Positions 1-51,136 of a stretch of DNA of 51,136 nucleotides are shown piece after piece (the stretch's first letter is position 1; every line of letters starts with the position of its first letter). The notes under the pieces are model-generated. The model was not told where the DNA came from and made no database searches. It was given only the letters and a program-made list of their open reading frames with translations. The position numbers and the translations under genes are program-made. This DNA comes from a virus (lineage: Duplodnaviria > Caudoviricetes). Location: positions 1 through 51,136 of the IMG/VR virus record IMGVR_UViG_3300048861_000266; one strand, given 5' to 3'.

Positions 1-1203
1 TCAGCCGGCTCGGATCTTTGATTTCTGCGTCGGGTGCATCCCAAAGGCCTGGACTGCACGGTCCCCTGAGCTGCTATCGGGTGTTGGTATCCATTTCCCA
101 TAGATCTTCGCGATCATCGTCCAGTCCTTGTGGCCCATCTGCGTGGCTACCCACATTGGATTTTCTCCGGCTGAGAGCAGCATCGACGCATAGGTGTGCC
201 TGGTTTGATACGGTCGACGATACCGCACGCCGGCGCGTTTGAGCGCGCGGCCCCAGTTTCGATAGATCTGGGAGTCGGTCCAGCGCTCATTATCGGCGGG
301 GTTTTGGAAGATCGCGCCTGATCCGCCCACAAATGTTGAGGCCTTTTGCTGTTTGATCACCGCGAGCGCCGGGGCCAAAAGCTTGATTTCCCTCTTCCCC
401 GCGCGCGTTTTAGTGACCTCAGGCTTTCCCTTTGCTGCCCGGGTTAGGCCACGGCGGACTGCCACATACCCGCGCAGGAAATCTACGTCGCCCCACTCGA
501 GTGCAATCAGCTCGCTGGTTCGAACGCCGGTCCAAAAGGCAAACTGCATTACTAGCGACAGTTCGCCCGGCAGTGCTGCCAGGATCGCACCCTGCTCTTC
601 TGGCGTGAAGGGATCGACATCGGTGTCGGGCCGGAGTTGCTCCTTCCGGCGGTACACCCATCCGGCCATTGGGTTCACTTCGATCAATTCGTCCGTGAGC
701 GCGTCGTCGAGCGCGGACCGTAGGCAGCTTTGGATATTGGCCAATCGTTTATTCGTGACTGGGGTCGATCTCTCTGTCCCGTATTCGTCCAGCCATTTCT
801 TTATGACCCGCCGTGTCACCTCGGGAAGCAGCAAATCCTGGAACGCCGGCGCTAGCCGGTTGTTGACGATGCTGGTGTAGCCAGCGAACGTACTGGCGGC
901 GAGATGCTTTTTCTTCCCAGCCAGCCACTCTTCCAGATACGTTTCGGCCGAGATTTTGACCTTGGCGGGCGCCGAAGTCTTCCTGGCCAGGGGGTTCTTC
1001 GACTCCGGAAACGTCGCCGCATAGTCAAAACTGCCCGTTGCGATCGCATGAAGGACCGCGCCACGATGCTGCTCCGCGCGCTTTAGGTTAGCGGGCGTGG
1101 GCTTGAGAGGGATGCGTTCCCGACACCGCTCACCGCGGTACGCGAACGATATTTCGATGCTGCTGCTCGAGGCAGGCCTAACCCCGCGTCCGTCTCTACC
1201 CAT
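1..1203 (-). CDS. int: Tyrosine integrase with N-terminal arm-binding domain
   Basis: TGVRTSEL, YQTRHTYAS and QMGH...IYGKW tyrosine-recombinase motifs. Confidence 0.95.
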   Translation of the reverse strand: MGRDGRGVRPASSSSIEISFAYRGERCRERIPLKPTPANLKRAEQHRGAVLHAIATGSFDYAATFPESKNPLARKTSAPAKVKISAETYLEEWLAGKKKHLAASTFAGYTSIVNNRLAPAFQDLLLPEVTRRVIKKWLDEYGTERSTPVTNKRLANIQSCLRSALDDALTDELIEVNPMAGWVYRRKEQLRPDTDVDPFTPEEQGAILAALPGELSLVMQFAFWTGVRTSELIALEWGDVDFLRGYVAVRRGLTRAAKGKPEVTKTRAGKREIKLLAPALAVIKQQKASTFVGGSGAIFQNPADNERWTDSQIYRNWGRALKRAGVRYRRPYQTRHTYASMLLSAGENPMWVATQMGHKDWTMIAKIYGKWIPTPDSSSGDRAVQAFGMHPTQKSKIRAG

Positions 1204-1361
1204 TTTTCGTATCCTACGATGTCAATGAGGACGCGCCCGTCGGGCGCATACTTCCATTCTTTGCCTTCGGCCCAAATGCCATCTCGGATCTTTGAACGAA
1301 TGGCATCCTGGCTGTATCCAGATTTGGCCGCGTGCATCGCAATAGTCACGTACCGGGTCAT
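1083..1361 (-). CDS. xis: Excisionase
   Basis: Small protein (SGYSQDAIRSKIRDGIW...APDGRVLID) overlapping the int 5' end; start could be 1361 or 1373. Confidence 0.8.
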   Translation of the reverse strand: MTRYVTIAMHAAKSGYSQDAIRSKIRDGIWAEGKEWKYAPDGRVLIDIVGYEKWVETDAGLGLPRAAASKYRSRTAVSGVGNASLSSPRPLT

Positions 1362-1458
1362 TGAAGCCCCCATGAATGCTGCGTCGTTCTAAGGAACCGG
1401 CGCAAAATAAACCCGGCGCATGGCCGGGGCTGTTCGGGCGGTGAATGGGATGGGTTGG

Positions 1459-2094
1459 TCATAGCTCGGCGCAGGCCTGGGCATACGCGGCGTTGATCTC
1501 CGCCATTGCGGCGTCGGTACCGCCCTTGTCCGGATGGTGCACGCTGGCGAGGCGCCGGCGCGCGTTGGCAGCTTCGTCAATGGTCGGTCGGCTGCCTTCG
1601 AGGAAGCCCAGGACATTGCGCCAGGTGCGCGCCGGGGCGGGCGCGGCCAGCGCGGTGAATCCCGTGAAGGCACGTTCGAGGATCCTGGCGCCGCCATGCC
1701 GCTCCACGGCCCGCAGCGCTTCCAGCGTGGCGGCGATCGCGGCCAGGTTGTCGGCCACGCGCTGGTATTGGTCGATGGCCAGGACGCGCCGCGCGCCGCC
1801 GCGCTCTTGCCAGTAGACGGCGGCGCCGCTGTCGTCCGGTTCGCGCGCGCCAGAGCGCGGGAGACCGTCTATTCGAGTGGGCACGTCACTGGAGACGATG
1901 ACGTCTTGCCTTTCGATGCCCATGCGCGCCAGCTCGTCCAGCACGCGACCAAGGCCTTCGGCCAGCGTAAGCCGGGCGGATACTTTCCAAGAGCCGTACT
2001 GAGCCGGTTTTTTCTTTGCGAACCGTGAGGCTTGGCGCTCCGAGATCGACGTGCGTGGCCAGGCAGAAGGCCACGACAGGGGGTATGCATGCAT
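1459..2094 (-). CDS. Phage protein with C-terminal DnaJ J-domain
   Basis: C-terminal RRLASVHHPDKGG...MAEINAAY with the HPD motif. Confidence 0.85.
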   Translation of the reverse strand: MHAYPLSWPSAWPRTSISERQASRFAKKKPAQYGSWKVSARLTLAEGLGRVLDELARMGIERQDVIVSSDVPTRIDGLPRSGAREPDDSGAAVYWQERGGARRVLAIDQYQRVADNLAAIAATLEALRAVERHGGARILERAFTGFTALAAPAPARTWRNVLGFLEGSRPTIDEAANARRRLASVHHPDKGGTDAAMAEINAAYAQACAEL

Positions 2095-2095
2095 G

Positions 2096-2173
2096 TCAGT
2101 CCTTTGCGTGGCGGCACATGGCCATGATGAGGTAGAGGAAGCACAGGTAGCCGAGAATGCAGGTGGCGATCAT
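2096..2173 (-). CDS. 25-aa hydrophobic peptide
   Basis: MIATCILGYLCFLYLIMAMCRHAKD; ATGA overlap with upstream gene and AGGAG SD. Confidence 0.5.
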   Translation of the reverse strand: MIATCILGYLCFLYLIMAMCRHAKD

Positions 2174-2382
2174 CGTCTGCCTCTCCTTTTTCGAACTATG
2201 TGAGTGATGACGTGGACGCTGATTTCCAACTTGCGAGCGATCTCGCATTGGCGCATGCCAGGGTCCAAAAGGCGCGCGACTTCATCGGCCTGGCTCTCGG
2301 TGATAGAGCGCGGAGCGCTGGCGATCTTGCGCCGCGGAAGTCGGAAGGTCAGTAGGGCGGAAAAGGGGTCATAGGTCTGCAT
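2170..2382 (-). CDS. Small HTH protein
   Basis: GMRQCEIARKLEISVHVITHIV HTH pattern. Confidence 0.65.
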   Translation of the reverse strand: MQTYDPFSALLTFRLPRRKIASAPRSITESQADEVARLLDPGMRQCEIARKLEISVHVITHIVRKRRGRR

Positions 2383-2581
2383 GTTCTTTGCTCGATTTGT
2401 CGATCGCTTCGGAGAGGGCGTCTAGGAAGTTCAACATCGGATTGACACCCACTAGGCGATACATGATCGTGAATATGAGTTGATCCGCGATCTTGCGGGC
2501 ATGCGTGGCAAGAAGTTGCCTGAAGGCCAGCTTGGCGCCTACGCGATTGGCCACATACTTTCGACGCATTCGCATCTTCAT
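2369..2581 (-). CDS. Hypothetical phage protein
   Basis: Overlaps both neighbours in the leftward operon. Confidence 0.5.
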   Translation of the reverse strand: MKMRMRRKYVANRVGAKLAFRQLLATHARKIADQLIFTIMYRLVGVNPMLNFLDALSEAIDKSSKEHADL

Positions 2582-2976
2582 GGAAGTACCTCCGGTGGTG
2601 CTTTTGTGTGCTCCTTGACGATGGCGGCGGCGCGGCGAAGGTCGCCCACGGTGAACTTAGCCAGGTTGCAATTCGTTCCGGTCTGCCCGAACGGCGGTCG
2701 GTATCCAGCTTCCGTGGCTTTCCATTCGGCGGCATCAGCAGCAAACGGCCGCAGCGCATCCACCGCCTCCGCCAGCTTCGCGGCGAGGGTGTCACGCTCG
2801 GCTATCAGCGGGGCGATGACCGTCCGCATCTGGTCAGCGGTATACATGGCGACGACGTCGGGATCGCCTGCGGCCGAGTCGATCACTTCTTCCCACGTAC
2901 CCCAGCCTTTGTTTAGCGCGAAATTGGCGGTCGGCTCCGGCAGTTCCGCCGGCGCGGCTTTGGTCTGGTCAGCCAT
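2578..2976 (-). CDS. Hypothetical phage protein
   Basis: AAGGAG SD; ATGA overlap with the next gene. Confidence 0.65.
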   Translation of the reverse strand: MADQTKAAPAELPEPTANFALNKGWGTWEEVIDSAAGDPDVVAMYTADQMRTVIAPLIAERDTLAAKLAEAVDALRPFAADAAEWKATEAGYRPPFGQTGTNCNLAKFTVGDLRRAAAIVKEHTKAPPEVLP

Positions 2977-3049
2977 GGGCGGCTCCTTGGAGAGTGGCCA
3001 GGCCGTGACGCCTGGCTATAGAATGACCGGTCCCCCGCAGGAGGCTGCT

Positions 3050-3223
3050 ATGTGGAAATGCAGAAAATGCTTTGCCGATGTTGAATTCGCGGCGGTTGAA
3101 CCTGAGGTCGACAATGACGGCTGTTACTTCATCTGCCCGGACTGCGGGAACAGGAATGCACTGTTCAACGTAGGCGGGGGTGGCGACGATGACCCCATCG
3201 CGCTGACGCAATTGGATTCGTAG
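3050..3223 (+). CDS. Small zinc-ribbon protein (antisense moron)
   Basis: MWKCRKC...CPDCGNRN; AGGAGG SD; TAGAAT -10-like box at 3018-3023. Confidence 0.75.
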   Translation: MWKCRKCFADVEFAAVEPEVDNDGCYFICPDCGNRNALFNVGGGGDDDPIALTQLDS

Positions 3224-3361
3224 GCCTCTCGCACTGCACCCCCTTGCTTGCTGGCGCAGTGCGCATCCGCCAGCGCGGTGCCGCGGCGAGATTGTCCGAT
3301 CGCCATTAGTGGCCTCGTATGGTTGGTCGTACACTAGACGCGAGTCCTGGAAGGTGGCGCT

Positions 3362-3604
3362 GTGGCGGATATAAAGATCGTTGGCCCGTACAAGGGGCTC
3401 TACATCAGAGTGGAAACGCGTCACGATTGGGTCGGAACGGCTTGGTCCTTTGCCAGGATCTTTGCCGATGAGGCTGATGCCGGGTCCAATGAAAACTGCG
3501 TAGACGAGACGCTCGGCCCGCCAGCGGTTGACCCGAACGACGCGCGGAAGAACAGCCTCGAGGCAGCCTACCGTTTGATTGATGCCTTGCCCCGTAGTGA
3601 CTAG
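3362..3604 (+). CDS. Hypothetical protein (antisense moron)
   Basis: GTG start after GAAGGT; TACACT -10-like box at 3330-3335. Confidence 0.6.
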   Translation: MADIKIVGPYKGLYIRVETRHDWVGTAWSFARIFADEADAGSNENCVDETLGPPAVDPNDARKNSLEAAYRLIDALPRSD

Positions 3605-3729
3605 GCGGGCCTTCGTGAGCCCACCTGCACTGGCCACTCGTTGGCGTAGAACGCGCAGACTCCTTCCAACAGTTGCAAGTCGGCCGTCATCGCCGCGTTC
3701 GGGGCCTTCTCGGCCAAAGTCGATTTCCG

Positions 3730-3978
3730 TCATGGCGTTCCCTTGAGAGTGATGGTCACAGGCCCATGCCGCATGTCGCCGGTCATCGTGCCATCCAGTT
3801 GTTCTTTTTCTTCGGCGCAAAGATTGCGCCACTTGGCGATGGCGAAGTCGCCCTTGAGGACGCCTCGCATGCCGCCTATCTGCGTCGGCCCGACCGAATA
3901 ACCGTTAGAGGCCAACCACGTCTCAGCGGCATGCTTTGCCTCGAATTGCTCTTCCCGGTGAAAAGTGATCGTCGTCAT
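3730..3978 (-). CDS. Hypothetical phage protein
   Basis: ATGA overlap with upstream gene; GGAG SD. Confidence 0.7.
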   Translation of the reverse strand: MTTITFHREEQFEAKHAAETWLASNGYSVGPTQIGGMRGVLKGDFAIAKWRNLCAEEKEQLDGTMTGDMRHGPVTITLKGTP

Positions 3979-4760
3979 TCGGCATGCTCCATTTCCGCCT
4001 TGATCTGCGTATGCTCGCCGGTGTCGATGCGCCGAAAGCAGACGACCCAGACCCACGGGTTTCTGTCCCAGTCTCCGACGCCGTTGATCGAATCCCAGAG
4101 GAGCGCGTAGCCGTTGCGATACGGGCTCTCGGCTTCCTTCAGAGGCCCGCAAAGGAGAGCGCTTTCCGCTTCGCTAAGTCCGCCGACCTCAAACGGTTCC
4201 GTTCCTTCTGCGCGCGCGTCGGCTTCGGTGATGGCCTGAAGTCGCTCGACGCGCACCTCCGTGATTTCGAGCGGGATGCGGCTGGCCCAGCGCGGCATGT
4301 GGATAGATGGGCGCAATTTTCGGTGAGCTGCTATCACGTCGGCAGGGAAACCGTAAGGAAGCTGGTCAAGCGAAATCAAATGACTCCGGGCGGCGTCTGG
4401 ATCCGCCGCGTAAACGGCATACTCCGAATGACCATCGTCGGTTAGGTAATGAGATTCGCGCACCCAGAGCCGATCTCCGGGCTGGCCATAGGGGCACTTC
4501 CGGGCTTCCTCCTCATCGGAGGCGCCGAAGACTTCCGGCCCGGGCTCCTCGTGCCCCGCGCGGTTAATTTGGATCGGGTGGTAGTGCAAGACGACAGGCG
4601 CCCACATCGAGCGCGGCTGCGTTTTGACGATCCGCCGCGTCTGCGTCTTCTCGCCGGCCAGGAGGGCGCGCACCATGGCGCCGTTGAATAGGATGGGGCG
4701 CTCTTTGACCTGGGCGACAGTTCCTGGCGGGGAGGCCGATTCATTCTTATTGCGTGCCAT
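3975..4760 (-). CDS. ASCH-like phage protein
   Basis: ERPILFNGAMVRALLAGEKTQTRR, CPYGQPGDRLWVRE, PSIHMPRWASRI and NPWVWV motifs. Confidence 0.8.
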   Translation of the reverse strand: MARNKNESASPPGTVAQVKERPILFNGAMVRALLAGEKTQTRRIVKTQPRSMWAPVVLHYHPIQINRAGHEEPGPEVFGASDEEEARKCPYGQPGDRLWVRESHYLTDDGHSEYAVYAADPDAARSHLISLDQLPYGFPADVIAAHRKLRPSIHMPRWASRIPLEITEVRVERLQAITEADARAEGTEPFEVGGLSEAESALLCGPLKEAESPYRNGYALLWDSINGVGDWDRNPWVWVVCFRRIDTGEHTQIKAEMEHAE

Positions 4761-4882
4761 TGTTCTATCTCCGATTTTTCGTTCGTCGCCGCGGCGGCGC
4801 GTGGGAATGCCACGCCCACATGCCGCTGGGGCGCTCAATGAAACGTTTGTGTGGCGATCCGTAGGCGCCAGCTGTCGGCGCG

Positions 4883-4897
4883 GGCACTGCATTTGCT
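4883..4897 (+). promoter_or_regulatory. Putative sigma-54 promoter
   Basis: GGCAC-TGCAT-TTGCT gives exact GG-N10-GC spacing upstream of the 4941 gene. Confidence 0.6.
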
Positions 4898-4940
4898 GCT
4901 CGCTTGGGCCGCCGGGTTGCCGGCAACTTCGGAGAAAGCA

Positions 4941-5117
4941 ATGTCTGACGACAAGAACAACCGGGGCGCTCAGGACCGCTCAAGAATCAACATCAATGAG
5001 GACTATGAATTGCGGTATTGGTCCGAGAAGTTCGGCGTGACACCGGTGCGCATTAAAGATGCAGTAAATGCCGTAGGCCCGATGGCCGACAAGGTAGAGC
5101 AGTTCCTCAAGGAATAG
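4941..5117 (+). CDS. DUF3606-like small protein (antisense moron)
   Basis: DRSRININEDYELRYWSEKFGVT...AVNAVG motif; GGAG SD. Confidence 0.85.
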   Translation: MSDDKNNRGAQDRSRININEDYELRYWSEKFGVTPVRIKDAVNAVGPMADKVEQFLKE

Positions 5118-5233
5118 CCGGATGCCTGCGGCTCGCGGGTGGGGTGCCTCTCGGCAATCATCGATGCATGTCCGCTCAAGCTGACGACTTGATGGGGGGT
5201 CGAAATGGCATTCCTCAACAAAGGAGAGACACG

Positions 5234-6013
5234 ATGCAAAAGCTGCTAAACGCCCTAAAGAAGCGTCAGGACCTTGCACTCGGGTTGATAATGGGCGCGG
5301 CGATTGGCTGGATCATCTCAACAGCCCCGGGATGGATGCGCGCCACGGCCGAAACGCAGTGGTGGAATATTGCCTCTGCCATTGGCACCCTCGCGGCTGT
5401 GTGCGTAGCCCTTTTCCTGGCCCGGAGTAAGGATGCCCGACGCTCCGGTGAATTAGGCAGTATTGGGGAAATAGTCGACGCGGTCGTGAAGCCCGAAGTC
5501 GCCGAATTGCTGGAAACCCTCGAGCGAATGGCTGCGACGATCCAACTGATCGAAGAGCTCTCCAAGGGAGATGTCCGCGCCTCCGTCGGCATGACACCAG
5601 CAGAGCAAATCGATCAGGAACGTCTATCGCTGCGCGTGCTCTCGGGGCGACTGCGTTTGGATGCCTGCGAGCGTGTATTTGATCGCCTGCATCGACTTCC
5701 GAGCGGGCGGGGGCTCTATGTCGCCGGCCTATTCCCGTTGGTCCGCTCCTGCGCCAATGTCTGTGCATCCTTAGGTCAACCCAATCTGAATAGGCTGCTC
5801 GCGGCCATGCTGAAACAAGACGCCAAGGTGTTCATCGGAAGCGCTGCGGTCCAAGCATGCCAGGTGCTCGACATCGACCCTCAAGGCCAGCGGGTGGCCG
5901 CTCTTGCGGGAGCGATGCGCTTGGCCCAAAAGCAGAGACGGGCGCCGGAAACGCCCGAGGATTTGTCGGGCGCGACATTTACGGGTGACGAAGGGCCCCA
6001 CGACTCTGGCTAG
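5234..6013 (+). CDS. Membrane-anchored hypothetical protein (antisense moron)
   Basis: AAGGAG SD; two N-terminal hydrophobic segments followed by a helical domain. Confidence 0.75.
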   Translation: MQKLLNALKKRQDLALGLIMGAAIGWIISTAPGWMRATAETQWWNIASAIGTLAAVCVALFLARSKDARRSGELGSIGEIVDAVVKPEVAELLETLERMAATIQLIEELSKGDVRASVGMTPAEQIDQERLSLRVLSGRLRLDACERVFDRLHRLPSGRGLYVAGLFPLVRSCANVCASLGQPNLNRLLAAMLKQDAKVFIGSAAVQACQVLDIDPQGQRVAALAGAMRLAQKQRRAPETPEDLSGATFTGDEGPHDSG

Positions 6014-6081
6014 CCGAATCTGCAAGCGGGTATCCTTTTGGTAGAGAATGCCAAAATAGCTGACTCCTGCTTCGGGCCGCT

Positions 6082-7218
6082 TCATGTGGACAAGAGCCGG
6101 CGCGATCCGGCGCTGTCCATCGGAGAAACGATTCGCGCCGCCTCCATGCTCTCAATCAATCGTGCGGCCCGGTTGTAGCCAATCTGCAGGTGCCGCTGCA
6201 CCAGACTGATAGAAGCCCGTCCGTTGGCCCTCACCGTTCTCACAGCATCTTCGTAAAGCGGGTCTTGCTCGGCGATGGTCTCGGCGGCCGGTGCGCTGCT
6301 GACCGCCGGTGCATGTGCTTCGCCAGCCTTCTCGCCGCCGAGCGCCAGCAGCATGTCATCGAGCAGCTTGGCCAGCTCGCCGGCCATGAGCACGAAATCC
6401 GAATCAAATTGCTCGTCTTCGGTGGCGGCCGCCTGTTCGGCGCCCTCCTTGAGCACATCCAGCGGCGCGATGCGCTTGATGTCCAGCGCTTCGGTGAGCA
6501 CGAAGGAGACGCGATCCGCCCAGGTCATGGCCAGGCGAGTGCACTGCTTCCCGGATTGGATGTGGCGCCGCGCGTCGGCGGCATCCACCGAGTGCTTCAC
6601 ATAGCGGATGGCGGCGCGGCTCTCGCCGCTGGCCCGAAGCTCGGTATCCTGGTCGATTGAAAAGTTAGCCGGAGCCTCGTCGGCCGCCAGCCAGTTAGTC
6701 ATGGCCGCCGCGGGGGACAGTGCAACGAATAAGCTCTCGACCGGGAAGGGATTCAGGGACTTCCCCAGAAAGCCCAACACTTCGTCAGCTTTGGCGGAAG
6801 CGCTGGTGTCGATCGCCAGCCAGCGATTCACCGGGTCGACCCAGACGCGCGTGTCGCGGTAAACGCTGAAAGCCTTGGGCAGTAGTTCGTCGGTGACGCG
6901 CTCCTTGATCTCCTTTAACTGCTTGCGACCCGGCTTGTAGCCCTGGGCCTCCTCGATGTCCTGCGCGCGGGCCTTCGTCGTCTGATTGATGACGGAGGCC
7001 GGCAACAGCTTTTTCTCGGCGCGCAGCGTCAGCAGCATCTGGCGGTTGACCGTGTGGACGAGACCGCCGCCGGCGCGCGGCGGGATCCAGCCCAGCGTTT
7101 GCACTTCGAGTGCGTTGCCGGGCTTGAACTCGCGGGGCGCGAGCGCGTCTTCGAGGGCGTCGGGCGTGAGCGCCCAGCCGGCGGCGAGCCGGTACAGCTT
7201 CAGGCTTTTAAACCACAT
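6082..7218 (-). CDS. rdgC: RdgC recombination-associated protein fused to C-terminal FtsK gamma domain
   Basis: [11 protein letters not shown]...EKKLLP...ELLPKAF RdgC motifs; C-terminal DPLYEDAV...[25 protein letters not shown]. Confidence 0.9.
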
Positions 7219-7295
7219 TTGATATTCCAGTTGTTCTGTCGAGCAAGAGGGACCGTATGATCGCGGTTGGCTACCGGACCGTAAGGCAGAAAGGC

Positions 7296-8066
7296 ATGGC
7301 ATTCATTCGCTTCACCAAATGCTGTTGGATATTCGCCGCCGTCGCGTCGGCGGCCATGCTTGTGTGGGTGGCATGGAAGGAAGGGCTTACCTCAGCGATC
7401 ATGGCGGGATGGGTGCAAGCGATTGGGGGAGTCTGGACCATCGGCGCAGCCGTCTGGACCTACTTTTCCCAGGCGGCTTCGAAGGACCGAGAAGGCATCT
7501 TGCAAGCACGCCAGGGACATCTAGCGCTGCTTGAGGGGCTCCATGCGGAGCTCACCGTGCTATCGGAGTACTTCCGCCTTCAGTTCGATGAGATGCTGTC
7601 TGCGGCAAACGTGGGGAAGCCATTGAATTATTTCTTCCAGGCGTCCGACAGCCCGTTTCCTGTGTTCGACTCGGTAGTCCACGACATCGGGTCTTTGGGC
7701 GAACCGAATCTCTGCCGCCAAATAATTAAAACCTACGGTAGAGGGCGCGGGTTCATCAGCTACATGAACGCGAACAATAAATTCATGCAAGCGGTCGAAG
7801 ATAGGACGGCCAGCGCGATGGCTGCATACCCTGGCGACGAAATAATTTCTCAGTTCGAGGCATTGCCGCCGGATGAGAAAGTGCCTGTGCCCCATCACAT
7901 CGCCATGTTCCAGGTGTTGCGTCAAAAAGAGGTAAGCGCTCATGACGCACACGTTCAGATCAGTGACCGAATTCGAAAACTCTCCGTCGACCTGCAAGAG
8001 CAAATCTCCACACTGCAAGATATGTTGAAGACTGCGATCGAGCGCCGGGCGGAACTGGATCGCTAA
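7296..8066 (+). CDS. Membrane-anchored hypothetical protein (antisense moron)
   Basis: Two N-terminal TM segments (GWVQAIGG), lower GC; stop overlaps the ssb stop convergently. Confidence 0.75.
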
Positions 8067-8500
8067 AAGGGGATGTCGTCGTCCATGTCGGCCAGGTTCG
8101 CGGCGGGCCTGGCCGGAGCTTGCGCTGGCGCGCGCTGCGGCGCTGGCCGTGGCGCTGGCGCCTGCTGGCCCTCCGGTCGGGACGCGGCTCCAGCAAACTC
8201 GATGTTGATCACGCGACCAACGAGCTTGTGGCCGGGAGCGCCGTCGCTGCGTGTGAAGGTCTCGACGTGGACTTCGTCAACCGTCACACACAAAGGCGTG
8301 CTCTTCAGAAGAAAAGGCGCCATCGACTCAGCGCGTGGCCCCCACAGGCTAGCGTCGACCCACTGGGTAGGCCGATTGCCATCGGCTCCCTTCTTGCCGT
8401 AGGAGAAGGCGAGGGCGAGGTTGGCGACCGCCTGGCTTTCGGCGGTGTAGCGGACTTCCACATCGCGGCCGAGACGCGCGAATCCGAATAGTTGGGGCAT
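8063..8500 (-). CDS. ssb: Single-stranded DNA-binding protein
   Basis: ARLGRDVEVRYT OB-fold start and acidic DDDIPF tail. Confidence 0.95.
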   Translation of the reverse strand: MPQLFGFARLGRDVEVRYTAESQAVANLALAFSYGKKGADGNRPTQWVDASLWGPRAESMAPFLLKSTPLCVTVDEVHVETFTRSDGAPGHKLVGRVINIEFAGAASRPEGQQAPAPRPAPQRAPAQAPARPAANLADMDDDIPF

Positions 8501-9172
8501 TTATGCTGCTTCCTTTTGACGTTGGGGGTGGCAGGCGTCGAACTCTTCGATCACCTCGGCGAAATACTCACGAGCGGCTTGCACACGCGCTTGCATCTGG
8601 CGCTCTTTCTCGAAATCGCGCTCGATGACCCAGCTGGTAAGGCGGTGATGTTCGGGAATATGAGAAACGAGGTGCGCCTGCAGGGGCTCAAAACCAATGA
8701 GACGCTCCGGCGTGTCCACGAGCGCGTAATTGACCTCCCATTCATCGGCGCCCCAAAGCCACATGTAGCCGCGCATCTGCCATTCGTAGACGCTGTCCTT
8801 GCAGTCCACCAGCCAGCCGGGAAACGTCTTGGCCGACCACGACGACTTTAGATCGTGCCCGCGGCGCCGCGATGCGTCGTACAGATCGCACTCGCCGGTA
8901 ATCCAATCATTCGAGCGCCGCTCGGCGTTTTTGGTGAGCGCCAAGCCCCGGACGCGATTGAGCAAGGCGATCGATTCGTCTTCGACCGTGAGCCCCTTCT
9001 CTGTCTCTTTGCTGGAGAATTCGAAGTCGATGCCGAAGATCTCTTGCTGGGCCAGTTCCCGGATATAGGTCTTGGCCCCGACCGAAAGAATTTCGCCCGC
9101 CTTGACCGCAGCGGCGGTAGGCGAGGCCATGATCTTGCCGATGCTCGAGCACCTGAATAGAATTTCACGCAT
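8501..9172 (-). CDS. PD-(D/E)xK phage recombination exonuclease (YqaJ/lambda-exo-like)
   Basis: TGECD...DLKSSW...YEWQMRGYMWL; adjacent to ERF and SSB. Confidence 0.8.
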   Translation of the reverse strand: MREILFRCSSIGKIMASPTAAAVKAGEILSVGAKTYIRELAQQEIFGIDFEFSSKETEKGLTVEDESIALLNRVRGLALTKNAERRSNDWITGECDLYDASRRRGHDLKSSWSAKTFPGWLVDCKDSVYEWQMRGYMWLWGADEWEVNYALVDTPERLIGFEPLQAHLVSHIPEHHRLTSWVIERDFEKERQMQARVQAAREYFAEVIEEFDACHPQRQKEAA

Positions 9173-9953
9173 TTTGGGCTCCTTGAATAGCAGCGGCACG
9201 GGCGATTACCATGGCGGAGAAGTCCTTGAAGCCAACTTGGTCGCGCTTGGAACTAAAGATCTTTTGACCTTCGCGACTTATGGTTCGCAGCTCGCTTTCG
9301 GTCTGTGCCCCATCTAACTTTGCGGACCATTCATCCAGCAAGGCGTTGCGGTACGTGCCATCGCCTTCGCCGTCGTTGTCGTCGCCCTTCTCGGAGATGC
9401 CGCACACGGCCTTGAGCGTGTGACGTTCTAGGTAGGTGGTGGTCGAGATGATCGCCTGGATCGTGTTTTTTCCTCCGCTTTCATCAGGCGGCGCATCCAA
9501 GGAAACAGATTTCTCGTGCCCGAGCCGGTGCAGCAGAGTGCAGGTGATGAAGATGCGGCCGGTCTTTTGCTCCGGCGTCCAGCTCCATGAGAATCCGTGG
9601 CGCGAAAGAGCAGGCCCGACCGCCTCGACCACATCGGACAGCTCCGCGTGCTTGTACTGCGTGCGGCCCTTCTGGGTGGCGAAGTCGACCTGCTTGCGCT
9701 TGATGACCTCGACGGCCTCGGCCTTGAATGCGGCGAAGGCTTCGTTAAACGCTTTGCGCGCTTCGTCGGCCTCCCATTCTCGCTGGATCGCCATCATCTC
9801 TTTGATTTGATCCAAAGGGATGCCTTGCTTCACGGCGGCCATCATCATGCCCATGGGCGAGTTGGGGGCCAGCACTGCTATTTGGACGGCGCCAGAATCA
9901 GGCTGTACACCACGCGTCGCAATGGCGCTGTCGAATTCAACGGTATCTGTCAT
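9165..9953 (-). CDS. erf: ERF-family single-strand annealing protein
   Basis: YKHAELSDV...LSRHGF...H..GH...TYLERHTLKAVCGI...DDNDG. Confidence 0.88.
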   Translation of the reverse strand: MTDTVEFDSAIATRGVQPDSGAVQIAVLAPNSPMGMMMAAVKQGIPLDQIKEMMAIQREWEADEARKAFNEAFAAFKAEAVEVIKRKQVDFATQKGRTQYKHAELSDVVEAVGPALSRHGFSWSWTPEQKTGRIFITCTLLHRLGHEKSVSLDAPPDESGGKNTIQAIISTTTYLERHTLKAVCGISEKGDDNDGEGDGTYRNALLDEWSAKLDGAQTESELRTISREGQKIFSSKRDQVGFKDFSAMVIARAAAIQGAQNA

Positions 9954-9960
9954 GGCTGCC

Positions 9961-10941
9961 TCAGTAATGGATCGAGATCGACGGCACTTTGCCTTGGACG
10001 ATCAGCGTGATTGCGGTTTTGGCACATTCTTCGGTTAGCCCGCCTCGTACGAGCGCAGCTAAGGCAGTGCCGTTGATATTTGCGCGATGAGCACGATCGT
10101 TCTCACGATCTCGCTTTTGGCGCGCTTCATCAGCCTCCATGTCGGCTTGGCGCTGTCGCTCAGCTGCCGTCGCGCGATCAGCTCTTGCGTTGGCTTCAGC
10201 GATCGCGTTGGCCGCGTCGGCAAGCTTCTTCGACGCCCGCTGGCGTTCCGCCTCAGAGTCCTCGTCGGCTTGGCGTTTAGCTTCCGCTACAGCTTCACGC
10301 GCGATCCGTGCTTCTCGGTCTATCCGCTCTTGATCGGCGACTCTGGTGCGCAGCGCGGCCAGTTCAATCTGCTCGGCGTCGTACTTTCGCCGAGCGGTGA
10401 GCGCGTCGCTGAGTTTCGTTTCTGCTCGATCCTTGGTTACCTTCGCCTCGTCGGCGAATTCTTCCCAGGATTTCCCCAGTTCAACGCCCTGGACTTCAGC
10501 AAGCCGAATTTCGAGCGCCGCGGCATCTAACGCGTCAATCTCGCTGGACAGCGTCCGAATTCGAACCAATCTCGCGGTATAGCCGTCAAGGCGCGCTTGC
10601 TCCGCCTCCTCCCATTCGGTGAGCGGGAGACGGACTGAGTCGCGCAGCACATCGAGCTCGTCCCGCATGCGCTTGCGCTCGGCATCTACCTTTTTCGGCA
10701 AGCTCTTAAGCTTGTCGACCACATCTTTGCCGATGTCATCCAGCGCGGATTTGACCTTCGTAACTTTGAATGCCATCGAAGCTATCTCGCCGCGGCTTTT
10801 CTTCGTTTTCAGATCGGGCGTGAATGTGGCGACAAGATCGCGCACAGCTTGAAGATACGGCTCCAGGCCCTTTTCTTTGCTGTATACCTCGAGTGCGCTT
10901 TCTGCCTCGGGTAGGGCAATGAGGTCGGTTACCTCGGACAT
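9961..10941 (-). CDS. Coiled-coil phage protein
   Basis: PDLKTKKSRGEIAS...PLTEWE motifs; Glu/Ala/Arg-rich; GGAG SD. Confidence 0.8.
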   Translation of the reverse strand: MSEVTDLIALPEAESALEVYSKEKGLEPYLQAVRDLVATFTPDLKTKKSRGEIASMAFKVTKVKSALDDIGKDVVDKLKSLPKKVDAERKRMRDELDVLRDSVRLPLTEWEEAEQARLDGYTARLVRIRTLSSEIDALDAAALEIRLAEVQGVELGKSWEEFADEAKVTKDRAETKLSDALTARRKYDAEQIELAALRTRVADQERIDREARIAREAVAEAKRQADEDSEAERQRASKKLADAANAIAEANARADRATAAERQRQADMEADEARQKRDRENDRAHRANINGTALAALVRGGLTEECAKTAITLIVQGKVPSISIHY

Positions 10942-10953
10942 GTCGTTCTCCGG

Positions 10954-11094
10954 TTACCGCGACGCGCTAGCGCTGCGGTGGTAGTTGGCCTGTTCGGCCA
11001 TGCGGTCAAGCGTGGGCGCCAGGACGGCGAGGATCAGAAAGAGGGCGGCTGCGCAGAGCAGGCCTTCGCGGTGTGTTTTCAGAAAGCTGCGCAT
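10954..11094 (-). CDS. 46-aa membrane peptide
   Basis: MRSFLKTHREGLLCAAALFLILAVLAPTLDR...; overlaps the upstream gene. Confidence 0.55.
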   Translation of the reverse strand: MRSFLKTHREGLLCAAALFLILAVLAPTLDRMAEQANYHRSASASR

Positions 11095-11441
11095 GCTTCA
11101 CCCGTTGCTTTGCCAATAGCGGCGCGAGCCTTTGCGTGTGCCGCCTCGAACCGTGGAATGCTGTCGCCGAACATCATCAACCCTCCGTCGACGAGATCCC
11201 ATGCATGGGTGTAAACGGCGCTCAGATCGTTCAGCGCCTCAAGCAGATCAGGGGCCGCGGCGAGCAGGAGCGCATCGGGGCCTTCGGCGCCACCGTTGGG
11301 GAGAACGACATCGGCGTGACCATCGGATTGCACAGTCCCATGCAGCACGTCGCCGTCTCGACGTGTGGCCTGGCTGGACAGCCGACGGAAGCTATTGGAG
11401 GTCCACCACGCCCAGGGCCCAGGCGTATGCTTGAATGTCAT
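11079..11441 (-). CDS. Hypothetical phage protein (HTPGPW...AAAPDLLEAL family)
   Basis: Motif pair common in phage early genes. Confidence 0.75.
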   Translation of the reverse strand: MTFKHTPGPWAWWTSNSFRRLSSQATRRDGDVLHGTVQSDGHADVVLPNGGAEGPDALLLAAAPDLLEALNDLSAVYTHAWDLVDGGLMMFGDSIPRFEAAHAKARAAIGKATGEACAAF

Positions 11442-11623
11442 GTCAATTTCCTTTGGGCCGCTTCGAGCGCGGCGCGCGCAGCCCGCAGATCTAGCGCCGC
11501 CTGGGCGTAGTCTGCGTAGTTGCGCGAGGTGAGGGGAGAGTGCATGCCGGATTCGGCTTGCTGATACTGCGCGAGGGCGGCTTGGTATCGGTCAATCGCG
11601 GCGTCTAGCGCAAGGGCGCGCAT
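11438..11623 (-). CDS. Hypothetical protein
   Basis: ATGA overlap with the downstream gene. Confidence 0.55.
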   Translation of the reverse strand: MRALALDAAIDRYQAALAQYQQAESGMHSPLTSRNYADYAQAALDLRAARAALEAAQRKLT

Positions 11624-11694
11624 ATCAGGAATGCACCTAGCAAGAACATCGCCGCGATGATCGCGCCCTGCGTGGCTTCTTCGACTTTTGTCAT
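11605..11694 (-). CDS. 29-aa hydrophobic peptide
   Basis: MTKVEEATQGAIIAAMFLLGAFLICAPLR fills the gap between genes. Confidence 0.4.
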   Translation of the reverse strand: MTKVEEATQGAIIAAMFLLGAFLICAPLR

Positions 11695-11702
11695 GGTGTT
11701 GC

Positions 11703-12074
11703 TCAGCAGCTCCAGTCGGGAAAAGTGAGCCTCACAAGCTGCTGCGCCTGGAAGCTCGCTAAGGTCCGGATTGCCTGCGAAACCGCAAGGGATTCCGCTA
11801 GACCGAGCCGCCCGCCGTGCGCCTCGATGAGCAACTCGCCGATCGAATCGTATTTGCCGCACTCGCCGGTCATGGCGCAAAGGCGCGCGGCCGCATCTGT
11901 CGATTGGCCGGACAGCTGTTCTGTTAGGCATAGCTCGAAGGTGTCGATGTGGGCAGTGATGTACGACACCTGTCGCGGATACTCTCGGTCGTAGATGTCG
12001 CGCGCGGGATCCTGCCGAAAGCCCGTAAGCGATTCGGCGCGCGATCGCGTGAGATCGGCACGGATGGCAGGCAT
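11703..12074 (-). CDS. Hypothetical protein
   Basis: AAGGA SD before ATG. Confidence 0.6.
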   Translation of the reverse strand: MPAIRADLTRSRAESLTGFRQDPARDIYDREYPRQVSYITAHIDTFELCLTEQLSGQSTDAAARLCAMTGECGKYDSIGELLIEAHGGRLGLAESLAVSQAIRTLASFQAQQLVRLTFPDWSC

Positions 12075-12106
12075 TAGAATTTCCTTTGATGCTGCCCGGG
12101 AGGTGG

Positions 12107-12176
12107 GCGAGATAGATTCGTGCCGGTTACGGATCCGGCGTCAGTTGGCAGCTGACCGTCTCAAGAACCTATCCGC
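12107..12176 (-). ncRNA. D-armless tRNA-like structure with CUGCCAA loop
   Basis: Closing stem GATAGGTTC/GAATCTATC; GTCAG-CTGCCAA-CTGAC arm; GCCGG-ATCCGTAA-CCGGC arm. Confidence 0.5.
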
Positions 12177-12313
12177 AGCGTGCCAAGCCCATACTTAAAA
12201 GGTCGCGGAGCCCAGGTCTTTATCTCTCGTCGGGCTGCGAGTCGCAGGGCACCCGGGTTGGTTGCGAGGCGCGGATCTGCAATTTCGGCGAGGGCGCCGC
12301 ACTTGGCACGCGC

Positions 12314-12484
12314 TCATCTCTTCAATTTCTCGGCGATCATCGCATCGGCTATCTGGTAGGCCCGCTGCGCAATTTTCTCGGGACGGCCCTCGACGGCCGC
12401 AAATGGATGGGACAATGCATACGCTGCAAACTGGTCGCGCAGGTCGGTGTAAAACGAGGCTTCGCGTTTCTGTTCATCTGCCAT
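12314..12484 (-). CDS. 56-aa phage protein (LRDQFA...AYQIADAM family)
   Basis: TAAGGAG SD; recurring phage motif; too short for the ORF track. Confidence 0.8.
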   Translation of the reverse strand: MADEQKREASFYTDLRDQFAAYALSHPFAAVEGRPEKIAQRAYQIADAMIAEKLKR

Positions 12485-12545
12485 CGAAACTCCTTATTAG
12501 GCGAGGGCGCCGACCTTGCCCGGCTCAGTGGGAAGTCGGCGTTGA

Positions 12546-12612
12546 TCCCTCAGCGATAGCCCCTCTGCCCAGGCTTGCCGGCCGTATAGGGCAGAAGGGC
12601 TATCGCTGAGGG
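12546..12612. repeat. Long inverted repeat hairpin
   Basis: CCCTCAGCGATAGCCC / GGGCTATCGCTGAGGG 16-bp perfect arms plus an inner stem. Confidence 0.8.
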
Positions 12613-12636
12613 CACCGCGCGGGGCGGTGCGGGAGA

Positions 12637-13248
12637 TCACGCCATTGGCATCAGGTAGCCGCGCCCGCCCTCAAATTCAAAACGGGCGGCCGCCGTTGGA
12701 TCTCGGCCGACGAAAAGGACGGCTTCCGGCAATAACTTCAGGAGAGCCAAATATCGTTGTTGGAATTTGGAGCCGTGCACCTCTTGAGAACCGCTCCCAG
12801 TGCCGGTGGCGTTGCACTCGAAGCAGCCGGTAGCGCCCTCTGCGTCCTGTTTTCCGGCTTCGTTCAGGTGGCCGTCACCGTCGCATTCTTTGCAGGTATA
12901 GCTCCACCTGCCGCGGGAGAAATCGCCTTCTCCTGAGCATTCGCCGCAGCGCTCTTTGATGACAAATCCCGAGCCGCGACATTCGTAGCAGACATTTTTC
13001 GGGAGGTCGATCGAGGCTAGAGGAACCGTTGTCGCTTCCTGAATATCGATCGCGGCGATCTTGGCGAACCTCCCGGCCATTTTTTCAGAGGGTTTGTTTG
13101 CAATATTGCCTGCGAGAGGCCGATCCACCGCGATTACGAGATGCCCATTTGTGGCAATCGTCATTCCGTTTTCGATCCAGGGACGCCGTAAGTATTCACG
13201 GTGGTCCCCATCGGTCGCGCAGAAGCGCGTGATGAGCTTTTCGAGCAT
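12637..13248 (-). CDS. Protein with DnaJ-type CxxCxGxG zinc finger
   Basis: CYECRGSG, CGECSGEG, CKECDGDG, CFECNATG; AAGGA SD. Confidence 0.8.
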   Translation of the reverse strand: MLEKLITRFCATDGDHREYLRRPWIENGMTIATNGHLVIAVDRPLAGNIANKPSEKMAGRFAKIAAIDIQEATTVPLASIDLPKNVCYECRGSGFVIKERCGECSGEGDFSRGRWSYTCKECDGDGHLNEAGKQDAEGATGCFECNATGTGSGSQEVHGSKFQQRYLALLKLLPEAVLFVGRDPTAAARFEFEGGRGYLMPMA

Positions 13249-13401
13249 GGCAATCCTTGGGATAAGTGAAGGGGTGGCCGGTGCTGATCTCCGGCGTGCT
13301 AATCGGTGGCAGCGTTTCAGCTTCACCCAGGGTGTGTTTCTCCCGTCGGTATGCCGATTTCGCGTCAATTTCCACATAGCGCATCAGCCTGCGCATTCAC
13401 C

Positions 13402-13545
13402 CTCATAGAAGCGGGCCGGGCTTGATACCGGCTCCCGCGCCCAGCCTGCCAGCGACTGGCGCCGGCGCATCGGTCTGCTTGCCGAAGCAATAACAGGCGG
13501 GTCTACTCCGTCTAGCGTGTCCATCCACGCCGCCGCTTCTATGAG
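13402..13545 (-). ncRNA. tRNA-like RNA with acceptor, D and T arms and a large insert
   Basis: 13-bp closing stem, GCGT-GGATGGAC-ACGC, GCCGG-TATCAAGC-CCGGC, internal cUUCGg hairpin. Confidence 0.6.
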
Positions 13546-13794
13546 AGGGCTCCGTATCGTGGAGCCAGGCGTTCAAGTCACGCAGGTACTGCTGGAGGAC
13601 GGGAGTGAACCCTGTTGCGCCCTGAATGCCGGTGATAATTGCTACGCACTCGACCGGCTTATGCGTCCGCCCCGCTCCCAAAGGAACCGTGCGGCTCGGC
13701 GTTGAATCTCGGCAGTTGCGCGTGCCAGGCGTCGATCCCACCGCAGCATCACAGGGCTGCTAGCGTTCTGGTATATCTGGCGGTGGGGAGTGAT

Positions 13795-13932
13795 CTAACT
13801 GAAGTGACGCGCCGTTCCCAGCACCGCCATGACAAGTCCGAGGATGCCAATCCAGTAGCGAGCCTTGGTGACGCTCGGCAGGCAGACGCCGACAATGCAC
13901 CCGCCCACGATCTGCAGAAATTGATCCGTCAT
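13795..13932 (-). CDS. 45-aa membrane protein with two hydrophobic segments
   Basis: MTDQFLQIVGGCIVGVCLPSVTKARYWIGILGLVMAVLG...; ATGA overlap with upstream gene. Confidence 0.6.
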   Translation of the reverse strand: MTDQFLQIVGGCIVGVCLPSVTKARYWIGILGLVMAVLGTARHFS

Positions 13933-14363
13933 GTCGCACCCTTGGCGAGTGGGGCGGCGTAATCGATGAGGAATATCTTCGGGGCGATCAGGATTTTCAG
14001 CCAGTTAAAGCTATTCAACAACATTGCGGTCAACAGAGCGCCGCCCAGCAGCGTTCCAACCCCAAGCCAGAGAGAGATCCAGAAACCGCCGCTGTCAGAG
14101 TGGTAGTGAATCGAATTCGTAGGCTTTGCGTCTTGCTCTCGCATCGCCGCAGCGACCTGTGCGCCGCGCTTGAAAAGCGCGATCGCCCCGAATATCACAG
14201 CGATCGTGAGAGCTAGATGGATTAGCGAATGAATCGCCTTCCACATCAACAGCTGACGTATCACTTCGGGCAGCTCGCCTTGAAGGAAGGCCACGCCGCC
14301 TTGTGCCGCGTTGGATGCCTTGCCGAGAATTTCGGCCAAGGCCGCTTGCAATTGTTCGTTCAT
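13929..14363 (-). CDS. Phage membrane protein
   Basis: MNEQLQAAL...ELPEVIRQLLMWK...WLKILIAPK; two TM segments; GGAG SD. Confidence 0.8.
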   Translation of the reverse strand: MNEQLQAALAEILGKASNAAQGGVAFLQGELPEVIRQLLMWKAIHSLIHLALTIAVIFGAIALFKRGAQVAAAMREQDAKPTNSIHYHSDSGGFWISLWLGVGTLLGGALLTAMLLNSFNWLKILIAPKIFLIDYAAPLAKGAT

Positions 14364-14984
14364 GCTTTCTCCGTATTCCATCTGGGTGCGCTCTCGGCGA
14401 AAACGCACTCAGATGAATCTGGGGCGAGGGATCCGGACCACACCTGCTCATCGCAGCTTCCGGCTTACCTCTACCCATCAACCCATCGAGCGTTCTATAG
14501 CGGCCACTTGCCGCCAGGCGCTGTCTGGGTAGTCGTTGGTCTTCTATGCAGGGGTAACGAGTTGAGCCCTGTGCCAACGTGCCTTGCGGCCGTTGGCATA
14601 TTTATCTCTTACGGTGCAGCCCCATAGTCAGGCGGGCTAGCGATGGAACAACAGGAAACTCAGGGGAGGGCGCATCGGCTCTGCTATTCTTTCCACGCTG
14701 GCGCTAACGACGCCGGCTGCGGCCTGTTAAGCCGCTAAAGGTGATGCGGTGGATTTGGCAGCGAACGCCTGGCGGGGTCGCATACCCGGCCCGGATGGGC
14801 CAAACAGTGAAACGACGGTGAACACTGCTAAATCCAACGTTCAGCCGACGTGTGCGCAAGAGAAATCCTTTTGCGCACACGGCGAGGAGCATCCTAGGTA
14901 GCAACTCGCTAGCGCCAGCCAGGGCGCGAACACAAGTACAACAGGTCAACACCTGTACCGGTACGGGTCTTCCTTGGATCAACC

Positions 14985-15083
14985 ATGAAGATTTCCGTAA
15001 AAGAGGTGAGTGTTGAGTTCAGCGTCGCGGAGCTAATTGCTTTGGCCATCGCGATTCTGAAGTTGTGCTCGATGCTTCCCTAG
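14985..15083 (+). CDS. 32-aa hydrophobic peptide, type I toxin-like
   Basis: MKISVKEVSVEFSVAELIALAIAILKLCSMLP; hairpins up- and downstream. Confidence 0.5.
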   Translation: MKISVKEVSVEFSVAELIALAIAILKLCSMLP

Positions 15084-15151
15084 GTAAAGCGGGGCGGTTT
15101 CGGCCGTCCCGCCGCTCCTAAAGCCGCGCGTCCTCTCCTGAATTCCCTGAT

Positions 15152-15163
15152 TGTTAAAGAGCG
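15152..15163 (-). promoter_or_regulatory. boxA antitermination element (nutL-like)
   Basis: CGCTCTTTAACA about 110 nt downstream of the predicted pL start. Confidence 0.8.
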
Positions 15164-15279
15164 ATCCGGCACCGCCGGGTACTGCTGTATTCGTCGCTCC
15201 CGGCCCTACTGGGCTGCCTGTGGCTAGGCCGATCTGGCCGGGTGGCTGGCGCATCGGTGTTTCGTGATGCGATGAATGA

Positions 15280-15321
15280 ATATTAGTCCGACTGCTAGTA
15301 GCGGTCAACAGTCGGACTAAT
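15280..15321 (-). promoter_or_regulatory. pL promoter with two operators (OL)
   Basis: TTGACC-17-TAATAT on the minus strand; operators ATTAGTCCGACTGCT (15282-15296) and AACAGTCGGACTAAT (15307-15321). Confidence 0.85.
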
Positions 15322-15412
15322 AATAATTGTAACGACGGAGATTAGATGCGAGACTTCCATAGAGCCGCGCTTGGCGGCATCATGAATGCCTGTGACGAGT
15401 CAGGAGGGCAGC

Positions 15413-15655
15413 ATGGACAAAGCAGAGATTCTCGCGCTGATGATTTCAGCGGAGACGCGGGTAGATAGCGATTGGGATGCGCTGCTGTGCGTGTACGCGG
15501 ATCGGCTGGCCCGCATCGCACCCAAGCTTACCGATGATGAGCTTTACCCGCTGTTGGCGGTGGGCAGTGCCGTCTACCGGCGTTGGTGCCAGCAAACGGA
15601 CGCGGAAAAGGCTGCCGCTGATGTGCTCCTGAAGATCAAAGCATCGGGAGGCTAG
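15413..15655 (+). CDS. Hypothetical protein
   Basis: AGGAGG SD; ends at a terminator. Confidence 0.7.
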   Translation: MDKAEILALMISAETRVDSDWDALLCVYADRLARIAPKLTDDELYPLLAVGSAVYRRWCQQTDAEKAAADVLLKIKASGG

Positions 15656-15664
15656 ACGGCAAAC

Positions 15665-15688
15665 AAAAAACCGCCTCAAAGGCGGTTT
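15665..15688 (-). terminator. Intrinsic terminator (possibly bidirectional)
   Basis: AAAAAA-CCGCCT-caa-AGGCGG-TTT between convergent genes. Confidence 0.8.
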
Positions 15689-15707
15689 GATGGAAGCATT
15701 AATGTGT

Positions 15708-16043
15708 CTATTTGACGTGAGTAGCGACGAAGTAAACCGCAGCAACTAGGCCAGCACTCAGGCCGGTCACCCAGCCAATGATCTTCCATGTCTGTGACCC
15801 GAGTTCCTTATGAAGATCTTCCCGCGAAGCGTAGTTCGAGCGAACGACTGCCACGTCTGTCCGTAGCAGGCTCATCGAATCCTCGAGGGCTTTCACTCTT
15901 GCTTCCATAGCGCCATTGTCGCCCCCTCCTGTCGGCGGGTCAACAGGCGGCGGACCTGACCCGATCCTATCTTCAGAGGCAATGTCAGATACTGGGACTG
16001 TAAATCCGAAGCCCTTAATGACGGTCAGACTAGGCTTGGCCAT
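15708..16043 (-). CDS. Coiled-coil protein with C-terminal TM (XhlA/DUF1640-like)
   Basis: MEARVKALED...NYASREDL...TWKIIGWVTGL; start could be 16043 or 15908. Confidence 0.7.
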   Translation of the reverse strand: MAKPSLTVIKGFGFTVPVSDIASEDRIGSGPPPVDPPTGGGDNGAMEARVKALEDSMSLLRTDVAVVRSNYASREDLHKELGSQTWKIIGWVTGLSAGLVAAVYFVATHVK

Positions 16044-16359
16044 CGACCGCTCCAATGCCGCGTTTCCAGTCTCCAATCACTCTTCGGGCCATCATCTTGG
16101 TGTTCCCACAATGGTTACAAATCATTAACCAAACCGGCACAACTCTGGGAGCCGCCGGATTAGAGGCAGTGAGAGACCTAGAGCCGAGGGCAGGAATCTC
16201 GCCAGGGCCAATTTCCCACAGAGCCACCCAGGTTTCGGTGCCGCACAACTCGCACTTTGCCGTAGGCATTCGTTGTGCGATGAATTTTTCTAGATCAGCT
16301 TGGCCTATGGGCTCTCTGATGCTCTGTACATCGTCGTCAGAATCGTTGCCGATCGTCAT
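16030..16359 (-). CDS. Zinc-ribbon protein
   Basis: CELCG...W and CNHCG motifs. Confidence 0.7.
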   Translation of the reverse strand: MTIGNDSDDDVQSIREPIGQADLEKFIAQRMPTAKCELCGTETWVALWEIGPGEIPALGSRSLTASNPAAPRVVPVWLMICNHCGNTKMMARRVIGDWKRGIGAVDGQA

Positions 16360-16442
16360 CGTCGAGATTTCCTATTAAGCGGGGAGAAACGCTTCTAAGT
16401 CTGAAGGGCGGCGTTCGTCCGAAGGCCGGGGACGGCCGTGCA

Positions 16443-16814
16443 TCACAGCCCGTGCTCCTTGCACATCTGAGTGACCACGTTAAGGTCCGATACGGGGATC
16501 TCGAGACCGGCGACGGCCATCGCCGTGAATGCTTTGCCTTTCGGGAAAAGCAGCCCCATAACAGGCCGGAATCCGCCATAGCCGCCGTAGGCATTTTTCG
16601 CATTGGCTTCGCCGCACCAAGTCAAAGACTGTTCTTTTTCCGTCTTGTTGACCTTCATGCCGCCCACCTGAACGCTGGATGGGTCTCTAGCGTTTTCCTT
16701 CAATTTCAGAATCGCGGCATTCTCCGCTGCGGATGTTGCTCTGGGAGCGGCAGAGGCGATGGAAAGCTGCCCCATCAAAACCAGCGTGGCGCCGAGCAAA
16801 TGGGTTGTCTTCAT
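16443..16814 (-). CDS. Secreted/periplasmic protein
   Basis: Signal peptide ending ASA; DPSSV...CGEANAKNAYGGYGGF motif. Confidence 0.75.
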   Translation of the reverse strand: MKTTHLLGATLVLMGQLSIASAAPRATSAAENAAILKLKENARDPSSVQVGGMKVNKTEKEQSLTWCGEANAKNAYGGYGGFRPVMGLLFPKGKAFTAMAVAGLEIPVSDLNVVTQMCKEHGL

Positions 16815-16893
16815 GATTCTTCTTCTGATGAGATTCGGATTCGAACAGGCGGACTGCACCCACTCCATGCCGTCATACGCGCTAGGCCGGCAG

Positions 16894-17814
16894 CTATTTC
16901 TTATTCGCGTCCTCGCCAAAGGCCTGCAGCGGCTCATACATGACAAGAATATTGGATCGCTCGCCCTTTTTCCCAAGAGCAAACACAGCGGCTGTCACCA
17001 GCGCATCGTTCTCCGGATCTGGCCACGGGGTGTACCCTGGCACGCCGCGGTGACTTTTGCCAAATGCCGCCACCGCAAGTTTCTTTAGTTTGTCCGTTTC
17101 CGGGCCGACTTTCGAATCGACGACGGCGAATGCAAACATGTTTGACAGAAAGCAGTAAGCGGTTTTCTCGATACGAATTCCCTTGAAGGTCTCGGGCGGG
17201 GAGGGCGTTTCATAACACGCCAAATTCCCCTTCGACCGCGTCGGCTGCGCACCCGGCAGGGCTGCAGGGGAATCTCCCCAGTTAAGCGGCGGGACACCTA
17301 CGCTGAAAACGCCGGCCTTTATTTCAGGCACGGGCCAATCCAGGCCGCTAGGCGAAAACTTGAATTGCCTCATGCCAGCCTCGTAAAGTGGAACTTCCAC
17401 GATCAGTTGGCTGGCTCGGCGGACGGTCTCTATGAAAGTAAGGGGTGTCTTGATGAAGACTGCGTTGTTGCGGGTTGCAGCGGTAGCTCTCAATTCGACC
17501 ACTTTGCCGGTATCAAATTTGGCTTGTACTACACAGCCGCCAGAAGGGCAGCTCATTTGGCCCTTATCTATGACCAACATCACATCGGTATCGCCAGCCT
17601 TCTTGCGCAAGTACAGTTTTAAGTGTGAAGCGCCCTCATAAGGGAAGGCTTGGTCGATCGTATTCGTAGAGGCGAGCGAAGATAAGAGCGTGGTGATTTC
17701 TCGCATCTCATCCTTCGATTCCGAATTCACCCAGCCTTCGCTATGCGCGGGCTCAATCGAAGCTACGAGCATGGCAAGGAAGCTAGCGACACGCAACAGA
17801 AGATGAGCTTTCAA
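16894..17814 (-). CDS. Secreted/periplasmic protein co-transcribed with cI
   Basis: Signal-like N-terminus; TTGA overlap with the cI stop. Confidence 0.75.
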   Translation of the reverse strand: MKAHLLLRVASFLAMLVASIEPAHSEGWVNSESKDEMREITTLLSSLASTNTIDQAFPYEGASHLKLYLRKKAGDTDVMLVIDKGQMSCPSGGCVVQAKFDTGKVVELRATAATRNNAVFIKTPLTFIETVRRASQLIVEVPLYEAGMRQFKFSPSGLDWPVPEIKAGVFSVGVPPLNWGDSPAALPGAQPTRSKGNLACYETPSPPETFKGIRIEKTAYCFLSNMFAFAVVDSKVGPETDKLKKLAVAAFGKSHRGVPGYTPWPDPENDALVTAAVFALGKKGERSNILVMYEPLQAFGEDANKK

Positions 17815-18521
17815 AGTTTTGTTCCCATCCAGAAAGCTCGGCCGATAACCTCGAAATCCTCGCAGTGAAGGCCGATGTCAATGTCTTCGAAGTCTGGATT
17901 ATCCGATTTTGCGACTATTTCCGCTCCTTTCTTATGGAGCCGCTTCACGAGAAGTTTGCCATCGCATCGGAAGGCATAGATCTTCCCATTGACTATCGAC
18001 TTCGCTTTGACGTTGATGAGGATGATGGACTTGTCTGGAAGCGTCGGCTCCATGCTCTGGCCGTCGACCGAGACGGAAACCGAATGCTCGGCACCCGCAC
18101 CAGCTGAAGCGAGAAAATCGGCGCGGAAGGATAGCCGGCTCTTTTCGTCCTCGCTAAGCACGACGTTGCCTTTACCCGCAGACAGCCGAACGTCAACGCG
18201 GCGAACAGTCACAAATTCAGCGTTGGGATCGTTTTCTGCCGCTCCGGCGATCACTTGGATTTTTTTGGCAAGGTCGCCGCTAATGTCCGCTGGAGTGCAA
18301 TCAAGGAAGTGTGCGAATTTGACAAGCACATCTACGTTTAAGGGAATCCTTCCCTTCAAATATTGACTCAGCGCGCTCTGTCCGAATCCTAGCAAGTGCG
18401 CCGCTGCCTCTTGCGACGAGGGTAATCCCGACGCGCGCTGGCTCGCCTGCCATTCCTTGAAGAGAGTGACGAGGCGGTCTGCGTCTTGCAGTTGAGAGGC
18501 GTTTAGTGGGAGTGCGGGCAT
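17811..18521 (-). CDS. cI: CI repressor (HTH + S24 peptidase)
   Basis: SQEAAAHLLGFGQSALSQYL HTH; DGQSMEP and LVKRL autocleavage motifs. Confidence 0.95.
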   Translation of the reverse strand: MPALPLNASQLQDADRLVTLFKEWQASQRASGLPSSQEAAAHLLGFGQSALSQYLKGRIPLNVDVLVKFAHFLDCTPADISGDLAKKIQVIAGAAENDPNAEFVTVRRVDVRLSAGKGNVVLSEDEKSRLSFRADFLASAGAGAEHSVSVSVDGQSMEPTLPDKSIILINVKAKSIVNGKIYAFRCDGKLLVKRLHKKGAEIVAKSDNPDFEDIDIGLHCEDFEVIGRAFWMGTKL

Positions 18522-18528
18522 GGGCGCA

Positions 18529-18598
18529 ACAATATAAGGACGACTAATGTTTCGCAATTAGTCGGACTGTTGACATCGCAAGCAGTCCGACTAATAAT
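18529..18598. promoter_or_regulatory. OR region with pRM and pR
   Basis: Operators ATTAGTCGGACTGTT (18557-18571), AGCAGTCCGACTAAT (18581-18595) and a half site near 18541; pR TTGACA-17-AATAAT; pRM TTGCGA-17-TATTGT on the minus strand. Confidence 0.85.
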
Positions 18599-18604
18599 AC
18601 GGGC

Positions 18605-18847
18605 ATGAATCGAATCTCAGACCTCCGTAAGCAAATGGGAGTGACCCAGTCCGCACTAGCCGAGGGCATCGGGGTCACGCAGGGCAACGTCTCGATGTAC
18701 GAGAAGGGGCAGACCGTCCCGCCGCATATCGCGGAGCGCGTTATCGCCTACGCAAAAAAACAGGGCTTGCTCATTACCTTCAACGATGTCTATGCGGTGC
18801 AGGGCCTGAAGGCCCCTCGACGCGGCACGGCTACGGCGGTCGCTTAA
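18605..18847 (+). CDS. cro: Cro-like HTH repressor
   Basis: TQSALAEGIGVTQGNVSMYEKG; divergent from cI. Confidence 0.9.
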   Translation: MNRISDLRKQMGVTQSALAEGIGVTQGNVSMYEKGQTVPPHIAERVIAYAKKQGLLITFNDVYAVQGLKAPRRGTATAVA

Positions 18848-19087
18848 ATGCACGCCCCGATACCCATCTATCACTCGCCGCGACTCACTGGGAAGACGCG
18901 CTACCGCGTCGGCTTTCGCAAGCTGCTGATCCTCCAGGTCGAGGTTCGCCTGGCGGAATGCCTTCGCCTTGTAGATACCGGCAAGTTCGGATACCGATGG
19001 CGCGATGCCCGTATCGATGATTTTCATCCGATGACCTGGGAGCTCGCAGTCCCATTCAGCGCGGCACATCCGAAGGAATCGCCATGA
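18848..19087 (+). CDS. Hypothetical protein
   Basis: Directly follows cro. Confidence 0.6.
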   Translation: MHAPIPIYHSPRLTGKTRYRVGFRKLLILQVEVRLAECLRLVDTGKFGYRWRDARIDDFHPMTWELAVPFSAAHPKESP

Positions 19088-19239
19088 GCCGCATCCACCT
19101 GCAATCCGGCACCGACAGCTTCATCGCGGATGAAGCGTTCGTTCGCGGCCTGCTGCTCACGGCTATGGCTGACGACAGCGACGACGGCATCGAGCCGGAA
19201 ACAGACACCCGAATTCCGATAGGCCCACCCGAAGTGTGA
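19084..19239 (+). CDS. 51-aa hypothetical protein
   Basis: ATGA overlap, AAGGA SD. Confidence 0.5.
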   Translation: MSRIHLQSGTDSFIADEAFVRGLLLTAMADDSDDGIEPETDTRIPIGPPEV

Positions 19240-19241
19240 GG

Positions 19242-19397
19242 TCAATGCAGCGACGCGCCGAGCGCTTTCTCGCTCGCCAGGTCCGCCTCATAGCTCAGAC
19301 GTTCGAACAGTTTCATCACCGCTTCATCGCTCGGATTTTCAAACGCACGGCGCGCGATCTCTTGGGCTTGGAGCAGCAGTGTTTCGGTATGGCTCAT
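19242..19397 (-). CDS. 51-aa antisense hypothetical protein
   Basis: MSHTETLLLQAQEIARRAFENPSDEAVMKLFERL; convergent with the 19084 ORF. Confidence 0.5.
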   Translation of the reverse strand: MSHTETLLLQAQEIARRAFENPSDEAVMKLFERLSYEADLASEKALGASLH

Positions 19398-19496
19398 GTC
19401 GATGATGTTGGGTTGGTAGAGACCGCAGATTAGTTGCAGTGCACCAGCCGTGAAAGGCTGGAAATTTTCGATCCCCTCCCGTTTTTGGAACAGCGC

Positions 19497-20015
19497 ATGA
19501 CCCGCCATTACGACACCACCCAATGCGAAGACGCGCTGCACGACGCCATCTGTGCCACCAAGGCCGGCCTGGTCGGCTTCGCTTTGTACTTCGGCCAGCG
19601 CCGCGGCGATCCGATCACCACGGAAAGCCTGCGCAAGATCCTGCGGCGCACGGACGGCAAGCGCGTGCATGTCGACACGCTGCGGTGGGGCGCGGATTGG
19701 CTGGCCGACCAGAAAGGCGCCGACGACTCGGTGCATGACTGGCTACACGCGCTGGCGGCGGAGCAGGGTTACGCGTTGGTGAAGATAGAGCCGGTCGAGC
19801 CGGAGCCGGTGGCGCCGTACGACATCCTGGCAAAGGGAATGATGGTCACCGAAGAGAGCGGGGCGCTTTCGAAGATTTTGCGCAACGCATTGTCCGACCT
19901 GCGCTTGTGTCTCACCGAGCTCGACGCAGTTCTCAAGCAGATCAATAAAGCGCGCCGCATGCTCGACAAGCTCGAAGCCATGGCGAAGCGCTTTGCCAAG
20001 GGGAGGGCCGCCTGA
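19497..20015 (+). CDS. CII-like regulator
   Basis: Position between cro and replication genes; helical protein resembling CP76-type CII. Confidence 0.6.
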   Translation: MTRHYDTTQCEDALHDAICATKAGLVGFALYFGQRRGDPITTESLRKILRRTDGKRVHVDTLRWGADWLADQKGADDSVHDWLHALAAEQGYALVKIEPVEPEPVAPYDILAKGMMVTEESGALSKILRNALSDLRLCLTELDAVLKQINKARRMLDKLEAMAKRFAKGRAA

Positions 20016-20317
20016 TGCGTACCCAAGTCCGCGATACCAGCATTCTTACCTACGACCAATTGAAGGCTGCGGATGAATTGACGCCCTTGCAGCGCCAGAT
20101 CGTGGAGCTCGTCCGGGCAGGCCGGGGCCGTGACTTTTCGCGCAAGGAAATTTCGCGCCAGACGGGCCTCGAGATCAACACGGTCGCAGGCCGTGTAAAC
20201 GAGCTTGTCTCGCTGGGCGTGCTGGTTGACGGCCGCTGCCGCCAGTGCACCGTCACCCACCGCTACATCCACCCCGTGCGGCTGCAGCTGGCGCGCGGCC
20301 AGGCGGACGTGGCATGA
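20015..20317 (+). CDS. Winged-HTH protein
   Basis: SRKEISRQTGLEINTVAGRVNELV. Confidence 0.75.
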   Translation: MRTQVRDTSILTYDQLKAADELTPLQRQIVELVRAGRGRDFSRKEISRQTGLEINTVAGRVNELVSLGVLVDGRCRQCTVTHRYIHPVRLQLARGQADVA

Positions 20318-20727
20318 CCGCGGCCCTTTACCGGGAAATTATCCTGCGCGGGCCCACGCAATGGCTCGCGGCGGTTGCCTTCGTGCGCGCGAATGCCAAG
20401 TCGCAGAACGACCTGGGCAAGCCGCTACGCCTGATCATCACCGCCGAAGAGAAGAAACGGAACGAGCAGCAAAACCGCTTTTACTGGGGCGCCGTGTTGC
20501 GCTCGATCAGCGAGCAGGCGTGGGTCGCTGGCCACCAATTCGATAAAGACACCTGGCATGAATACTTCGCGCGCCTATATGGCGTCTGCGAGGACGTGAC
20601 GCTCCCAGATGGCGAGGTCATCACGCGCCGCAAGTCGACGACCACGATGACGGTTGCCGAATTCTCAGAGTATCTCGACCAAGTCCAGGCGCACGCCGCC
20701 GGGCAGTTGGGAGTCCTCTTCTCGTGA
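20314..20727 (+). CDS. NinB/YbcN-like recombination protein
   Basis: RNEQQNRFYW...STTTMTVAEFSEYLDQV. Confidence 0.8.
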   Translation: MTAALYREIILRGPTQWLAAVAFVRANAKSQNDLGKPLRLIITAEEKKRNEQQNRFYWGAVLRSISEQAWVAGHQFDKDTWHEYFARLYGVCEDVTLPDGEVITRRKSTTTMTVAEFSEYLDQVQAHAAGQLGVLFS

Positions 20728-21158
20728 AGCAATCCGCCCTCGTCCGGAAGGCTCCAATGGCGCGCGGCGCCGCCCCGATCAAGCGAACCGAATTTAAGAA
20801 GCGCGCATCTCGGCGTGTACCCGCATGCCGGACGTTCGAGTACGTCCGCAGCCGGGCGCTGCTCGATCTATTCAAAGCCTTGCCCTGCCAAGTCACCGGT
20901 ATAGCCGGCCACACCGACCCCGCCCACAGCAATTGGTCGTGTCACGGCAAGGGCGGCCGGATCAAGGCAAGCGACATCTACGTCGCCGCGATTGCGCGCG
21001 ACATTCACCGCGAACTCGATCAAGGAAGCCGCTGGAGCCGCGAAGAGCGCCAGCGCATCTGGTGGGATGCCCACGTCAAAAGCGTGCGCGCGCTGCTCGC
21101 CCTGGGCCTGTGGCCGGCCGCCATCCCGATCCCCAACATCGTCACGTACCCATTCTGA
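20724..21158 (+). CDS. DUF968/HNH-like nuclease-fold protein
   Basis: LPCQVTG...DPAHSN...GKGG..KASD...H..LD. Confidence 0.65.
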   Translation: MKQSALVRKAPMARGAAPIKRTEFKKRASRRVPACRTFEYVRSRALLDLFKALPCQVTGIAGHTDPAHSNWSCHGKGGRIKASDIYVAAIARDIHRELDQGSRWSREERQRIWWDAHVKSVRALLALGLWPAAIPIPNIVTYPF

Positions 21159-21167
21159 GATTGCACT

Positions 21168-22007
21168 ATGGCAAACCCCTGGTTCCGCATGTACACCGAT
21201 TTTTTAAACGACCCGAAGATGATTGCGCTGGCCTTCGAGGACCAGCGTCACTTCGTTGGGATCTTGGCTTTGAAGTCTGACGGCGCGCTCGACAACGCAT
21301 GCGACGAGACTCTGCTTGATCGTATCGTCGCTCAGCGCCTCTGGATTGACCATGCGGTTATCCGAGACGTGAAGCGCCGCCTGGTTGCCGCCGGCCTGAT
21401 CGATAGCGCTTGGCAGCCGGTCGCATGGGATAAGCGCCAGTGCCGCAGCGACAAAGACAGCACGGGAGCGGAGCGCCAGCGCAGGTTTCGAGAGAACCAG
21501 GACCGTAACGCGTTACGTAACGCGGACATAACGCGGCTAGATACAGATACAGAAGAAGATAAAGAAACAGAACAAAGAGAAAAGATAGCGCCCGAGCAAG
21601 CTCAGGCTTCTCAGGTCGAGGATCCGCCGAGGGAATCGAAGGCTGCCAAACCGAGAAAGGCCAAGGCCGCATCTTTCGATGCCGCGCTGATGGCTATTCC
21701 CGAATGGCTGGATGACCCTCTTTGGAAACGATGGGTCAAGCATCGGGGAGAGATCAAGAAGCCGATCACCGAGGAGACCGCGCGCGAACACCTCAAGAAG
21801 CTGGACGCCTACCGGGCGGATGGATGGGCACCCGATGTGGTGATTAGCCACTGCATTGCCGGTGGATACCAGGGGCTCTTTCCGCCACACGGCTCTCCCC
21901 CTGGCCGTTCTGCTGCGCCCCGACCAGGCAAGTTCAATCCTTCCGAATTCGTAAACCGCAACAGGACACAGCCCGGCTATGACGCAGCTAATACCTTCGA
22001 AGGCTAG
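21168..22007 (+). CDS. Replication initiator (O-like)
   Basis: PWFRMY..FLNDPK N-terminus, AERQRRFRE linker, internal iterons. Confidence 0.85.
   Translation: MANPWFRMYTDFLNDPKMIALAFEDQRHFVGILALKSDGALDNACDETLLDRIVAQRLWIDHAVIRDVKRRLVAAGLIDSAWQPVAWDKRQCRSDKDSTGAERQRRFRENQDRNALRNADITRLDTDTEEDKETEQREKIAPEQAQASQVEDPPRESKAAKPRKAKAASFDAALMAIPEWLDDPLWKRWVKHRGEIKKPITEETAREHLKKLDAYRADGWAPDVVISHCIAGGYQGLFPPHGSPPGRSAAPRPGKFNPSEFVNRNRTQPGYDAANTFEG
21504..21587. other. Putative replication origin
   Basis: CGTAACGCGTTACG palindrome, two TAACGCGG repeats, then an A-rich tract inside the initiator gene. Confidence 0.65.
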
Positions 22008-22710
22008 CCTTCACATCTGGACCGGGCCACATCCAAGGCTGGAGAACATCAGCCTGATGGACCACCTGTTCAACCGGCTCGACGGCATGTACCCCAACAA
22101 GTGGCGCGCGAATTTTTCCGGCGAGGTGTCGATCCAGTCCTGGCGGGAGGCATGGGCCGAGGCATTTATCGAAGATGGAATTGTTCCGACCGACATCCGC
22201 GTTGGGATCACCAACTGCCGGCGCATGTACGACTGGCCACCCTCGTTGGCGGAGTTCAGCAGGGCATGCCGGCCCAACCTGGCGCCCGAAGCTGCCTTTA
22301 CCGAGGCGGTGCGCGGCATGATTGCGCGCAACCGCGGCGAGAAGGGCGACTGGTCGCACCCCGCCATCTTCTGGGCCGCCGTGCGCGTCACGAGCCACGA
22401 ACTGATGAGCAAGGGCTACGCGGCGCTGCGCGGGCAATGGGAGCGCACGCTGAGCGACACCCTGGCCGCCGGCCGATGGGAAGAAATTCCCGGCGCGCAT
22501 GTTCTGCTGGCGCCCGCCACCCCCACGGCCGCTGATCGTGTGGAGGCCGCCAAGGTCATGTCAGCGATGGGCGCGTCTGGTGTGTTTGACCAGCGCGGCC
22601 GCGACGAACGGCGATGGATCACCAAGATCCTGGACAGAGTGAAGAACAAAGAGCGGGTACCGCTGGCGGTGGCCGACATGGCGCGCCGCGCGACGGGGGA
22701 GGGTGCATGA
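21979..22710 (+). CDS. Replication protein P-like helicase loader
   Basis: WPPSLAEF..ACRP and WSHPAIFWAA motifs; follows the initiator. Confidence 0.75.
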   Translation: MTQLIPSKASLHIWTGPHPRLENISLMDHLFNRLDGMYPNKWRANFSGEVSIQSWREAWAEAFIEDGIVPTDIRVGITNCRRMYDWPPSLAEFSRACRPNLAPEAAFTEAVRGMIARNRGEKGDWSHPAIFWAAVRVTSHELMSKGYAALRGQWERTLSDTLAAGRWEEIPGAHVLLAPATPTAADRVEAAKVMSAMGASGVFDQRGRDERRWITKILDRVKNKERVPLAVADMARRATGEGA

Positions 22711-22919
22711 CGGTGCAATGCATCTACTGCAACAACGCATCGCTTAAGGAGGCGGGCGCCATGGGCCGGCTCGGCTTCGCGCGCTGCCCCAGCGTAGGTC
22801 TGGCGACGTTCGTCTCGATGGACCGCCCGCGAGACTGCACCGATTTCAAGGAAGCGCCGGCCGGCACAGCCACCGCGCGCGATGCATGGCTTTTGAAGCA
22901 AGGGATTAAGCGAGCATGA
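22707..22919 (+). CDS. Small Cys-rich protein
   Basis: CIYC...C...C; ATGA overlaps on both sides. Confidence 0.65.
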   Translation: MTVQCIYCNNASLKEAGAMGRLGFARCPSVGLATFVSMDRPRDCTDFKEAPAGTATARDAWLLKQGIKRA

Positions 22920-23347
22920 GCGGCGTGCGTATGACCGGGGCGGAATACAAGGCTTTCATGGCGAAGGTGTCTCCGAGGAAGAAGGAAAAAGACGAAAAGG
23001 AGCCAAAGGAGTCCAAGTACAAAAACCGGAAGGTGGAGATCTACGGCATCACATTCGACAGCGCCAAGGAAGCGCGGCGCTACCAGAGGCTGCGCACTCT
23101 GGAGCAGGCCGGCGTGATTTCCAGTCTCCGCACCCAGGTGCCGTTCGTCCTCTTGCCCAAGCAGGTCCGCGGCGATGGCACCAAGGAGCGCGAGGTCATC
23201 TATTGGGCCGATTTCGCATATATGCAGGACGGCAAGGAGGTGGTCGAGGATTGCAAGAGCAAGGTCACCGTGGGCCTGGCCACCTATGTCCTGAAACGAA
23301 AGCTGTTGCTGCACGTGCACGGCATCACCCTATTGGAAACCGTATGA
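22916..23347 (+). CDS. DUF1064-family endonuclease
   Basis: SKYKNRK...GITFDSAKEARRY...Y.ADF.Y...VEDCK. Confidence 0.85.
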   Translation: MSGVRMTGAEYKAFMAKVSPRKKEKDEKEPKESKYKNRKVEIYGITFDSAKEARRYQRLRTLEQAGVISSLRTQVPFVLLPKQVRGDGTKEREVIYWADFAYMQDGKEVVEDCKSKVTVGLATYVLKRKLLLHVHGITLLETV

Positions 23348-23463
23348 GCGAATACACCATGCCGGCGCAACTGGCGGCAGCCTTGGCGCGTGCGCGCGCC
23401 TCCCAGCCGCCCACGAAAGCCCTGACCACGCCCGTCCGAACCTATGAGGGAAAGCCCAAATGA
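23344..23463 (+). CDS. 39-aa hypothetical protein
   Basis: ATGA overlaps on both sides. Confidence 0.45.
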   Translation: MSEYTMPAQLAAALARARASQPPTKALTTPVRTYEGKPK

Positions 23464-23930
23464 CTACCTTGGCCAAGCGTGAACGTGCCGCCACGCCCGT
23501 CCGGATCCGGGACACGGCCCACTACGAGCTGATGAACTGGTCGCGCGCGTGCTGGTCCGGGGAATACCCGGGCCCGAAGAACCCGACATGCTGCCGCTCG
23601 CTGGAGAACCTATACCAAGCGCCGCACTACGTGCCAGAGGACGGGGAGGAATTCCAACGAAGCGAGGACGAGGCTTGCGCCAATCTGCCGGACCCTGACC
23701 GAACGCCCATCAATTTCACGCGCGCGCGTACCGTTCAGGACCTGTATGAGGCCTGGCCGCTGATTGAGCAGCGCGTCATCCAGCAGGAATACACCCGGCG
23801 CCACGAGTACGGCGACATGCGGCCGCACGAGCGCGCCGCCGCGGCGTGCCGCAAGCTGGGCATTGCCGAGGCCTATTACAAGATCGCGCTGGGCGCGGCG
23901 CGCGAACAGGTCCGGAGGGCGTTCGAATGA
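23460..23930 (+). CDS. Antiterminator Q-like protein
   Basis: L.NW.R N-terminus and C-terminal sigma4-like HTH; end of the early-right operon. Confidence 0.6.
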   Translation: MTTLAKRERAATPVRIRDTAHYELMNWSRACWSGEYPGPKNPTCCRSLENLYQAPHYVPEDGEEFQRSEDEACANLPDPDRTPINFTRARTVQDLYEAWPLIEQRVIQQEYTRRHEYGDMRPHERAAAACRKLGIAEAYYKIALGAAREQVRRAFE

Positions 23931-24229
23931 AGCATGCGGCAGAGGTCATAGACCTGATGGCGCCGTATCCTGGCCGAGAGTTCAAGATGATCGAGATCGT
24001 CCGGCACGTGGCCGGCGGCCGACATCCCACGCAGCGGGAGTGGGAGCGTCTTCGCAAAGGAGTGCGCCGCGTGCTCGACGGGCTCCAGGAGAGCGGCAGC
24101 ATTTCGAAGGGATCCCCCGAGGCGGGCAATGGTGGATACGCGACGTACTGCTGGAAACCGGGACATCAAGTCATGGCAAACCGGGACGCAAACCGGGATA
24201 ATTACGCATCCACACCTGCGCCCGTATGA
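23927..24229 (+). CDS. Putative winged-helix protein
   Basis: EVIDLMAPYPGREFKMIEIVRHV...GVRRVL; ATGA overlap. Confidence 0.65.
   Translation: MKHAAEVIDLMAPYPGREFKMIEIVRHVAGGRHPTQREWERLRKGVRRVLDGLQESGSISKGSPEAGNGGYATYCWKPGHQVMANRDANRDNYASTPAPV
24155..24202 (+). promoter_or_regulatory. Putative late promoter with three AAACCGGGA direct repeats
   Basis: TGGCAA-17-GATAAT; repeats at 24155, 24178 and 24190. Confidence 0.6.
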
Positions 24230-24235
24230 AACGAA

Positions 24236-24269
24236 GCCCGCCAGCGAAAGCCGAGCGGGCCTTTTTATT
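24236..24269 (+). terminator. Intrinsic terminator (tR'-like)
   Basis: GCCCGC...GCGGGC followed by a T tract. Confidence 0.8.
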
Positions 24270-24498
24270 GGTGGTCGAAATGGCATCAGCATTGCGCGCA
24301 TCGTGGCCAAACAATGATGGCCTGGAAAGAATCAGGCCGGTGCAGCCATCCCGCCGCCGTGCGCCTTCGTAAGAGGACGCATCGCCGTGGGAGCAGCCGC
24401 CGTAATCGACCAGCCAGCAGCGCACCGCTGCACTCGGATATTTCCTTGATCGCTGGCTCCGACCGGCGCCCGCCCTGACGGGCCCCACAACTATCAGA

Positions 24499-24576
24499 CG
24501 CGGTGTAGGGAAGTGGCCTATCCCGCTGGGCTCATAACCCGGAGATCGGCGGTTCGAATCCGTCCCACCGCAACCA
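24499..24576 (+). tRNA. tRNA-fMet (CAT), initiator type
   Basis: C1:A72 mismatch, GGG/CCC in the anticodon stem, CTCATAA loop, TTCGAAT, encoded CCA. Confidence 0.9.
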
Positions 24577-24715
24577 ACAGCAGCAAAAAGACGGCGACAG
24601 CCGGAGAGTCGCGAGCTTCCCGACTGACAGCCGAAACACGGAGTTGACCCGTGATCGACCCGAGGCCGTCCTACCTGTACAGGCGGGGCGACGTTAACAC
24701 GGAACGCATCACATC

Positions 24716-25507
24716 GTGGCAAACCCCATCATTCCTTGGATCGGCGGCAAAAGACGCCTGGCCGACCAGATATTTCCTTTCTTCCCCCAGCACGACTGCT
24801 ACGTTGAGCCGTTCGCCGGTGGGGCGGCCCTCTTCTTTTTGAGGGCCACGCCAGCTAAGTGCGAAGTGCTGAACGATGTGAACGGCGATTTGGTAAACCT
24901 CTACCGCGTGGTGCAAAACCACCTCGAAGAGTTCGTCCGCCAATTTAAGTGGGCCTTGACCAGCCGACAGGTCTTTAAGTGGCTGCAGGACACTCGGCCA
25001 GAGACGCTGACCGACATTCAGCGGGCCGCGCGCTTCTATTACTTGCAGCAGGCCGCATTCGGCGCGAAGGTGCAGGGACAAAGCTTCGGCACCGCCACGA
25101 CCACGCCGCCAGGTCTAAACCTGCTTCGGTTGGAGGAGGCGCTGTCTTCTGCGCATTTGCGCCTGGCCGGCGCCTACATCGAACATCTGCCCTGGCATGC
25201 CTGCGTCGAGCGCTACGACCGGCCACACACGCTTTTCTACATGGATCCGCCGTATTGGGAGACAGAAGGATACGGGGTGCCGTTCGAGTTCGACAATTAC
25301 ACCCGCATGGCCGCCGCGATGCGATCCATGAAGGGCAAGGCGATTGTCAGCCTCAATGACCATCCCGCAATCCGCGAGGCATTCGCCGGCTTCCCAATTC
25401 ACGCGACCGAGATCAATTACACGGTGGGCGGCGGCGCCGGCGTCACGCGAGGGGAAGTCCTGATTTTCAGTTGGGACATCGACGCGCGGCCGGCGGGCCT
25501 CTTTTAG
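24716..25507 (+). CDS. D12-class (Dam-like) N6-adenine DNA methyltransferase
   Basis: PWIGGK, YVEPFAGG, LND and YMDPPY motifs. Confidence 0.92.
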   Translation: MANPIIPWIGGKRRLADQIFPFFPQHDCYVEPFAGGAALFFLRATPAKCEVLNDVNGDLVNLYRVVQNHLEEFVRQFKWALTSRQVFKWLQDTRPETLTDIQRAARFYYLQQAAFGAKVQGQSFGTATTTPPGLNLLRLEEALSSAHLRLAGAYIEHLPWHACVERYDRPHTLFYMDPPYWETEGYGVPFEFDNYTRMAAAMRSMKGKAIVSLNDHPAIREAFAGFPIHATEINYTVGGGAGVTRGEVLIFSWDIDARPAGLF

Positions 25508-25513
25508 AACAAC

Positions 25514-25587
25514 GCGGGTAAGCCCATGGTGGGCCGCAGGCCTTCCAAGCCTCGCTGAGCACGGTTCGATTCCGTCTACCCGCTCCA
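25514..25587 (+). tRNA. tRNA-Gly (TCC), atypical
   Basis: GCGGGTA/TACCCGC acceptor, CTTCCAA loop, TTCGATT, U73 + CCA; very short D-loop. Confidence 0.8.
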
Positions 25588-25606
25588 TATATCCGGAGCC
25601 GCAACC

Positions 25607-25996
25607 ATGATACGAATAGTCAGTGGCGGCACCGCTGCCAGCACCAAAGTCTTCGCCGAGGACGGCTCCGAGCTAACCGGCATTACCTGCTTCGAGGTTC
25701 TGCCCGTCCTGCCTGGCAAGCCAGTATCGGCGCGAATCACGTTTGAGGGGGTCGAGCTCGACGTGGTCGCGGATGACGGGGCAGTGCCAGGCGTTGAGGC
25801 ATGGATCGACGACCAGGGCAACGCAACGCCGTTCTGCGTGGGCAAAGCAGTAGACGTCGTTTTGAGAGCGCTGGACCTTTCGACGGCCGAGGGTAGGGAC
25901 GCCTGGGGTGCGCTAACCAAGTGGGTGCTCGCCGATGTCGGCATCTCAAAGATACATTGCGATTCAGGCGCTGATGTCCTCCGGCTGGAGGGGTAA
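25607..25996 (+). CDS. Hypothetical protein
   Basis: GGAG SD. Confidence 0.7.
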   Translation: MIRIVSGGTAASTKVFAEDGSELTGITCFEVLPVLPGKPVSARITFEGVELDVVADDGAVPGVEAWIDDQGNATPFCVGKAVDVVLRALDLSTAEGRDAWGALTKWVLADVGISKIHCDSGADVLRLEG

Positions 25997-25997
25997 C

Positions 25998-26303
25998 GTG
26001 GCCTTCTATCTCTGCATGGAAGAGGACGGACGGATGGTGCTGCGCAAGACGCGCCGCCGCTCGACCATCGCGCGAGTCGCCGGCGCGACCTGGCAAGAAG
26101 CCCGGAGCGCCGTCGATGCGCGGGAATTCGAGCACATACCTGGCCACGGTTATTTTCACCCAGGCCGAAATCACACGAAAGACCTGCGGGCGGCGATCCG
26201 TGAGGCGATGCGCGTTGCACCGCCGAGTCCGGCGATGGCCGCGTACATCGCAAATTTCGCAGAGCCATACGATTTGGCAGTACCCGCAGTCGCGATCGGC
26301 TAG
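25998..26303 (+). CDS. Hypothetical protein
   Basis: GTG start with GGAGG SD. Confidence 0.6.
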   Translation: MAFYLCMEEDGRMVLRKTRRRSTIARVAGATWQEARSAVDAREFEHIPGHGYFHPGRNHTKDLRAAIREAMRVAPPSPAMAAYIANFAEPYDLAVPAVAIG

Positions 26304-26381
26304 GCGTTAGCCATTCGCCAGTCTCCTCCTTGTGGCCCGCATGGTAATCGCGACAGGGCACCCCATTCAAAGGCAACCGCT

Positions 26382-26570
26382 ATGAACTACCAGCCCAGGA
26401 CCGCAATGGTCGTGATCGTTGACGGGAAGGAAGAGATTCGCGCCATCGACCATTTCCGGGTGCAGGGGCATCCGGTCGTTAGTGCTGTCGCGGTGCCCGT
26501 CCTCGATCGTGGCGAGGGCGTCACGGAAGTCTTGGGCGGTCCTCCGATCATATTCCGGCGAAATCGCTGA
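26382..26570 (+). CDS. Hypothetical protein
   Basis: AAAGG SD; in operon context. Confidence 0.55.
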   Translation: MNYQPRTAMVVIVDGKEEIRAIDHFRVQGHPVVSAVAVPVLDRGEGVTEVLGGPPIIFRRNR

Positions 26571-26577
26571 AAGGCGC

Positions 26578-27225
26578 ATGATGGCCAAGACGCAAGCCAC
26601 CGCAGGCCGGCCCATGCCACCCGTCGAGATCCTGGGATCGCCCGAGGACCCGGCGCTGTATATGGCCCTAACGCCGGCGCGCGAGGTTGCTGACTGGATG
26701 CGAAAGAACATCCTCGCGACTGACGGCGCGCTGCACAACCCTGACCACGCGCACCTAATGGACGCTGACCTGTGCTTTCTGTGGGCCAGCTCCGCATACG
26801 TGAAAGCCGGGCGTGGCGTGCTGGGCCAAGCCGAGCAGGTCATGTTTCGCGCCGGCGGGTGGCAGAAGGCCCGCCAGGAGCAGCAGATGCGCGAGTGGTT
26901 CGGCCGTGTGCCTGAATTCATCATCACCCTGGCCGCTGACTATTGCATGGAGTGCACGGACACCGACTTTTGCGCCCTGGTCGAACATGAGCTTTACCAC
27001 GTGGCGCAGAGTGAAGACGAGTTCGGCGCTCCCGCCTTCACGAAGGACGGCTACCCGAGGCTGGCCATCCGTGGTCATGATGTCGAAGAGTTCTTCGGCG
27101 TGGTGCGCAGGTATGGCATGTCACCCGACGTGGCGAAGCTGGTAGAGGCGGCGCGCCGGCCAGCAGAGGTATCACACGCCAGTATTGCGAGGGCGTGCGG
27201 GACGTGTCTGCTTAGGGCGGCGTAA
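26578..27225 (+). CDS. Putative phage metallopeptidase
   Basis: LVEHELYH HExxH, GHDVEEF and C-terminal CGTC; upstream of terminase. Confidence 0.85.
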   Translation: MMAKTQATAGRPMPPVEILGSPEDPALYMALTPAREVADWMRKNILATDGALHNPDHAHLMDADLCFLWASSAYVKAGRGVLGQAEQVMFRAGGWQKARQEQQMREWFGRVPEFIITLAADYCMECTDTDFCALVEHELYHVAQSEDEFGAPAFTKDGYPRLAIRGHDVEEFFGVVRRYGMSPDVAKLVEAARRPAEVSHASIARACGTCLLRAA

Positions 27226-27239
27226 GGCGCTACTGTTCT

Positions 27240-27701
27240 TCATCGCATCAGCTTACTTCCAAGGTTGGTGGTGTAAGCGGCGCCGAATCCGACAATTCCG
27301 ACCAAATTTTGGTCAAACACTCCGTGCATTTCACCGTATTGCTTGGCAGCGTATGCCGCTAGTACGCCAAAACAGAACCCCATCGGCAGGCGAAAAGCCA
27401 AGTACAGCATGTTCGCTCGCGTCGTCGGGGCCGTGGCATGTGGGCGGAGGTCTTGTGTACTGTGGTCATAAAACAGGGAAACCGTTCCAAGCATGACCCC
27501 GAATAAGCAACCGCCAACCGCCTCGTAACTCAAGTGATGGTCGCAGGCGAAGCGTACAGAAAAATAGATTAAAGCCGAGCCGAGAGCTACGCATGCAAGC
27601 TGAAGCCGCTTCCTGAGTCTCCGCTTCTTCGGCGGCAAATTCACATGGAAAACTATCCTCGGCTTCCTGAGTCCGTCAAATGTCTTAGTATTTTTGTTCA
27701 T
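27240..27701 (-). CDS. Membrane protein (antisense moron)
   Basis: Several hydrophobic segments; lower GC. Confidence 0.6.
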   Translation of the reverse strand: MNKNTKTFDGLRKPRIVFHVNLPPKKRRLRKRLQLACVALGSALIYFSVRFACDHHLSYEAVGGCLFGVMLGTVSLFYDHSTQDLRPHATAPTTRANMLYLAFRLPMGFCFGVLAAYAAKQYGEMHGVFDQNLVGIVGFGAAYTTNLGSKLMR

Positions 27702-27784
27702 GCGGTGGTAACGGCATAGGCAAATGTTTCTTTAGCGCGGGAGAGCAATCCATGCCTTGACGCTCCTTTTACGGATTTCACAAT

Positions 27785-28255
27785 ATGGCAACGCTTCGAG
27801 ACGAGGTGAAGCAATTCATCGTCCAGGCGCTGGCCTGTTATGACACGCCGACTCAGGTATCTGAGGCAGTCAAGGACGAATACGCAATAGAGGTGCCGCG
27901 CCAACAGGTAGCGGCCTATGACCCGACAAAGTACGCCGGCCGGTCGCTCAGTGCAAAGTGGCGGGTCGTTTTCGAAGACACCCGCAAGCGGTTCCGAGAG
28001 GAGACTGCTGCAATCCCGATCGCCAGCCAGGCATACCGCCTTCGCACGCTGCAGCGCATGCTGACAAGGGTCGAGGGCCGCGGCAACGTGGTGCTCGTGG
28101 CCCAACTCTTGGAGCAGGCAGCCAAGGAAGTGGGCGACATCTATGTCAACCGCCGGCAGGAAGCCCCGAAGGCGACAGGCACAGACAATCCCTTGCCTGA
28201 CTCCGAATACGTTTTAAAGCCAGACGAAGATGCTCCAGCGAACCCGATTCTCTGA
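27785..28255 (+). CDS. Terminase small subunit (DUF2280-like)
   Basis: FIVQALACYDTPTQV...LLEQAAKEVG; overlaps the large subunit. Confidence 0.88.
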   Translation: MATLRDEVKQFIVQALACYDTPTQVSEAVKDEYAIEVPRQQVAAYDPTKYAGRSLSAKWRVVFEDTRKRFREETAAIPIASQAYRLRTLQRMLTRVEGRGNVVLVAQLLEQAAKEVGDIYVNRRQEAPKATGTDNPLPDSEYVLKPDEDAPANPIL

Positions 28256-29540
28256 AGGACCGGTTGCGCTGACGCCCAAGCAGGCGAACATTTTTGTATG
28301 GGGATGGCAGAAGACAGCACGCTTCCGCGATGCGGTGTGCGGCCGGCGCTTCGGCAAGACGTTCCTCGGCAAGGCTGAGATCCGGCGTGCCGCGCGTCTC
28401 GCTGCAAAGTGGCATGTCAGCACCGAGGACGAGATCTGGTACGCCGCGCCGACGTTCAAGCAAGCCAAGCGTGTTTTCTGGCGCCGGCTGAAGCAGGCGA
28501 TACCGCCCGACTGGCGCGAGACGAAGCCGAACGAGACCGAATGCTCGATCACGCTCAAGAGCGGCCACGTTATCCGCATCGTTGGCCTTGATGCCTACGA
28601 CAACCTGCGCGGATCCGGCCTTTTCTTCGTGCTGGTCGACGAATGGGCTGATTGCCCGTGGGAAGCGTGGGAAGAAGTCCTGCGGCCGATGCTGTCGACG
28701 TGCAAATACATCGTCAACGGCGAGCTGCAGGTCGGCGGGCACGCGCTGCGCATTGGGACGCCGAAGGGCTTCAACCACTGCTACGACACTTATCGCGATG
28801 GCCAAGATGGGCGCGAGCCTGACCACAAGAGCTGGCTCTACACGTCTGTCGATGGCGGAAACGTCCCGATCGAGGAGATCGAGGCGGCGCGGCGCAAGAT
28901 GGACCCGCGCACGTTCCGCCAGGAATACGAGGCCAGCTTCGAGAATTACACCGGCGTCATCTACTACTGCTTCGATCGTCGGCTGAACGCCACGAACGAC
29001 ACAGTGCAGAAGGGCGACACCCTGCATATCGGTATGGATTTCAACGTGGCGCATATGGCTGCGGTGGTTTTCGTGATCCGCCAGGGCCTGCCACACGCCG
29101 TCGATGAGCTTACGGAGGTGTTCGATACGCCGGCCATGATCGACAAAATTAAGGCGAGGTATCCGGATCATGCGATCGCCGTCTATCCGGATGCGTCGGG
29201 CCAGGCCCGCAAGACAGTGGGTGCCAGTGAATCCGACCTGTCGCTGCTACGCAAGGCCGGGTTCACGGTGGTGGTGAACAGCACAAACCCAGCCGTCAAA
29301 GACCGTATCAACAGCTCCAACTCGATGCTCTGCAATACCTACGGCGAACGCCGGATGCTAGTCAATCTCGACAAGTGCCCGAAGTACACGATGTCGCTCG
29401 AACGGCAGATCTACGACGAGAAAGGTCAGCCAAACAAGACCGGCGGCTTCGATCACCCGAACGATGCAGCCGGCTATTTCTTGAATCAGCGGTACCCCGT
29501 CACCACGAGAACGGCCGTGCAATCTCCATTGAGAACCTAA
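28230..29540 (+). CDS. terL: Terminase large subunit
   Basis: GRRFGKT Walker A, VLVDE Walker B, GMDFN and DHPNDA nuclease motifs. Confidence 0.95.
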   Translation: MLQRTRFSEGPVALTPKQANIFVWGWQKTARFRDAVCGRRFGKTFLGKAEIRRAARLAAKWHVSTEDEIWYAAPTFKQAKRVFWRRLKQAIPPDWRETKPNETECSITLKSGHVIRIVGLDAYDNLRGSGLFFVLVDEWADCPWEAWEEVLRPMLSTCKYIVNGELQVGGHALRIGTPKGFNHCYDTYRDGQDGREPDHKSWLYTSVDGGNVPIEEIEAARRKMDPRTFRQEYEASFENYTGVIYYCFDRRLNATNDTVQKGDTLHIGMDFNVAHMAAVVFVIRQGLPHAVDELTEVFDTPAMIDKIKARYPDHAIAVYPDASGQARKTVGASESDLSLLRKAGFTVVVNSTNPAVKDRINSSNSMLCNTYGERRMLVNLDKCPKYTMSLERQIYDEKGQPNKTGGFDHPNDAAGYFLNQRYPVTTRTAVQSPLRT

Positions 29541-30980
29541 ATGTCAGATGTTTCCGCCAAATGCGCCGCAGCCGCGAACATGGAATGCGACTGGATGCTC
29601 GTGGACGACCTCATGGGCGGCACGCGGGCCATGCGCAGGGCAGGGCATCGGCACATGCCTCAATGGCCGCTTGAGCACCACGACGAGTACAAGGAACGCC
29701 TGCACGTTGCGACACTGCTGCCGGCGTATAGCGAAACCGTGGCTACGATGGCCGGCCGCGTGTTCTCGAAGCCGATCAGCGTCGGCGATGACGTGCCCGA
29801 GCCTATCGCAGATGCCATCGTGCCGAACGTGGACGCCGAAGGTCGCAACCTGCATGTTTTCGCGCAGGACTGGTTCGAGACGGCACTGAATCACGGGCTA
29901 GCCTTCGTTTTGGTCGATTTCCCCCGTAGTGAGGCAGTGCGCACCAAGGCGGAAGAGAAGGCACTCGGCCTACGACCCAACTGGATTCTCGTGCGCGCCC
30001 CGCAGGTTCTGGGCTGGCGATCCGAGCTTGCAGGCGACACCAACCGGCTAACCCAGTTCCGCTTTCGCGAATGCATCACGGTCGAGGACGGCGAGTTCGG
30101 CCACATCGAAGTTGAGCAGGTTCGCGTGCTGGAGCCGAATCGTTGCCGCCTTTATCGGCTCGGTAAGGACGGGTGGGAGATGGTGGAGGATTTTCCCACG
30201 AGTCAGGGCGTGATCCCACTAGTTCCGCTCTACACCGGGCGCACGGGCTACATGACTGCGAAACCGCCTCTCCTCGAGCTGGCGCACCTCAACGTCAAGC
30301 ATTGGCAGAGCCAGAGCGACCAGGACACCATCCTGCATACCGCGCGCGTGCCCCTGCTGGCCCGGATTGGCGTGGAGCAGACGTATGACCGGCTTTCCGG
30401 CGAGGCCGAGCCGATGAAGATCAACAAATCGATGATCGACCTTCCCTTGGGCGGCGACGTGAAGTACGTCGAGCACACGGGCGCGGCCATCAAGGCCGGC
30501 CAGGAATCGCTCAACGAACTCGAAGAGCAGATGAAGACGGCCGGCGCCAAGCTGCTCACGCAGACGGTGCTGTCGCTCTCCGAAGGCCAGTCGCAGGACG
30601 AGCAAGCCAAGGAAATCAGCCAGCTCGCCAGTATGGCCGAGGGCCTGGAGGAGGCGATCGACGCTGCACTCGCATTCACTGCGAGCTGGATGGGCCTGGG
30701 CGATAGCGGCGGGCACGTTCAACTTACGCCCGACCTTGGGCAGGACGCCGCGCCGGCAGAAAGCATGAAGGTGCTCATCACCATGAACGCGGCCGGCGTG
30801 CTGAGTTCGCAGCTCCTCTTCGAAGAGGCTAAGCGCCGCGGGCTGATCTCGGACGACGTGGACTGGGAGGAGGAGCAGCAGCGGATTAACGATCAAGCAC
30901 CGTCTGGCGGCGCGATTGCCGCGATCCTTGCCTCGGCAAAGACTGCGCCGGCCGTGCCACCGCCTAAGCAGGCGGCCTAG
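29541..30980 (+). CDS. Portal protein (DUF4055-like)
   Basis: Position and size; KPPLLELAHLNVKHWQSQSD motif. Confidence 0.9.
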   Translation: MSDVSAKCAAAANMECDWMLVDDLMGGTRAMRRAGHRHMPQWPLEHHDEYKERLHVATLLPAYSETVATMAGRVFSKPISVGDDVPEPIADAIVPNVDAEGRNLHVFAQDWFETALNHGLAFVLVDFPRSEAVRTKAEEKALGLRPNWILVRAPQVLGWRSELAGDTNRLTQFRFRECITVEDGEFGHIEVEQVRVLEPNRCRLYRLGKDGWEMVEDFPTSQGVIPLVPLYTGRTGYMTAKPPLLELAHLNVKHWQSQSDQDTILHTARVPLLARIGVEQTYDRLSGEAEPMKINKSMIDLPLGGDVKYVEHTGAAIKAGQESLNELEEQMKTAGAKLLTQTVLSLSEGQSQDEQAKEISQLASMAEGLEEAIDAALAFTASWMGLGDSGGHVQLTPDLGQDAAPAESMKVLITMNAAGVLSSQLLFEEAKRRGLISDDVDWEEEQQRINDQAPSGGAIAAILASAKTAPAVPPPKQAA

Positions 30981-30982
30981 CC

Positions 30983-32038
30983 ATGGGTGCATTCGACGAT
31001 CGACTCGCCGCGCTTCTAACCGACTTGAATCTGGACGCCCTGCGCACTGCGGCGGGCCTCCAGGGTCAGGCCGAGGCGCAGATCCGGGATTTTGTCGCGC
31101 TGGCGCAGCGCACTCTGCAGGACGCCGATCCGACGAGCAAAAAGCAGCTCGAGGCCATCATCGCCCGGTGCCTCAAGGTGCTCGATACGGGCTACGCACA
31201 GGTTTCGGCGGCGCAAGTGAGCGCGCTGCACGATCTCGCCGCCCTGTTCGCCGAAGCATCGGTGCAGATGGTCAACCGGGCTGCCGGCACCGCGCTGCTA
31301 GTCATGAAGAACGTGTTGCTGCCCGATGTCGCCGAAATGGCAGTCAAGGGCGCGCCGTCCGCCGACTGGTGGCAAGCGCAGTCGCTGACGGCCCAACATA
31401 ACTTCGCGCGCGCCGTGCGCATCGGTTTCACCGATGGGCTAACGAACGACCAAATAGCACGCGGCATTGTGGGGAAGGGACCCGGTGGCGCTTCGTTGGA
31501 GGGCCCGGGATTCCTGGACGCTTCGCTGCGTGACGCGCGAACCTTGGTGCAAACGTCGGTGCAGACGATGGCCAATTCGTCGCGCCGAGCGGTCTTTACA
31601 GCGAACGACGACATCGTGATCGGCCTGCGGCAGATCAGCACGTTGGATTCGCACACCACCGTCCAGTGCCAGGCGCGCGACCACAAACAGTGGGACATGG
31701 AAGGCAACCCGGTGGGACACAAGATTCCCTACAACGGCGGCACGCCCGTGCATTTCGGCTGCCGAAGCGTTGAGGTGCCGGTTTTGAAGCCGTTGGTCAT
31801 CGATGGCAAGGAGATCGGAGGCTTCGAGTCGAGCAGCCGGGCCAGCGCTGATGGACCGGTCTCATCGAAGCTCGACTTCGAAGCCTACCTAGACAGCAAG
31901 TCCCAGGACTGGCAGGACGAAGTGCTCGGGCCTGGCCGCGCGAAGCTGTGGCGCGACAAGAAGCTGACGCTGGCGGACCTTCTGGACATGCGCGGTCGCG
32001 AACTGACGCTGGCCCAATTGAAAGCCAAGTACCAATAG
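30983..32038 (+). CDS. Minor head protein (SPP1 gp7/Mu F-like)
   Basis: STLDSHTT..C..RD...P.HFGCRS. Confidence 0.88.
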   Translation: MGAFDDRLAALLTDLNLDALRTAAGLQGQAEAQIRDFVALAQRTLQDADPTSKKQLEAIIARCLKVLDTGYAQVSAAQVSALHDLAALFAEASVQMVNRAAGTALLVMKNVLLPDVAEMAVKGAPSADWWQAQSLTAQHNFARAVRIGFTDGLTNDQIARGIVGKGPGGASLEGPGFLDASLRDARTLVQTSVQTMANSSRRAVFTANDDIVIGLRQISTLDSHTTVQCQARDHKQWDMEGNPVGHKIPYNGGTPVHFGCRSVEVPVLKPLVIDGKEIGGFESSSRASADGPVSSKLDFEAYLDSKSQDWQDEVLGPGRAKLWRDKKLTLADLLDMRGRELTLAQLKAKYQ

Positions 32039-32055
32039 ACCTACCTTTTTCACGA

Positions 32056-32091
32056 AGCCGCCCCTGAGCAATCACGGGCGGCTTTTTTATT
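32056..32091 (+). terminator. Intrinsic terminator
   Basis: AGCCGCCC/GGGCGGCT followed by a T tract. Confidence 0.8.
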
Positions 32092-32169
32092 GCCCGTCGC
32101 ACGGATGTGCCAGGGCGAAGCGCGGCGGATACCGCACGCATGAACGGCCGGATGGCCCAAGGAACAGCA

Positions 32170-32967
32170 ATGCCCTACAAATACGACGCCGATGGACACA
32201 TCGTTCTGCAAGAGGTTGGCGGCCAGAAGCTCCCCGTATTCATCCATGCGGATAACCGCGAGGCACCCCTGGACGGCGACAGCACCATTGCTGCCATTGG
32301 CCGGCTGAACGGCGAAGCGAAGAGCCACCGGGAGCGCGCCGAGGCCGCCGAGGCGAAGTACAAGCCGTTCGAAGGCATCGAGGACGCCGAATCGGCGCGC
32401 AAAGCGCTCGATACCGTCAAGAACATCAAAGACGGCGAACTGATTACCGCCGGCAAGGTCCAGGAAATCAAAGACGCCGCGGCGAAGTCCGCTCGTGAAT
32501 CGGTCGAGGCTGCCACGCGCGCCTCCGCCGAGCGCGAAAAGACCCTCACCGACGAGGTCGGCAAGCTCACTTCCAACCTGAACGATCGGATCATCGGCGG
32601 CAGCTTTGCCACCTCGAAGTTCGTCGCCGAGAAATTGGCAATCCCCGCCGACATCGCGCAGAAGTTCTTCGGCGATCGCCTCAAGGTTGAGAACGGCAAG
32701 CTCGTTCCCCTCGACTCCAACGGGAATCCGCTGTTCTCCGCGACGCGCCACGGTGAGCACGCCGACTTCGACGAGGCGATGGAGGTCTTCGTGGGCCAAT
32801 ACCCCAACAAAGACATGATTCTCAAGGGTAACGGCGCGTCCGGTGGTGGCGCGAAGAGCGGCAATCCCGGCGCCGGCGGCAAGAAGACGATGACCCGCGC
32901 GCAGTTCGACGCGCTCGATCCCACGGCCCGTCTCGCCGCGATCAAAGACACCGCGATCACCGATTGA
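32170..32967 (+). CDS. Head scaffolding protein
   Basis: Coiled-coil protein with Gly-rich linker and MTRAQFDAL tail, directly before the capsid gene. Confidence 0.8.
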   Translation: MPYKYDADGHIVLQEVGGQKLPVFIHADNREAPLDGDSTIAAIGRLNGEAKSHRERAEAAEAKYKPFEGIEDAESARKALDTVKNIKDGELITAGKVQEIKDAAAKSARESVEAATRASAEREKTLTDEVGKLTSNLNDRIIGGSFATSKFVAEKLAIPADIAQKFFGDRLKVENGKLVPLDSNGNPLFSATRHGEHADFDEAMEVFVGQYPNKDMILKGNGASGGGAKSGNPGAGGKKTMTRAQFDALDPTARLAAIKDTAITD

Positions 32968-33067
32968 CCCAGCAGCAATTCATTTTGCCGAGACCCGGAT
33001 GGGGATCGGAGCACCGGGCCGGATAGCCCACACACAAATCCCCTCCTGACGACTCAAAGGCATCAAC

Positions 33068-34411
33068 ATGCGTAAATTTTTCACTTCTTTCCGAGCCGCA
33101 GCTTTGCTCGGACTCATGGCATCGATTGCCGCCGCCCCGGTTGCGGCTGCACGGCCGCTGCTGGCCGGGTGCGCCGACAAGTGCGTTCTGTATGCCAAGG
33201 CGTTTGGCCTCATCGGCCATGCGCACCTGTTCAACTTCATGGTCCGCCGCGGGTTGGTGATGGGCGCCAACACTCTCACGGGGCTGATTCCTACCCTGTA
33301 CGAGGCCCTGAACACGGTGTCCCGCGAAATGGTCGGGTTCATTCCGGCCGTTCGCAGCGACAGCAACGCCGAGCGCGCGGCTGTTGGCCAGGTGGTCCGG
33401 GTGCCGATTGGCGAGTCCGGCGCGCTGGAAGACATCGTGCCGGGTCAACTGCCCCCAAACACCGGGGATACGACTCCGGGCTACATCGACATGACGATCC
33501 AGTACTCCAAAGCCGCCCCGATCAAGTGGAATGGCGAAGAGCAATTGGCTGTCGGATCGACGGGAACCTTCAACAAGCTGCTTGCGGACCAGTTTTCCGA
33601 CGGGATGCGTAAGCTGGTCAACGCGGTCGAATCCGACATCGCCCTGAAAGTTATGGCCGGCGCATCGCGCGCCTACGGCACGGCTGGCACCGCGCCGTTT
33701 GGTGTCGCAGGCGATCTGAGCGACGTGGCCGGTGTCCGCCAGATCCTCGAAGACAACGGCGCCCCGTTGTCGGACCTGCAGCTGGTGCTCGGCTCGGGCG
33801 GGATGGCGAATCTGCGCGGCAAGCAATCGGTCCTATTCAAGGTGAACGAGGCGGGGTCGAGCGACATGCTGCGCAATGGCATGACCGATCGTCTGCAGGG
33901 CTTCGCGCTGCGCAATTCGGCCGGCATCGTGCGCCACACCAAGGGCACCGGAACCGCCTATGTCACCTCGGGCGCCACGGCTGGTGGCGTGGCATCGATT
34001 GTGTTGGTCACCGGCACCGGCACGTTGCTGGCGGGCGATGTCATCACGTTCGCTGCCGACCCTGATCACAAGTATGTGGTTGGTGTGGGCGTTGCTGGCC
34101 CCGGCACGGTCCTGATCAACAAGCCTGGTTCGCGGGTGCTCATCCCGACCGCGAATGCGCTGACCGTCGGTGGTGACTACACGCCGAATGCCGCCTTCGC
34201 CCGATCGGCGGTTGTGCTGGCCGCCCGCGCGCCGGCCCTCCCGCAAGACGGCGATTCCGCTGACGATCGCATGTCGCTCGTCGACCCGATGACCGGATTG
34301 GCCTTCGAGGTCTCGATCTACCGCGGCTATCGCCAGATCAAGTACGAGGTGGCCCTGGCCTGGGGCTCGGCGGTGATCAAGCCCGAGCACGTCGCATTGC
34401 TGCTTGGCTAA
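33068..34411 (+). CDS. Major capsid protein (P22-coat-like); alternative start at 33260
   Basis: ANTLTGLIP...VSREMVGFIP N-terminus and WG..VIKPEH C-terminus; followed by a terminator. Confidence 0.9.
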   Translation: MRKFFTSFRAAALLGLMASIAAAPVAAARPLLAGCADKCVLYAKAFGLIGHAHLFNFMVRRGLVMGANTLTGLIPTLYEALNTVSREMVGFIPAVRSDSNAERAAVGQVVRVPIGESGALEDIVPGQLPPNTGDTTPGYIDMTIQYSKAAPIKWNGEEQLAVGSTGTFNKLLADQFSDGMRKLVNAVESDIALKVMAGASRAYGTAGTAPFGVAGDLSDVAGVRQILEDNGAPLSDLQLVLGSGGMANLRGKQSVLFKVNEAGSSDMLRNGMTDRLQGFALRNSAGIVRHTKGTGTAYVTSGATAGGVASIVLVTGTGTLLAGDVITFAADPDHKYVVGVGVAGPGTVLINKPGSRVLIPTANALTVGGDYTPNAAFARSAVVLAARAPALPQDGDSADDRMSLVDPMTGLAFEVSIYRGYRQIKYEVALAWGSAVIKPEHVALLLG

Positions 34412-34417
34412 CGAAAT

Positions 34418-34446
34418 GTCGGGGCCTTCGGGCCCCGGCTTTATTT
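34418..34446 (+). terminator. Intrinsic terminator
   Basis: GTCGGGGCC-TTCG-GGCCCCGGC-TTTATTT. Confidence 0.85.
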
Positions 34447-34458
34447 CTGGAGATCGCG

Positions 34459-34713
34459 ATGAGCGAACAAATCGAATTGGTGCCCCTTTCCCTTGCTGGC
34501 CAGTACATCGAGGTTCACCCCGATGCCGTCCAAGCGCACGCGGCCGCTGGCTGGTGTCCTGCCGAACGCCGCCCCGTTTCGAGTGAGGCCGGCGAGTCGG
34601 TATCGGCCATGACCGTACCGCAACTCAAGGATGCCTTGGCCGCCAAGGGCATAGAAATCCCCGCCGGCGCCAAGAAGGATGAATTGCAGGCCCTGCACGA
34701 CGCAACGGAGTAA
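34459..34713 (+). CDS. HeH/LEM-like domain protein
   Basis: MTVPQLKDALAAKGIEIPAGAKKDEL. Confidence 0.75.
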   Translation: MSEQIELVPLSLAGQYIEVHPDAVQAHAAAGWCPAERRPVSSEAGESVSAMTVPQLKDALAAKGIEIPAGAKKDELQALHDATE

Positions 34714-34716
34714 GAA

Positions 34717-35169
34717 ATGGCGCTGGTCGAAGGAACAGATACTTATCTATCGGTGGCCGGCGCCGACGAATATCACGCCGGGCTGGGCCACGCGGCCTGG
34801 GCTGCCGCTGCGACCGAGGCCAAGGAAATTGCTCTGCGCGCGGCGACGCAGTACATCGATTCGCGGTACCGCTTCGTGTCGGCTGTTTTGGTGGCCAATC
34901 AGCCGCTGGAATGGCCGCGCCTCAAATATCCCTGGCCGCAAAAGCGCGTTCTCAGCGCGACGGCCGAGCTTGCATTACGCGCGCTGGCCGGGTCGCTGTA
35001 TGTCGACGTGAACGGCGCCGAGCGCATCAAGAAAGAGACGATCGGGCCGATTACGACGGAATTTGCAGAAGCGGTGAACGATGGCCAGGTGTGCTATGCC
35101 CTGGTCGATGATCTGCTTTGCCCGCTGCTCTGGGTGCGGACGACGACCGTGCGGATGGTGCGGGCATGA
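34717..35169 (+). CDS. Head-tail adaptor (DnaT-like family)
   Basis: TYLSVA.AD.Y...W...QPLEWPR...IKKETIGPITTEF. Confidence 0.8.
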   Translation: MALVEGTDTYLSVAGADEYHAGLGHAAWAAAATEAKEIALRAATQYIDSRYRFVSAVLVANQPLEWPRLKYPWPQKRVLSATAELALRALAGSLYVDVNGAERIKKETIGPITTEFAEAVNDGQVCYALVDDLLCPLLWVRTTTVRMVRA

Positions 35170-35591
35170 CGACGATCGCCTACGACGGGAAGTCGGTTTG
35201 CACCGATAGCCAAATAACCAGCAGAAATAGCGTCTTCGGATTCAGCCGGAAGGTATTCCGACTGGAGTCAGGGGCGATTGTGGCGTTCTGCGGAAAAATG
35301 GTCTTGGCTTATGCCGTGATGCTCTGGCTCGACGGCAAGGCGGAACGGCCTGCCGTCGTCGACGCTGAAGGCTTCACCGCGCTGCTGGTCGAGCCGGACG
35401 GCTCGGCGTGGGAATACGACGAATCTCTCAGTCGCTGCCCCGCGTGCGTACCCTGGGCAGGCGGTAGCGGAGAGCTGATCGTTGCGACGGCGATGCGATG
35501 CGGGAAGACCGCGCGGGAAGCAGTCGCCATCGCGTGCGAACTGGACGTCTATACGGGCGGAGAAATCCAGGAGATGCGCCATGGCCACTGA
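35166..35591 (+). CDS. HslV/proteasome-beta-like Ntn hydrolase
   Basis: MTTIAY..., DSQ, RK, GGSG and AV.IA..LD.YTGG. Confidence 0.75.
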   Translation: MTTIAYDGKSVCTDSQITSRNSVFGFSRKVFRLESGAIVAFCGKMVLAYAVMLWLDGKAERPAVVDAEGFTALLVEPDGSAWEYDESLSRCPACVPWAGGSGELIVATAMRCGKTAREAVAIACELDVYTGGEIQEMRHGH

Positions 35592-35967
35592 CTATGCCGC
35601 CAAGGCTGCGCGCGCCACGGCGATGCTGAAGCGCTACGGCATGGATCTGGAGATCGTCCGGAGCACGCCGTCCGGCGCGTATGACCCCGGGACGGGCGAT
35701 ACAGCGCCGGCGGTGACCAGCACGTTCCCTGGCACCGGTGCCAAGTTCAATTACGAGCAGGACGACGTTGACGGCACGCTGGTGAAGCAGGGCGACCAGC
35801 AGCTTTATTTGTCGGTCCATCAGAGCGACGGCACGGACATGCCGCTCCCTGTCACCGGCGACGTGGCCTTGATCGGAGGCAAGCGGTTCCGCGTGGAAGA
35901 CGTGAGTGACATCGAGCCGACCACGGTGCCGCTGCTCTTTATCTGCCAGATCCGGGGAGTGAAATGA
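35581..35967 (+). CDS. Head closure/head-tail connector
   Basis: YDPGTG...DGTLVKQGD; position in the neck module. Confidence 0.7.
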   Translation: MATDYAAKAARATAMLKRYGMDLEIVRSTPSGAYDPGTGDTAPAVTSTFPGTGAKFNYEQDDVDGTLVKQGDQQLYLSVHQSDGTDMPLPVTGDVALIGGKRFRVEDVSDIEPTTVPLLFICQIRGVK

Positions 35968-36422
35968 CAGCGTCCTTTGCGGAGCAGCTTAGCGCCTTCG
36001 CCGAAAAGACGAAGCAAAAGCACGACGTGATCGTGCGCCGCGTTGTTCTGCAGATCGGCGCAAGCTTGGTGGAACGCTCCCCGGTGGGCAATCCCGACCT
36101 GTGGGCCGCCAACCAGAACGGCAAGGTCGCAGGCAAAGGCTACGTCGGAGGCCGGTTTCGAGCGAACTGGCAGATCAGCGCCGGCGATCGCGCATCAGGC
36201 GTCATCGATGCCATAGACGCCTCCGGCGACGTCAGCATGGCGCGCATCTCGGCGTTCGTCGCCGCGCTGCAGGCCGGCGGCGTCGTCTACATCACCAACA
36301 ACCTCCCGTATGCCCAGAAGCTGGAATACGGGCATTCGAAGCAGGCGCCGGCAGGGATGGTTCGCATCACTGCGGTCGAATTTCAAGCCTATGTCGATCG
36401 AATTCTGAAAGAACTCCCATGA
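35964..36422 (+). CDS. Neck protein (HK97 gp10-like)
   Basis: SPV...GRFRANW...NNLPYAQKLEYGHSKQAPAGMVR. Confidence 0.8.
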   Translation: MTASFAEQLSAFAEKTKQKHDVIVRRVVLQIGASLVERSPVGNPDLWAANQNGKVAGKGYVGGRFRANWQISAGDRASGVIDAIDASGDVSMARISAFVAALQAGGVVYITNNLPYAQKLEYGHSKQAPAGMVRITAVEFQAYVDRILKELP

Positions 36423-36841
36423 AAAGCCAGATACGCGGCGCCATTGAATCGAAGCTTGGCGCCTGGGCCGCCGCGCGCGCGCCCGCGCTGGCCATCGGCT
36501 GGGAGAACGTGGCGTTCGTGCCGCCAGCCCCGCCTTATCTGCGCGGCTTCCTCATGACGGCGGAGCCTCAGAACCCCGCCTTGGGCGTCTCCCTGCAGCG
36601 TCACACGGGCATCTATCAGGTGTCGGTCTATGGCCCCGAGGGCGAAGGCGCTGGCGCCACGGAGCGGCTGGCCGGCGAAATCGCGGAGCTGTTCAGGCGC
36701 GGCGCTGGCGCGCACGACGCAGCGGGAACCATTCAGGTGCTGTTCGAACGGACGCCGGCTATCGGCCCAAGCCAATCGCAAAACGATGGCACCTTCTTTC
36801 TCCCCGTGTCGATCCGCTACCGCGCCGACGCCTTCGTCTGA
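36419..36841 (+). CDS. Tail terminator (DUF4128-like)
   Basis: WENVAF.PP...GIYQVSV...PVSIRY. Confidence 0.75.
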   Translation: MKSQIRGAIESKLGAWAAARAPALAIGWENVAFVPPAPPYLRGFLMTAEPQNPALGVSLQRHTGIYQVSVYGPEGEGAGATERLAGEIAELFRRGAGAHDAAGTIQVLFERTPAIGPSQSQNDGTFFLPVSIRYRADAFV

Positions 36842-36847
36842 GCCCCA

Positions 36848-36943
36848 ATGTCCGAGATCACCAAAACCCTGCACCTCGCACTGCTGCGTGCCGCCAAGAT
36901 GGCGATCGCGGCGTGGGAAGCGTGGCTGAAAGCACAGAAGTAA
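36848..36943 (+). CDS. 31-aa amphipathic peptide
   Basis: MSEITKTLHLALLRAAKMAIAAWEAWLKAQK. Confidence 0.5.
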   Translation: MSEITKTLHLALLRAAKMAIAAWEAWLKAQK

Positions 36944-37091
36944 TTCGCGAAGTGCGCCCCGCGAAAGCCGCGCGCGCCTCGTTCCAATCAGGCATCTAAC
37001 GCCATTCAAGTATCCGGGCACGCTGGTCTGCCGCGCCGAAAGGCCCCGCAGCCGATTTGCCTCCCCGGTCCCCACCGTGGAGCAGCAAATT

Positions 37092-38054
37092 ATGACCATC
37101 GCCAAGGGTATTTTTCGAACCGTCACCTACAAGAAAGAGCTTGTGTTCGGCGTCAAGCCGGTCGCCGCCGGCGCGCAAGAGCTGCGCCGCACCGAGTTCG
37201 ACCTGAACCTGACGAAGGAGACGTTCTCCAGCAATCAAATCGTCGGGCATCAGCAGCAGGTCGATTTCCGGCACGGCGCCGAGAAGGTCGATGGGACGTT
37301 GCAGGACGAGGTTTCGGGCCTGACTCACAAGGATCTCTGGGCCGCGTTGCTACGTGGCACCTGGGTGCCTGGCGAGCTCGGCGACACCCCGGGCACGCTG
37401 ACCGTCCCGCAAACCGGGCACACCTCGGACAGTTTCTCGATCGAGTCGTGGCGCTCCGACATTGCCCAGTCCGAGGTCTTCACCGGCAACCGCATCACGC
37501 AAGCACAGGTTCAGCTGCCGGCAAACGGCATGGCCACCGTCTCCTTTACGGTGATGGGCAAGTCCATGGAGACGGCCGGCGCGCAGTATTTCACCGCGCC
37601 CACCGCCGCGACCACCACGCCGACCGAGGCGGGCGTCTCGGGCGAACTGCTGATCGACGGCGTTGCCGTGGCGACCGTCACCGCGGCTGACTTCACCGTC
37701 AACGGAAACGGAAGCGTCGGCGCGGTCATCGGTTCCAAGTCCACGCCCGACGTGTTCGTCGGCCGGATTGATGTCTCGGGCAATTTCTCGGTCTATCACC
37801 AGGACGCCACGCTGTTGCGCAAGTTCCTGGACGAGGCCGAGCTCTCGCTGAAGATCACGCTGACCGAGGGCGGGGACTCGACCGATTTCATCGCATTCGA
37901 ATTCCCGCGCCTGAAGCTGGGCAGCTACACGGTCAAGGATGCCGCTGGCGAAGCCATCGCCCAGTGCTCCTTCACTGCCCTGATGGACGGCACGGGCGCC
38001 ACGCCGGCCGACAAATCCGTCATCAAGATTACCGATAGCCGCATCGCGGCATAA
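37092..38054 (+). CDS. Major tail tube protein
   Basis: Position, beta-rich composition, GGAG SD, followed by a terminator. Confidence 0.85.
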   Translation: MTIAKGIFRTVTYKKELVFGVKPVAAGAQELRRTEFDLNLTKETFSSNQIVGHQQQVDFRHGAEKVDGTLQDEVSGLTHKDLWAALLRGTWVPGELGDTPGTLTVPQTGHTSDSFSIESWRSDIAQSEVFTGNRITQAQVQLPANGMATVSFTVMGKSMETAGAQYFTAPTAATTTPTEAGVSGELLIDGVAVATVTAADFTVNGNGSVGAVIGSKSTPDVFVGRIDVSGNFSVYHQDATLLRKFLDEAELSLKITLTEGGDSTDFIAFEFPRLKLGSYTVKDAAGEAIAQCSFTALMDGTGATPADKSVIKITDSRIAA

Positions 38055-38082
38055 CCGAATCAGCCTACCAAGGCTGCCTCTT

Positions 38083-38120
38083 GGCCGCAGTCAGGTAACC
38101 CTGCTGCGGCCTTTTTTATT
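38083..38120 (+). terminator. Intrinsic terminator
   Basis: GGCCGCAG/CTGCGGCC followed by a T tract. Confidence 0.75.
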
Positions 38121-38168
38121 CCCGCAAACGCCACCCTCAGAGGTGGCTTTCTTATTGAGGCAATACCT

Positions 38169-38591
38169 ATGACCAAAGCAGCCGAAAAAGTCATCTCGAT
38201 CGAAGATTTCGACGAGCGCACCCAGCATGATCAGGGCGTCGAAGTGGAACTGCTGTACGCCGATAGCGCTCCCACCGGAATCTTCGTGACGGTCGTCGGT
38301 GACGCATCCGCGCGTATGCAAGCGCACGCCTTCCGCATGATCAATTCGATCCGTCGCCAAAGCGCGGTAACCGCGCGCAAGAAGGGCGCCGACGTTCGCA
38401 CCATCGAAGAAGATGCCGCCCAGACGCTGGAAAAGGCCGTCATGTCCGTAACCGGGTGGCGCGGCCCCAAGGAAGAGTTCAGCCCCGCATTGCTGAAACG
38501 GGCCCTGGATCGCAATCCTAGCTTTGTGCAGCAGATCCTCGAAACCTCGGCTGACGCTTCGCTTTTTACGAAGAGCTCGCCGACCGCCTGA
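38169..38591 (+). CDS. Tail assembly chaperone (G-like)
   Basis: Between the tube and tape measure genes; slippery CTTTTT near its end. Confidence 0.85.
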   Translation: MTKAAEKVISIEDFDERTQHDQGVEVELLYADSAPTGIFVTVVGDASARMQAHAFRMINSIRRQSAVTARKKGADVRTIEEDAAQTLEKAVMSVTGWRGPKEEFSPALLKRALDRNPSFVQQILETSADASLFTKSSPTA

Positions 38592-38944
38592 TCGAGTGGG
38601 CTGAGGCCGAGTTCGAACTCAACGCCCGCCAGGGCGACGGCGGCACCCTTCGCGATCATCTTCTCGCCATCGAGAAGAGCACAGGAAGGACGCCGGCGGC
38701 CCTCGAGGCGGCTGGCGAGATGCCCGATGGTGCGGAATATCTCTGGGAGTGGTTCTGCGCTCTGTCGCAAAAGCGGCAGTTCGGGATGGGGCCAAATCCA
38801 ATTTCGGAGGAGGCCATCGGTTGGTTCTTCCGCAACCGTAGCCTGCGTGCCCAGGACTGGGAACTTCGTACCTTGACCAGGCTGGATCAGGCCTGGCTTA
38901 CCGCCCAGGCGAAAGACAAGCCGAAGGAAGGGAAGGGCAAATAG
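38563..38944 (+). CDS. Tail chaperone GT extension via -1 frameshift
   Basis: The -1 frame is open from TTTTAC (FYEELADRLIEW...) to 38944. Confidence 0.8.
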
Positions 38945-38987
38945 ATCGTTGTTACCTGGGCCGGCAGCTGCTGGTCCTTCTTATTTC

Positions 38988-39016
38988 AAGGCCCGCCGCG
39001 TGCGGGCCTTCTCTTT
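38988..39016 (+). terminator. Terminator-like hairpin
   Basis: AAGGCCCGC/GCGGGCCTT followed by CTCTTT. Confidence 0.55.
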
Positions 39017-39025
39017 GGGTGCGCC

Positions 39026-42000
39026 ATGTCGACAGAAGAAGCCGGCCTTTCAATCAAGATCGACAGCAGCGACGCGCCGCGCGCCGCAGCAGATCTCGAT
39101 AAGGTCACTGCCGCAGGCGTCAAGACCGAGGATGTCGCCAAGCGCGTCAAGAAGTCTTGGCTGGACACCATCCAAAGCGTGGGCGCCGACACGGCGGCCA
39201 TGTCGAGCAAGTTCGACGTGCTCAACAGCACGCAGTCCAAGATGCTCGCCGTCGTGGAACGCGTTGCGACGCAGCTGGACCGCATGGCCACGGCCATGGA
39301 GCGTACCGCTTCGCGCTCGAGCGCCGTCACGGATGCGGCCAACAAGAACGCGGAAGCCCTGGACAAGGTCGAACGCAGCTCGCGCGCGGCCGAGGCTGCC
39401 AGCAAGTCGCTTTCGGAAACGGAAGACCAGGCCGCCGCGCGCTACCGCGCCATCGCTCAATCGGCCACCGAGGCCGCCGCTGCGCGCGCACGCGATGCTG
39501 ACGCGCTGCGCCAGGCCGCCACGGCAGAACGCGAACTGACGGCCGCTCAAGGCTCGACCGCTGCCTCTGCTGCTGCCACTCGCGCGCAGTTGGGGGCGCA
39601 GAACGCCCAGTTCCAATCAATGACCAACGAGATCAATCAGACCTCGGCGGCCCTCACCTCGATCGGCCGCGGCGCTGGATCCATGCAGGCCGTTCAGGTG
39701 CAGACGGATAAGCTGATCAAGCTGTGGAGCACGGGCAAGATCACCGCCGAGCAATACGACGTGGCGCTGAAGCAGATCGACGCGTCCGAAGCGGCCTTGG
39801 CCGCCAGCAGCGCGAAAGCTTCCGCCGCTGGCGACAAGTTCATCCAGAACTTGAAGGAGCAGGCCGCCACCGCCGGACTGACCGCGCGCCAGTTGCTGGA
39901 ATATCGCGCGGCACAGTTGGGCGTGTCAGATAAGGCCGCGCCGCTGATCGAGCAGCTTGCGACAGTGAACAAGTCGTTCGGAAGCACAGCCACCTCTGCG
40001 AAGCAGACGGCTGCTGCTATGCGCGGAGTGCCGGCGCAGTTCACCGACATCGTTACGAGCCTCCGGGGCGGCCAGGCACCGATTACCGTGCTGCTTCAGC
40101 AAGGCGGGCAGCTGCGCGACATGTTCGGCAGCGTCGGGGCCGCCGCTCGCGCGCTCGGCACTTTCATGCTGGGCCTGATAAATCCATACGTCATTCTCGC
40201 CGCGGCCGTGGGCACGCTCGGCCTGGCCTATTTCCAAGGAAGTCAGGAGTCGGTCGCCTATAACAAAGCTCTCGTCATGAGCGGCAATTACGCCGGCGTG
40301 ACAAGCGGTCAGATGGGCACGATGGCCGCCAGCATCGCCAGAATCTCCGGCACTCAAGGAGGTGCAGCGCAAGCACTCACGGCGCTCGCTTCCACCGGGC
40401 AAGTGGCTGGCAAGCAGATGGAAGGTTTCGCGCTCGCCGCGGTCAAGGCTAAGGACGCCTGGGGCCAGAGCATCGACGACACCGTGAAAAACTTCGTTCG
40501 CCTGGGTGAGGCGCCGTCCGAAACGCTACTCAAATTGAATGAGGGCCAGAATTTCCTAACTGCGTCGATCTATAAACAGGTCGCTGCACTGGAAGAGCAG
40601 GGCAAGAAAACGGATGCGGCGAGGCTTGCCCAGGACACCTACGCCAATGCCACCGTGGCACTAGCCGACAACGTGAAACAGCAGGCTGGGGCCTTAGAGC
40701 GCGCATGGGACGGCATTGCTAGCACGGCGAAGCGGGCGTGGGACGCCATGCTGAACGTGGGCCGGCCGCAGTCTCTCGCTGACATGAAGCAGCAATTCTC
40801 TGCTGTGCAGGCCCAATTGGCCGACCTCCAGCAGAATCAGGGCATGGTGACCGCCCCAGGCGGCGCGCGCTTTGGCGGCGGCAACAATCGGGCCGCCCAG
40901 GCCATCACTCGTTTACAAGCCCAGTCGGATCAACTGCGTTCCGCAATCACTGCCGAGGATGCCAAAACGGCGGAGACCGAGGCGCAGGGCGCTGCGGTTC
41001 AGCTTGAAAAGACCAAGACCGAAAACACGAAGTGGATCACTGCGCAGCAGCAGGCAATGCGCACGCGCAATCAAATGCGCGACGACGAACTCGCCCAGAT
41101 TCGGGTAAAAGGCGCCAATTCGGCTGCCACGCAGCAGCAGGTCGATGACCTTATTGAGAACGTCAAGAAAAAGTACGAGGACAAGGGTTCCACCTCCTCC
41201 GTAGCCGCTAACGTGTCGGCCCACGCTCAACAAATGGCTGACATCGAGTCGCAGATCCAGGCCGAAGAACAACTGGCCAAGTCGCTCGACCTGTACGGCG
41301 CCGCTGCTGACAAGGCGAACTCGGGGGACAAACTCGTCCTCAAGATCCAGAACGAGCTAACGCTCGCTGTGGTGAACCGCGCCAACAAGCAGACCGATGC
41401 TCAATTGAAGGAAGCGCTGGCCCGCGCTCAAGTGCTCGCGGCCGACCAGAAAGCGAACGACGCACGGCAGAAGGCCATAAAGCTCAACCAGGATTATGAC
41501 GCCTGGCAGGACAAGCTGAGCGACGGCACCAAGGCGCTTTCCGACACGCTGGCCGAGCAAACCGCGCTCTACGGAAAAACCGGCGAGGCGCGCACGATCG
41601 CCACGGCGCAATCGAAGATCCTGCGCGACGCAGAGAAGTTCCTGGCCGACGAGCAGCGCAAGGGCATCACCGTCACCGACGATATGGCGGCGAAGGTGCG
41701 GGACTACGCCAAGGCCAATGCCGACCTGACTGGCTCGATCATGGCGCAAAGCCAAGCCTACCAGGGCGCGCAGCAGTTGATGGACGAGAACAAGAAGTTC
41801 GCGGCCGATTCCATTCTCGACGAGACGGCGCGCAACAAGGCGCTGACGGAGATCGACGCCGACGCTTGGCGCCAGCGCATTAAGTTGGCCGGCGACGGCA
41901 CCGACGCGCAGCAGAAGCTGATTGAACAATACGACACCTGGTATGCGAACCAACTGAGCAAGCCCCAGATTGAGCAGGCGAAGCAGCTTATCAGCGACCT

Positions 42001-44893
42001 GGACCGCGTGTTCCAAGATGGCTTCGCCAACATGCTGAACGGGGGTAAGGGAACGTGGGAATCGTTCACTCAATCGCTCGTGACCACGTTCAAGACCACC
42101 GTGGCCGACCAGATTTACAAGATGTTCGTCAAGCCGATCATCGTCCAGTTGGTGGGCTCGCTCACGGGCGTCTCGGGTCTTGGTGGGTCGAGCAGCTCCG
42201 GCAGCAGTGACCTCATTTCGGGCTTTATGAGTCTCCTTGGGCTTTCGGGCGCCAGCGGCAGCAATGCCCCATCCGGCACGGGCGGCGGCAATCTGATGGG
42301 CGGGCTTAACACCGCGTCCACCGTCAACACCTTGTACGGCCTGATGAAGAACGGATTTAGCGGCATATCCGACACCATTTCCAGCCTCATCGGCAAAATT
42401 ACCGGGCAGGTGGCCACCGACTCGGTGGCGAGCGCTACAGCCAATTCGGCAGCTGCTGCTATAGCCGAAGGGCTGGGGCAAGGAGCTGGTGCTGCGGCTT
42501 TGGATACTGCGGCGACGGCGGCTGCCTCAGCAGCAGCCGAAGCAGCTGCAAGCACTTCCGGAGCCTTGATCGCGGACGGGTTGGGTACTGCGGTCTCTGC
42601 TGCGACTTCCACTGCTGCAACCGCTGCTGCTGCAGAGGCGGCCGGCGCTGCTGCCACAACGGCGGCTAGTGCTGCTGCGGGTGGGCTCGGTGCGCAGCTG
42701 GCGTCGAAACTGGTGGCAAGCTGGCCTGTGGCCCTGGCCTATGCCGTGTGGCAGAACGACAAGATGTACAAGGACGGCGTCCGATACGAGGACATGGACG
42801 TCACCGGCGTGGGGTCGGTGGTCAACGCGCCCATGAAGTTCGTGGACGACACGCTGAACAAGATCGGCCTGAGTGGTCGTGTGGCGAACCTGCTCTCGGG
42901 CCTGGCGCTGTCGGCCATGGTGTGGGGCAAGAACGGCATGTTCGGCGGCGAGACCCGCTACGGCTCTGGGCCCTTTGTTGGCTATTCCACCGACAACCAG
43001 GTGCAGGGCGAGGGCGGTCCGTCCGGCGGCGACCCGAATCTCGACAACACGAAGGCGATTGTTCAGAAGAACTACGACAACACTCGCGATCTGATTACCG
43101 CATTGGGCGGCACGGCAGACGCGCTGTACATGTTCAATGACTGGGAGCTTTCCCCTAAGAACGGCAACTCTTTCGTCCGTTCTGTGGTCCGGAACGATGC
43201 CGGCGACGGCGGGCCCGATTTCGATAACCGCATCGATCTCGACACGAAAGACTACGGCGACGTGATGACCGCGTACATGACCGAGATGAAGCGGTCGATG
43301 CTCGCGGCCGTCGCCAACTCGAACGTCAATTCCGTCTACAAGGATTACCTCGCGAACAACGGCGATCTGAAAACCGCCGATGACGCTACCCTCACGGGGC
43401 TGATGGAGGGAATTCAGAAGATCCAGGCGTTCAGTGTCGCATTGAAAGAGCTGCCGTTCGCCAACATGCGCGGCCTGACCCTTGAGGCGGGCATGTCGCT
43501 GGCGAACTTCATGGGCGGTCTGGATAAGTTCCAGGCGTCGATGGACTCCTACTTCAACAACTATTACTCGGACTCGGAAAAATTCAACAAGCTGACCACC
43601 GATGTGACGCGGCAGTTTGCGAATATCGGGCTGGATCTTCCGACGAGCAAGGCGCAGTTTCGCCAGATGGCGGAAGCGCTCGACCTGTCCACCAAGTCCG
43701 GGCGCGACACCTATGTCGCCATGATGAACCTGCAGCAGGGGTTCTCGGACTACGAGGCGACTGTTGGGCAAGTGGCTGATGCGATAACCCAGGCTGCGCA
43801 ACAACAGGCGGCAGCTGCGCAACAGCAGCAGGATGCGCTTAAGCAGACGCTGAGCGGCAATGTGCAAGCAGCCTACGACCGTGAATCGCAGGCTCTGCAG
43901 GCGCGCGTCGATAACCTCAACTCGTTCGTTGACGCACTCGACAAGCTGCAGGACTCGCTCAATCTGGGTGATCTCTCTCCGCTCAGCCCGCAGGACAAGC
44001 TGGCAGAGGCGAAGCGCCAGTACGAAGAAACACTGGCGAAGGCTCAGGGCGGCGACGAAGGCGCGCAGAGCGACCTGGCCACCGCGGCGCAGAACTATCT
44101 GAACGCGTCGAAGGGCTGGAACGCATCGAGTGAAGCCTACGCGGACACCTTCGCCAAGGTGCAGGCCGACCTGGCTATCACCAAGGCGTCGGCCAGCAGC
44201 GCGCTGGACATTGCCAAGCAGCAGCTCGACGAGATGAAGAAGTCGGTCGAGGGCATCCTCAAGCTCGATGACAGCGTGCAGTCATTAGCGGATGCGCTGG
44301 CTGCATACGCTTCGGCATTCGGCAGTGGCAATGCCTATCTCGGTGCGAACCCTGATGTAAATCAGGCCTTTCAGCAGGACCCGGGTGGCATGAATGCCAA
44401 CCAGTATGCCGCCTATCACTATGCGGCCTACGGAGCAGGGGAAGGGCGCAACTCGACCGGCGTAGTGATGAACCCGGCCGACGAGTACCTGATGAACAAC
44501 CCCGATGTTCTGGCGGCCTATCAAGCCGGCAATGGTGGCGGCATGACACCGGAGCAGTACGCGGCGTTCCATTACGCCACCTACGGCGCCGGCGAAGGCC
44601 GCTCCTTCGCCGTGGGCACGAACTATGTGCCCTACGACATGAAGGCAGACATCCATGAAGGCGAGCGGATTATCCCGAAGGCGGATAACCGCGCGCTAAT
44701 GGACATGCTGCAGCGGCCGGCGTCGAGTAGCAGCGACGACGTGTGCGAGGAACTGCGCGAGTTAAAGGAAACGATCGCGCAACTGCTCAAGGCGGGGCTC
44801 AACCAGCAAGCGGCAATCGCGGAGAAAGACACCGCGGAGCGCGGCAAGCTGGTCGATGCGTCGCGCCGCTCTTCTTTAGTCACCAACGGATAA
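39026..44893 (+). CDS. Tail tape measure protein
   Basis: 1955 aa, Ala/Gln-rich; lambda-type PAQFTDIVTSL..GQ.P..VLLQQGGQLRDMFG motif. Confidence 0.95.
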   Translation: MSTEEAGLSIKIDSSDAPRAAADLDKVTAAGVKTEDVAKRVKKSWLDTIQSVGADTAAMSSKFDVLNSTQSKMLAVVERVATQLDRMATAMERTASRSSAVTDAANKNAEALDKVERSSRAAEAASKSLSETEDQAAARYRAIAQSATEAAAARARDADALRQAATAERELTAAQGSTAASAAATRAQLGAQNAQFQSMTNEINQTSAALTSIGRGAGSMQAVQVQTDKLIKLWSTGKITAEQYDVALKQIDASEAALAASSAKASAAGDKFIQNLKEQAATAGLTARQLLEYRAAQLGVSDKAAPLIEQLATVNKSFGSTATSAKQTAAAMRGVPAQFTDIVTSLRGGQAPITVLLQQGGQLRDMFGSVGAAARALGTFMLGLINPYVILAAAVGTLGLAYFQGSQESVAYNKALVMSGNYAGVTSGQMGTMAASIARISGTQGGAAQALTALASTGQVAGKQMEGFALAAVKAKDAWGQSIDDTVKNFVRLGEAPSETLLKLNEGQNFLTASIYKQVAALEEQGKKTDAARLAQDTYANATVALADNVKQQAGALERAWDGIASTAKRAWDAMLNVGRPQSLADMKQQFSAVQAQLADLQQNQGMVTAPGGARFGGGNNRAAQAITRLQAQSDQLRSAITAEDAKTAETEAQGAAVQLEKTKTENTKWITAQQQAMRTRNQMRDDELAQIRVKGANSAATQQQVDDLIENVKKKYEDKGSTSSVAANVSAHAQQMADIESQIQAEEQLAKSLDLYGAAADKANSGDKLVLKIQNELTLAVVNRANKQTDAQLKEALARAQVLAADQKANDARQKAIKLNQDYDAWQDKLSDGTKALSDTLAEQTALYGKTGEARTIATAQSKILRDAEKFLADEQRKGITVTDDMAAKVRDYAKANADLTGSIMAQSQAYQGAQQLMDENKKFAADSILDETARNKALTEIDADAWRQRIKLAGDGTDAQQKLIEQYDTWYANQLSKPQIEQAKQLISDLDRVFQDGFANMLNGGKGTWESFTQSLVTTFKTTVADQIYKMFVKPIIVQLVGSLTGVSGLGGSSSSGSSDLISGFMSLLGLSGASGSNAPSGTGGGNLMGGLNTASTVNTLYGLMKNGFSGISDTISSLIGKITGQVATDSVASATANSAAAAIAEGLGQGAGAAALDTAATAAASAAAEAAASTSGALIADGLGTAVSAATSTAATAAAAEAAGAAATTAASAAAGGLGAQLASKLVASWPVALAYAVWQNDKMYKDGVRYEDMDVTGVGSVVNAPMKFVDDTLNKIGLSGRVANLLSGLALSAMVWGKNGMFGGETRYGSGPFVGYSTDNQVQGEGGPSGGDPNLDNTKAIVQKNYDNTRDLITALGGTADALYMFNDWELSPKNGNSFVRSVVRNDAGDGGPDFDNRIDLDTKDYGDVMTAYMTEMKRSMLAAVANSNVNSVYKDYLANNGDLKTADDATLTGLMEGIQKIQAFSVALKELPFANMRGLTLEAGMSLANFMGGLDKFQASMDSYFNNYYSDSEKFNKLTTDVTRQFANIGLDLPTSKAQFRQMAEALDLSTKSGRDTYVAMMNLQQGFSDYEATVGQVADAITQAAQQQAAAAQQQQDALKQTLSGNVQAAYDRESQALQARVDNLNSFVDALDKLQDSLNLGDLSPLSPQDKLAEAKRQYEETLAKAQGGDEGAQSDLATAAQNYLNASKGWNASSEAYADTFAKVQADLAITKASASSALDIAKQQLDEMKKSVEGILKLDDSVQSLADALAAYASAFGSGNAYLGANPDVNQAFQQDPGGMNANQYAAYHYAAYGAGEGRNSTGVVMNPADEYLMNNPDVLAAYQAGNGGGMTPEQYAAFHYATYGAGEGRSFAVGTNYVPYDMKADIHEGERIIPKADNRALMDMLQRPASSSSDDVCEELRELKETIAQLLKAGLNQQAAIAEKDTAERGKLVDASRRSSLVTNG

Positions 44894-44896
44894 GCC

Positions 44897-46363
44897 ATGC
44901 CTCTATCAATCGAAATCGAGGGGCTGCGGCTTTCCACCGGCGTGACGGAGAAGCTTTACTTCGCCACGGCCGGCTACACCACTACGCCGAGCGACACCCC
45001 GCCCAACATCTTTTTCGAGCCGCGCATCAAGACGGCGCCGACGTTGGGGAGGGTGATCTTCGATTCGGCGGCCGTCTACGGCGCCAGCCGCGCGACGGCC
45101 GGCAATGTGGACCTGGTGAATCAGGACGGCGCGCTTGATCGGCTCATCACCGATTACGCATTCGAAGGTCGGCCGTTCGTCGTGAAATCGGGCGAATGGT
45201 CGGCCGGCTATGCGGGCTGGACGGTAGTAATGAGCGGGACGCTGGGCAGCGTGGGCACGAGCAAGAACATCGTGTCGTTCGTTATCCGCGACCGTCTCGT
45301 CGACCTGGATACGTGGACGCGGCCGACTTACGCCGGCACGAACGTGCTCCCAGCCGGGCTGGAGGGTACGGCCGACGATCTGAAGGGGCAGACCAAGCCG
45401 CGCGGCTACGGGCGCTTCATGAACGGCACGCCGAAGCTGGTGAATACGTCCAAGCAGATCTATCAGGCGAGCGACCAGGCCGGCACGGTCACGGCTGCTT
45501 ATGACCTGGGCGTGCTGCTCACGCGGGGCGCGGATTACACCAGCCTTGCAGATCTGGAGGCGACTGCGCCGGCGGCCGGAGACTTCCGGTGCTTTCAGGG
45601 TTACTTCCGCATCGGCAGCAGCCCCAGCGCTATCACCTGCGATTTCGAAACGGCCGAAGTGCGGCCCGCCTATCTCCTGCGCCAAATCGCGCTCGATGCC
45701 GGTATACCGGCGTCGGATATTTCGGCAGACCTTTTGCCGAACACCTCACCCGTGGGCGTGTTCGCCGATGCTGACGCAACGCCGCGCCAGCTCATGGACA
45801 TGATCGCTTCGTCCGTGGGCGCCTGGTACATGTTCGACCGGCTCAACAAGCTGCGCATGGGCGTGATCGTCGCGCCGAGCGGCCCGCCGGTGGAAACCTG
45901 GACCGTTAGTCAGGCGATTACCGCCGAGATCAAGAGCTATATCGCCCCGTGCTGGAAGGTCACCCTGCGCTACGGCAAGAACTACACCGTGCAAACCCGG
46001 CTGGAGACCTCGGTCAGCATCTCGCCGCGCGCGGGCTTCCTGGCGGAAGAGTTCCGGACGGCAACACATGAAGACGCCACGATAAAGACGGCCTGGCCCA
46101 ACGCCATCGAATTGACCTTCGATTCTTACTTGCTCAACGAGGCGGACGCAACGGCAGAATGCACCCGCCTGTTCGCGCTGTACGGCGTTCCGCGCACGTT
46201 GGTGAGCATGACCATGCCGCCGGCAGAGATCGGCGCGGCGGATCTGAACTCGGTTGCCCTTGCCGACCAGCCGCGCTATGGCCTGGCTAGCCGACCCTTG
46301 CTAGTTACGGGGATAGACCCCGGCGCCGGGCCGAATCTGGCCGAAATTGTTCTCTGGGGGTGA
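44897..46363 (+). CDS. Tail tip/hub protein
   Basis: Directly follows the tape measure gene. Confidence 0.7.
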   Translation: MPLSIEIEGLRLSTGVTEKLYFATAGYTTTPSDTPPNIFFEPRIKTAPTLGRVIFDSAAVYGASRATAGNVDLVNQDGALDRLITDYAFEGRPFVVKSGEWSAGYAGWTVVMSGTLGSVGTSKNIVSFVIRDRLVDLDTWTRPTYAGTNVLPAGLEGTADDLKGQTKPRGYGRFMNGTPKLVNTSKQIYQASDQAGTVTAAYDLGVLLTRGADYTSLADLEATAPAAGDFRCFQGYFRIGSSPSAITCDFETAEVRPAYLLRQIALDAGIPASDISADLLPNTSPVGVFADADATPRQLMDMIASSVGAWYMFDRLNKLRMGVIVAPSGPPVETWTVSQAITAEIKSYIAPCWKVTLRYGKNYTVQTRLETSVSISPRAGFLAEEFRTATHEDATIKTAWPNAIELTFDSYLLNEADATAECTRLFALYGVPRTLVSMTMPPAEIGAADLNSVALADQPRYGLASRPLLVTGIDPGAGPNLAEIVLWG

Positions 46364-46364
46364 T

Positions 46365-47222
46365 GTGGGAAATGTGACTTTTATCTATCCGTGCCTCACG
46401 GACAGCGCGGCGCTGACGCCTACCGGCGCGGCCTGGCAGATGCCGCTGGCCGCGCTTCAGGACCGACGGCTTTCGAAGGTGGCGCGCTCGGCCAATACGG
46501 CGCTGGCCAACACGGCGCTAAACGCCGATCTTGGCTCGCTGCAAACGATCGGCGGCATAGCGATCGTGCGGCACAACCTTTCGCTTTCTGCCACCTGGCG
46601 CGCGCGCGTGAGCGCAAACGCCGATATGTCCGACGCGCTCTACGACTCGGGCTGGCTGGAAGGGTGGGGCCGTATTTATGCCTTCGGCTCGCTGCCCTGG
46701 GGCTCGCCGAACTGGTGGGACGGGAAGATGCTCGAAAGCGCGCGCAAGAGCTACCCCGGCATGTTGGTGGACCTGATCCCAGAGCTAGTCGTTGGCCGGT
46801 ATTTGCGCATCGAGATCGCCGACGAGGCGAACGCCGACGGGTATGTCGAGCTAGGCAGGCTCTACGTGGGCGGCCTTTGGAGCCCGCAGATCAATGCGTC
46901 GTACGGCGCGTCGACGCAATGGAATACGGCCACAACCTCCGATCAGGCGATCGACGGTACCGAATACTTCGACCGCCGCGAAGGCCTGCGTTCTAGCTCT
47001 TTCAATATCGACCATCTCACCAACGCGGAGGCCTTCGGCCAGTTGTTCGAGATGCAACGGACCCTGGGCACCGACAAGCAGGTTCTTTTCATGATGGACC
47101 CAGACGACTCCGAGAACTTCCTTCGCACCTCGTATCTGGGGACATTCAAGAGCCTAAACCCAATCTCCTACCCTTCGTGGAATTCCTTTGCGGCGGGCTT
47201 CGAAATCAAGGAATCACGATGA
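46365..47222 (+). CDS. Tail tip protein
   Basis: Position; RYLRIEI.D....GYVELGRL. Confidence 0.7.
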   Translation: MGNVTFIYPCLTDSAALTPTGAAWQMPLAALQDRRLSKVARSANTALANTALNADLGSLQTIGGIAIVRHNLSLSATWRARVSANADMSDALYDSGWLEGWGRIYAFGSLPWGSPNWWDGKMLESARKSYPGMLVDLIPELVVGRYLRIEIADEANADGYVELGRLYVGGLWSPQINASYGASTQWNTATTSDQAIDGTEYFDRREGLRSSSFNIDHLTNAEAFGQLFEMQRTLGTDKQVLFMMDPDDSENFLRTSYLGTFKSLNPISYPSWNSFAAGFEIKESR

Positions 47223-47947
47223 GCAAAGTCGTATTGCCCAATGGGGAATTCAGCGACGACGGCAGTGCCGCGAACGACATGCGCGGCTACGGCTACATGG
47301 TCAATCTGTTGAAGATGGCCACGGGCCTTTTGATGGTCTGCGCGCAAGCGCTGGGCTATCGGGATGCAGCGGCGACTGCGGCAACGGCGGCAGCGGGATC
47401 GGTTGATGAAGCCGGCACGCGCGCGGCAGCAGCAGCGGGCAGCGCAACGACGGCCGGCACGAAAGCGGATGCCGCTGAGACTGCACGCGCCGCCGCTGCG
47501 GCCGCCGCGACCGGCGCGGTCACCGCACGCACTGGCGCCGAGACGGCCCAAGCCGCAGCCGAAGCAGCGGCCGAGGCAGCCATCGGCGTGGGCATCAACG
47601 ACACCGGTACTGGCATCGGCGTGACCGGCCAGGCCCGGTCGGCTGACTATCTGGCGAAGGACCATACGCCGGCCGTGCTGACGAGTAATCAGACCGTGGT
47701 GGCGGGCAATGGCTACCCGATGGATACCACGGCGGGCGCGCTCAGCCTGACGCTGCCGGCTGGTGCGGATGGCAACAAGTTCTGGACGGAGGAAATGAGC
47801 GGGAATGCAAAAACCAATCCCATCTCTCTGATTCCAAACGGCACAAACAAAGTCTGCGGCATCAACGACACGGTGACTATCACCAACCCGTTCATCCGCC
47901 TTTGTTTCGTCTTCAAATCTTCTATCAATGGGTGGGTTCTCGCATGA
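47219..47947 (+). CDS. Tail fibre proximal protein
   Basis: Ala-rich coiled segment and DTTAGALSLTLP domain. Confidence 0.65.
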   Translation: MSKVVLPNGEFSDDGSAANDMRGYGYMVNLLKMATGLLMVCAQALGYRDAAATAATAAAGSVDEAGTRAAAAAGSATTAGTKADAAETARAAAAAAATGAVTARTGAETAQAAAEAAAEAAIGVGINDTGTGIGVTGQARSADYLAKDHTPAVLTSNQTVVAGNGYPMDTTAGALSLTLPAGADGNKFWTEEMSGNAKTNPISLIPNGTNKVCGINDTVTITNPFIRLCFVFKSSINGWVLA

Positions 47948-49029
47948 CAGTTACTCTTCTTTCTCTTCTGGGTGGCGTCGGTGGCGCCGGTGTTGCGCCT
48001 CAGCTGTCGTGGTCGATTTTTTCATCTCGCGTCTTTACCGCTCCGCGCGATGGAAAGTATCGATGGACGGTGAGCGGAGCGGGCGCGTCTGGCGCGGCTG
48101 TCTCTGGATCTACCGGCACTGCCGCAGGGATTAATGGTCTTACCGGGGCGTCCGGTGCTGGGTATTCGCAGGCTGCAATAGAAATGAAGGCCGGGGATAC
48201 CGCTACCGTTGTCATGGGCGCTCCTGGCGCCGGCGTTTCCGTGACAGGCGGTGCGCTGGCAGGCAACCCTGGCGGCGTTACCACTGTGACCATTGGTGCT
48301 CGCGTGGTTACCGCAAACGGCGGTGGGGCGGGAAAAATAGGCGCTAGTGGTATAGCTGGTCCTGTCGGCGGAACGGCCACGGGCGGCGATGTCAATTTCC
48401 AGGGCGGTAGCGCGGGCAGTTCGACAAACAAGGGCGCCTCAGGTGGCGGCGCCGTCAACCCATACGGGGCCCCGCCGGCCAGCGTTTCTTCGGGCAATGC
48501 AACATTCGCTTCCGCTACAGGCGGTGCCTCGCCTGGCGGCAGGTCCGGCTCAGCCACGGCCCCGGGAACAACTGGGGGAGGGGGTGTAAGTGGGCCGTCG
48601 CCTGACGTGGCTACGAGTATTGGTGGGTTGGGTGGGGTCGACTTCTACGGCAAGGTCGCGGCGCTGGGTGTGCCGCCTGTCAACCCCAGCTTTCGGTACA
48701 TAAACGCTTTCGGAAGCCCCATTCTACTGATGGGGGGCGGCAGCTCTGGCGCCTATACCAACTCAGCTGACGCTGCGTCGCCCTCTTCAGCAAATTCCGA
48801 TGGTGGCGGATCGGGCGGCTCAGTGTGCAATGCCGGGTCCAACAGTGCCATTTCCGGTGCCGCAGGGATTTTTGCAGGATCAGGGGGGGCTTACGGCCCC
48901 GCATTGGCGGCCAGCGGAGTCCCTGGGTTTGGGTCAGGATCTGGAGCGGCTTGCTCGACAAACTCGGCGACCGCTGCAACGACCGCGACGGGTGGTGCGC
49001 CCATCGTTACTGTGGAGTTCATGGGATGA
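47944..49029 (+). CDS. Glycine-rich tail fibre / receptor-binding candidate
   Basis: GAGASG/GGGAG/GGSGG repeats; codon usage looks different from neighbours. Confidence 0.7.
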   Translation: MTVTLLSLLGGVGGAGVAPQLSWSIFSSRVFTAPRDGKYRWTVSGAGASGAAVSGSTGTAAGINGLTGASGAGYSQAAIEMKAGDTATVVMGAPGAGVSVTGGALAGNPGGVTTVTIGARVVTANGGGAGKIGASGIAGPVGGTATGGDVNFQGGSAGSSTNKGASGGGAVNPYGAPPASVSSGNATFASATGGASPGGRSGSATAPGTTGGGGVSGPSPDVATSIGGLGGVDFYGKVAALGVPPVNPSFRYINAFGSPILLMGGGSSGAYTNSADAASPSSANSDGGGSGGSVCNAGSNSAISGAAGIFAGSGGAYGPALAASGVPGFGSGSGAACSTNSATAATTATGGAPIVTVEFMG

Positions 49030-49385
49030 GCACCTACAAAATAACCGGCGATGCGCCCAACACCATCATCGCTGACGAAGCGTTCATGCTCGAACACTAT
49101 CCGGATGGCAATTACGAGTTGTTGGAGATCCCCGACACGCCGCCAATGCCGCCCGCCGTTCCGTATTCGGTGACCATGCGTCAGGCCCGGCTCGCGCTGC
49201 TGCGCGCCGGCCTGCTGGATGCCGTCGATGCAGCCGTCGCGGCGCAGGATGACGAGGCCAAAATCGAATGGGAATACGCGGCCGACGTGGAGCGTAGCAA
49301 TCCGCTGTTTGCGGAGCTGGCCGCGCAACTCAGCCTGACCGACGCGCAGCTTGATGACCTGTTCATCGTGGCCGCCACCTTCTAG
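49026..49385 (+). CDS. Tail-fibre-associated protein
   Basis: VTMRQARLAL...IEWEYA..VER...LDDLF..AA. Confidence 0.7.
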   Translation: MSTYKITGDAPNTIIADEAFMLEHYPDGNYELLEIPDTPPMPPAVPYSVTMRQARLALLRAGLLDAVDAAVAAQDDEAKIEWEYAADVERSNPLFAELAAQLSLTDAQLDDLFIVAATF

Positions 49386-49409
49386 CGCCCCGCACGCCCC
49401 GCCATCCAT

Positions 49410-49431
49410 GCCCGCCTTGAGCGGGCTTTTT
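49410..49431 (+). terminator. Intrinsic terminator
   Basis: GCCCGC-cttga-GCGGGC-TTTTT. Confidence 0.8.
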
Positions 49432-49453
49432 CATGCCCATAAAAAGTAGAGCC

Positions 49454-49831
49454 ATGACGCAAAGCTTCCCGCCTGACTCGGACGCCCGGCCACCCGGCCG
49501 GCCCGCACGCTGGCTCGACACCACGATCAGCTTGCAAAACTTGCTCGTTTGGATCCTCGGCGGCGTTCTCGCGCTGGGGTGGATGTCCTATCAAACCTAC
49601 ACGGGCATGACCGACAACATCAAGGAGTTGAAGGCCAGCGACAAGGCCCAGAACGACCACTTCACCCGTATCGAATCCGCGATGCAGGACCAGCGCTCTG
49701 ACACGCGCGAGCAACTGCGCAACATCGGCGCCGACGTGAAAGACCTGAGTTCAAAGCTGGATTGGTGGAAGGACCAGATGATCAACAACAGCGCCGGCAA
49801 CCGGCCCGAAACCCGAAAGTGGAGCAAATGA
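49454..49831 (+). CDS. Lysis-cassette membrane protein (one TM + coiled coil)
   Basis: Single TM then a heptad region; first gene of the lysis cassette. Confidence 0.65.
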   Translation: MTQSFPPDSDARPPGRPARWLDTTISLQNLLVWILGGVLALGWMSYQTYTGMTDNIKELKASDKAQNDHFTRIESAMQDQRSDTREQLRNIGADVKDLSSKLDWWKDQMINNSAGNRPETRKWSK

Positions 49832-50085
49832 TGACTTGGAGAATTCGACTCGCGGACAACTGGCGCGACCTGCACCGCAAGTCCACGGTGATCGCCGGGA
49901 CGACCTTCGCCGCGATCACGGGCTTTGGCCCCACGCTGTTGGACGCCTGGCATGCGCTGCCCGATGACCTGAAATCGGCATTGCCGGAGGGCACCGCGCG
50001 GTGGGTGTCGATGGCGGCCTTTGTGTTGATGATCGGCTTCCGCTACACCAAGATCGAGCGCGTGGCGCCGGAGGGCGGCCAGTGA
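49828..50085 (+). CDS. Holin
   Basis: Two TM segments, directly before the endolysin; tandem ATGATG start. Confidence 0.75.
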   Translation: MMTWRIRLADNWRDLHRKSTVIAGTTFAAITGFGPTLLDAWHALPDDLKSALPEGTARWVSMAAFVLMIGFRYTKIERVAPEGGQ

Positions 50086-50564
50086 GCAACTTTGACACGA
50101 CCATTGGCCGCGTCCTGGGCAACGAGGGCGGCTATGTCAACAACCCCGCCGACCCTGGCGGCGAGACCAATTGGGGTATCAGCAAGCGCTCGTACCCCAA
50201 CGTCGATATCAAGGCCCTGACGCGCGACGGCGCCAAAGCGATCTACCTGCGCGATTTCTGGAACCGCGTCAACGCCGACAAGCTGCAAGACGGCGTGGCC
50301 TATCAGCTTACGGACTTCGCCGTAAATTCTGGCATCGAGACGGCCGTGCGGTATTTCCAGCGCGCGCTAGGCGTGGCCGACGATGGGCACTGGGGGCCGG
50401 CCAGCCAGGCCGCCGCTGATGCCACCAGCGAGTCCGACCAGATCATGCTGTTGCTGGCCGAGCGGCTGGACTTCATGTCTCGCTTGAAAAACTGGGCCGA
50501 CGCCAGCCGTGGCTGGGCCCGGCGCATCGCCACCAATCTGCGCTACGGCGCCATCGACTCGTGA
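50082..50564 (+). CDS. Endolysin, glycoside hydrolase family 108
   Basis: NEGGYVNNPADPGGETNWGIS; C-terminal GWARR. Confidence 0.93.
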   Translation: MSNFDTTIGRVLGNEGGYVNNPADPGGETNWGISKRSYPNVDIKALTRDGAKAIYLRDFWNRVNADKLQDGVAYQLTDFAVNSGIETAVRYFQRALGVADDGHWGPASQAAADATSESDQIMLLLAERLDFMSRLKNWADASRGWARRIATNLRYGAIDS

Positions 50565-50571
50565 GGTTCTC

Positions 50572-50901
50572 ATGGAAGCACTGATCGCTTTAATCGGCCC
50601 CGCATGGCCGTATCTTGTCGGGCTGGTGGTCGGCATCGGCGGCGCCCTGTTCGGCTTCATCAAGGGCAAGTCGGCCGATGCCAAGGTCGCCCAGGCTGGG
50701 CAGAAAGTGGCGGAGGCCGACGCACGGGCGGCCGTGGCGAATACGCAAACCGCCCAGGTGCGCACCGGCGAGGCCCAGGCCAATGAAAAAGCGGCGCAAG
50801 CCGGCTCGGATGCCGCGCAGGAGCGCGCGAAGATCGACGCGGCGATTGCCGCCCAAACCTCGGAGGGAACCCAACATGACCTGGACCAATGGCGTAGGTA
50901 G
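50572..50901 (+). CDS. i-spanin (Rz-like)
   Basis: N-terminal TM plus Ala-rich coiled coil after the endolysin. Confidence 0.8.
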   Translation: MEALIALIGPAWPYLVGLVVGIGGALFGFIKGKSADAKVAQAGQKVAEADARAAVANTQTAQVRTGEAQANEKAAQAGSDAAQERAKIDAAIAAQTSEGTQHDLDQWRR

Positions 50902-51136
50902 CCTTGCCCTGCTGGCCGCGCTTGGCGGCTGTGGCGGTGTTCCGCCCGCGCCCGCTCCGGAGCCCCTGGTGCCGGAAGTGGTGACCAAGACGCGTATCGT
51001 GGATACGGGCTGCCAGTGGGTGAAGCCGATCTATCCCGCGCCGGCGGATATCATCGCGGATTCCACGGCGGCTCAGATCAACGGGCACAACGCCGCCGGC
51101 GTATCGCACTGCGGCTGGGTGGCGCCGAAGAAATAG
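50876..51136 (+). CDS. o-spanin lipoprotein (Rz1-like)
   Basis: Lipobox LGGC, Pro-rich, overlaps the i-spanin 3' end. Confidence 0.8.
   Translation: MTWTNGVGSLALLAALGGCGGVPPAPAPEPLVPEVVTKTRIVDTGCQWVKPIYPAPADIIADSTAAQINGHNAAGVSHCGWVAPKK

Follow-up and report, generated by a model that had tools for sequence, protein, structure and literature searches.

A conserved, knotted RNA element of about 165 nt is encoded on the minus strand of the leftward early region of the provirus studied here, where it runs from AAAUUGCAG to CCGGCAC (roughly positions 12120–12285 of the window, by which we mean the whole 51,136-bp stretch of DNA that was analysed). A preliminary description had presented a 70-nt feature at 12107–12176 as a D-armless tRNA mimic with a Gly(GCC) anticodon-like loop. 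It is very probable that this feature belongs to a real, conserved, knotted RNA family, with borders other than those first drawn: in the first alignment, conservation began about 110 nt upstream of the 70-nt feature and ended right after its second hairpin. From the comparison of homologues, the supposed tRNA look-alike appears to be the last third (the 3′ domain) of a larger RNA, and its "anticodon" loop appears to be a structural clasp that holds the fold together.

The window is a provirus record with an estimated completeness of 94%, and its landmarks are given in Table 1 together with the parts of the element; the promoter sites are consensus matches only. The element lies 5.5 kb beyond the CI gene and about 3 kb past both the terminator that ends the repressor-side transcript and the promoter-like site (possibly pL). 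It is located in a 239-nt gap that separates a 56-aa from a 123-aa ORF, all on the minus strand. We take it to be co-transcribed with its neighbours because the upstream ORF ends just 28 nt before it, and the original placement of a structured RNA on the minus strand, within the leftward early operon, was upheld. Relatives of the 56-aa protein were found in viral contigs at four loci (L002–L005), all lacking the element. The 123-aa ORF matched no Pfam or PHROG family, and the search of viral contigs returned no relatives of either this protein or the 246-aa protein (phrog_37414). The latter carries CxxCxGxG zinc-finger repeats of the DnaJ central-domain type, with a Pfam score of 27.1, under the cut-off of 32.7. 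GC content drops to 0.54–0.57 across the immunity region (14–18 kb). One metatranscriptome run yielded a single 188-nt contig (depth 2.8) at 12295–12482, upstream of the element, and nothing on the element itself, assembled contigs being able to show neither ends nor absence.

Table 1. Positions of the features discussed, in window coordinates unless a locus is named.
Feature	Position	Strand	Details
Integrase-end ORF	1–1203	minus	
Erf gene	9165–9953		in the long leftward operon
123-aa ORF, downstream	11703–12074	minus	start 46 nt after element; relatives in two other loci
Closing stem of the 70-nt feature	12176–12168 / 12115–12107	minus	GCGGAUAGG / CUAUCUCGC; RNAfold extends to 12 pairs
3′ strand of closing stem	12107–12115	minus	CUAUCUCGC; window-specific; outside conserved element
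P5	12122–12139	minus	GCCGG-AUCCGUAA-CCGGC; loop consensus A..(A/C)CGUAA
P4	12140–12156	minus	GUCAG-CUGCCAA-CUGAC; earlier "anticodon arm"
X	12204–12200 / 12170–12166	minus	GACCU / AGGUU; crosses P3; 4–5 bp
P3a	12178–12188	minus	2-bp hairpin GC/GC; 7-nt loop UUGGCAC, partner of "anticodon" loop
P3	12209–12205 / 12176–12172	minus	UCCGC / GCGGA; encloses P3a
PK1, H-type pseudoknot	12210–12241	minus	
S1 of PK1	12241–12238 / 12229–12226		CUCG / CGAG
S2 of PK1	12235–12231 / 12214–12210		GCCCG / UGGGC
A-rich third loop of PK1	12225–12215		AGAUAAAGACC
P1, 5′ hairpin	12243–12281	minus	outer UGCAG/CUGCG; inner 8-bp GCGCCUCG/CCGGGUGC, one C.C mismatch; loop CAACCAAC
56-aa ORF, upstream	12314–12484	minus	phrog_2201 at 1.4e-5; stop 28 nt before element
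246-aa protein	12637–13377	minus	phrog_37414
Promoter-like site	15280–15308	minus	9/12; may be pL
Terminator	15668–15688	minus	9-bp; ends repressor-side transcript
CI-type S24 repressor	17811–18557	minus	
pR-like promoter	18570–18598	plus	strong; 11/12 consensus match
tRNA-Met (CAT)	24500–24572	plus	sole tRNA gene of the provirus; rightward arm, 12 kb from element
3′ module, L059	1445–1522		
3′ module, L061	1145–1222		
3′ module, L062	1182–1218		
3′ module, L063	1122–1221		
3′ module, L064	2409–2524; 2776–2908		

Homologues were gathered with DNA patterns derived from the element, run against IMG/VR contigs, bacterial genomes and metagenomes, with a covariance model (R1) built on five sequences, and with blastn. 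Altogether 42 matches, 35 of them distinct, were obtained, their sources being Burkholderiales prophages, metagenomes and Burkholderia phage phi644-2; the window element itself scores 142.4 bits against R1. Among the bacterial genomes, the patterns matched Paenalcaligenes, Corticimicrobacter, Pusillimonas, Burkholderia cenocepacia and a proteobacterial MAG. Three of the 34 pattern-fetched loci (L027, L033 and L039) gave no R1 match. Locus L023 (29.8 bits) looks like a false match, and L022 contains only the 3′ module described below, placed after a tRNA-like gene. The phi644-2 copy (75.6 bits) was found by blastn in an unannotated gap of 843 nt. A blastn search of 50,697 GenBank phages with the window region gave no match, and both the phi644-2 copy and the 3′ module were found by blastn only with commoner sequence variants as query. 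The family is rare in the genomes sampled, where 22 candidates per genome were scored, with a match in at least 6 of 151 in the family of genome G004, at least 2 of 150 in the family of genome G003 (one being the doubtful L023) and at least 1 of 151 in the order of G004, which is G004 itself. Including the 5′ hairpin, the element measures 157–215 nt, with a long form of about 205 nt. In four loci (L031, L049, L035 and L026) a larger and different 5′ domain (GACCAGACGAGGGACUGGAAAC..., with hairpins of its own) replaces P1, about 90 nt before the core.

The fold deduced from these sequences contains about 40 near-invariant bases and starts with P1. Of 28 sequences, 20 have A-U and 8 have G-C as the outer pair of P1, and its inner stems are wholly different in sequence among members, their complementarity being kept. 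In the pseudoknot PK1 that follows, the loop of S1 pairs (as S2) with the bases just past the invariant GAUAAAGAC. S2 shows double changes in three of its five pairs, with a G.U at its base in 32 of 35 sequences; S1 is the same in all 35, an invariance that is partly ascertainment, S1 and part of the A-rich loop having been fixed by the search pattern, and S1 is kept too in L019, L020 and phi644-2, whose discovery did not depend on that pattern. Helix P3 has double changes in all five pairs and 97.5% of its cells paired. Crossing it is X, with a first pair that is G-C in 19 sequences, A-U in 6 and G.U in 1, and a fourth that occurs as U-A, C-G, G-C and A-U. No nucleotide separates the 5′ strand of P3 from the start of X, which ends 1–2 nt past the 3′ strand of P3; since the linkers at this crossing measure only 0 and 1–2 nt, P3 and X may form a second pseudoknot or may be alternative states of a switch. 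Both hairpin stems of the original feature, P4 and P5, are maintained by compensatory changes in the homologues, with double changes in five of five pairs of P4 and in three of five of P5, where 99.4% of cells are paired. G.U pairs of P5 in L007 and L046 fix the strand. We also considered P5 as a DNA palindrome or operator and rejected this, the loop centre being asymmetric in most members and G.U pairs being present.

Over the 35 distinct sequences, standard pairs fill 95.3% of cells, compared with 83.4% in shuffles and 29–45% with slid partners, changes on both sides are seen in 21 of 35 pairs, and on each of the five measures all 500 shuffles fell short. These counts lean towards S2, P3, P3a, P4 and P5, to which the alignment was fitted; S1, X and the loop-loop pairs were absent from the model that made it. 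More than 50 G.U cells would become A.C on the opposite strand, and the RNA strand was assigned because G.U pairs are mismatches there. A protein-coding reading was discarded: all six frames have stops in 21–35 of the 35 members, and length differences are non-multiples of three. Thermodynamics adds little for the element as a whole, with single-sequence folding at z −1.0 (sense) and −0.4 (antisense) and at −1.5 for the 239-nt gap, so that the case rests on covariation.

The clasp involves the loops of P4 and P3a. The UGCCAA of the P4 loop (12150–12145) is the exact complement of the UUGGCA (12186–12181) in the 7-nt loop of P3a, which lies 35 nt upstream. The three central pairs, in fixed columns, are standard in every one of the 25 rows that have letters, and the same central pairs recur in 24 of the 25 short-form rows with letters, the remaining one (L007) being a double change. 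Short complements arise easily by chance, and we put the weight on switches of class and not on per-row scores. Three classes are seen, UGGCA/UGCCA, UGAC/GUCA (L007) and UUGGG/CCCAA (long forms); in all seven members of the long form, a new hairpin carries UUUGGG in its loop, and the P4 loop has CCCA(A/G). Some sequences (L011 and others) combine UUGGCA with UGCCGA, at the cost of one wobble.

The letters of the 70-nt feature had been read correctly for the most part. The perfect 5-bp stem with its 7-nt loop and the second arm directly next to it are there (P4 and P5, Table 1; no CCA), and the fold as drawn is the minimum free energy structure of the 70 nt (−28.2 kcal/mol, z −3.38, with 1 of 200 shuffles equally good, and z −2.27 for the opposite strand). 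This local fold is real and exceeds chance. As for the closing stem, reported as 9 bp, the letters show 8 pairs with one bulged U. In the homologues it is not kept: over 31 of the 35 rows, the z for pairing of the 3′ tail with the junction ahead of P4 averages about −0.2, with one of the 31 under z −2 and the window itself at −1.7. Its 5′ strand is taken up by two conserved helices, P3 and X, and its 3′ strand found no alignment in L006, L007 or L008. Nor is the loop CUGCCAA universal, members elsewhere carrying AAGUCAC, ACCCAA/ACCCAG (CCCA as aligned) or UGGAAGU. Because the loop pairs upstream and differs among members, a Gly-GCC identity does not appear to be a property of the family.

The last two hairpins also occur as a portable module, composed of ACGG, a 3–4 bp stem with the loop UGGAAGU or similar, a C, and GCCGG-AGACGUAA-CCGGC. 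The matches are short (15.7–28 bits); they have the flanking ACGG in common, and their stems change in a compensatory manner. On the minus strand of L040, three modules (3912–3952, 4089–4219 and ~4263–4306) stand within 450 nt, before, inside and after a full element, with a different P4 loop in each, and in L026 a module is also found upstream of the full element. Outside these loci it immediately follows the integrase gene in Enterobacter phage Arya and in Escherichia phage HeidiAbel_Bas97, and is present in Bordetella phages PHB04 and IFTN2. An origin from attP or a host gene was probed with E. coli genomes, which gave no match at E≤1e-3; at E≤10 there were only six plasmids of about 89 kb and one doubtful chromosomal match. 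In these plasmids, one copy ends 3 nt before tRNA-Arg, within a tRNA array.

The surroundings of the element in its relatives are of two kinds, firstly those of an early operon. All recurring neighbours (CI, SSB, RdgC, Erf, phrog_1376 and phrog_1273) share its strand. Twelve of 41 loci (three near-identical) have a CI-type repressor gene whose end is 0.8–2.5 kb upstream, on the element's strand, and SSB, RdgC, Erf or phrog_1376 genes are found 0.2–4 kb downstream. In L043 the element comes about 700 nt past a promoter-like site that follows the CI terminator. The next start codon is from 46 to more than 300 nt away, the downstream genes differ, and we found no promoter or terminator belonging to the element itself. 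Long lineage-specific hairpins or multi-hairpin domains, mostly lacking a U tract, were observed 5–20 nt past P5 in several groups (L013/L045/L032, L051/L037/L044, L030, L011 and L008).

Secondly, there are tRNA genes. All loci together have six distinct tRNA or tRNA-like genes, and five of these are less than 200 nt from an element. An odd 89-nt tRNA-Lys(CTT) starts 5 nt after it in L006, in L021/L057 it sits between tRNA-Gly and tRNA-Thr, and in L013 a 123-nt tRNA-like gene (4212–4334) lies 170 nt upstream. This last gene and its counterpart in L022 (1427–1531) score 48 and 47 bits with the Rfam tRNA model and are not called by ARAGORN; both contain long insertions, 10–12 more pairs lengthen their acceptor stems, and the L013 gene has a tetraloop hairpin in place of the anticodon arm. 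Such flanking tRNAs are confined to few lineages, most loci, the window included, having protein-gene neighbours. Inspection by eye revealed a hairpin, NCCA and UCAAC-like bases 5–10 nt before the element in L013, L037, L045, L051, L053/L010, L030 and L009, and in L057 the CCA end of the real tRNA-Gly occupies that NCCA place. Two known Rfam RNAs are also found nearby. One, Proteo-phage-1 (RF03044), is an sRNA motif of 82 nt known from phages of Proteobacteria. It is distinct from the element, shows no overlap with it and has no match in the window; it lies on the same strand, 150–250 nt away, in L021 (1843–1920, equal to L057 2297–2374) and L018 (471–549). The Burkholderiales-2 RNA (RF02917) was seen on the opposite strand about 1.1 kb upstream, in L013 (3347–3422) and L049 (1–67).

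The reading that we favour, with a probability of about one half, is that of a structured non-coding RNA of Burkholderiales temperate phages; its release from the early transcript as a stable RNA, our best guess, has a probability somewhat below one half. Phage T4, for example, encodes small stable RNAs in its tRNA cluster. The RNA would be made within the leftward early transcript (the minus strand in the window) and would adopt a compact body held by three long-range pairings, namely the A-rich-loop pseudoknot, P3/X and the loop-loop kiss. RNases that mature the neighbouring tRNAs would excise it from the polycistronic early transcript, and the excised RNA would persist in stable form and act by binding a conserved host or phage factor, presumably through its most conserved parts, GAUAAAGAC in the loop of the pseudoknot and ACGUAA in that of P5; no imitation of a tRNA anticodon would come into play. 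We propose only tentatively this particular course, with excision by tRNA-maturing RNases and a subsequent life as a stable factor-binding RNA. Co-processing by such RNases is plausible given that the element abuts real tRNA genes in relatives. It is this neighbourhood of RNA genes, and the precedent of GOLLD and ROOL, that make us prefer a stable RNA. GOLLD and ROOL are structured ncRNAs, often carried by prophages and often next to tRNA genes, with which co-transcription has been suggested (PMC5737381). The element resembles them in residing in prophages and, in some relatives, beside tRNA genes. It differs in matching no Rfam model, in its length (157–215 nt compared with several hundred), in its Burkholderiales phage hosts and in a fold built on small pseudoknots.

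Lacking its own promoter and terminator, the element would fit a cis-acting role equally well. The most obvious such role, which we consider unlikely, is antitermination, in which the nascent RNA would bind RNA polymerase, or a factor of the Nus type, and let the polymerase read through terminators that precede the recombination genes. Antiterminator RNAs include put of phage HK022 and, as a second example, the Bacillus EAR RNA. The early-left operon carries the element in sense orientation, with the CI repressor on one side and the delayed-early genes on the other; long hairpins often come after it, and in L043 the promoter-like site is some 700 nt away. The put RNA works as RNA in early operons with no dedicated protein, suppressing termination by binding the zinc-binding domain of the RNA polymerase beta′ subunit, and it has a minor-groove triplex and two adjacent stem-loops (PMC9378689). 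P4 and P5 are two abutting hairpins, here within a 165-nt fold, and the A-rich loop of PK1 would suit a triplex. However, put is of about 70 nt and present in two copies, one for each early promoter (immediately behind PL and some 270 nt behind PR; PMC9378689), whereas the element is far larger (165 nt), more knotted and single-copy in six of six complete or near-complete phage genomes, window included (one copy in the 51-kb provirus with filters off). Between the promoter-like site, known by consensus match, and the element there are about 3 kb in the window, where it is the only such site, and about 0.7 kb in L043. A place tight between two tRNA genes (L057), and a 3′ module inside tRNA arrays, do not fit antitermination either.

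A self-cleaving ribozyme that would cut the early-left transcript or the precursor of a tRNA array seems improbable. Phage carriage, a genomic context independent of the neighbouring genes and a compact multi-pseudoknot fold with some 40 near-invariant bases all speak for it. Such traits are typical of small self-cleaving ribozymes. The element, however, matched none of the hammerhead, twister, HDV-like, pistol, hatchet and glmS models of Rfam and offers no nameable cleavage-site signature, and its 3′ module stands alone and in tandem (L040, L026 and L064), unlike a single catalytic core.

An antisense RNA of the immunity type, with a loop shutting down its own operon, is very unlikely. The models here are P1 c4 and P4 CI, small phage RNAs of tRNA-like shape cut from the early transcript by RNase P, whose loops pair with complementary sites in the same transcript. 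The element is located in an early operon beside the immunity region, its tRNA neighbourhood suggests processing of the RNase P type, and the P4 loop and the complementary upstream site change together in three classes. The partners, however, are 7-nt loops 35 nt apart inside one compact fold, which is the geometry of an intramolecular kiss, and 24 of 25 short-form rows share a single loop pair, which would be odd for immunity specificity; the Rfam C4 family gave no match (E≤10).

We give little credence to a riboswitch sensing a metabolite or signal for the downstream genes, in spite of a complex pseudoknotted fold with invariant junction bases in which P3 and X could be mutually exclusive, given that there is no shared expression platform, terminator or helix sequestering a Shine-Dalgarno sequence, that start-codon distance and downstream genes vary, and that the element stands between tRNA genes in L057. 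Least credible, and largely refuted by the comparative data, is the tRNA mimic acting as a decoy of anticodon nucleases or tRNA-modifying enzymes: the likeness of P4 (5-bp stem; 7-nt loop with U second and purines sixth and seventh) followed by the 5-bp hairpin P5 in the manner of a T-arm, and the real tRNA genes adjoining relatives (the odd tRNA-Lys among them), are outweighed by a paired, covarying "anticodon" loop that is replaced in other members, by a closing stem that is not conserved, by the lack of acceptor stem, CCA, D-arm and T-loop (the P5 loop, with consensus A..ACGUAA, being of 8–10 nt and not 7), and by negative results with both ARAGORN and the Rfam tRNA model, ARAGORN and Rfam at gathering score having returned only tRNA-Met in the window and Rfam no tRNA-clan match in 11900–12500 (E≤10).

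The RNA family and its fold appear to be new, although a description beyond the literature searched is possible. Rfam 15 had no match to the element, whether in the window (E≤10) or in 11 other loci (E≤1). We found no published description of it; the main text of two Breaker-lab surveys contains none of the terms looked for, and the supplements of PMC5737381, PMC8632094 and PMC11109978 might list related motifs. Nor did the literature searched mention Proteo-phage-1 by name.

Structured RNAs that lack an explanation are still present in phage genomes. Few of this size carry three crossing or long-range pairings backed by covariation, and folds of this kind usually mean catalysis or tight, specific binding. 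It is conceivable, if doubtful, that we are dealing with a new compact, triple-knotted class of RNA with a biochemical job of its own and a portable 3′ module in the tRNA arrays of phages of Beta- and Gammaproteobacteria; such a class might act as a ribozyme or might take hold of a conserved host machine, RNA polymerase, a tRNA-processing enzyme and a defence nuclease being examples. The work corrects a tempting misreading, the anticodon-shaped loop being probably a clasp, and leaves a family defined by 35 distinct sequences, a secondary structure that can be tested at named compensatory pairs, and a short portable 3′ module that is found in cultured phages of Escherichia, Enterobacter, Bordetella and Burkholderia. 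The position between the repressor and the recombination genes is a decision point of temperate phages, and the element, which in some relatives also has phage tRNAs for neighbours, could bear on early-gene control, RNA processing or counter-defence.

Follow-up and report, generated by a model that had tools for sequence, protein, structure and literature searches.

The way in which tailed phages adjust the output of scaffolding and coat protein, both made in large and balanced amounts, is poorly understood. The head-gene region of the provirus analysed here raises this question in a concrete form, with five short hairpins distributed on both sides of the scaffolding protein gene, and it may be asked which function they serve and what reads them. 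The window, i.e., the whole stretch of DNA that was analysed, is a complete provirus record of 51,136 bases (94% complete according to the record) with 61% G+C; the stretch is contained in three soil-metagenome DNA runs and in none of RNA. The head module and the hairpins associated with it are organized as follows.

28230-29540, large terminase gene
29541-30980, DUF4055 portal gene
30983-32038, head-morphogenesis protein gene (phrog_241)
32054..32089, + strand, intrinsic-terminator-like hairpin and U-run, after the head-morphogenesis gene and directly 5' of element 1
32092..32116, + strand, element 1 H1: GCAC-GGAU-GUGC (32099-32110) inside the outer stem GCCC/GGGC (sequence, fold and covariance model)
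32122..32135, + strand, element 1 H2: GCGGC-GGAU-ACCGC, with a C.A closing mismatch (sequence and model alignment)
32146..32157, + strand, element 1 H3: GGCC-GGAU-GGCC, ending 1 base 5' of the Shine-Dalgarno
32159..32172, + strand, Shine-Dalgarno AAGGAA (32159-32164) and ATG of the scaffold gene
32170..32967, + strand, scaffolding protein gene, 265 aa (DUF6651; phrog_784 and phrog_206, 'head scaffolding protein')
32988..33009, + strand, element 2 H1': CCC-GGAU-GGG (32994-33003) inside the outer stem CCGA/UCGG (sequence and model)
33016..33029, + strand, element 2 H2': GGGCC-GGAU-AGCCC, with a C.A closing mismatch (sequence and model)
33068..34411, + strand, P22-type major capsid (coat) gene
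34418..34449, + strand, terminator-like hairpin closing the scaffold-capsid unit (terminator scan)
34459, 3' of the coat gene, HeH protein of 84 aa
after the HeH protein in the module gene order, head-tail adaptor

The scaffold start codon is the ATG at 32170, and relatives use the same start; the homology of the coat protein to the capsid family begins at residue 67 (base 33266). The MFE fold of 32054-32089 consists of an outer helix of 10 pairs, seven of them G-C, and an apical helix of 3 pairs, with UUUUUU after the hairpin, and this hairpin is absent from a simple terminator scan because of its long loop.

All five hairpins described in an earlier, sequence-only reading of this DNA, with stems that vary around a constant CGGAT, are present in the window at the positions given there, and CGGAU occurs in every one of them. 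They represent one structured RNA motif that occurs twice, as a three-hairpin leader and as a two-hairpin copy in the scaffold-coat spacer. The leader (element 1) adjoins the ribosome-binding site of the scaffold gene and runs straight into its start codon. In both copies, the apparent hexaloop of the second hairpin turns out, from the model alignment, to be a GGAU tetraloop closed by a C.A mismatch. A scan of the 51,136 bases by script for stems of at least 3 pairs enclosing a loop of 4-6 bases that contains GGAT returned 21 hairpins for the + strand and 24 for the - strand. Since such hairpins are rare in the genome, the five under study lie far above chance: three are seen in the 131-base leader for 0.054 expected (Poisson ~2.5e-5), and two in the 100-base second spacer for 0.041 expected (Poisson ~8e-4). 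The thermodynamic stability of element 2 is unremarkable (z +0.21), and that of element 1 corresponds to a z of -3.07 for a scored stretch that includes the upstream terminator. The comparative evidence for the hairpins is stronger than this chance-density arithmetic.

Relatives of the scaffold protein were collected together with their flanks, namely 70 IMG/VR loci and 80 prophage loci from named GTDB genomes, and their upstream regions contain two or three GGAU-loop hairpins with differing stems. When 32 leaders are aligned with MAFFT, GGAT is invariant three times and RNAalifold predicts 14 pairs, 13 of which display compensatory changes; the inner stem of H1 shows two-sided changes at two pairs in 17 of the 32 sequences. 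The expectation that the hairpins would covary across phages is borne out in this way, stems covarying while the loops stay GGAU. A covariance model, R1, was built exclusively from the scaffold leaders of the relatives, with no second-site sequence in the build. In the window, element 1 scores 69.3 bits (E 4e-25) and element 2 scores 34 bits (E 5e-11), the R1 match at element 2 covering H1 and H2 only, and no further match better than E 0.15 occurs. Among the related loci, a match ending at the scaffold start was found in 78 of the 80 GTDB prophage loci and in 68 of the 70 IMG/VR loci, the two misses (L039 and L063) being cut at their 5' end and devoid of upstream sequence, whereas the second site, located just 3' of the scaffold stop codon, was matched in 39/80 GTDB loci and 41/70 IMG/VR loci. 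A set of 80 loci anchored on the coat gene gave 74 matches. All of the matches in the loci lie on the sense strand, and none was found on the opposite strand or elsewhere in the fetched loci. Over 112 distinct model hits, 84% of the cells are paired, compared with 65% in shuffles (none of 500 reached the observed value) and no more than 55% when the register is slid; the figure for the hits leans toward the model because their alignment was fitted to it. Model helix 3, which corresponds to H2 of the window, is paired at 98% across the 112 distinct sequences, and in H3 no cell that has letters on both sides is unpaired in the related sequences.

The carriers of the element, several hundred loci in all, include prophages of alpha-, beta- and gammaproteobacteria and of Planctomycetes. 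Pseudomonas phages PS-1 and AUS531phi (76 bits each) and YMC11/02/R656 (63.5 bits, with a second site at 28 bits) also carry the motif, and a variant of it occurs in the Microcystis phage Me-ZS1. In 12 whole host genomes, with 150 candidates scored per genome, 15 matches at E <=1e-14 were obtained, 13 of them at the fetched prophage loci and two being further copies in one genome (G019); the element was not found in host genes of these genomes. With respect to known RNA families, Rfam 15 at the gathering threshold yields only a tRNA-Met at 24500 for the window, and no credible weak match for the region 31950-33350 at E up to 10. No published description of the motif was found in the literature searched. 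The words 'scaffold', 'CsrA' and 'GGA' are missing from the main text of PMC5737381, devoted to 224 candidate RNAs, whose motifs have entries in Rfam, where no match was obtained. The element is a conserved RNA element, previously undescribed, which occurs on both sides of the scaffold gene. Taken as a whole, the comparative data point to an RNA structure kept under selection on the sense strand, at a fixed place and with a nearly fixed loop sequence, and the motif is almost certainly real and functional. The proposal of the sequence-only reading that the hairpins form an RNA operator array is supported by the covariation, by the strand specificity and by the fixed position with respect to the ribosome-binding site.

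Among 306 GGA-class leaders, the last hairpin is separated from the start codon by a median of 13 bases (quartiles 11-14), and the median spacing of the hairpin centres is 22 bases; in 254 of these leaders there is a T-run on the 5' side of the first hairpin. A census of the 78 leaders from named genomes identified GGAU as the loop of H1 in 57 (CGGAU in 5 more), of H2 in 57 and of H3 in 52, GGAA occupying the H3 loop of 18 others; GGAC and AGAA occur as minor variants. The distance from element 2 to the coat start codon is 40-100 bases, and a terminator lies between the two in some relatives.

An indication as to the nature of the reader is given by a short segment of the scaffold protein:

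32302..32343, + strand, scaffold codons 45-58 (RLNGEAKSHRERAE), helical motif co-varying with loop class, proposed RNA-reading surface

The motif covers approximately residues 47-58, LNGEAKSHRE in the window, and its counterpart in the relatives is a near-invariant stretch, LNGEAKxHRE. In prophage L222, the leader carries three AGAAA loops and the scaffold protein differs within this stretch. With the relatives of L222 and of two other variants added, 319 unique protein-plus-leader pairs were compared. The [H/N/Q]R motif occurs in 306 of these pairs, of which 303 have GGA loops (dominant in 292, tied with AGAW in 11) and three have none. The YK motif occurs in six pairs, with GGA in 0, GAAN in 3 and AGNAA in 3, and the ESAxRR motif in four, including that of the Microcystis phage, all four with GNGAN loops; the remaining three pairs combine other motifs with GGA loops. 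A further set of 95 new unique pairs, fetched afterwards, was used prospectively: 83 of its 90 HR proteins have GGA loops (AGAW in 3, none in 4), its single YK protein is accompanied by three GAAN hairpins, an ENAGRR protein by three GNGAN hairpins and a KKKR protein by two, and two other non-HR proteins (L548 and L552) have GGA loops. Exceptions to the rule, in which GGA-type loops accompany non-HR motifs, amount to at least six lineages (L069, L074, L100, L548, L552 and L293). L293 possesses a divergent motif that is caught by the HR pattern by chance. Seven HR-type proteins are devoid of detectable hairpins, and at least one of them, L433, is truly without the element.

The distribution of the variants was examined on a tree of 128 scaffold proteins (quick IQ-TREE) from which the motif columns had been removed. 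Loop variants are scattered over this tree, each of them beside GGA/HR neighbours, e.g., L323 as sister to L326 (support 98) and L319 as sister to L444 and L410 (support 95). All seven tree-independent contrasts in loop class also change the motif class (sign test p 0.0156). Measured against 115 GGA-class proteins, the share of residues never seen in that class is 5-15% along most of the variant chains and up to 0.27 near a glycine-rich stretch (228-243), and it reaches 55-66% at residues 49-60; residues 1-40, lying between the leader and the motif, have an ordinary share. The changes concentrate at N47, A50, K51, H53, R54, E55 and E58, which form one face of a predicted helix extending from residue 36 to 67. 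All six Arg codons are in use for R54, and the constraint therefore acts on the protein. L323 and L326, which are ~72% identical across the gene and have unrelated flanking genes, show a cluster of differences at residues 44-57 and have different loops. The hairpins of one element change loop class together, and the downstream copy tends to follow: GAAN-class loci possess four (L270), two (L323) and one (L459) downstream GAAN hairpins, so that at least two such hairpins occur in 2/3 GAAN-class loci versus 0/298 GGA-class loci, while at least two downstream GGA hairpins occur in 82/298 GGA-class loci. A direct RNA-RNA pairing of the motif codons with the loops was considered and rejected, the codons varying synonymously; no AUCC was seen in the motif-codon stretch of the window.

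These covariations suggest that the operator and the protein encoded next to it co-evolve, with genetic linkage and a small number of independent origins as a caveat. Leader and motif lie within ~300 bases of each other and classes C and D are found on different backbones, so that part of the association could stem from a linked block moved by recombination, and the number of truly independent origins may be as low as three or four. The switching of whole elements from one loop class to another makes it highly probable that the reader is specific to the phage. As judged from the sequence comparisons, we favour, as the probable interpretation, an autogenous operator bound by the phage's own scaffold protein; with the same degree of confidence, the reader would be the helix of that protein. 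A structured site does lie at the ribosome-binding site of the putative regulator's own gene, as expected for such an operator. The scaffold protein would read the loops via the N-terminal α-helix face formed by the seven residues listed above. When bound to H1-H3, free scaffold protein would keep the 30S subunit from entering and lower its own translation, until procapsid assembly consumes the scaffold and releases the block. More speculatively, binding to element 2 could couple coat synthesis or the fate of the mRNA to the same pool of free scaffold protein. The AlphaFold2 model of the scaffold protein (pLDDT 74.8) resembles no known RNA-binding fold, Foldseek giving no match against the PDB below E 0.98, and a PDB sequence profile search returned nothing below E 0.15.

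Among the other explanations, the one that survives best, which we regard as unlikely, assumes that the reader is a different RNA-binding protein of the phage, encoded beyond the 1.2-3 kb flanks, and that the scaffold motif co-varies with the loops through linkage only. The concerted switches of the loops call for a phage-specific reader without naming it, the leader and the motif are physically close, and the rule that links motif to loop has exceptions. However, the scaffold gene is the only one that members of one class residing on different backbones consistently have in common within the 1.5 kb of flanks covered, and what changes in the scaffold protein is limited to 12 residues of a helix face that is otherwise highly conserved, instead of being spread over the N-terminus. 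The HeH protein encoded at 34459, which had been put forward as a candidate reader, occurs in only 33 of 230 related loci and has been rejected.

It is also unlikely that the element acts in cis only, without a sequence-specific protein partner, as a 5' stabiliser after RNase cleavage beside the terminator, a processing signal or a standby site mimicking the Shine-Dalgarno. The scaffold and coat genes do form a unit bounded by terminators, and a terminator followed by a U-run precedes the element in the 254 leaders mentioned above. In addition, the last hairpin ends 0-3 bases 5' of the start codon in 32 of the 306 leaders, and the GGA of the loop therefore occupies the Shine-Dalgarno position in these leaders. 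A cis-only role is nevertheless difficult to reconcile with loops that are nearly fixed on stems that vary freely, and with loops of one element that switch class together and in company with the protein motif. The Shine-Dalgarno-mimic variant of the idea has been rejected, since GGAG, a better match to the Shine-Dalgarno, occurs in 0 of 234 loops.

The sequence-only reading had offered a choice between host CsrA/RsmA and a phage protein as the reader. The second possibility stands, with the scaffold protein as the candidate, and the first is already refuted as a general mechanism. According to this model, to which we give very little credit, CsrA/RsmA dimers of the host would link the GGA-loop hairpins to the Shine-Dalgarno, which also contains GGA, repress translation and tie head synthesis to host physiology. 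Several features of the window would fit: GGA lies in the loop of at least two hairpins, one of which adjoins the Shine-Dalgarno, the sites are ~22 bases apart, and the loop with its flanks at 32100-32109, CACGGAUGUG, resembles the high-affinity CsrA/RsmE site. A search for the CsrA domain PF02599 covered 40 host genomes, all but one of them (that of L223, which has no motif match) harbouring a motif-bearing prophage, and it was positive in 13 of the 40, belonging to gammaproteobacteria and two Planctomycetes; the three Pseudomonas phages carrying the motif may be cited on the same side. However, PF02599 is absent from the other 27, including every alpha- and betaproteobacterium tested, despite positive results for the control genomes of E. 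coli, B. subtilis and T. maritima, and the window phage has no match either. Because these 27 hosts and the phage itself are devoid of CsrA, the host protein is not the general reader. Moreover, GGAU is at least as conserved in the CsrA-free classes, the H3 loop being kept as GGAU in 12/13 alphaproteobacterial and 22/29 betaproteobacterial versus 13/30 gammaproteobacterial leaders. Homologous leaders in which whole elements have switched to GAAN, AGNAA or GNGAN loops show that GGA is dispensable across homologous sites, and the motif is absent from the host genes of the 12 genomes scanned. PMC7366521 also lists Burkholderia cepacia, B. cenocepacia and S. meliloti as lacking a chromosomal csrA, and reports csrA in 30 of 2,517 phage genomes. 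Where a host possesses CsrA/RsmA, this protein may also bind these near-consensus sites, without being required.

Finally, the idea that the short inverted repeats are DNA sites, e.g., operators for a DNA-binding regulator of late genes, is hardly credible, in spite of a regular ~22-base spacing close to two helical turns, in view of stem changes that compensate each other while the asymmetric loop stays constant, as predicted for a folded single strand, of model matches restricted to the sense strand, and of a promoter scan that found no sigma-70-like promoter.

Returning to the scaffold protein as the probable reader, a broader reading can be proposed on a tentative basis, and we hold it to be possible without being the likelier outcome. 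The scaffolding proteins of this widespread head module would be sequence-specific RNA-binding proteins, each reading hairpin loops that flank its own gene on either side, and would use at least four helix-loop 'codes', namely HR/GGAU, YK/GAAN, YK'/AGNAA and RR/GNGAN, all with GNRA-like loops; cross-regulation would not occur between codes, and the copy located before the coat gene would tether the scaffold protein. If this is true, the distinct codes would prevent related or co-resident phages from regulating each other, and a scaffold protein tethered to the mRNA from which the coat protein emerges would couple assembly to translation. More generally, the finding supplies a widespread RNA element, a candidate reading surface on the scaffold protein and a series of natural specificity variants. 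If confirmed, it would add helix-hairpin recognition pairs of a new family, which could serve as orthogonal translational switches, and would set right annotations in which small ORFs or start codons fall within the element.

Compared with known systems, the element resembles the sites of CsrA/RsmA and RsmE in that several short GGA-loop hairpins occur ~20 bases apart, one of them beside the Shine-Dalgarno, with translational repression as the expected outcome. It differs from Csr/Rsm sites by its conservation in phages whose hosts lack CsrA (27/40), by the non-GGA loops of sister lineages, by its absence from the host genes scanned, and by the lack of a match to any Csr/Rsm family of Rfam. 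Unlike the decoy RNAs RsmY, RsmZ and CsrB, it gives no Rfam match, is continuous with the scaffold start and has no sigma-70-like promoter.

Autoregulation of the P22 scaffold has been known since the 1980s, and the sequence-only reading had invoked it as a parallel. The N-terminus of P22 gp8 is implicated in this autoregulation according to a preprint (bioRxiv 10.1101/2022.12.13.520362). The proposed phenomenon is similar, in the sense that free scaffold protein would lower its own synthesis post-transcriptionally and that the N-terminus is implicated in both cases. However, the portal-scaffold gap of P22 measures 13 bases, too short to accommodate the element, and the model finds no match in P22 at E up to 1, so that the parallel holds as an analogy only and not as a shared element. 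The family matches of the window scaffold protein are limited to Pfam DUF6651, no homology to P22 gp8 being found, and no paper defining the RNA target of the P22 scaffold was found in the literature.

In the N proteins of lambda and P22, an arginine-rich helix binds the loop of the boxB hairpin. The recognition mode proposed here would be of the same type, a short basic α-helix reading a GNRA-like tetra- or pentaloop carried by a stem of 4-5 pairs, with helix-loop pairs that would differ from phage to phage. The likeness is one of recognition mode only: the proposed reader is a structural scaffold protein with no apparent link to antitermination, and the sites are located in a late head-gene leader at a ribosome-binding site instead of in nut sites after early promoters.

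Autogenous operators are represented among phages by T4 gp32, gp43 and RegA and by the coat-replicase hairpin of MS2 and PP7, and, beyond phages, by the leaders of ribosomal proteins. As in these systems, the regulator would be a structural or assembly protein made in abundance, whose free form would bind a hairpin at the ribosome-binding site of its own gene or of a partner's and so limit synthesis. The present element departs from them by its two or three repeated hairpins, by its occurrence on both sides of the gene, by its association with a protein family new to such regulation (DUF6651 / GP20-like scaffold), and by the existence of several specificity classes.

The scaffold gene and the coat gene that follows it are accompanied by the following features of the window, to which a solitary hairpin located elsewhere is added:

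14788-14801, single hairpin GGCCC-GGAU-GGGCC, a weak match to the covariance model of the hairpin element (E 0.15)
32054-32089, terminator-like hairpin, upstream boundary of the scaffold-coat pair
33031-33050, C-rich, G-poor box AAAUCCCCUCC, located 3' of element 2, the two hairpins of the scaffold-coat spacer
33068-33265, in-frame N-terminal extension of the coat ORF (66 residues)
34418-34449, terminator-like hairpin, downstream boundary of the scaffold-coat pair

The occurrence of terminator-like hairpins on both sides delineates the scaffold and coat genes, which encode the two most abundant head proteins, as a discrete unit within the late operon. Hairpins of this terminator-like kind also flank element 2, one on each side, in several relatives. 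Within the window, the minimum-free-energy fold pairs the C-rich box with the 3' arm (GGGGAU) of H1', the first hairpin of element 2, and this predicted pairing points to a possible alternative structure for the region; CAAAUC boxes similar to the C-rich box occur downstream of the element in relatives. The GGAU loop of the second hairpin is closed by a C.A mismatch in both elements (32126/32131 and 33020/33025), the corresponding pair being C-G or U-A in the relatives.

The lone hairpin at 14788-14801 lies in a stretch of approximately 750 bases devoid of long ORFs (14628-15385). The provirus further contains a gene for tRNA-Met (CAU) at 24500-24572.

The coat extension starts with positive charge and also includes a hydrophobic segment and the lipobox-like sequence LLAGC. 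Only from residue 67 does the ORF match the major-head family, whose equivalent is the coat start in most relatives, and the extension is common to 16 of the 230 related loci. It may correspond to a signal-like or membrane-targeting prefix, unless an alternative start is in use.

Two IMG/VR relatives, L433 and L305, possess no hairpin element on either side of the scaffold gene, upstream or downstream. Their preceding gene extends up to the scaffold start codon, and their scaffold genes keep the HRE motif, the helical stretch proposed to read the hairpin loops.

With respect to known phages, public annotation covers the element in two cases. In Microcystis phage Me-ZS1, a 117-base "hypothetical protein" (2956-3072 of locus L246) is annotated across the hairpin array. 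The public scaffold start of Pseudomonas phage AUS531phi (3341 of locus L247), 27 bases upstream of the model-aligned start codon, falls inside the hairpin element; both are probably mis-annotations.
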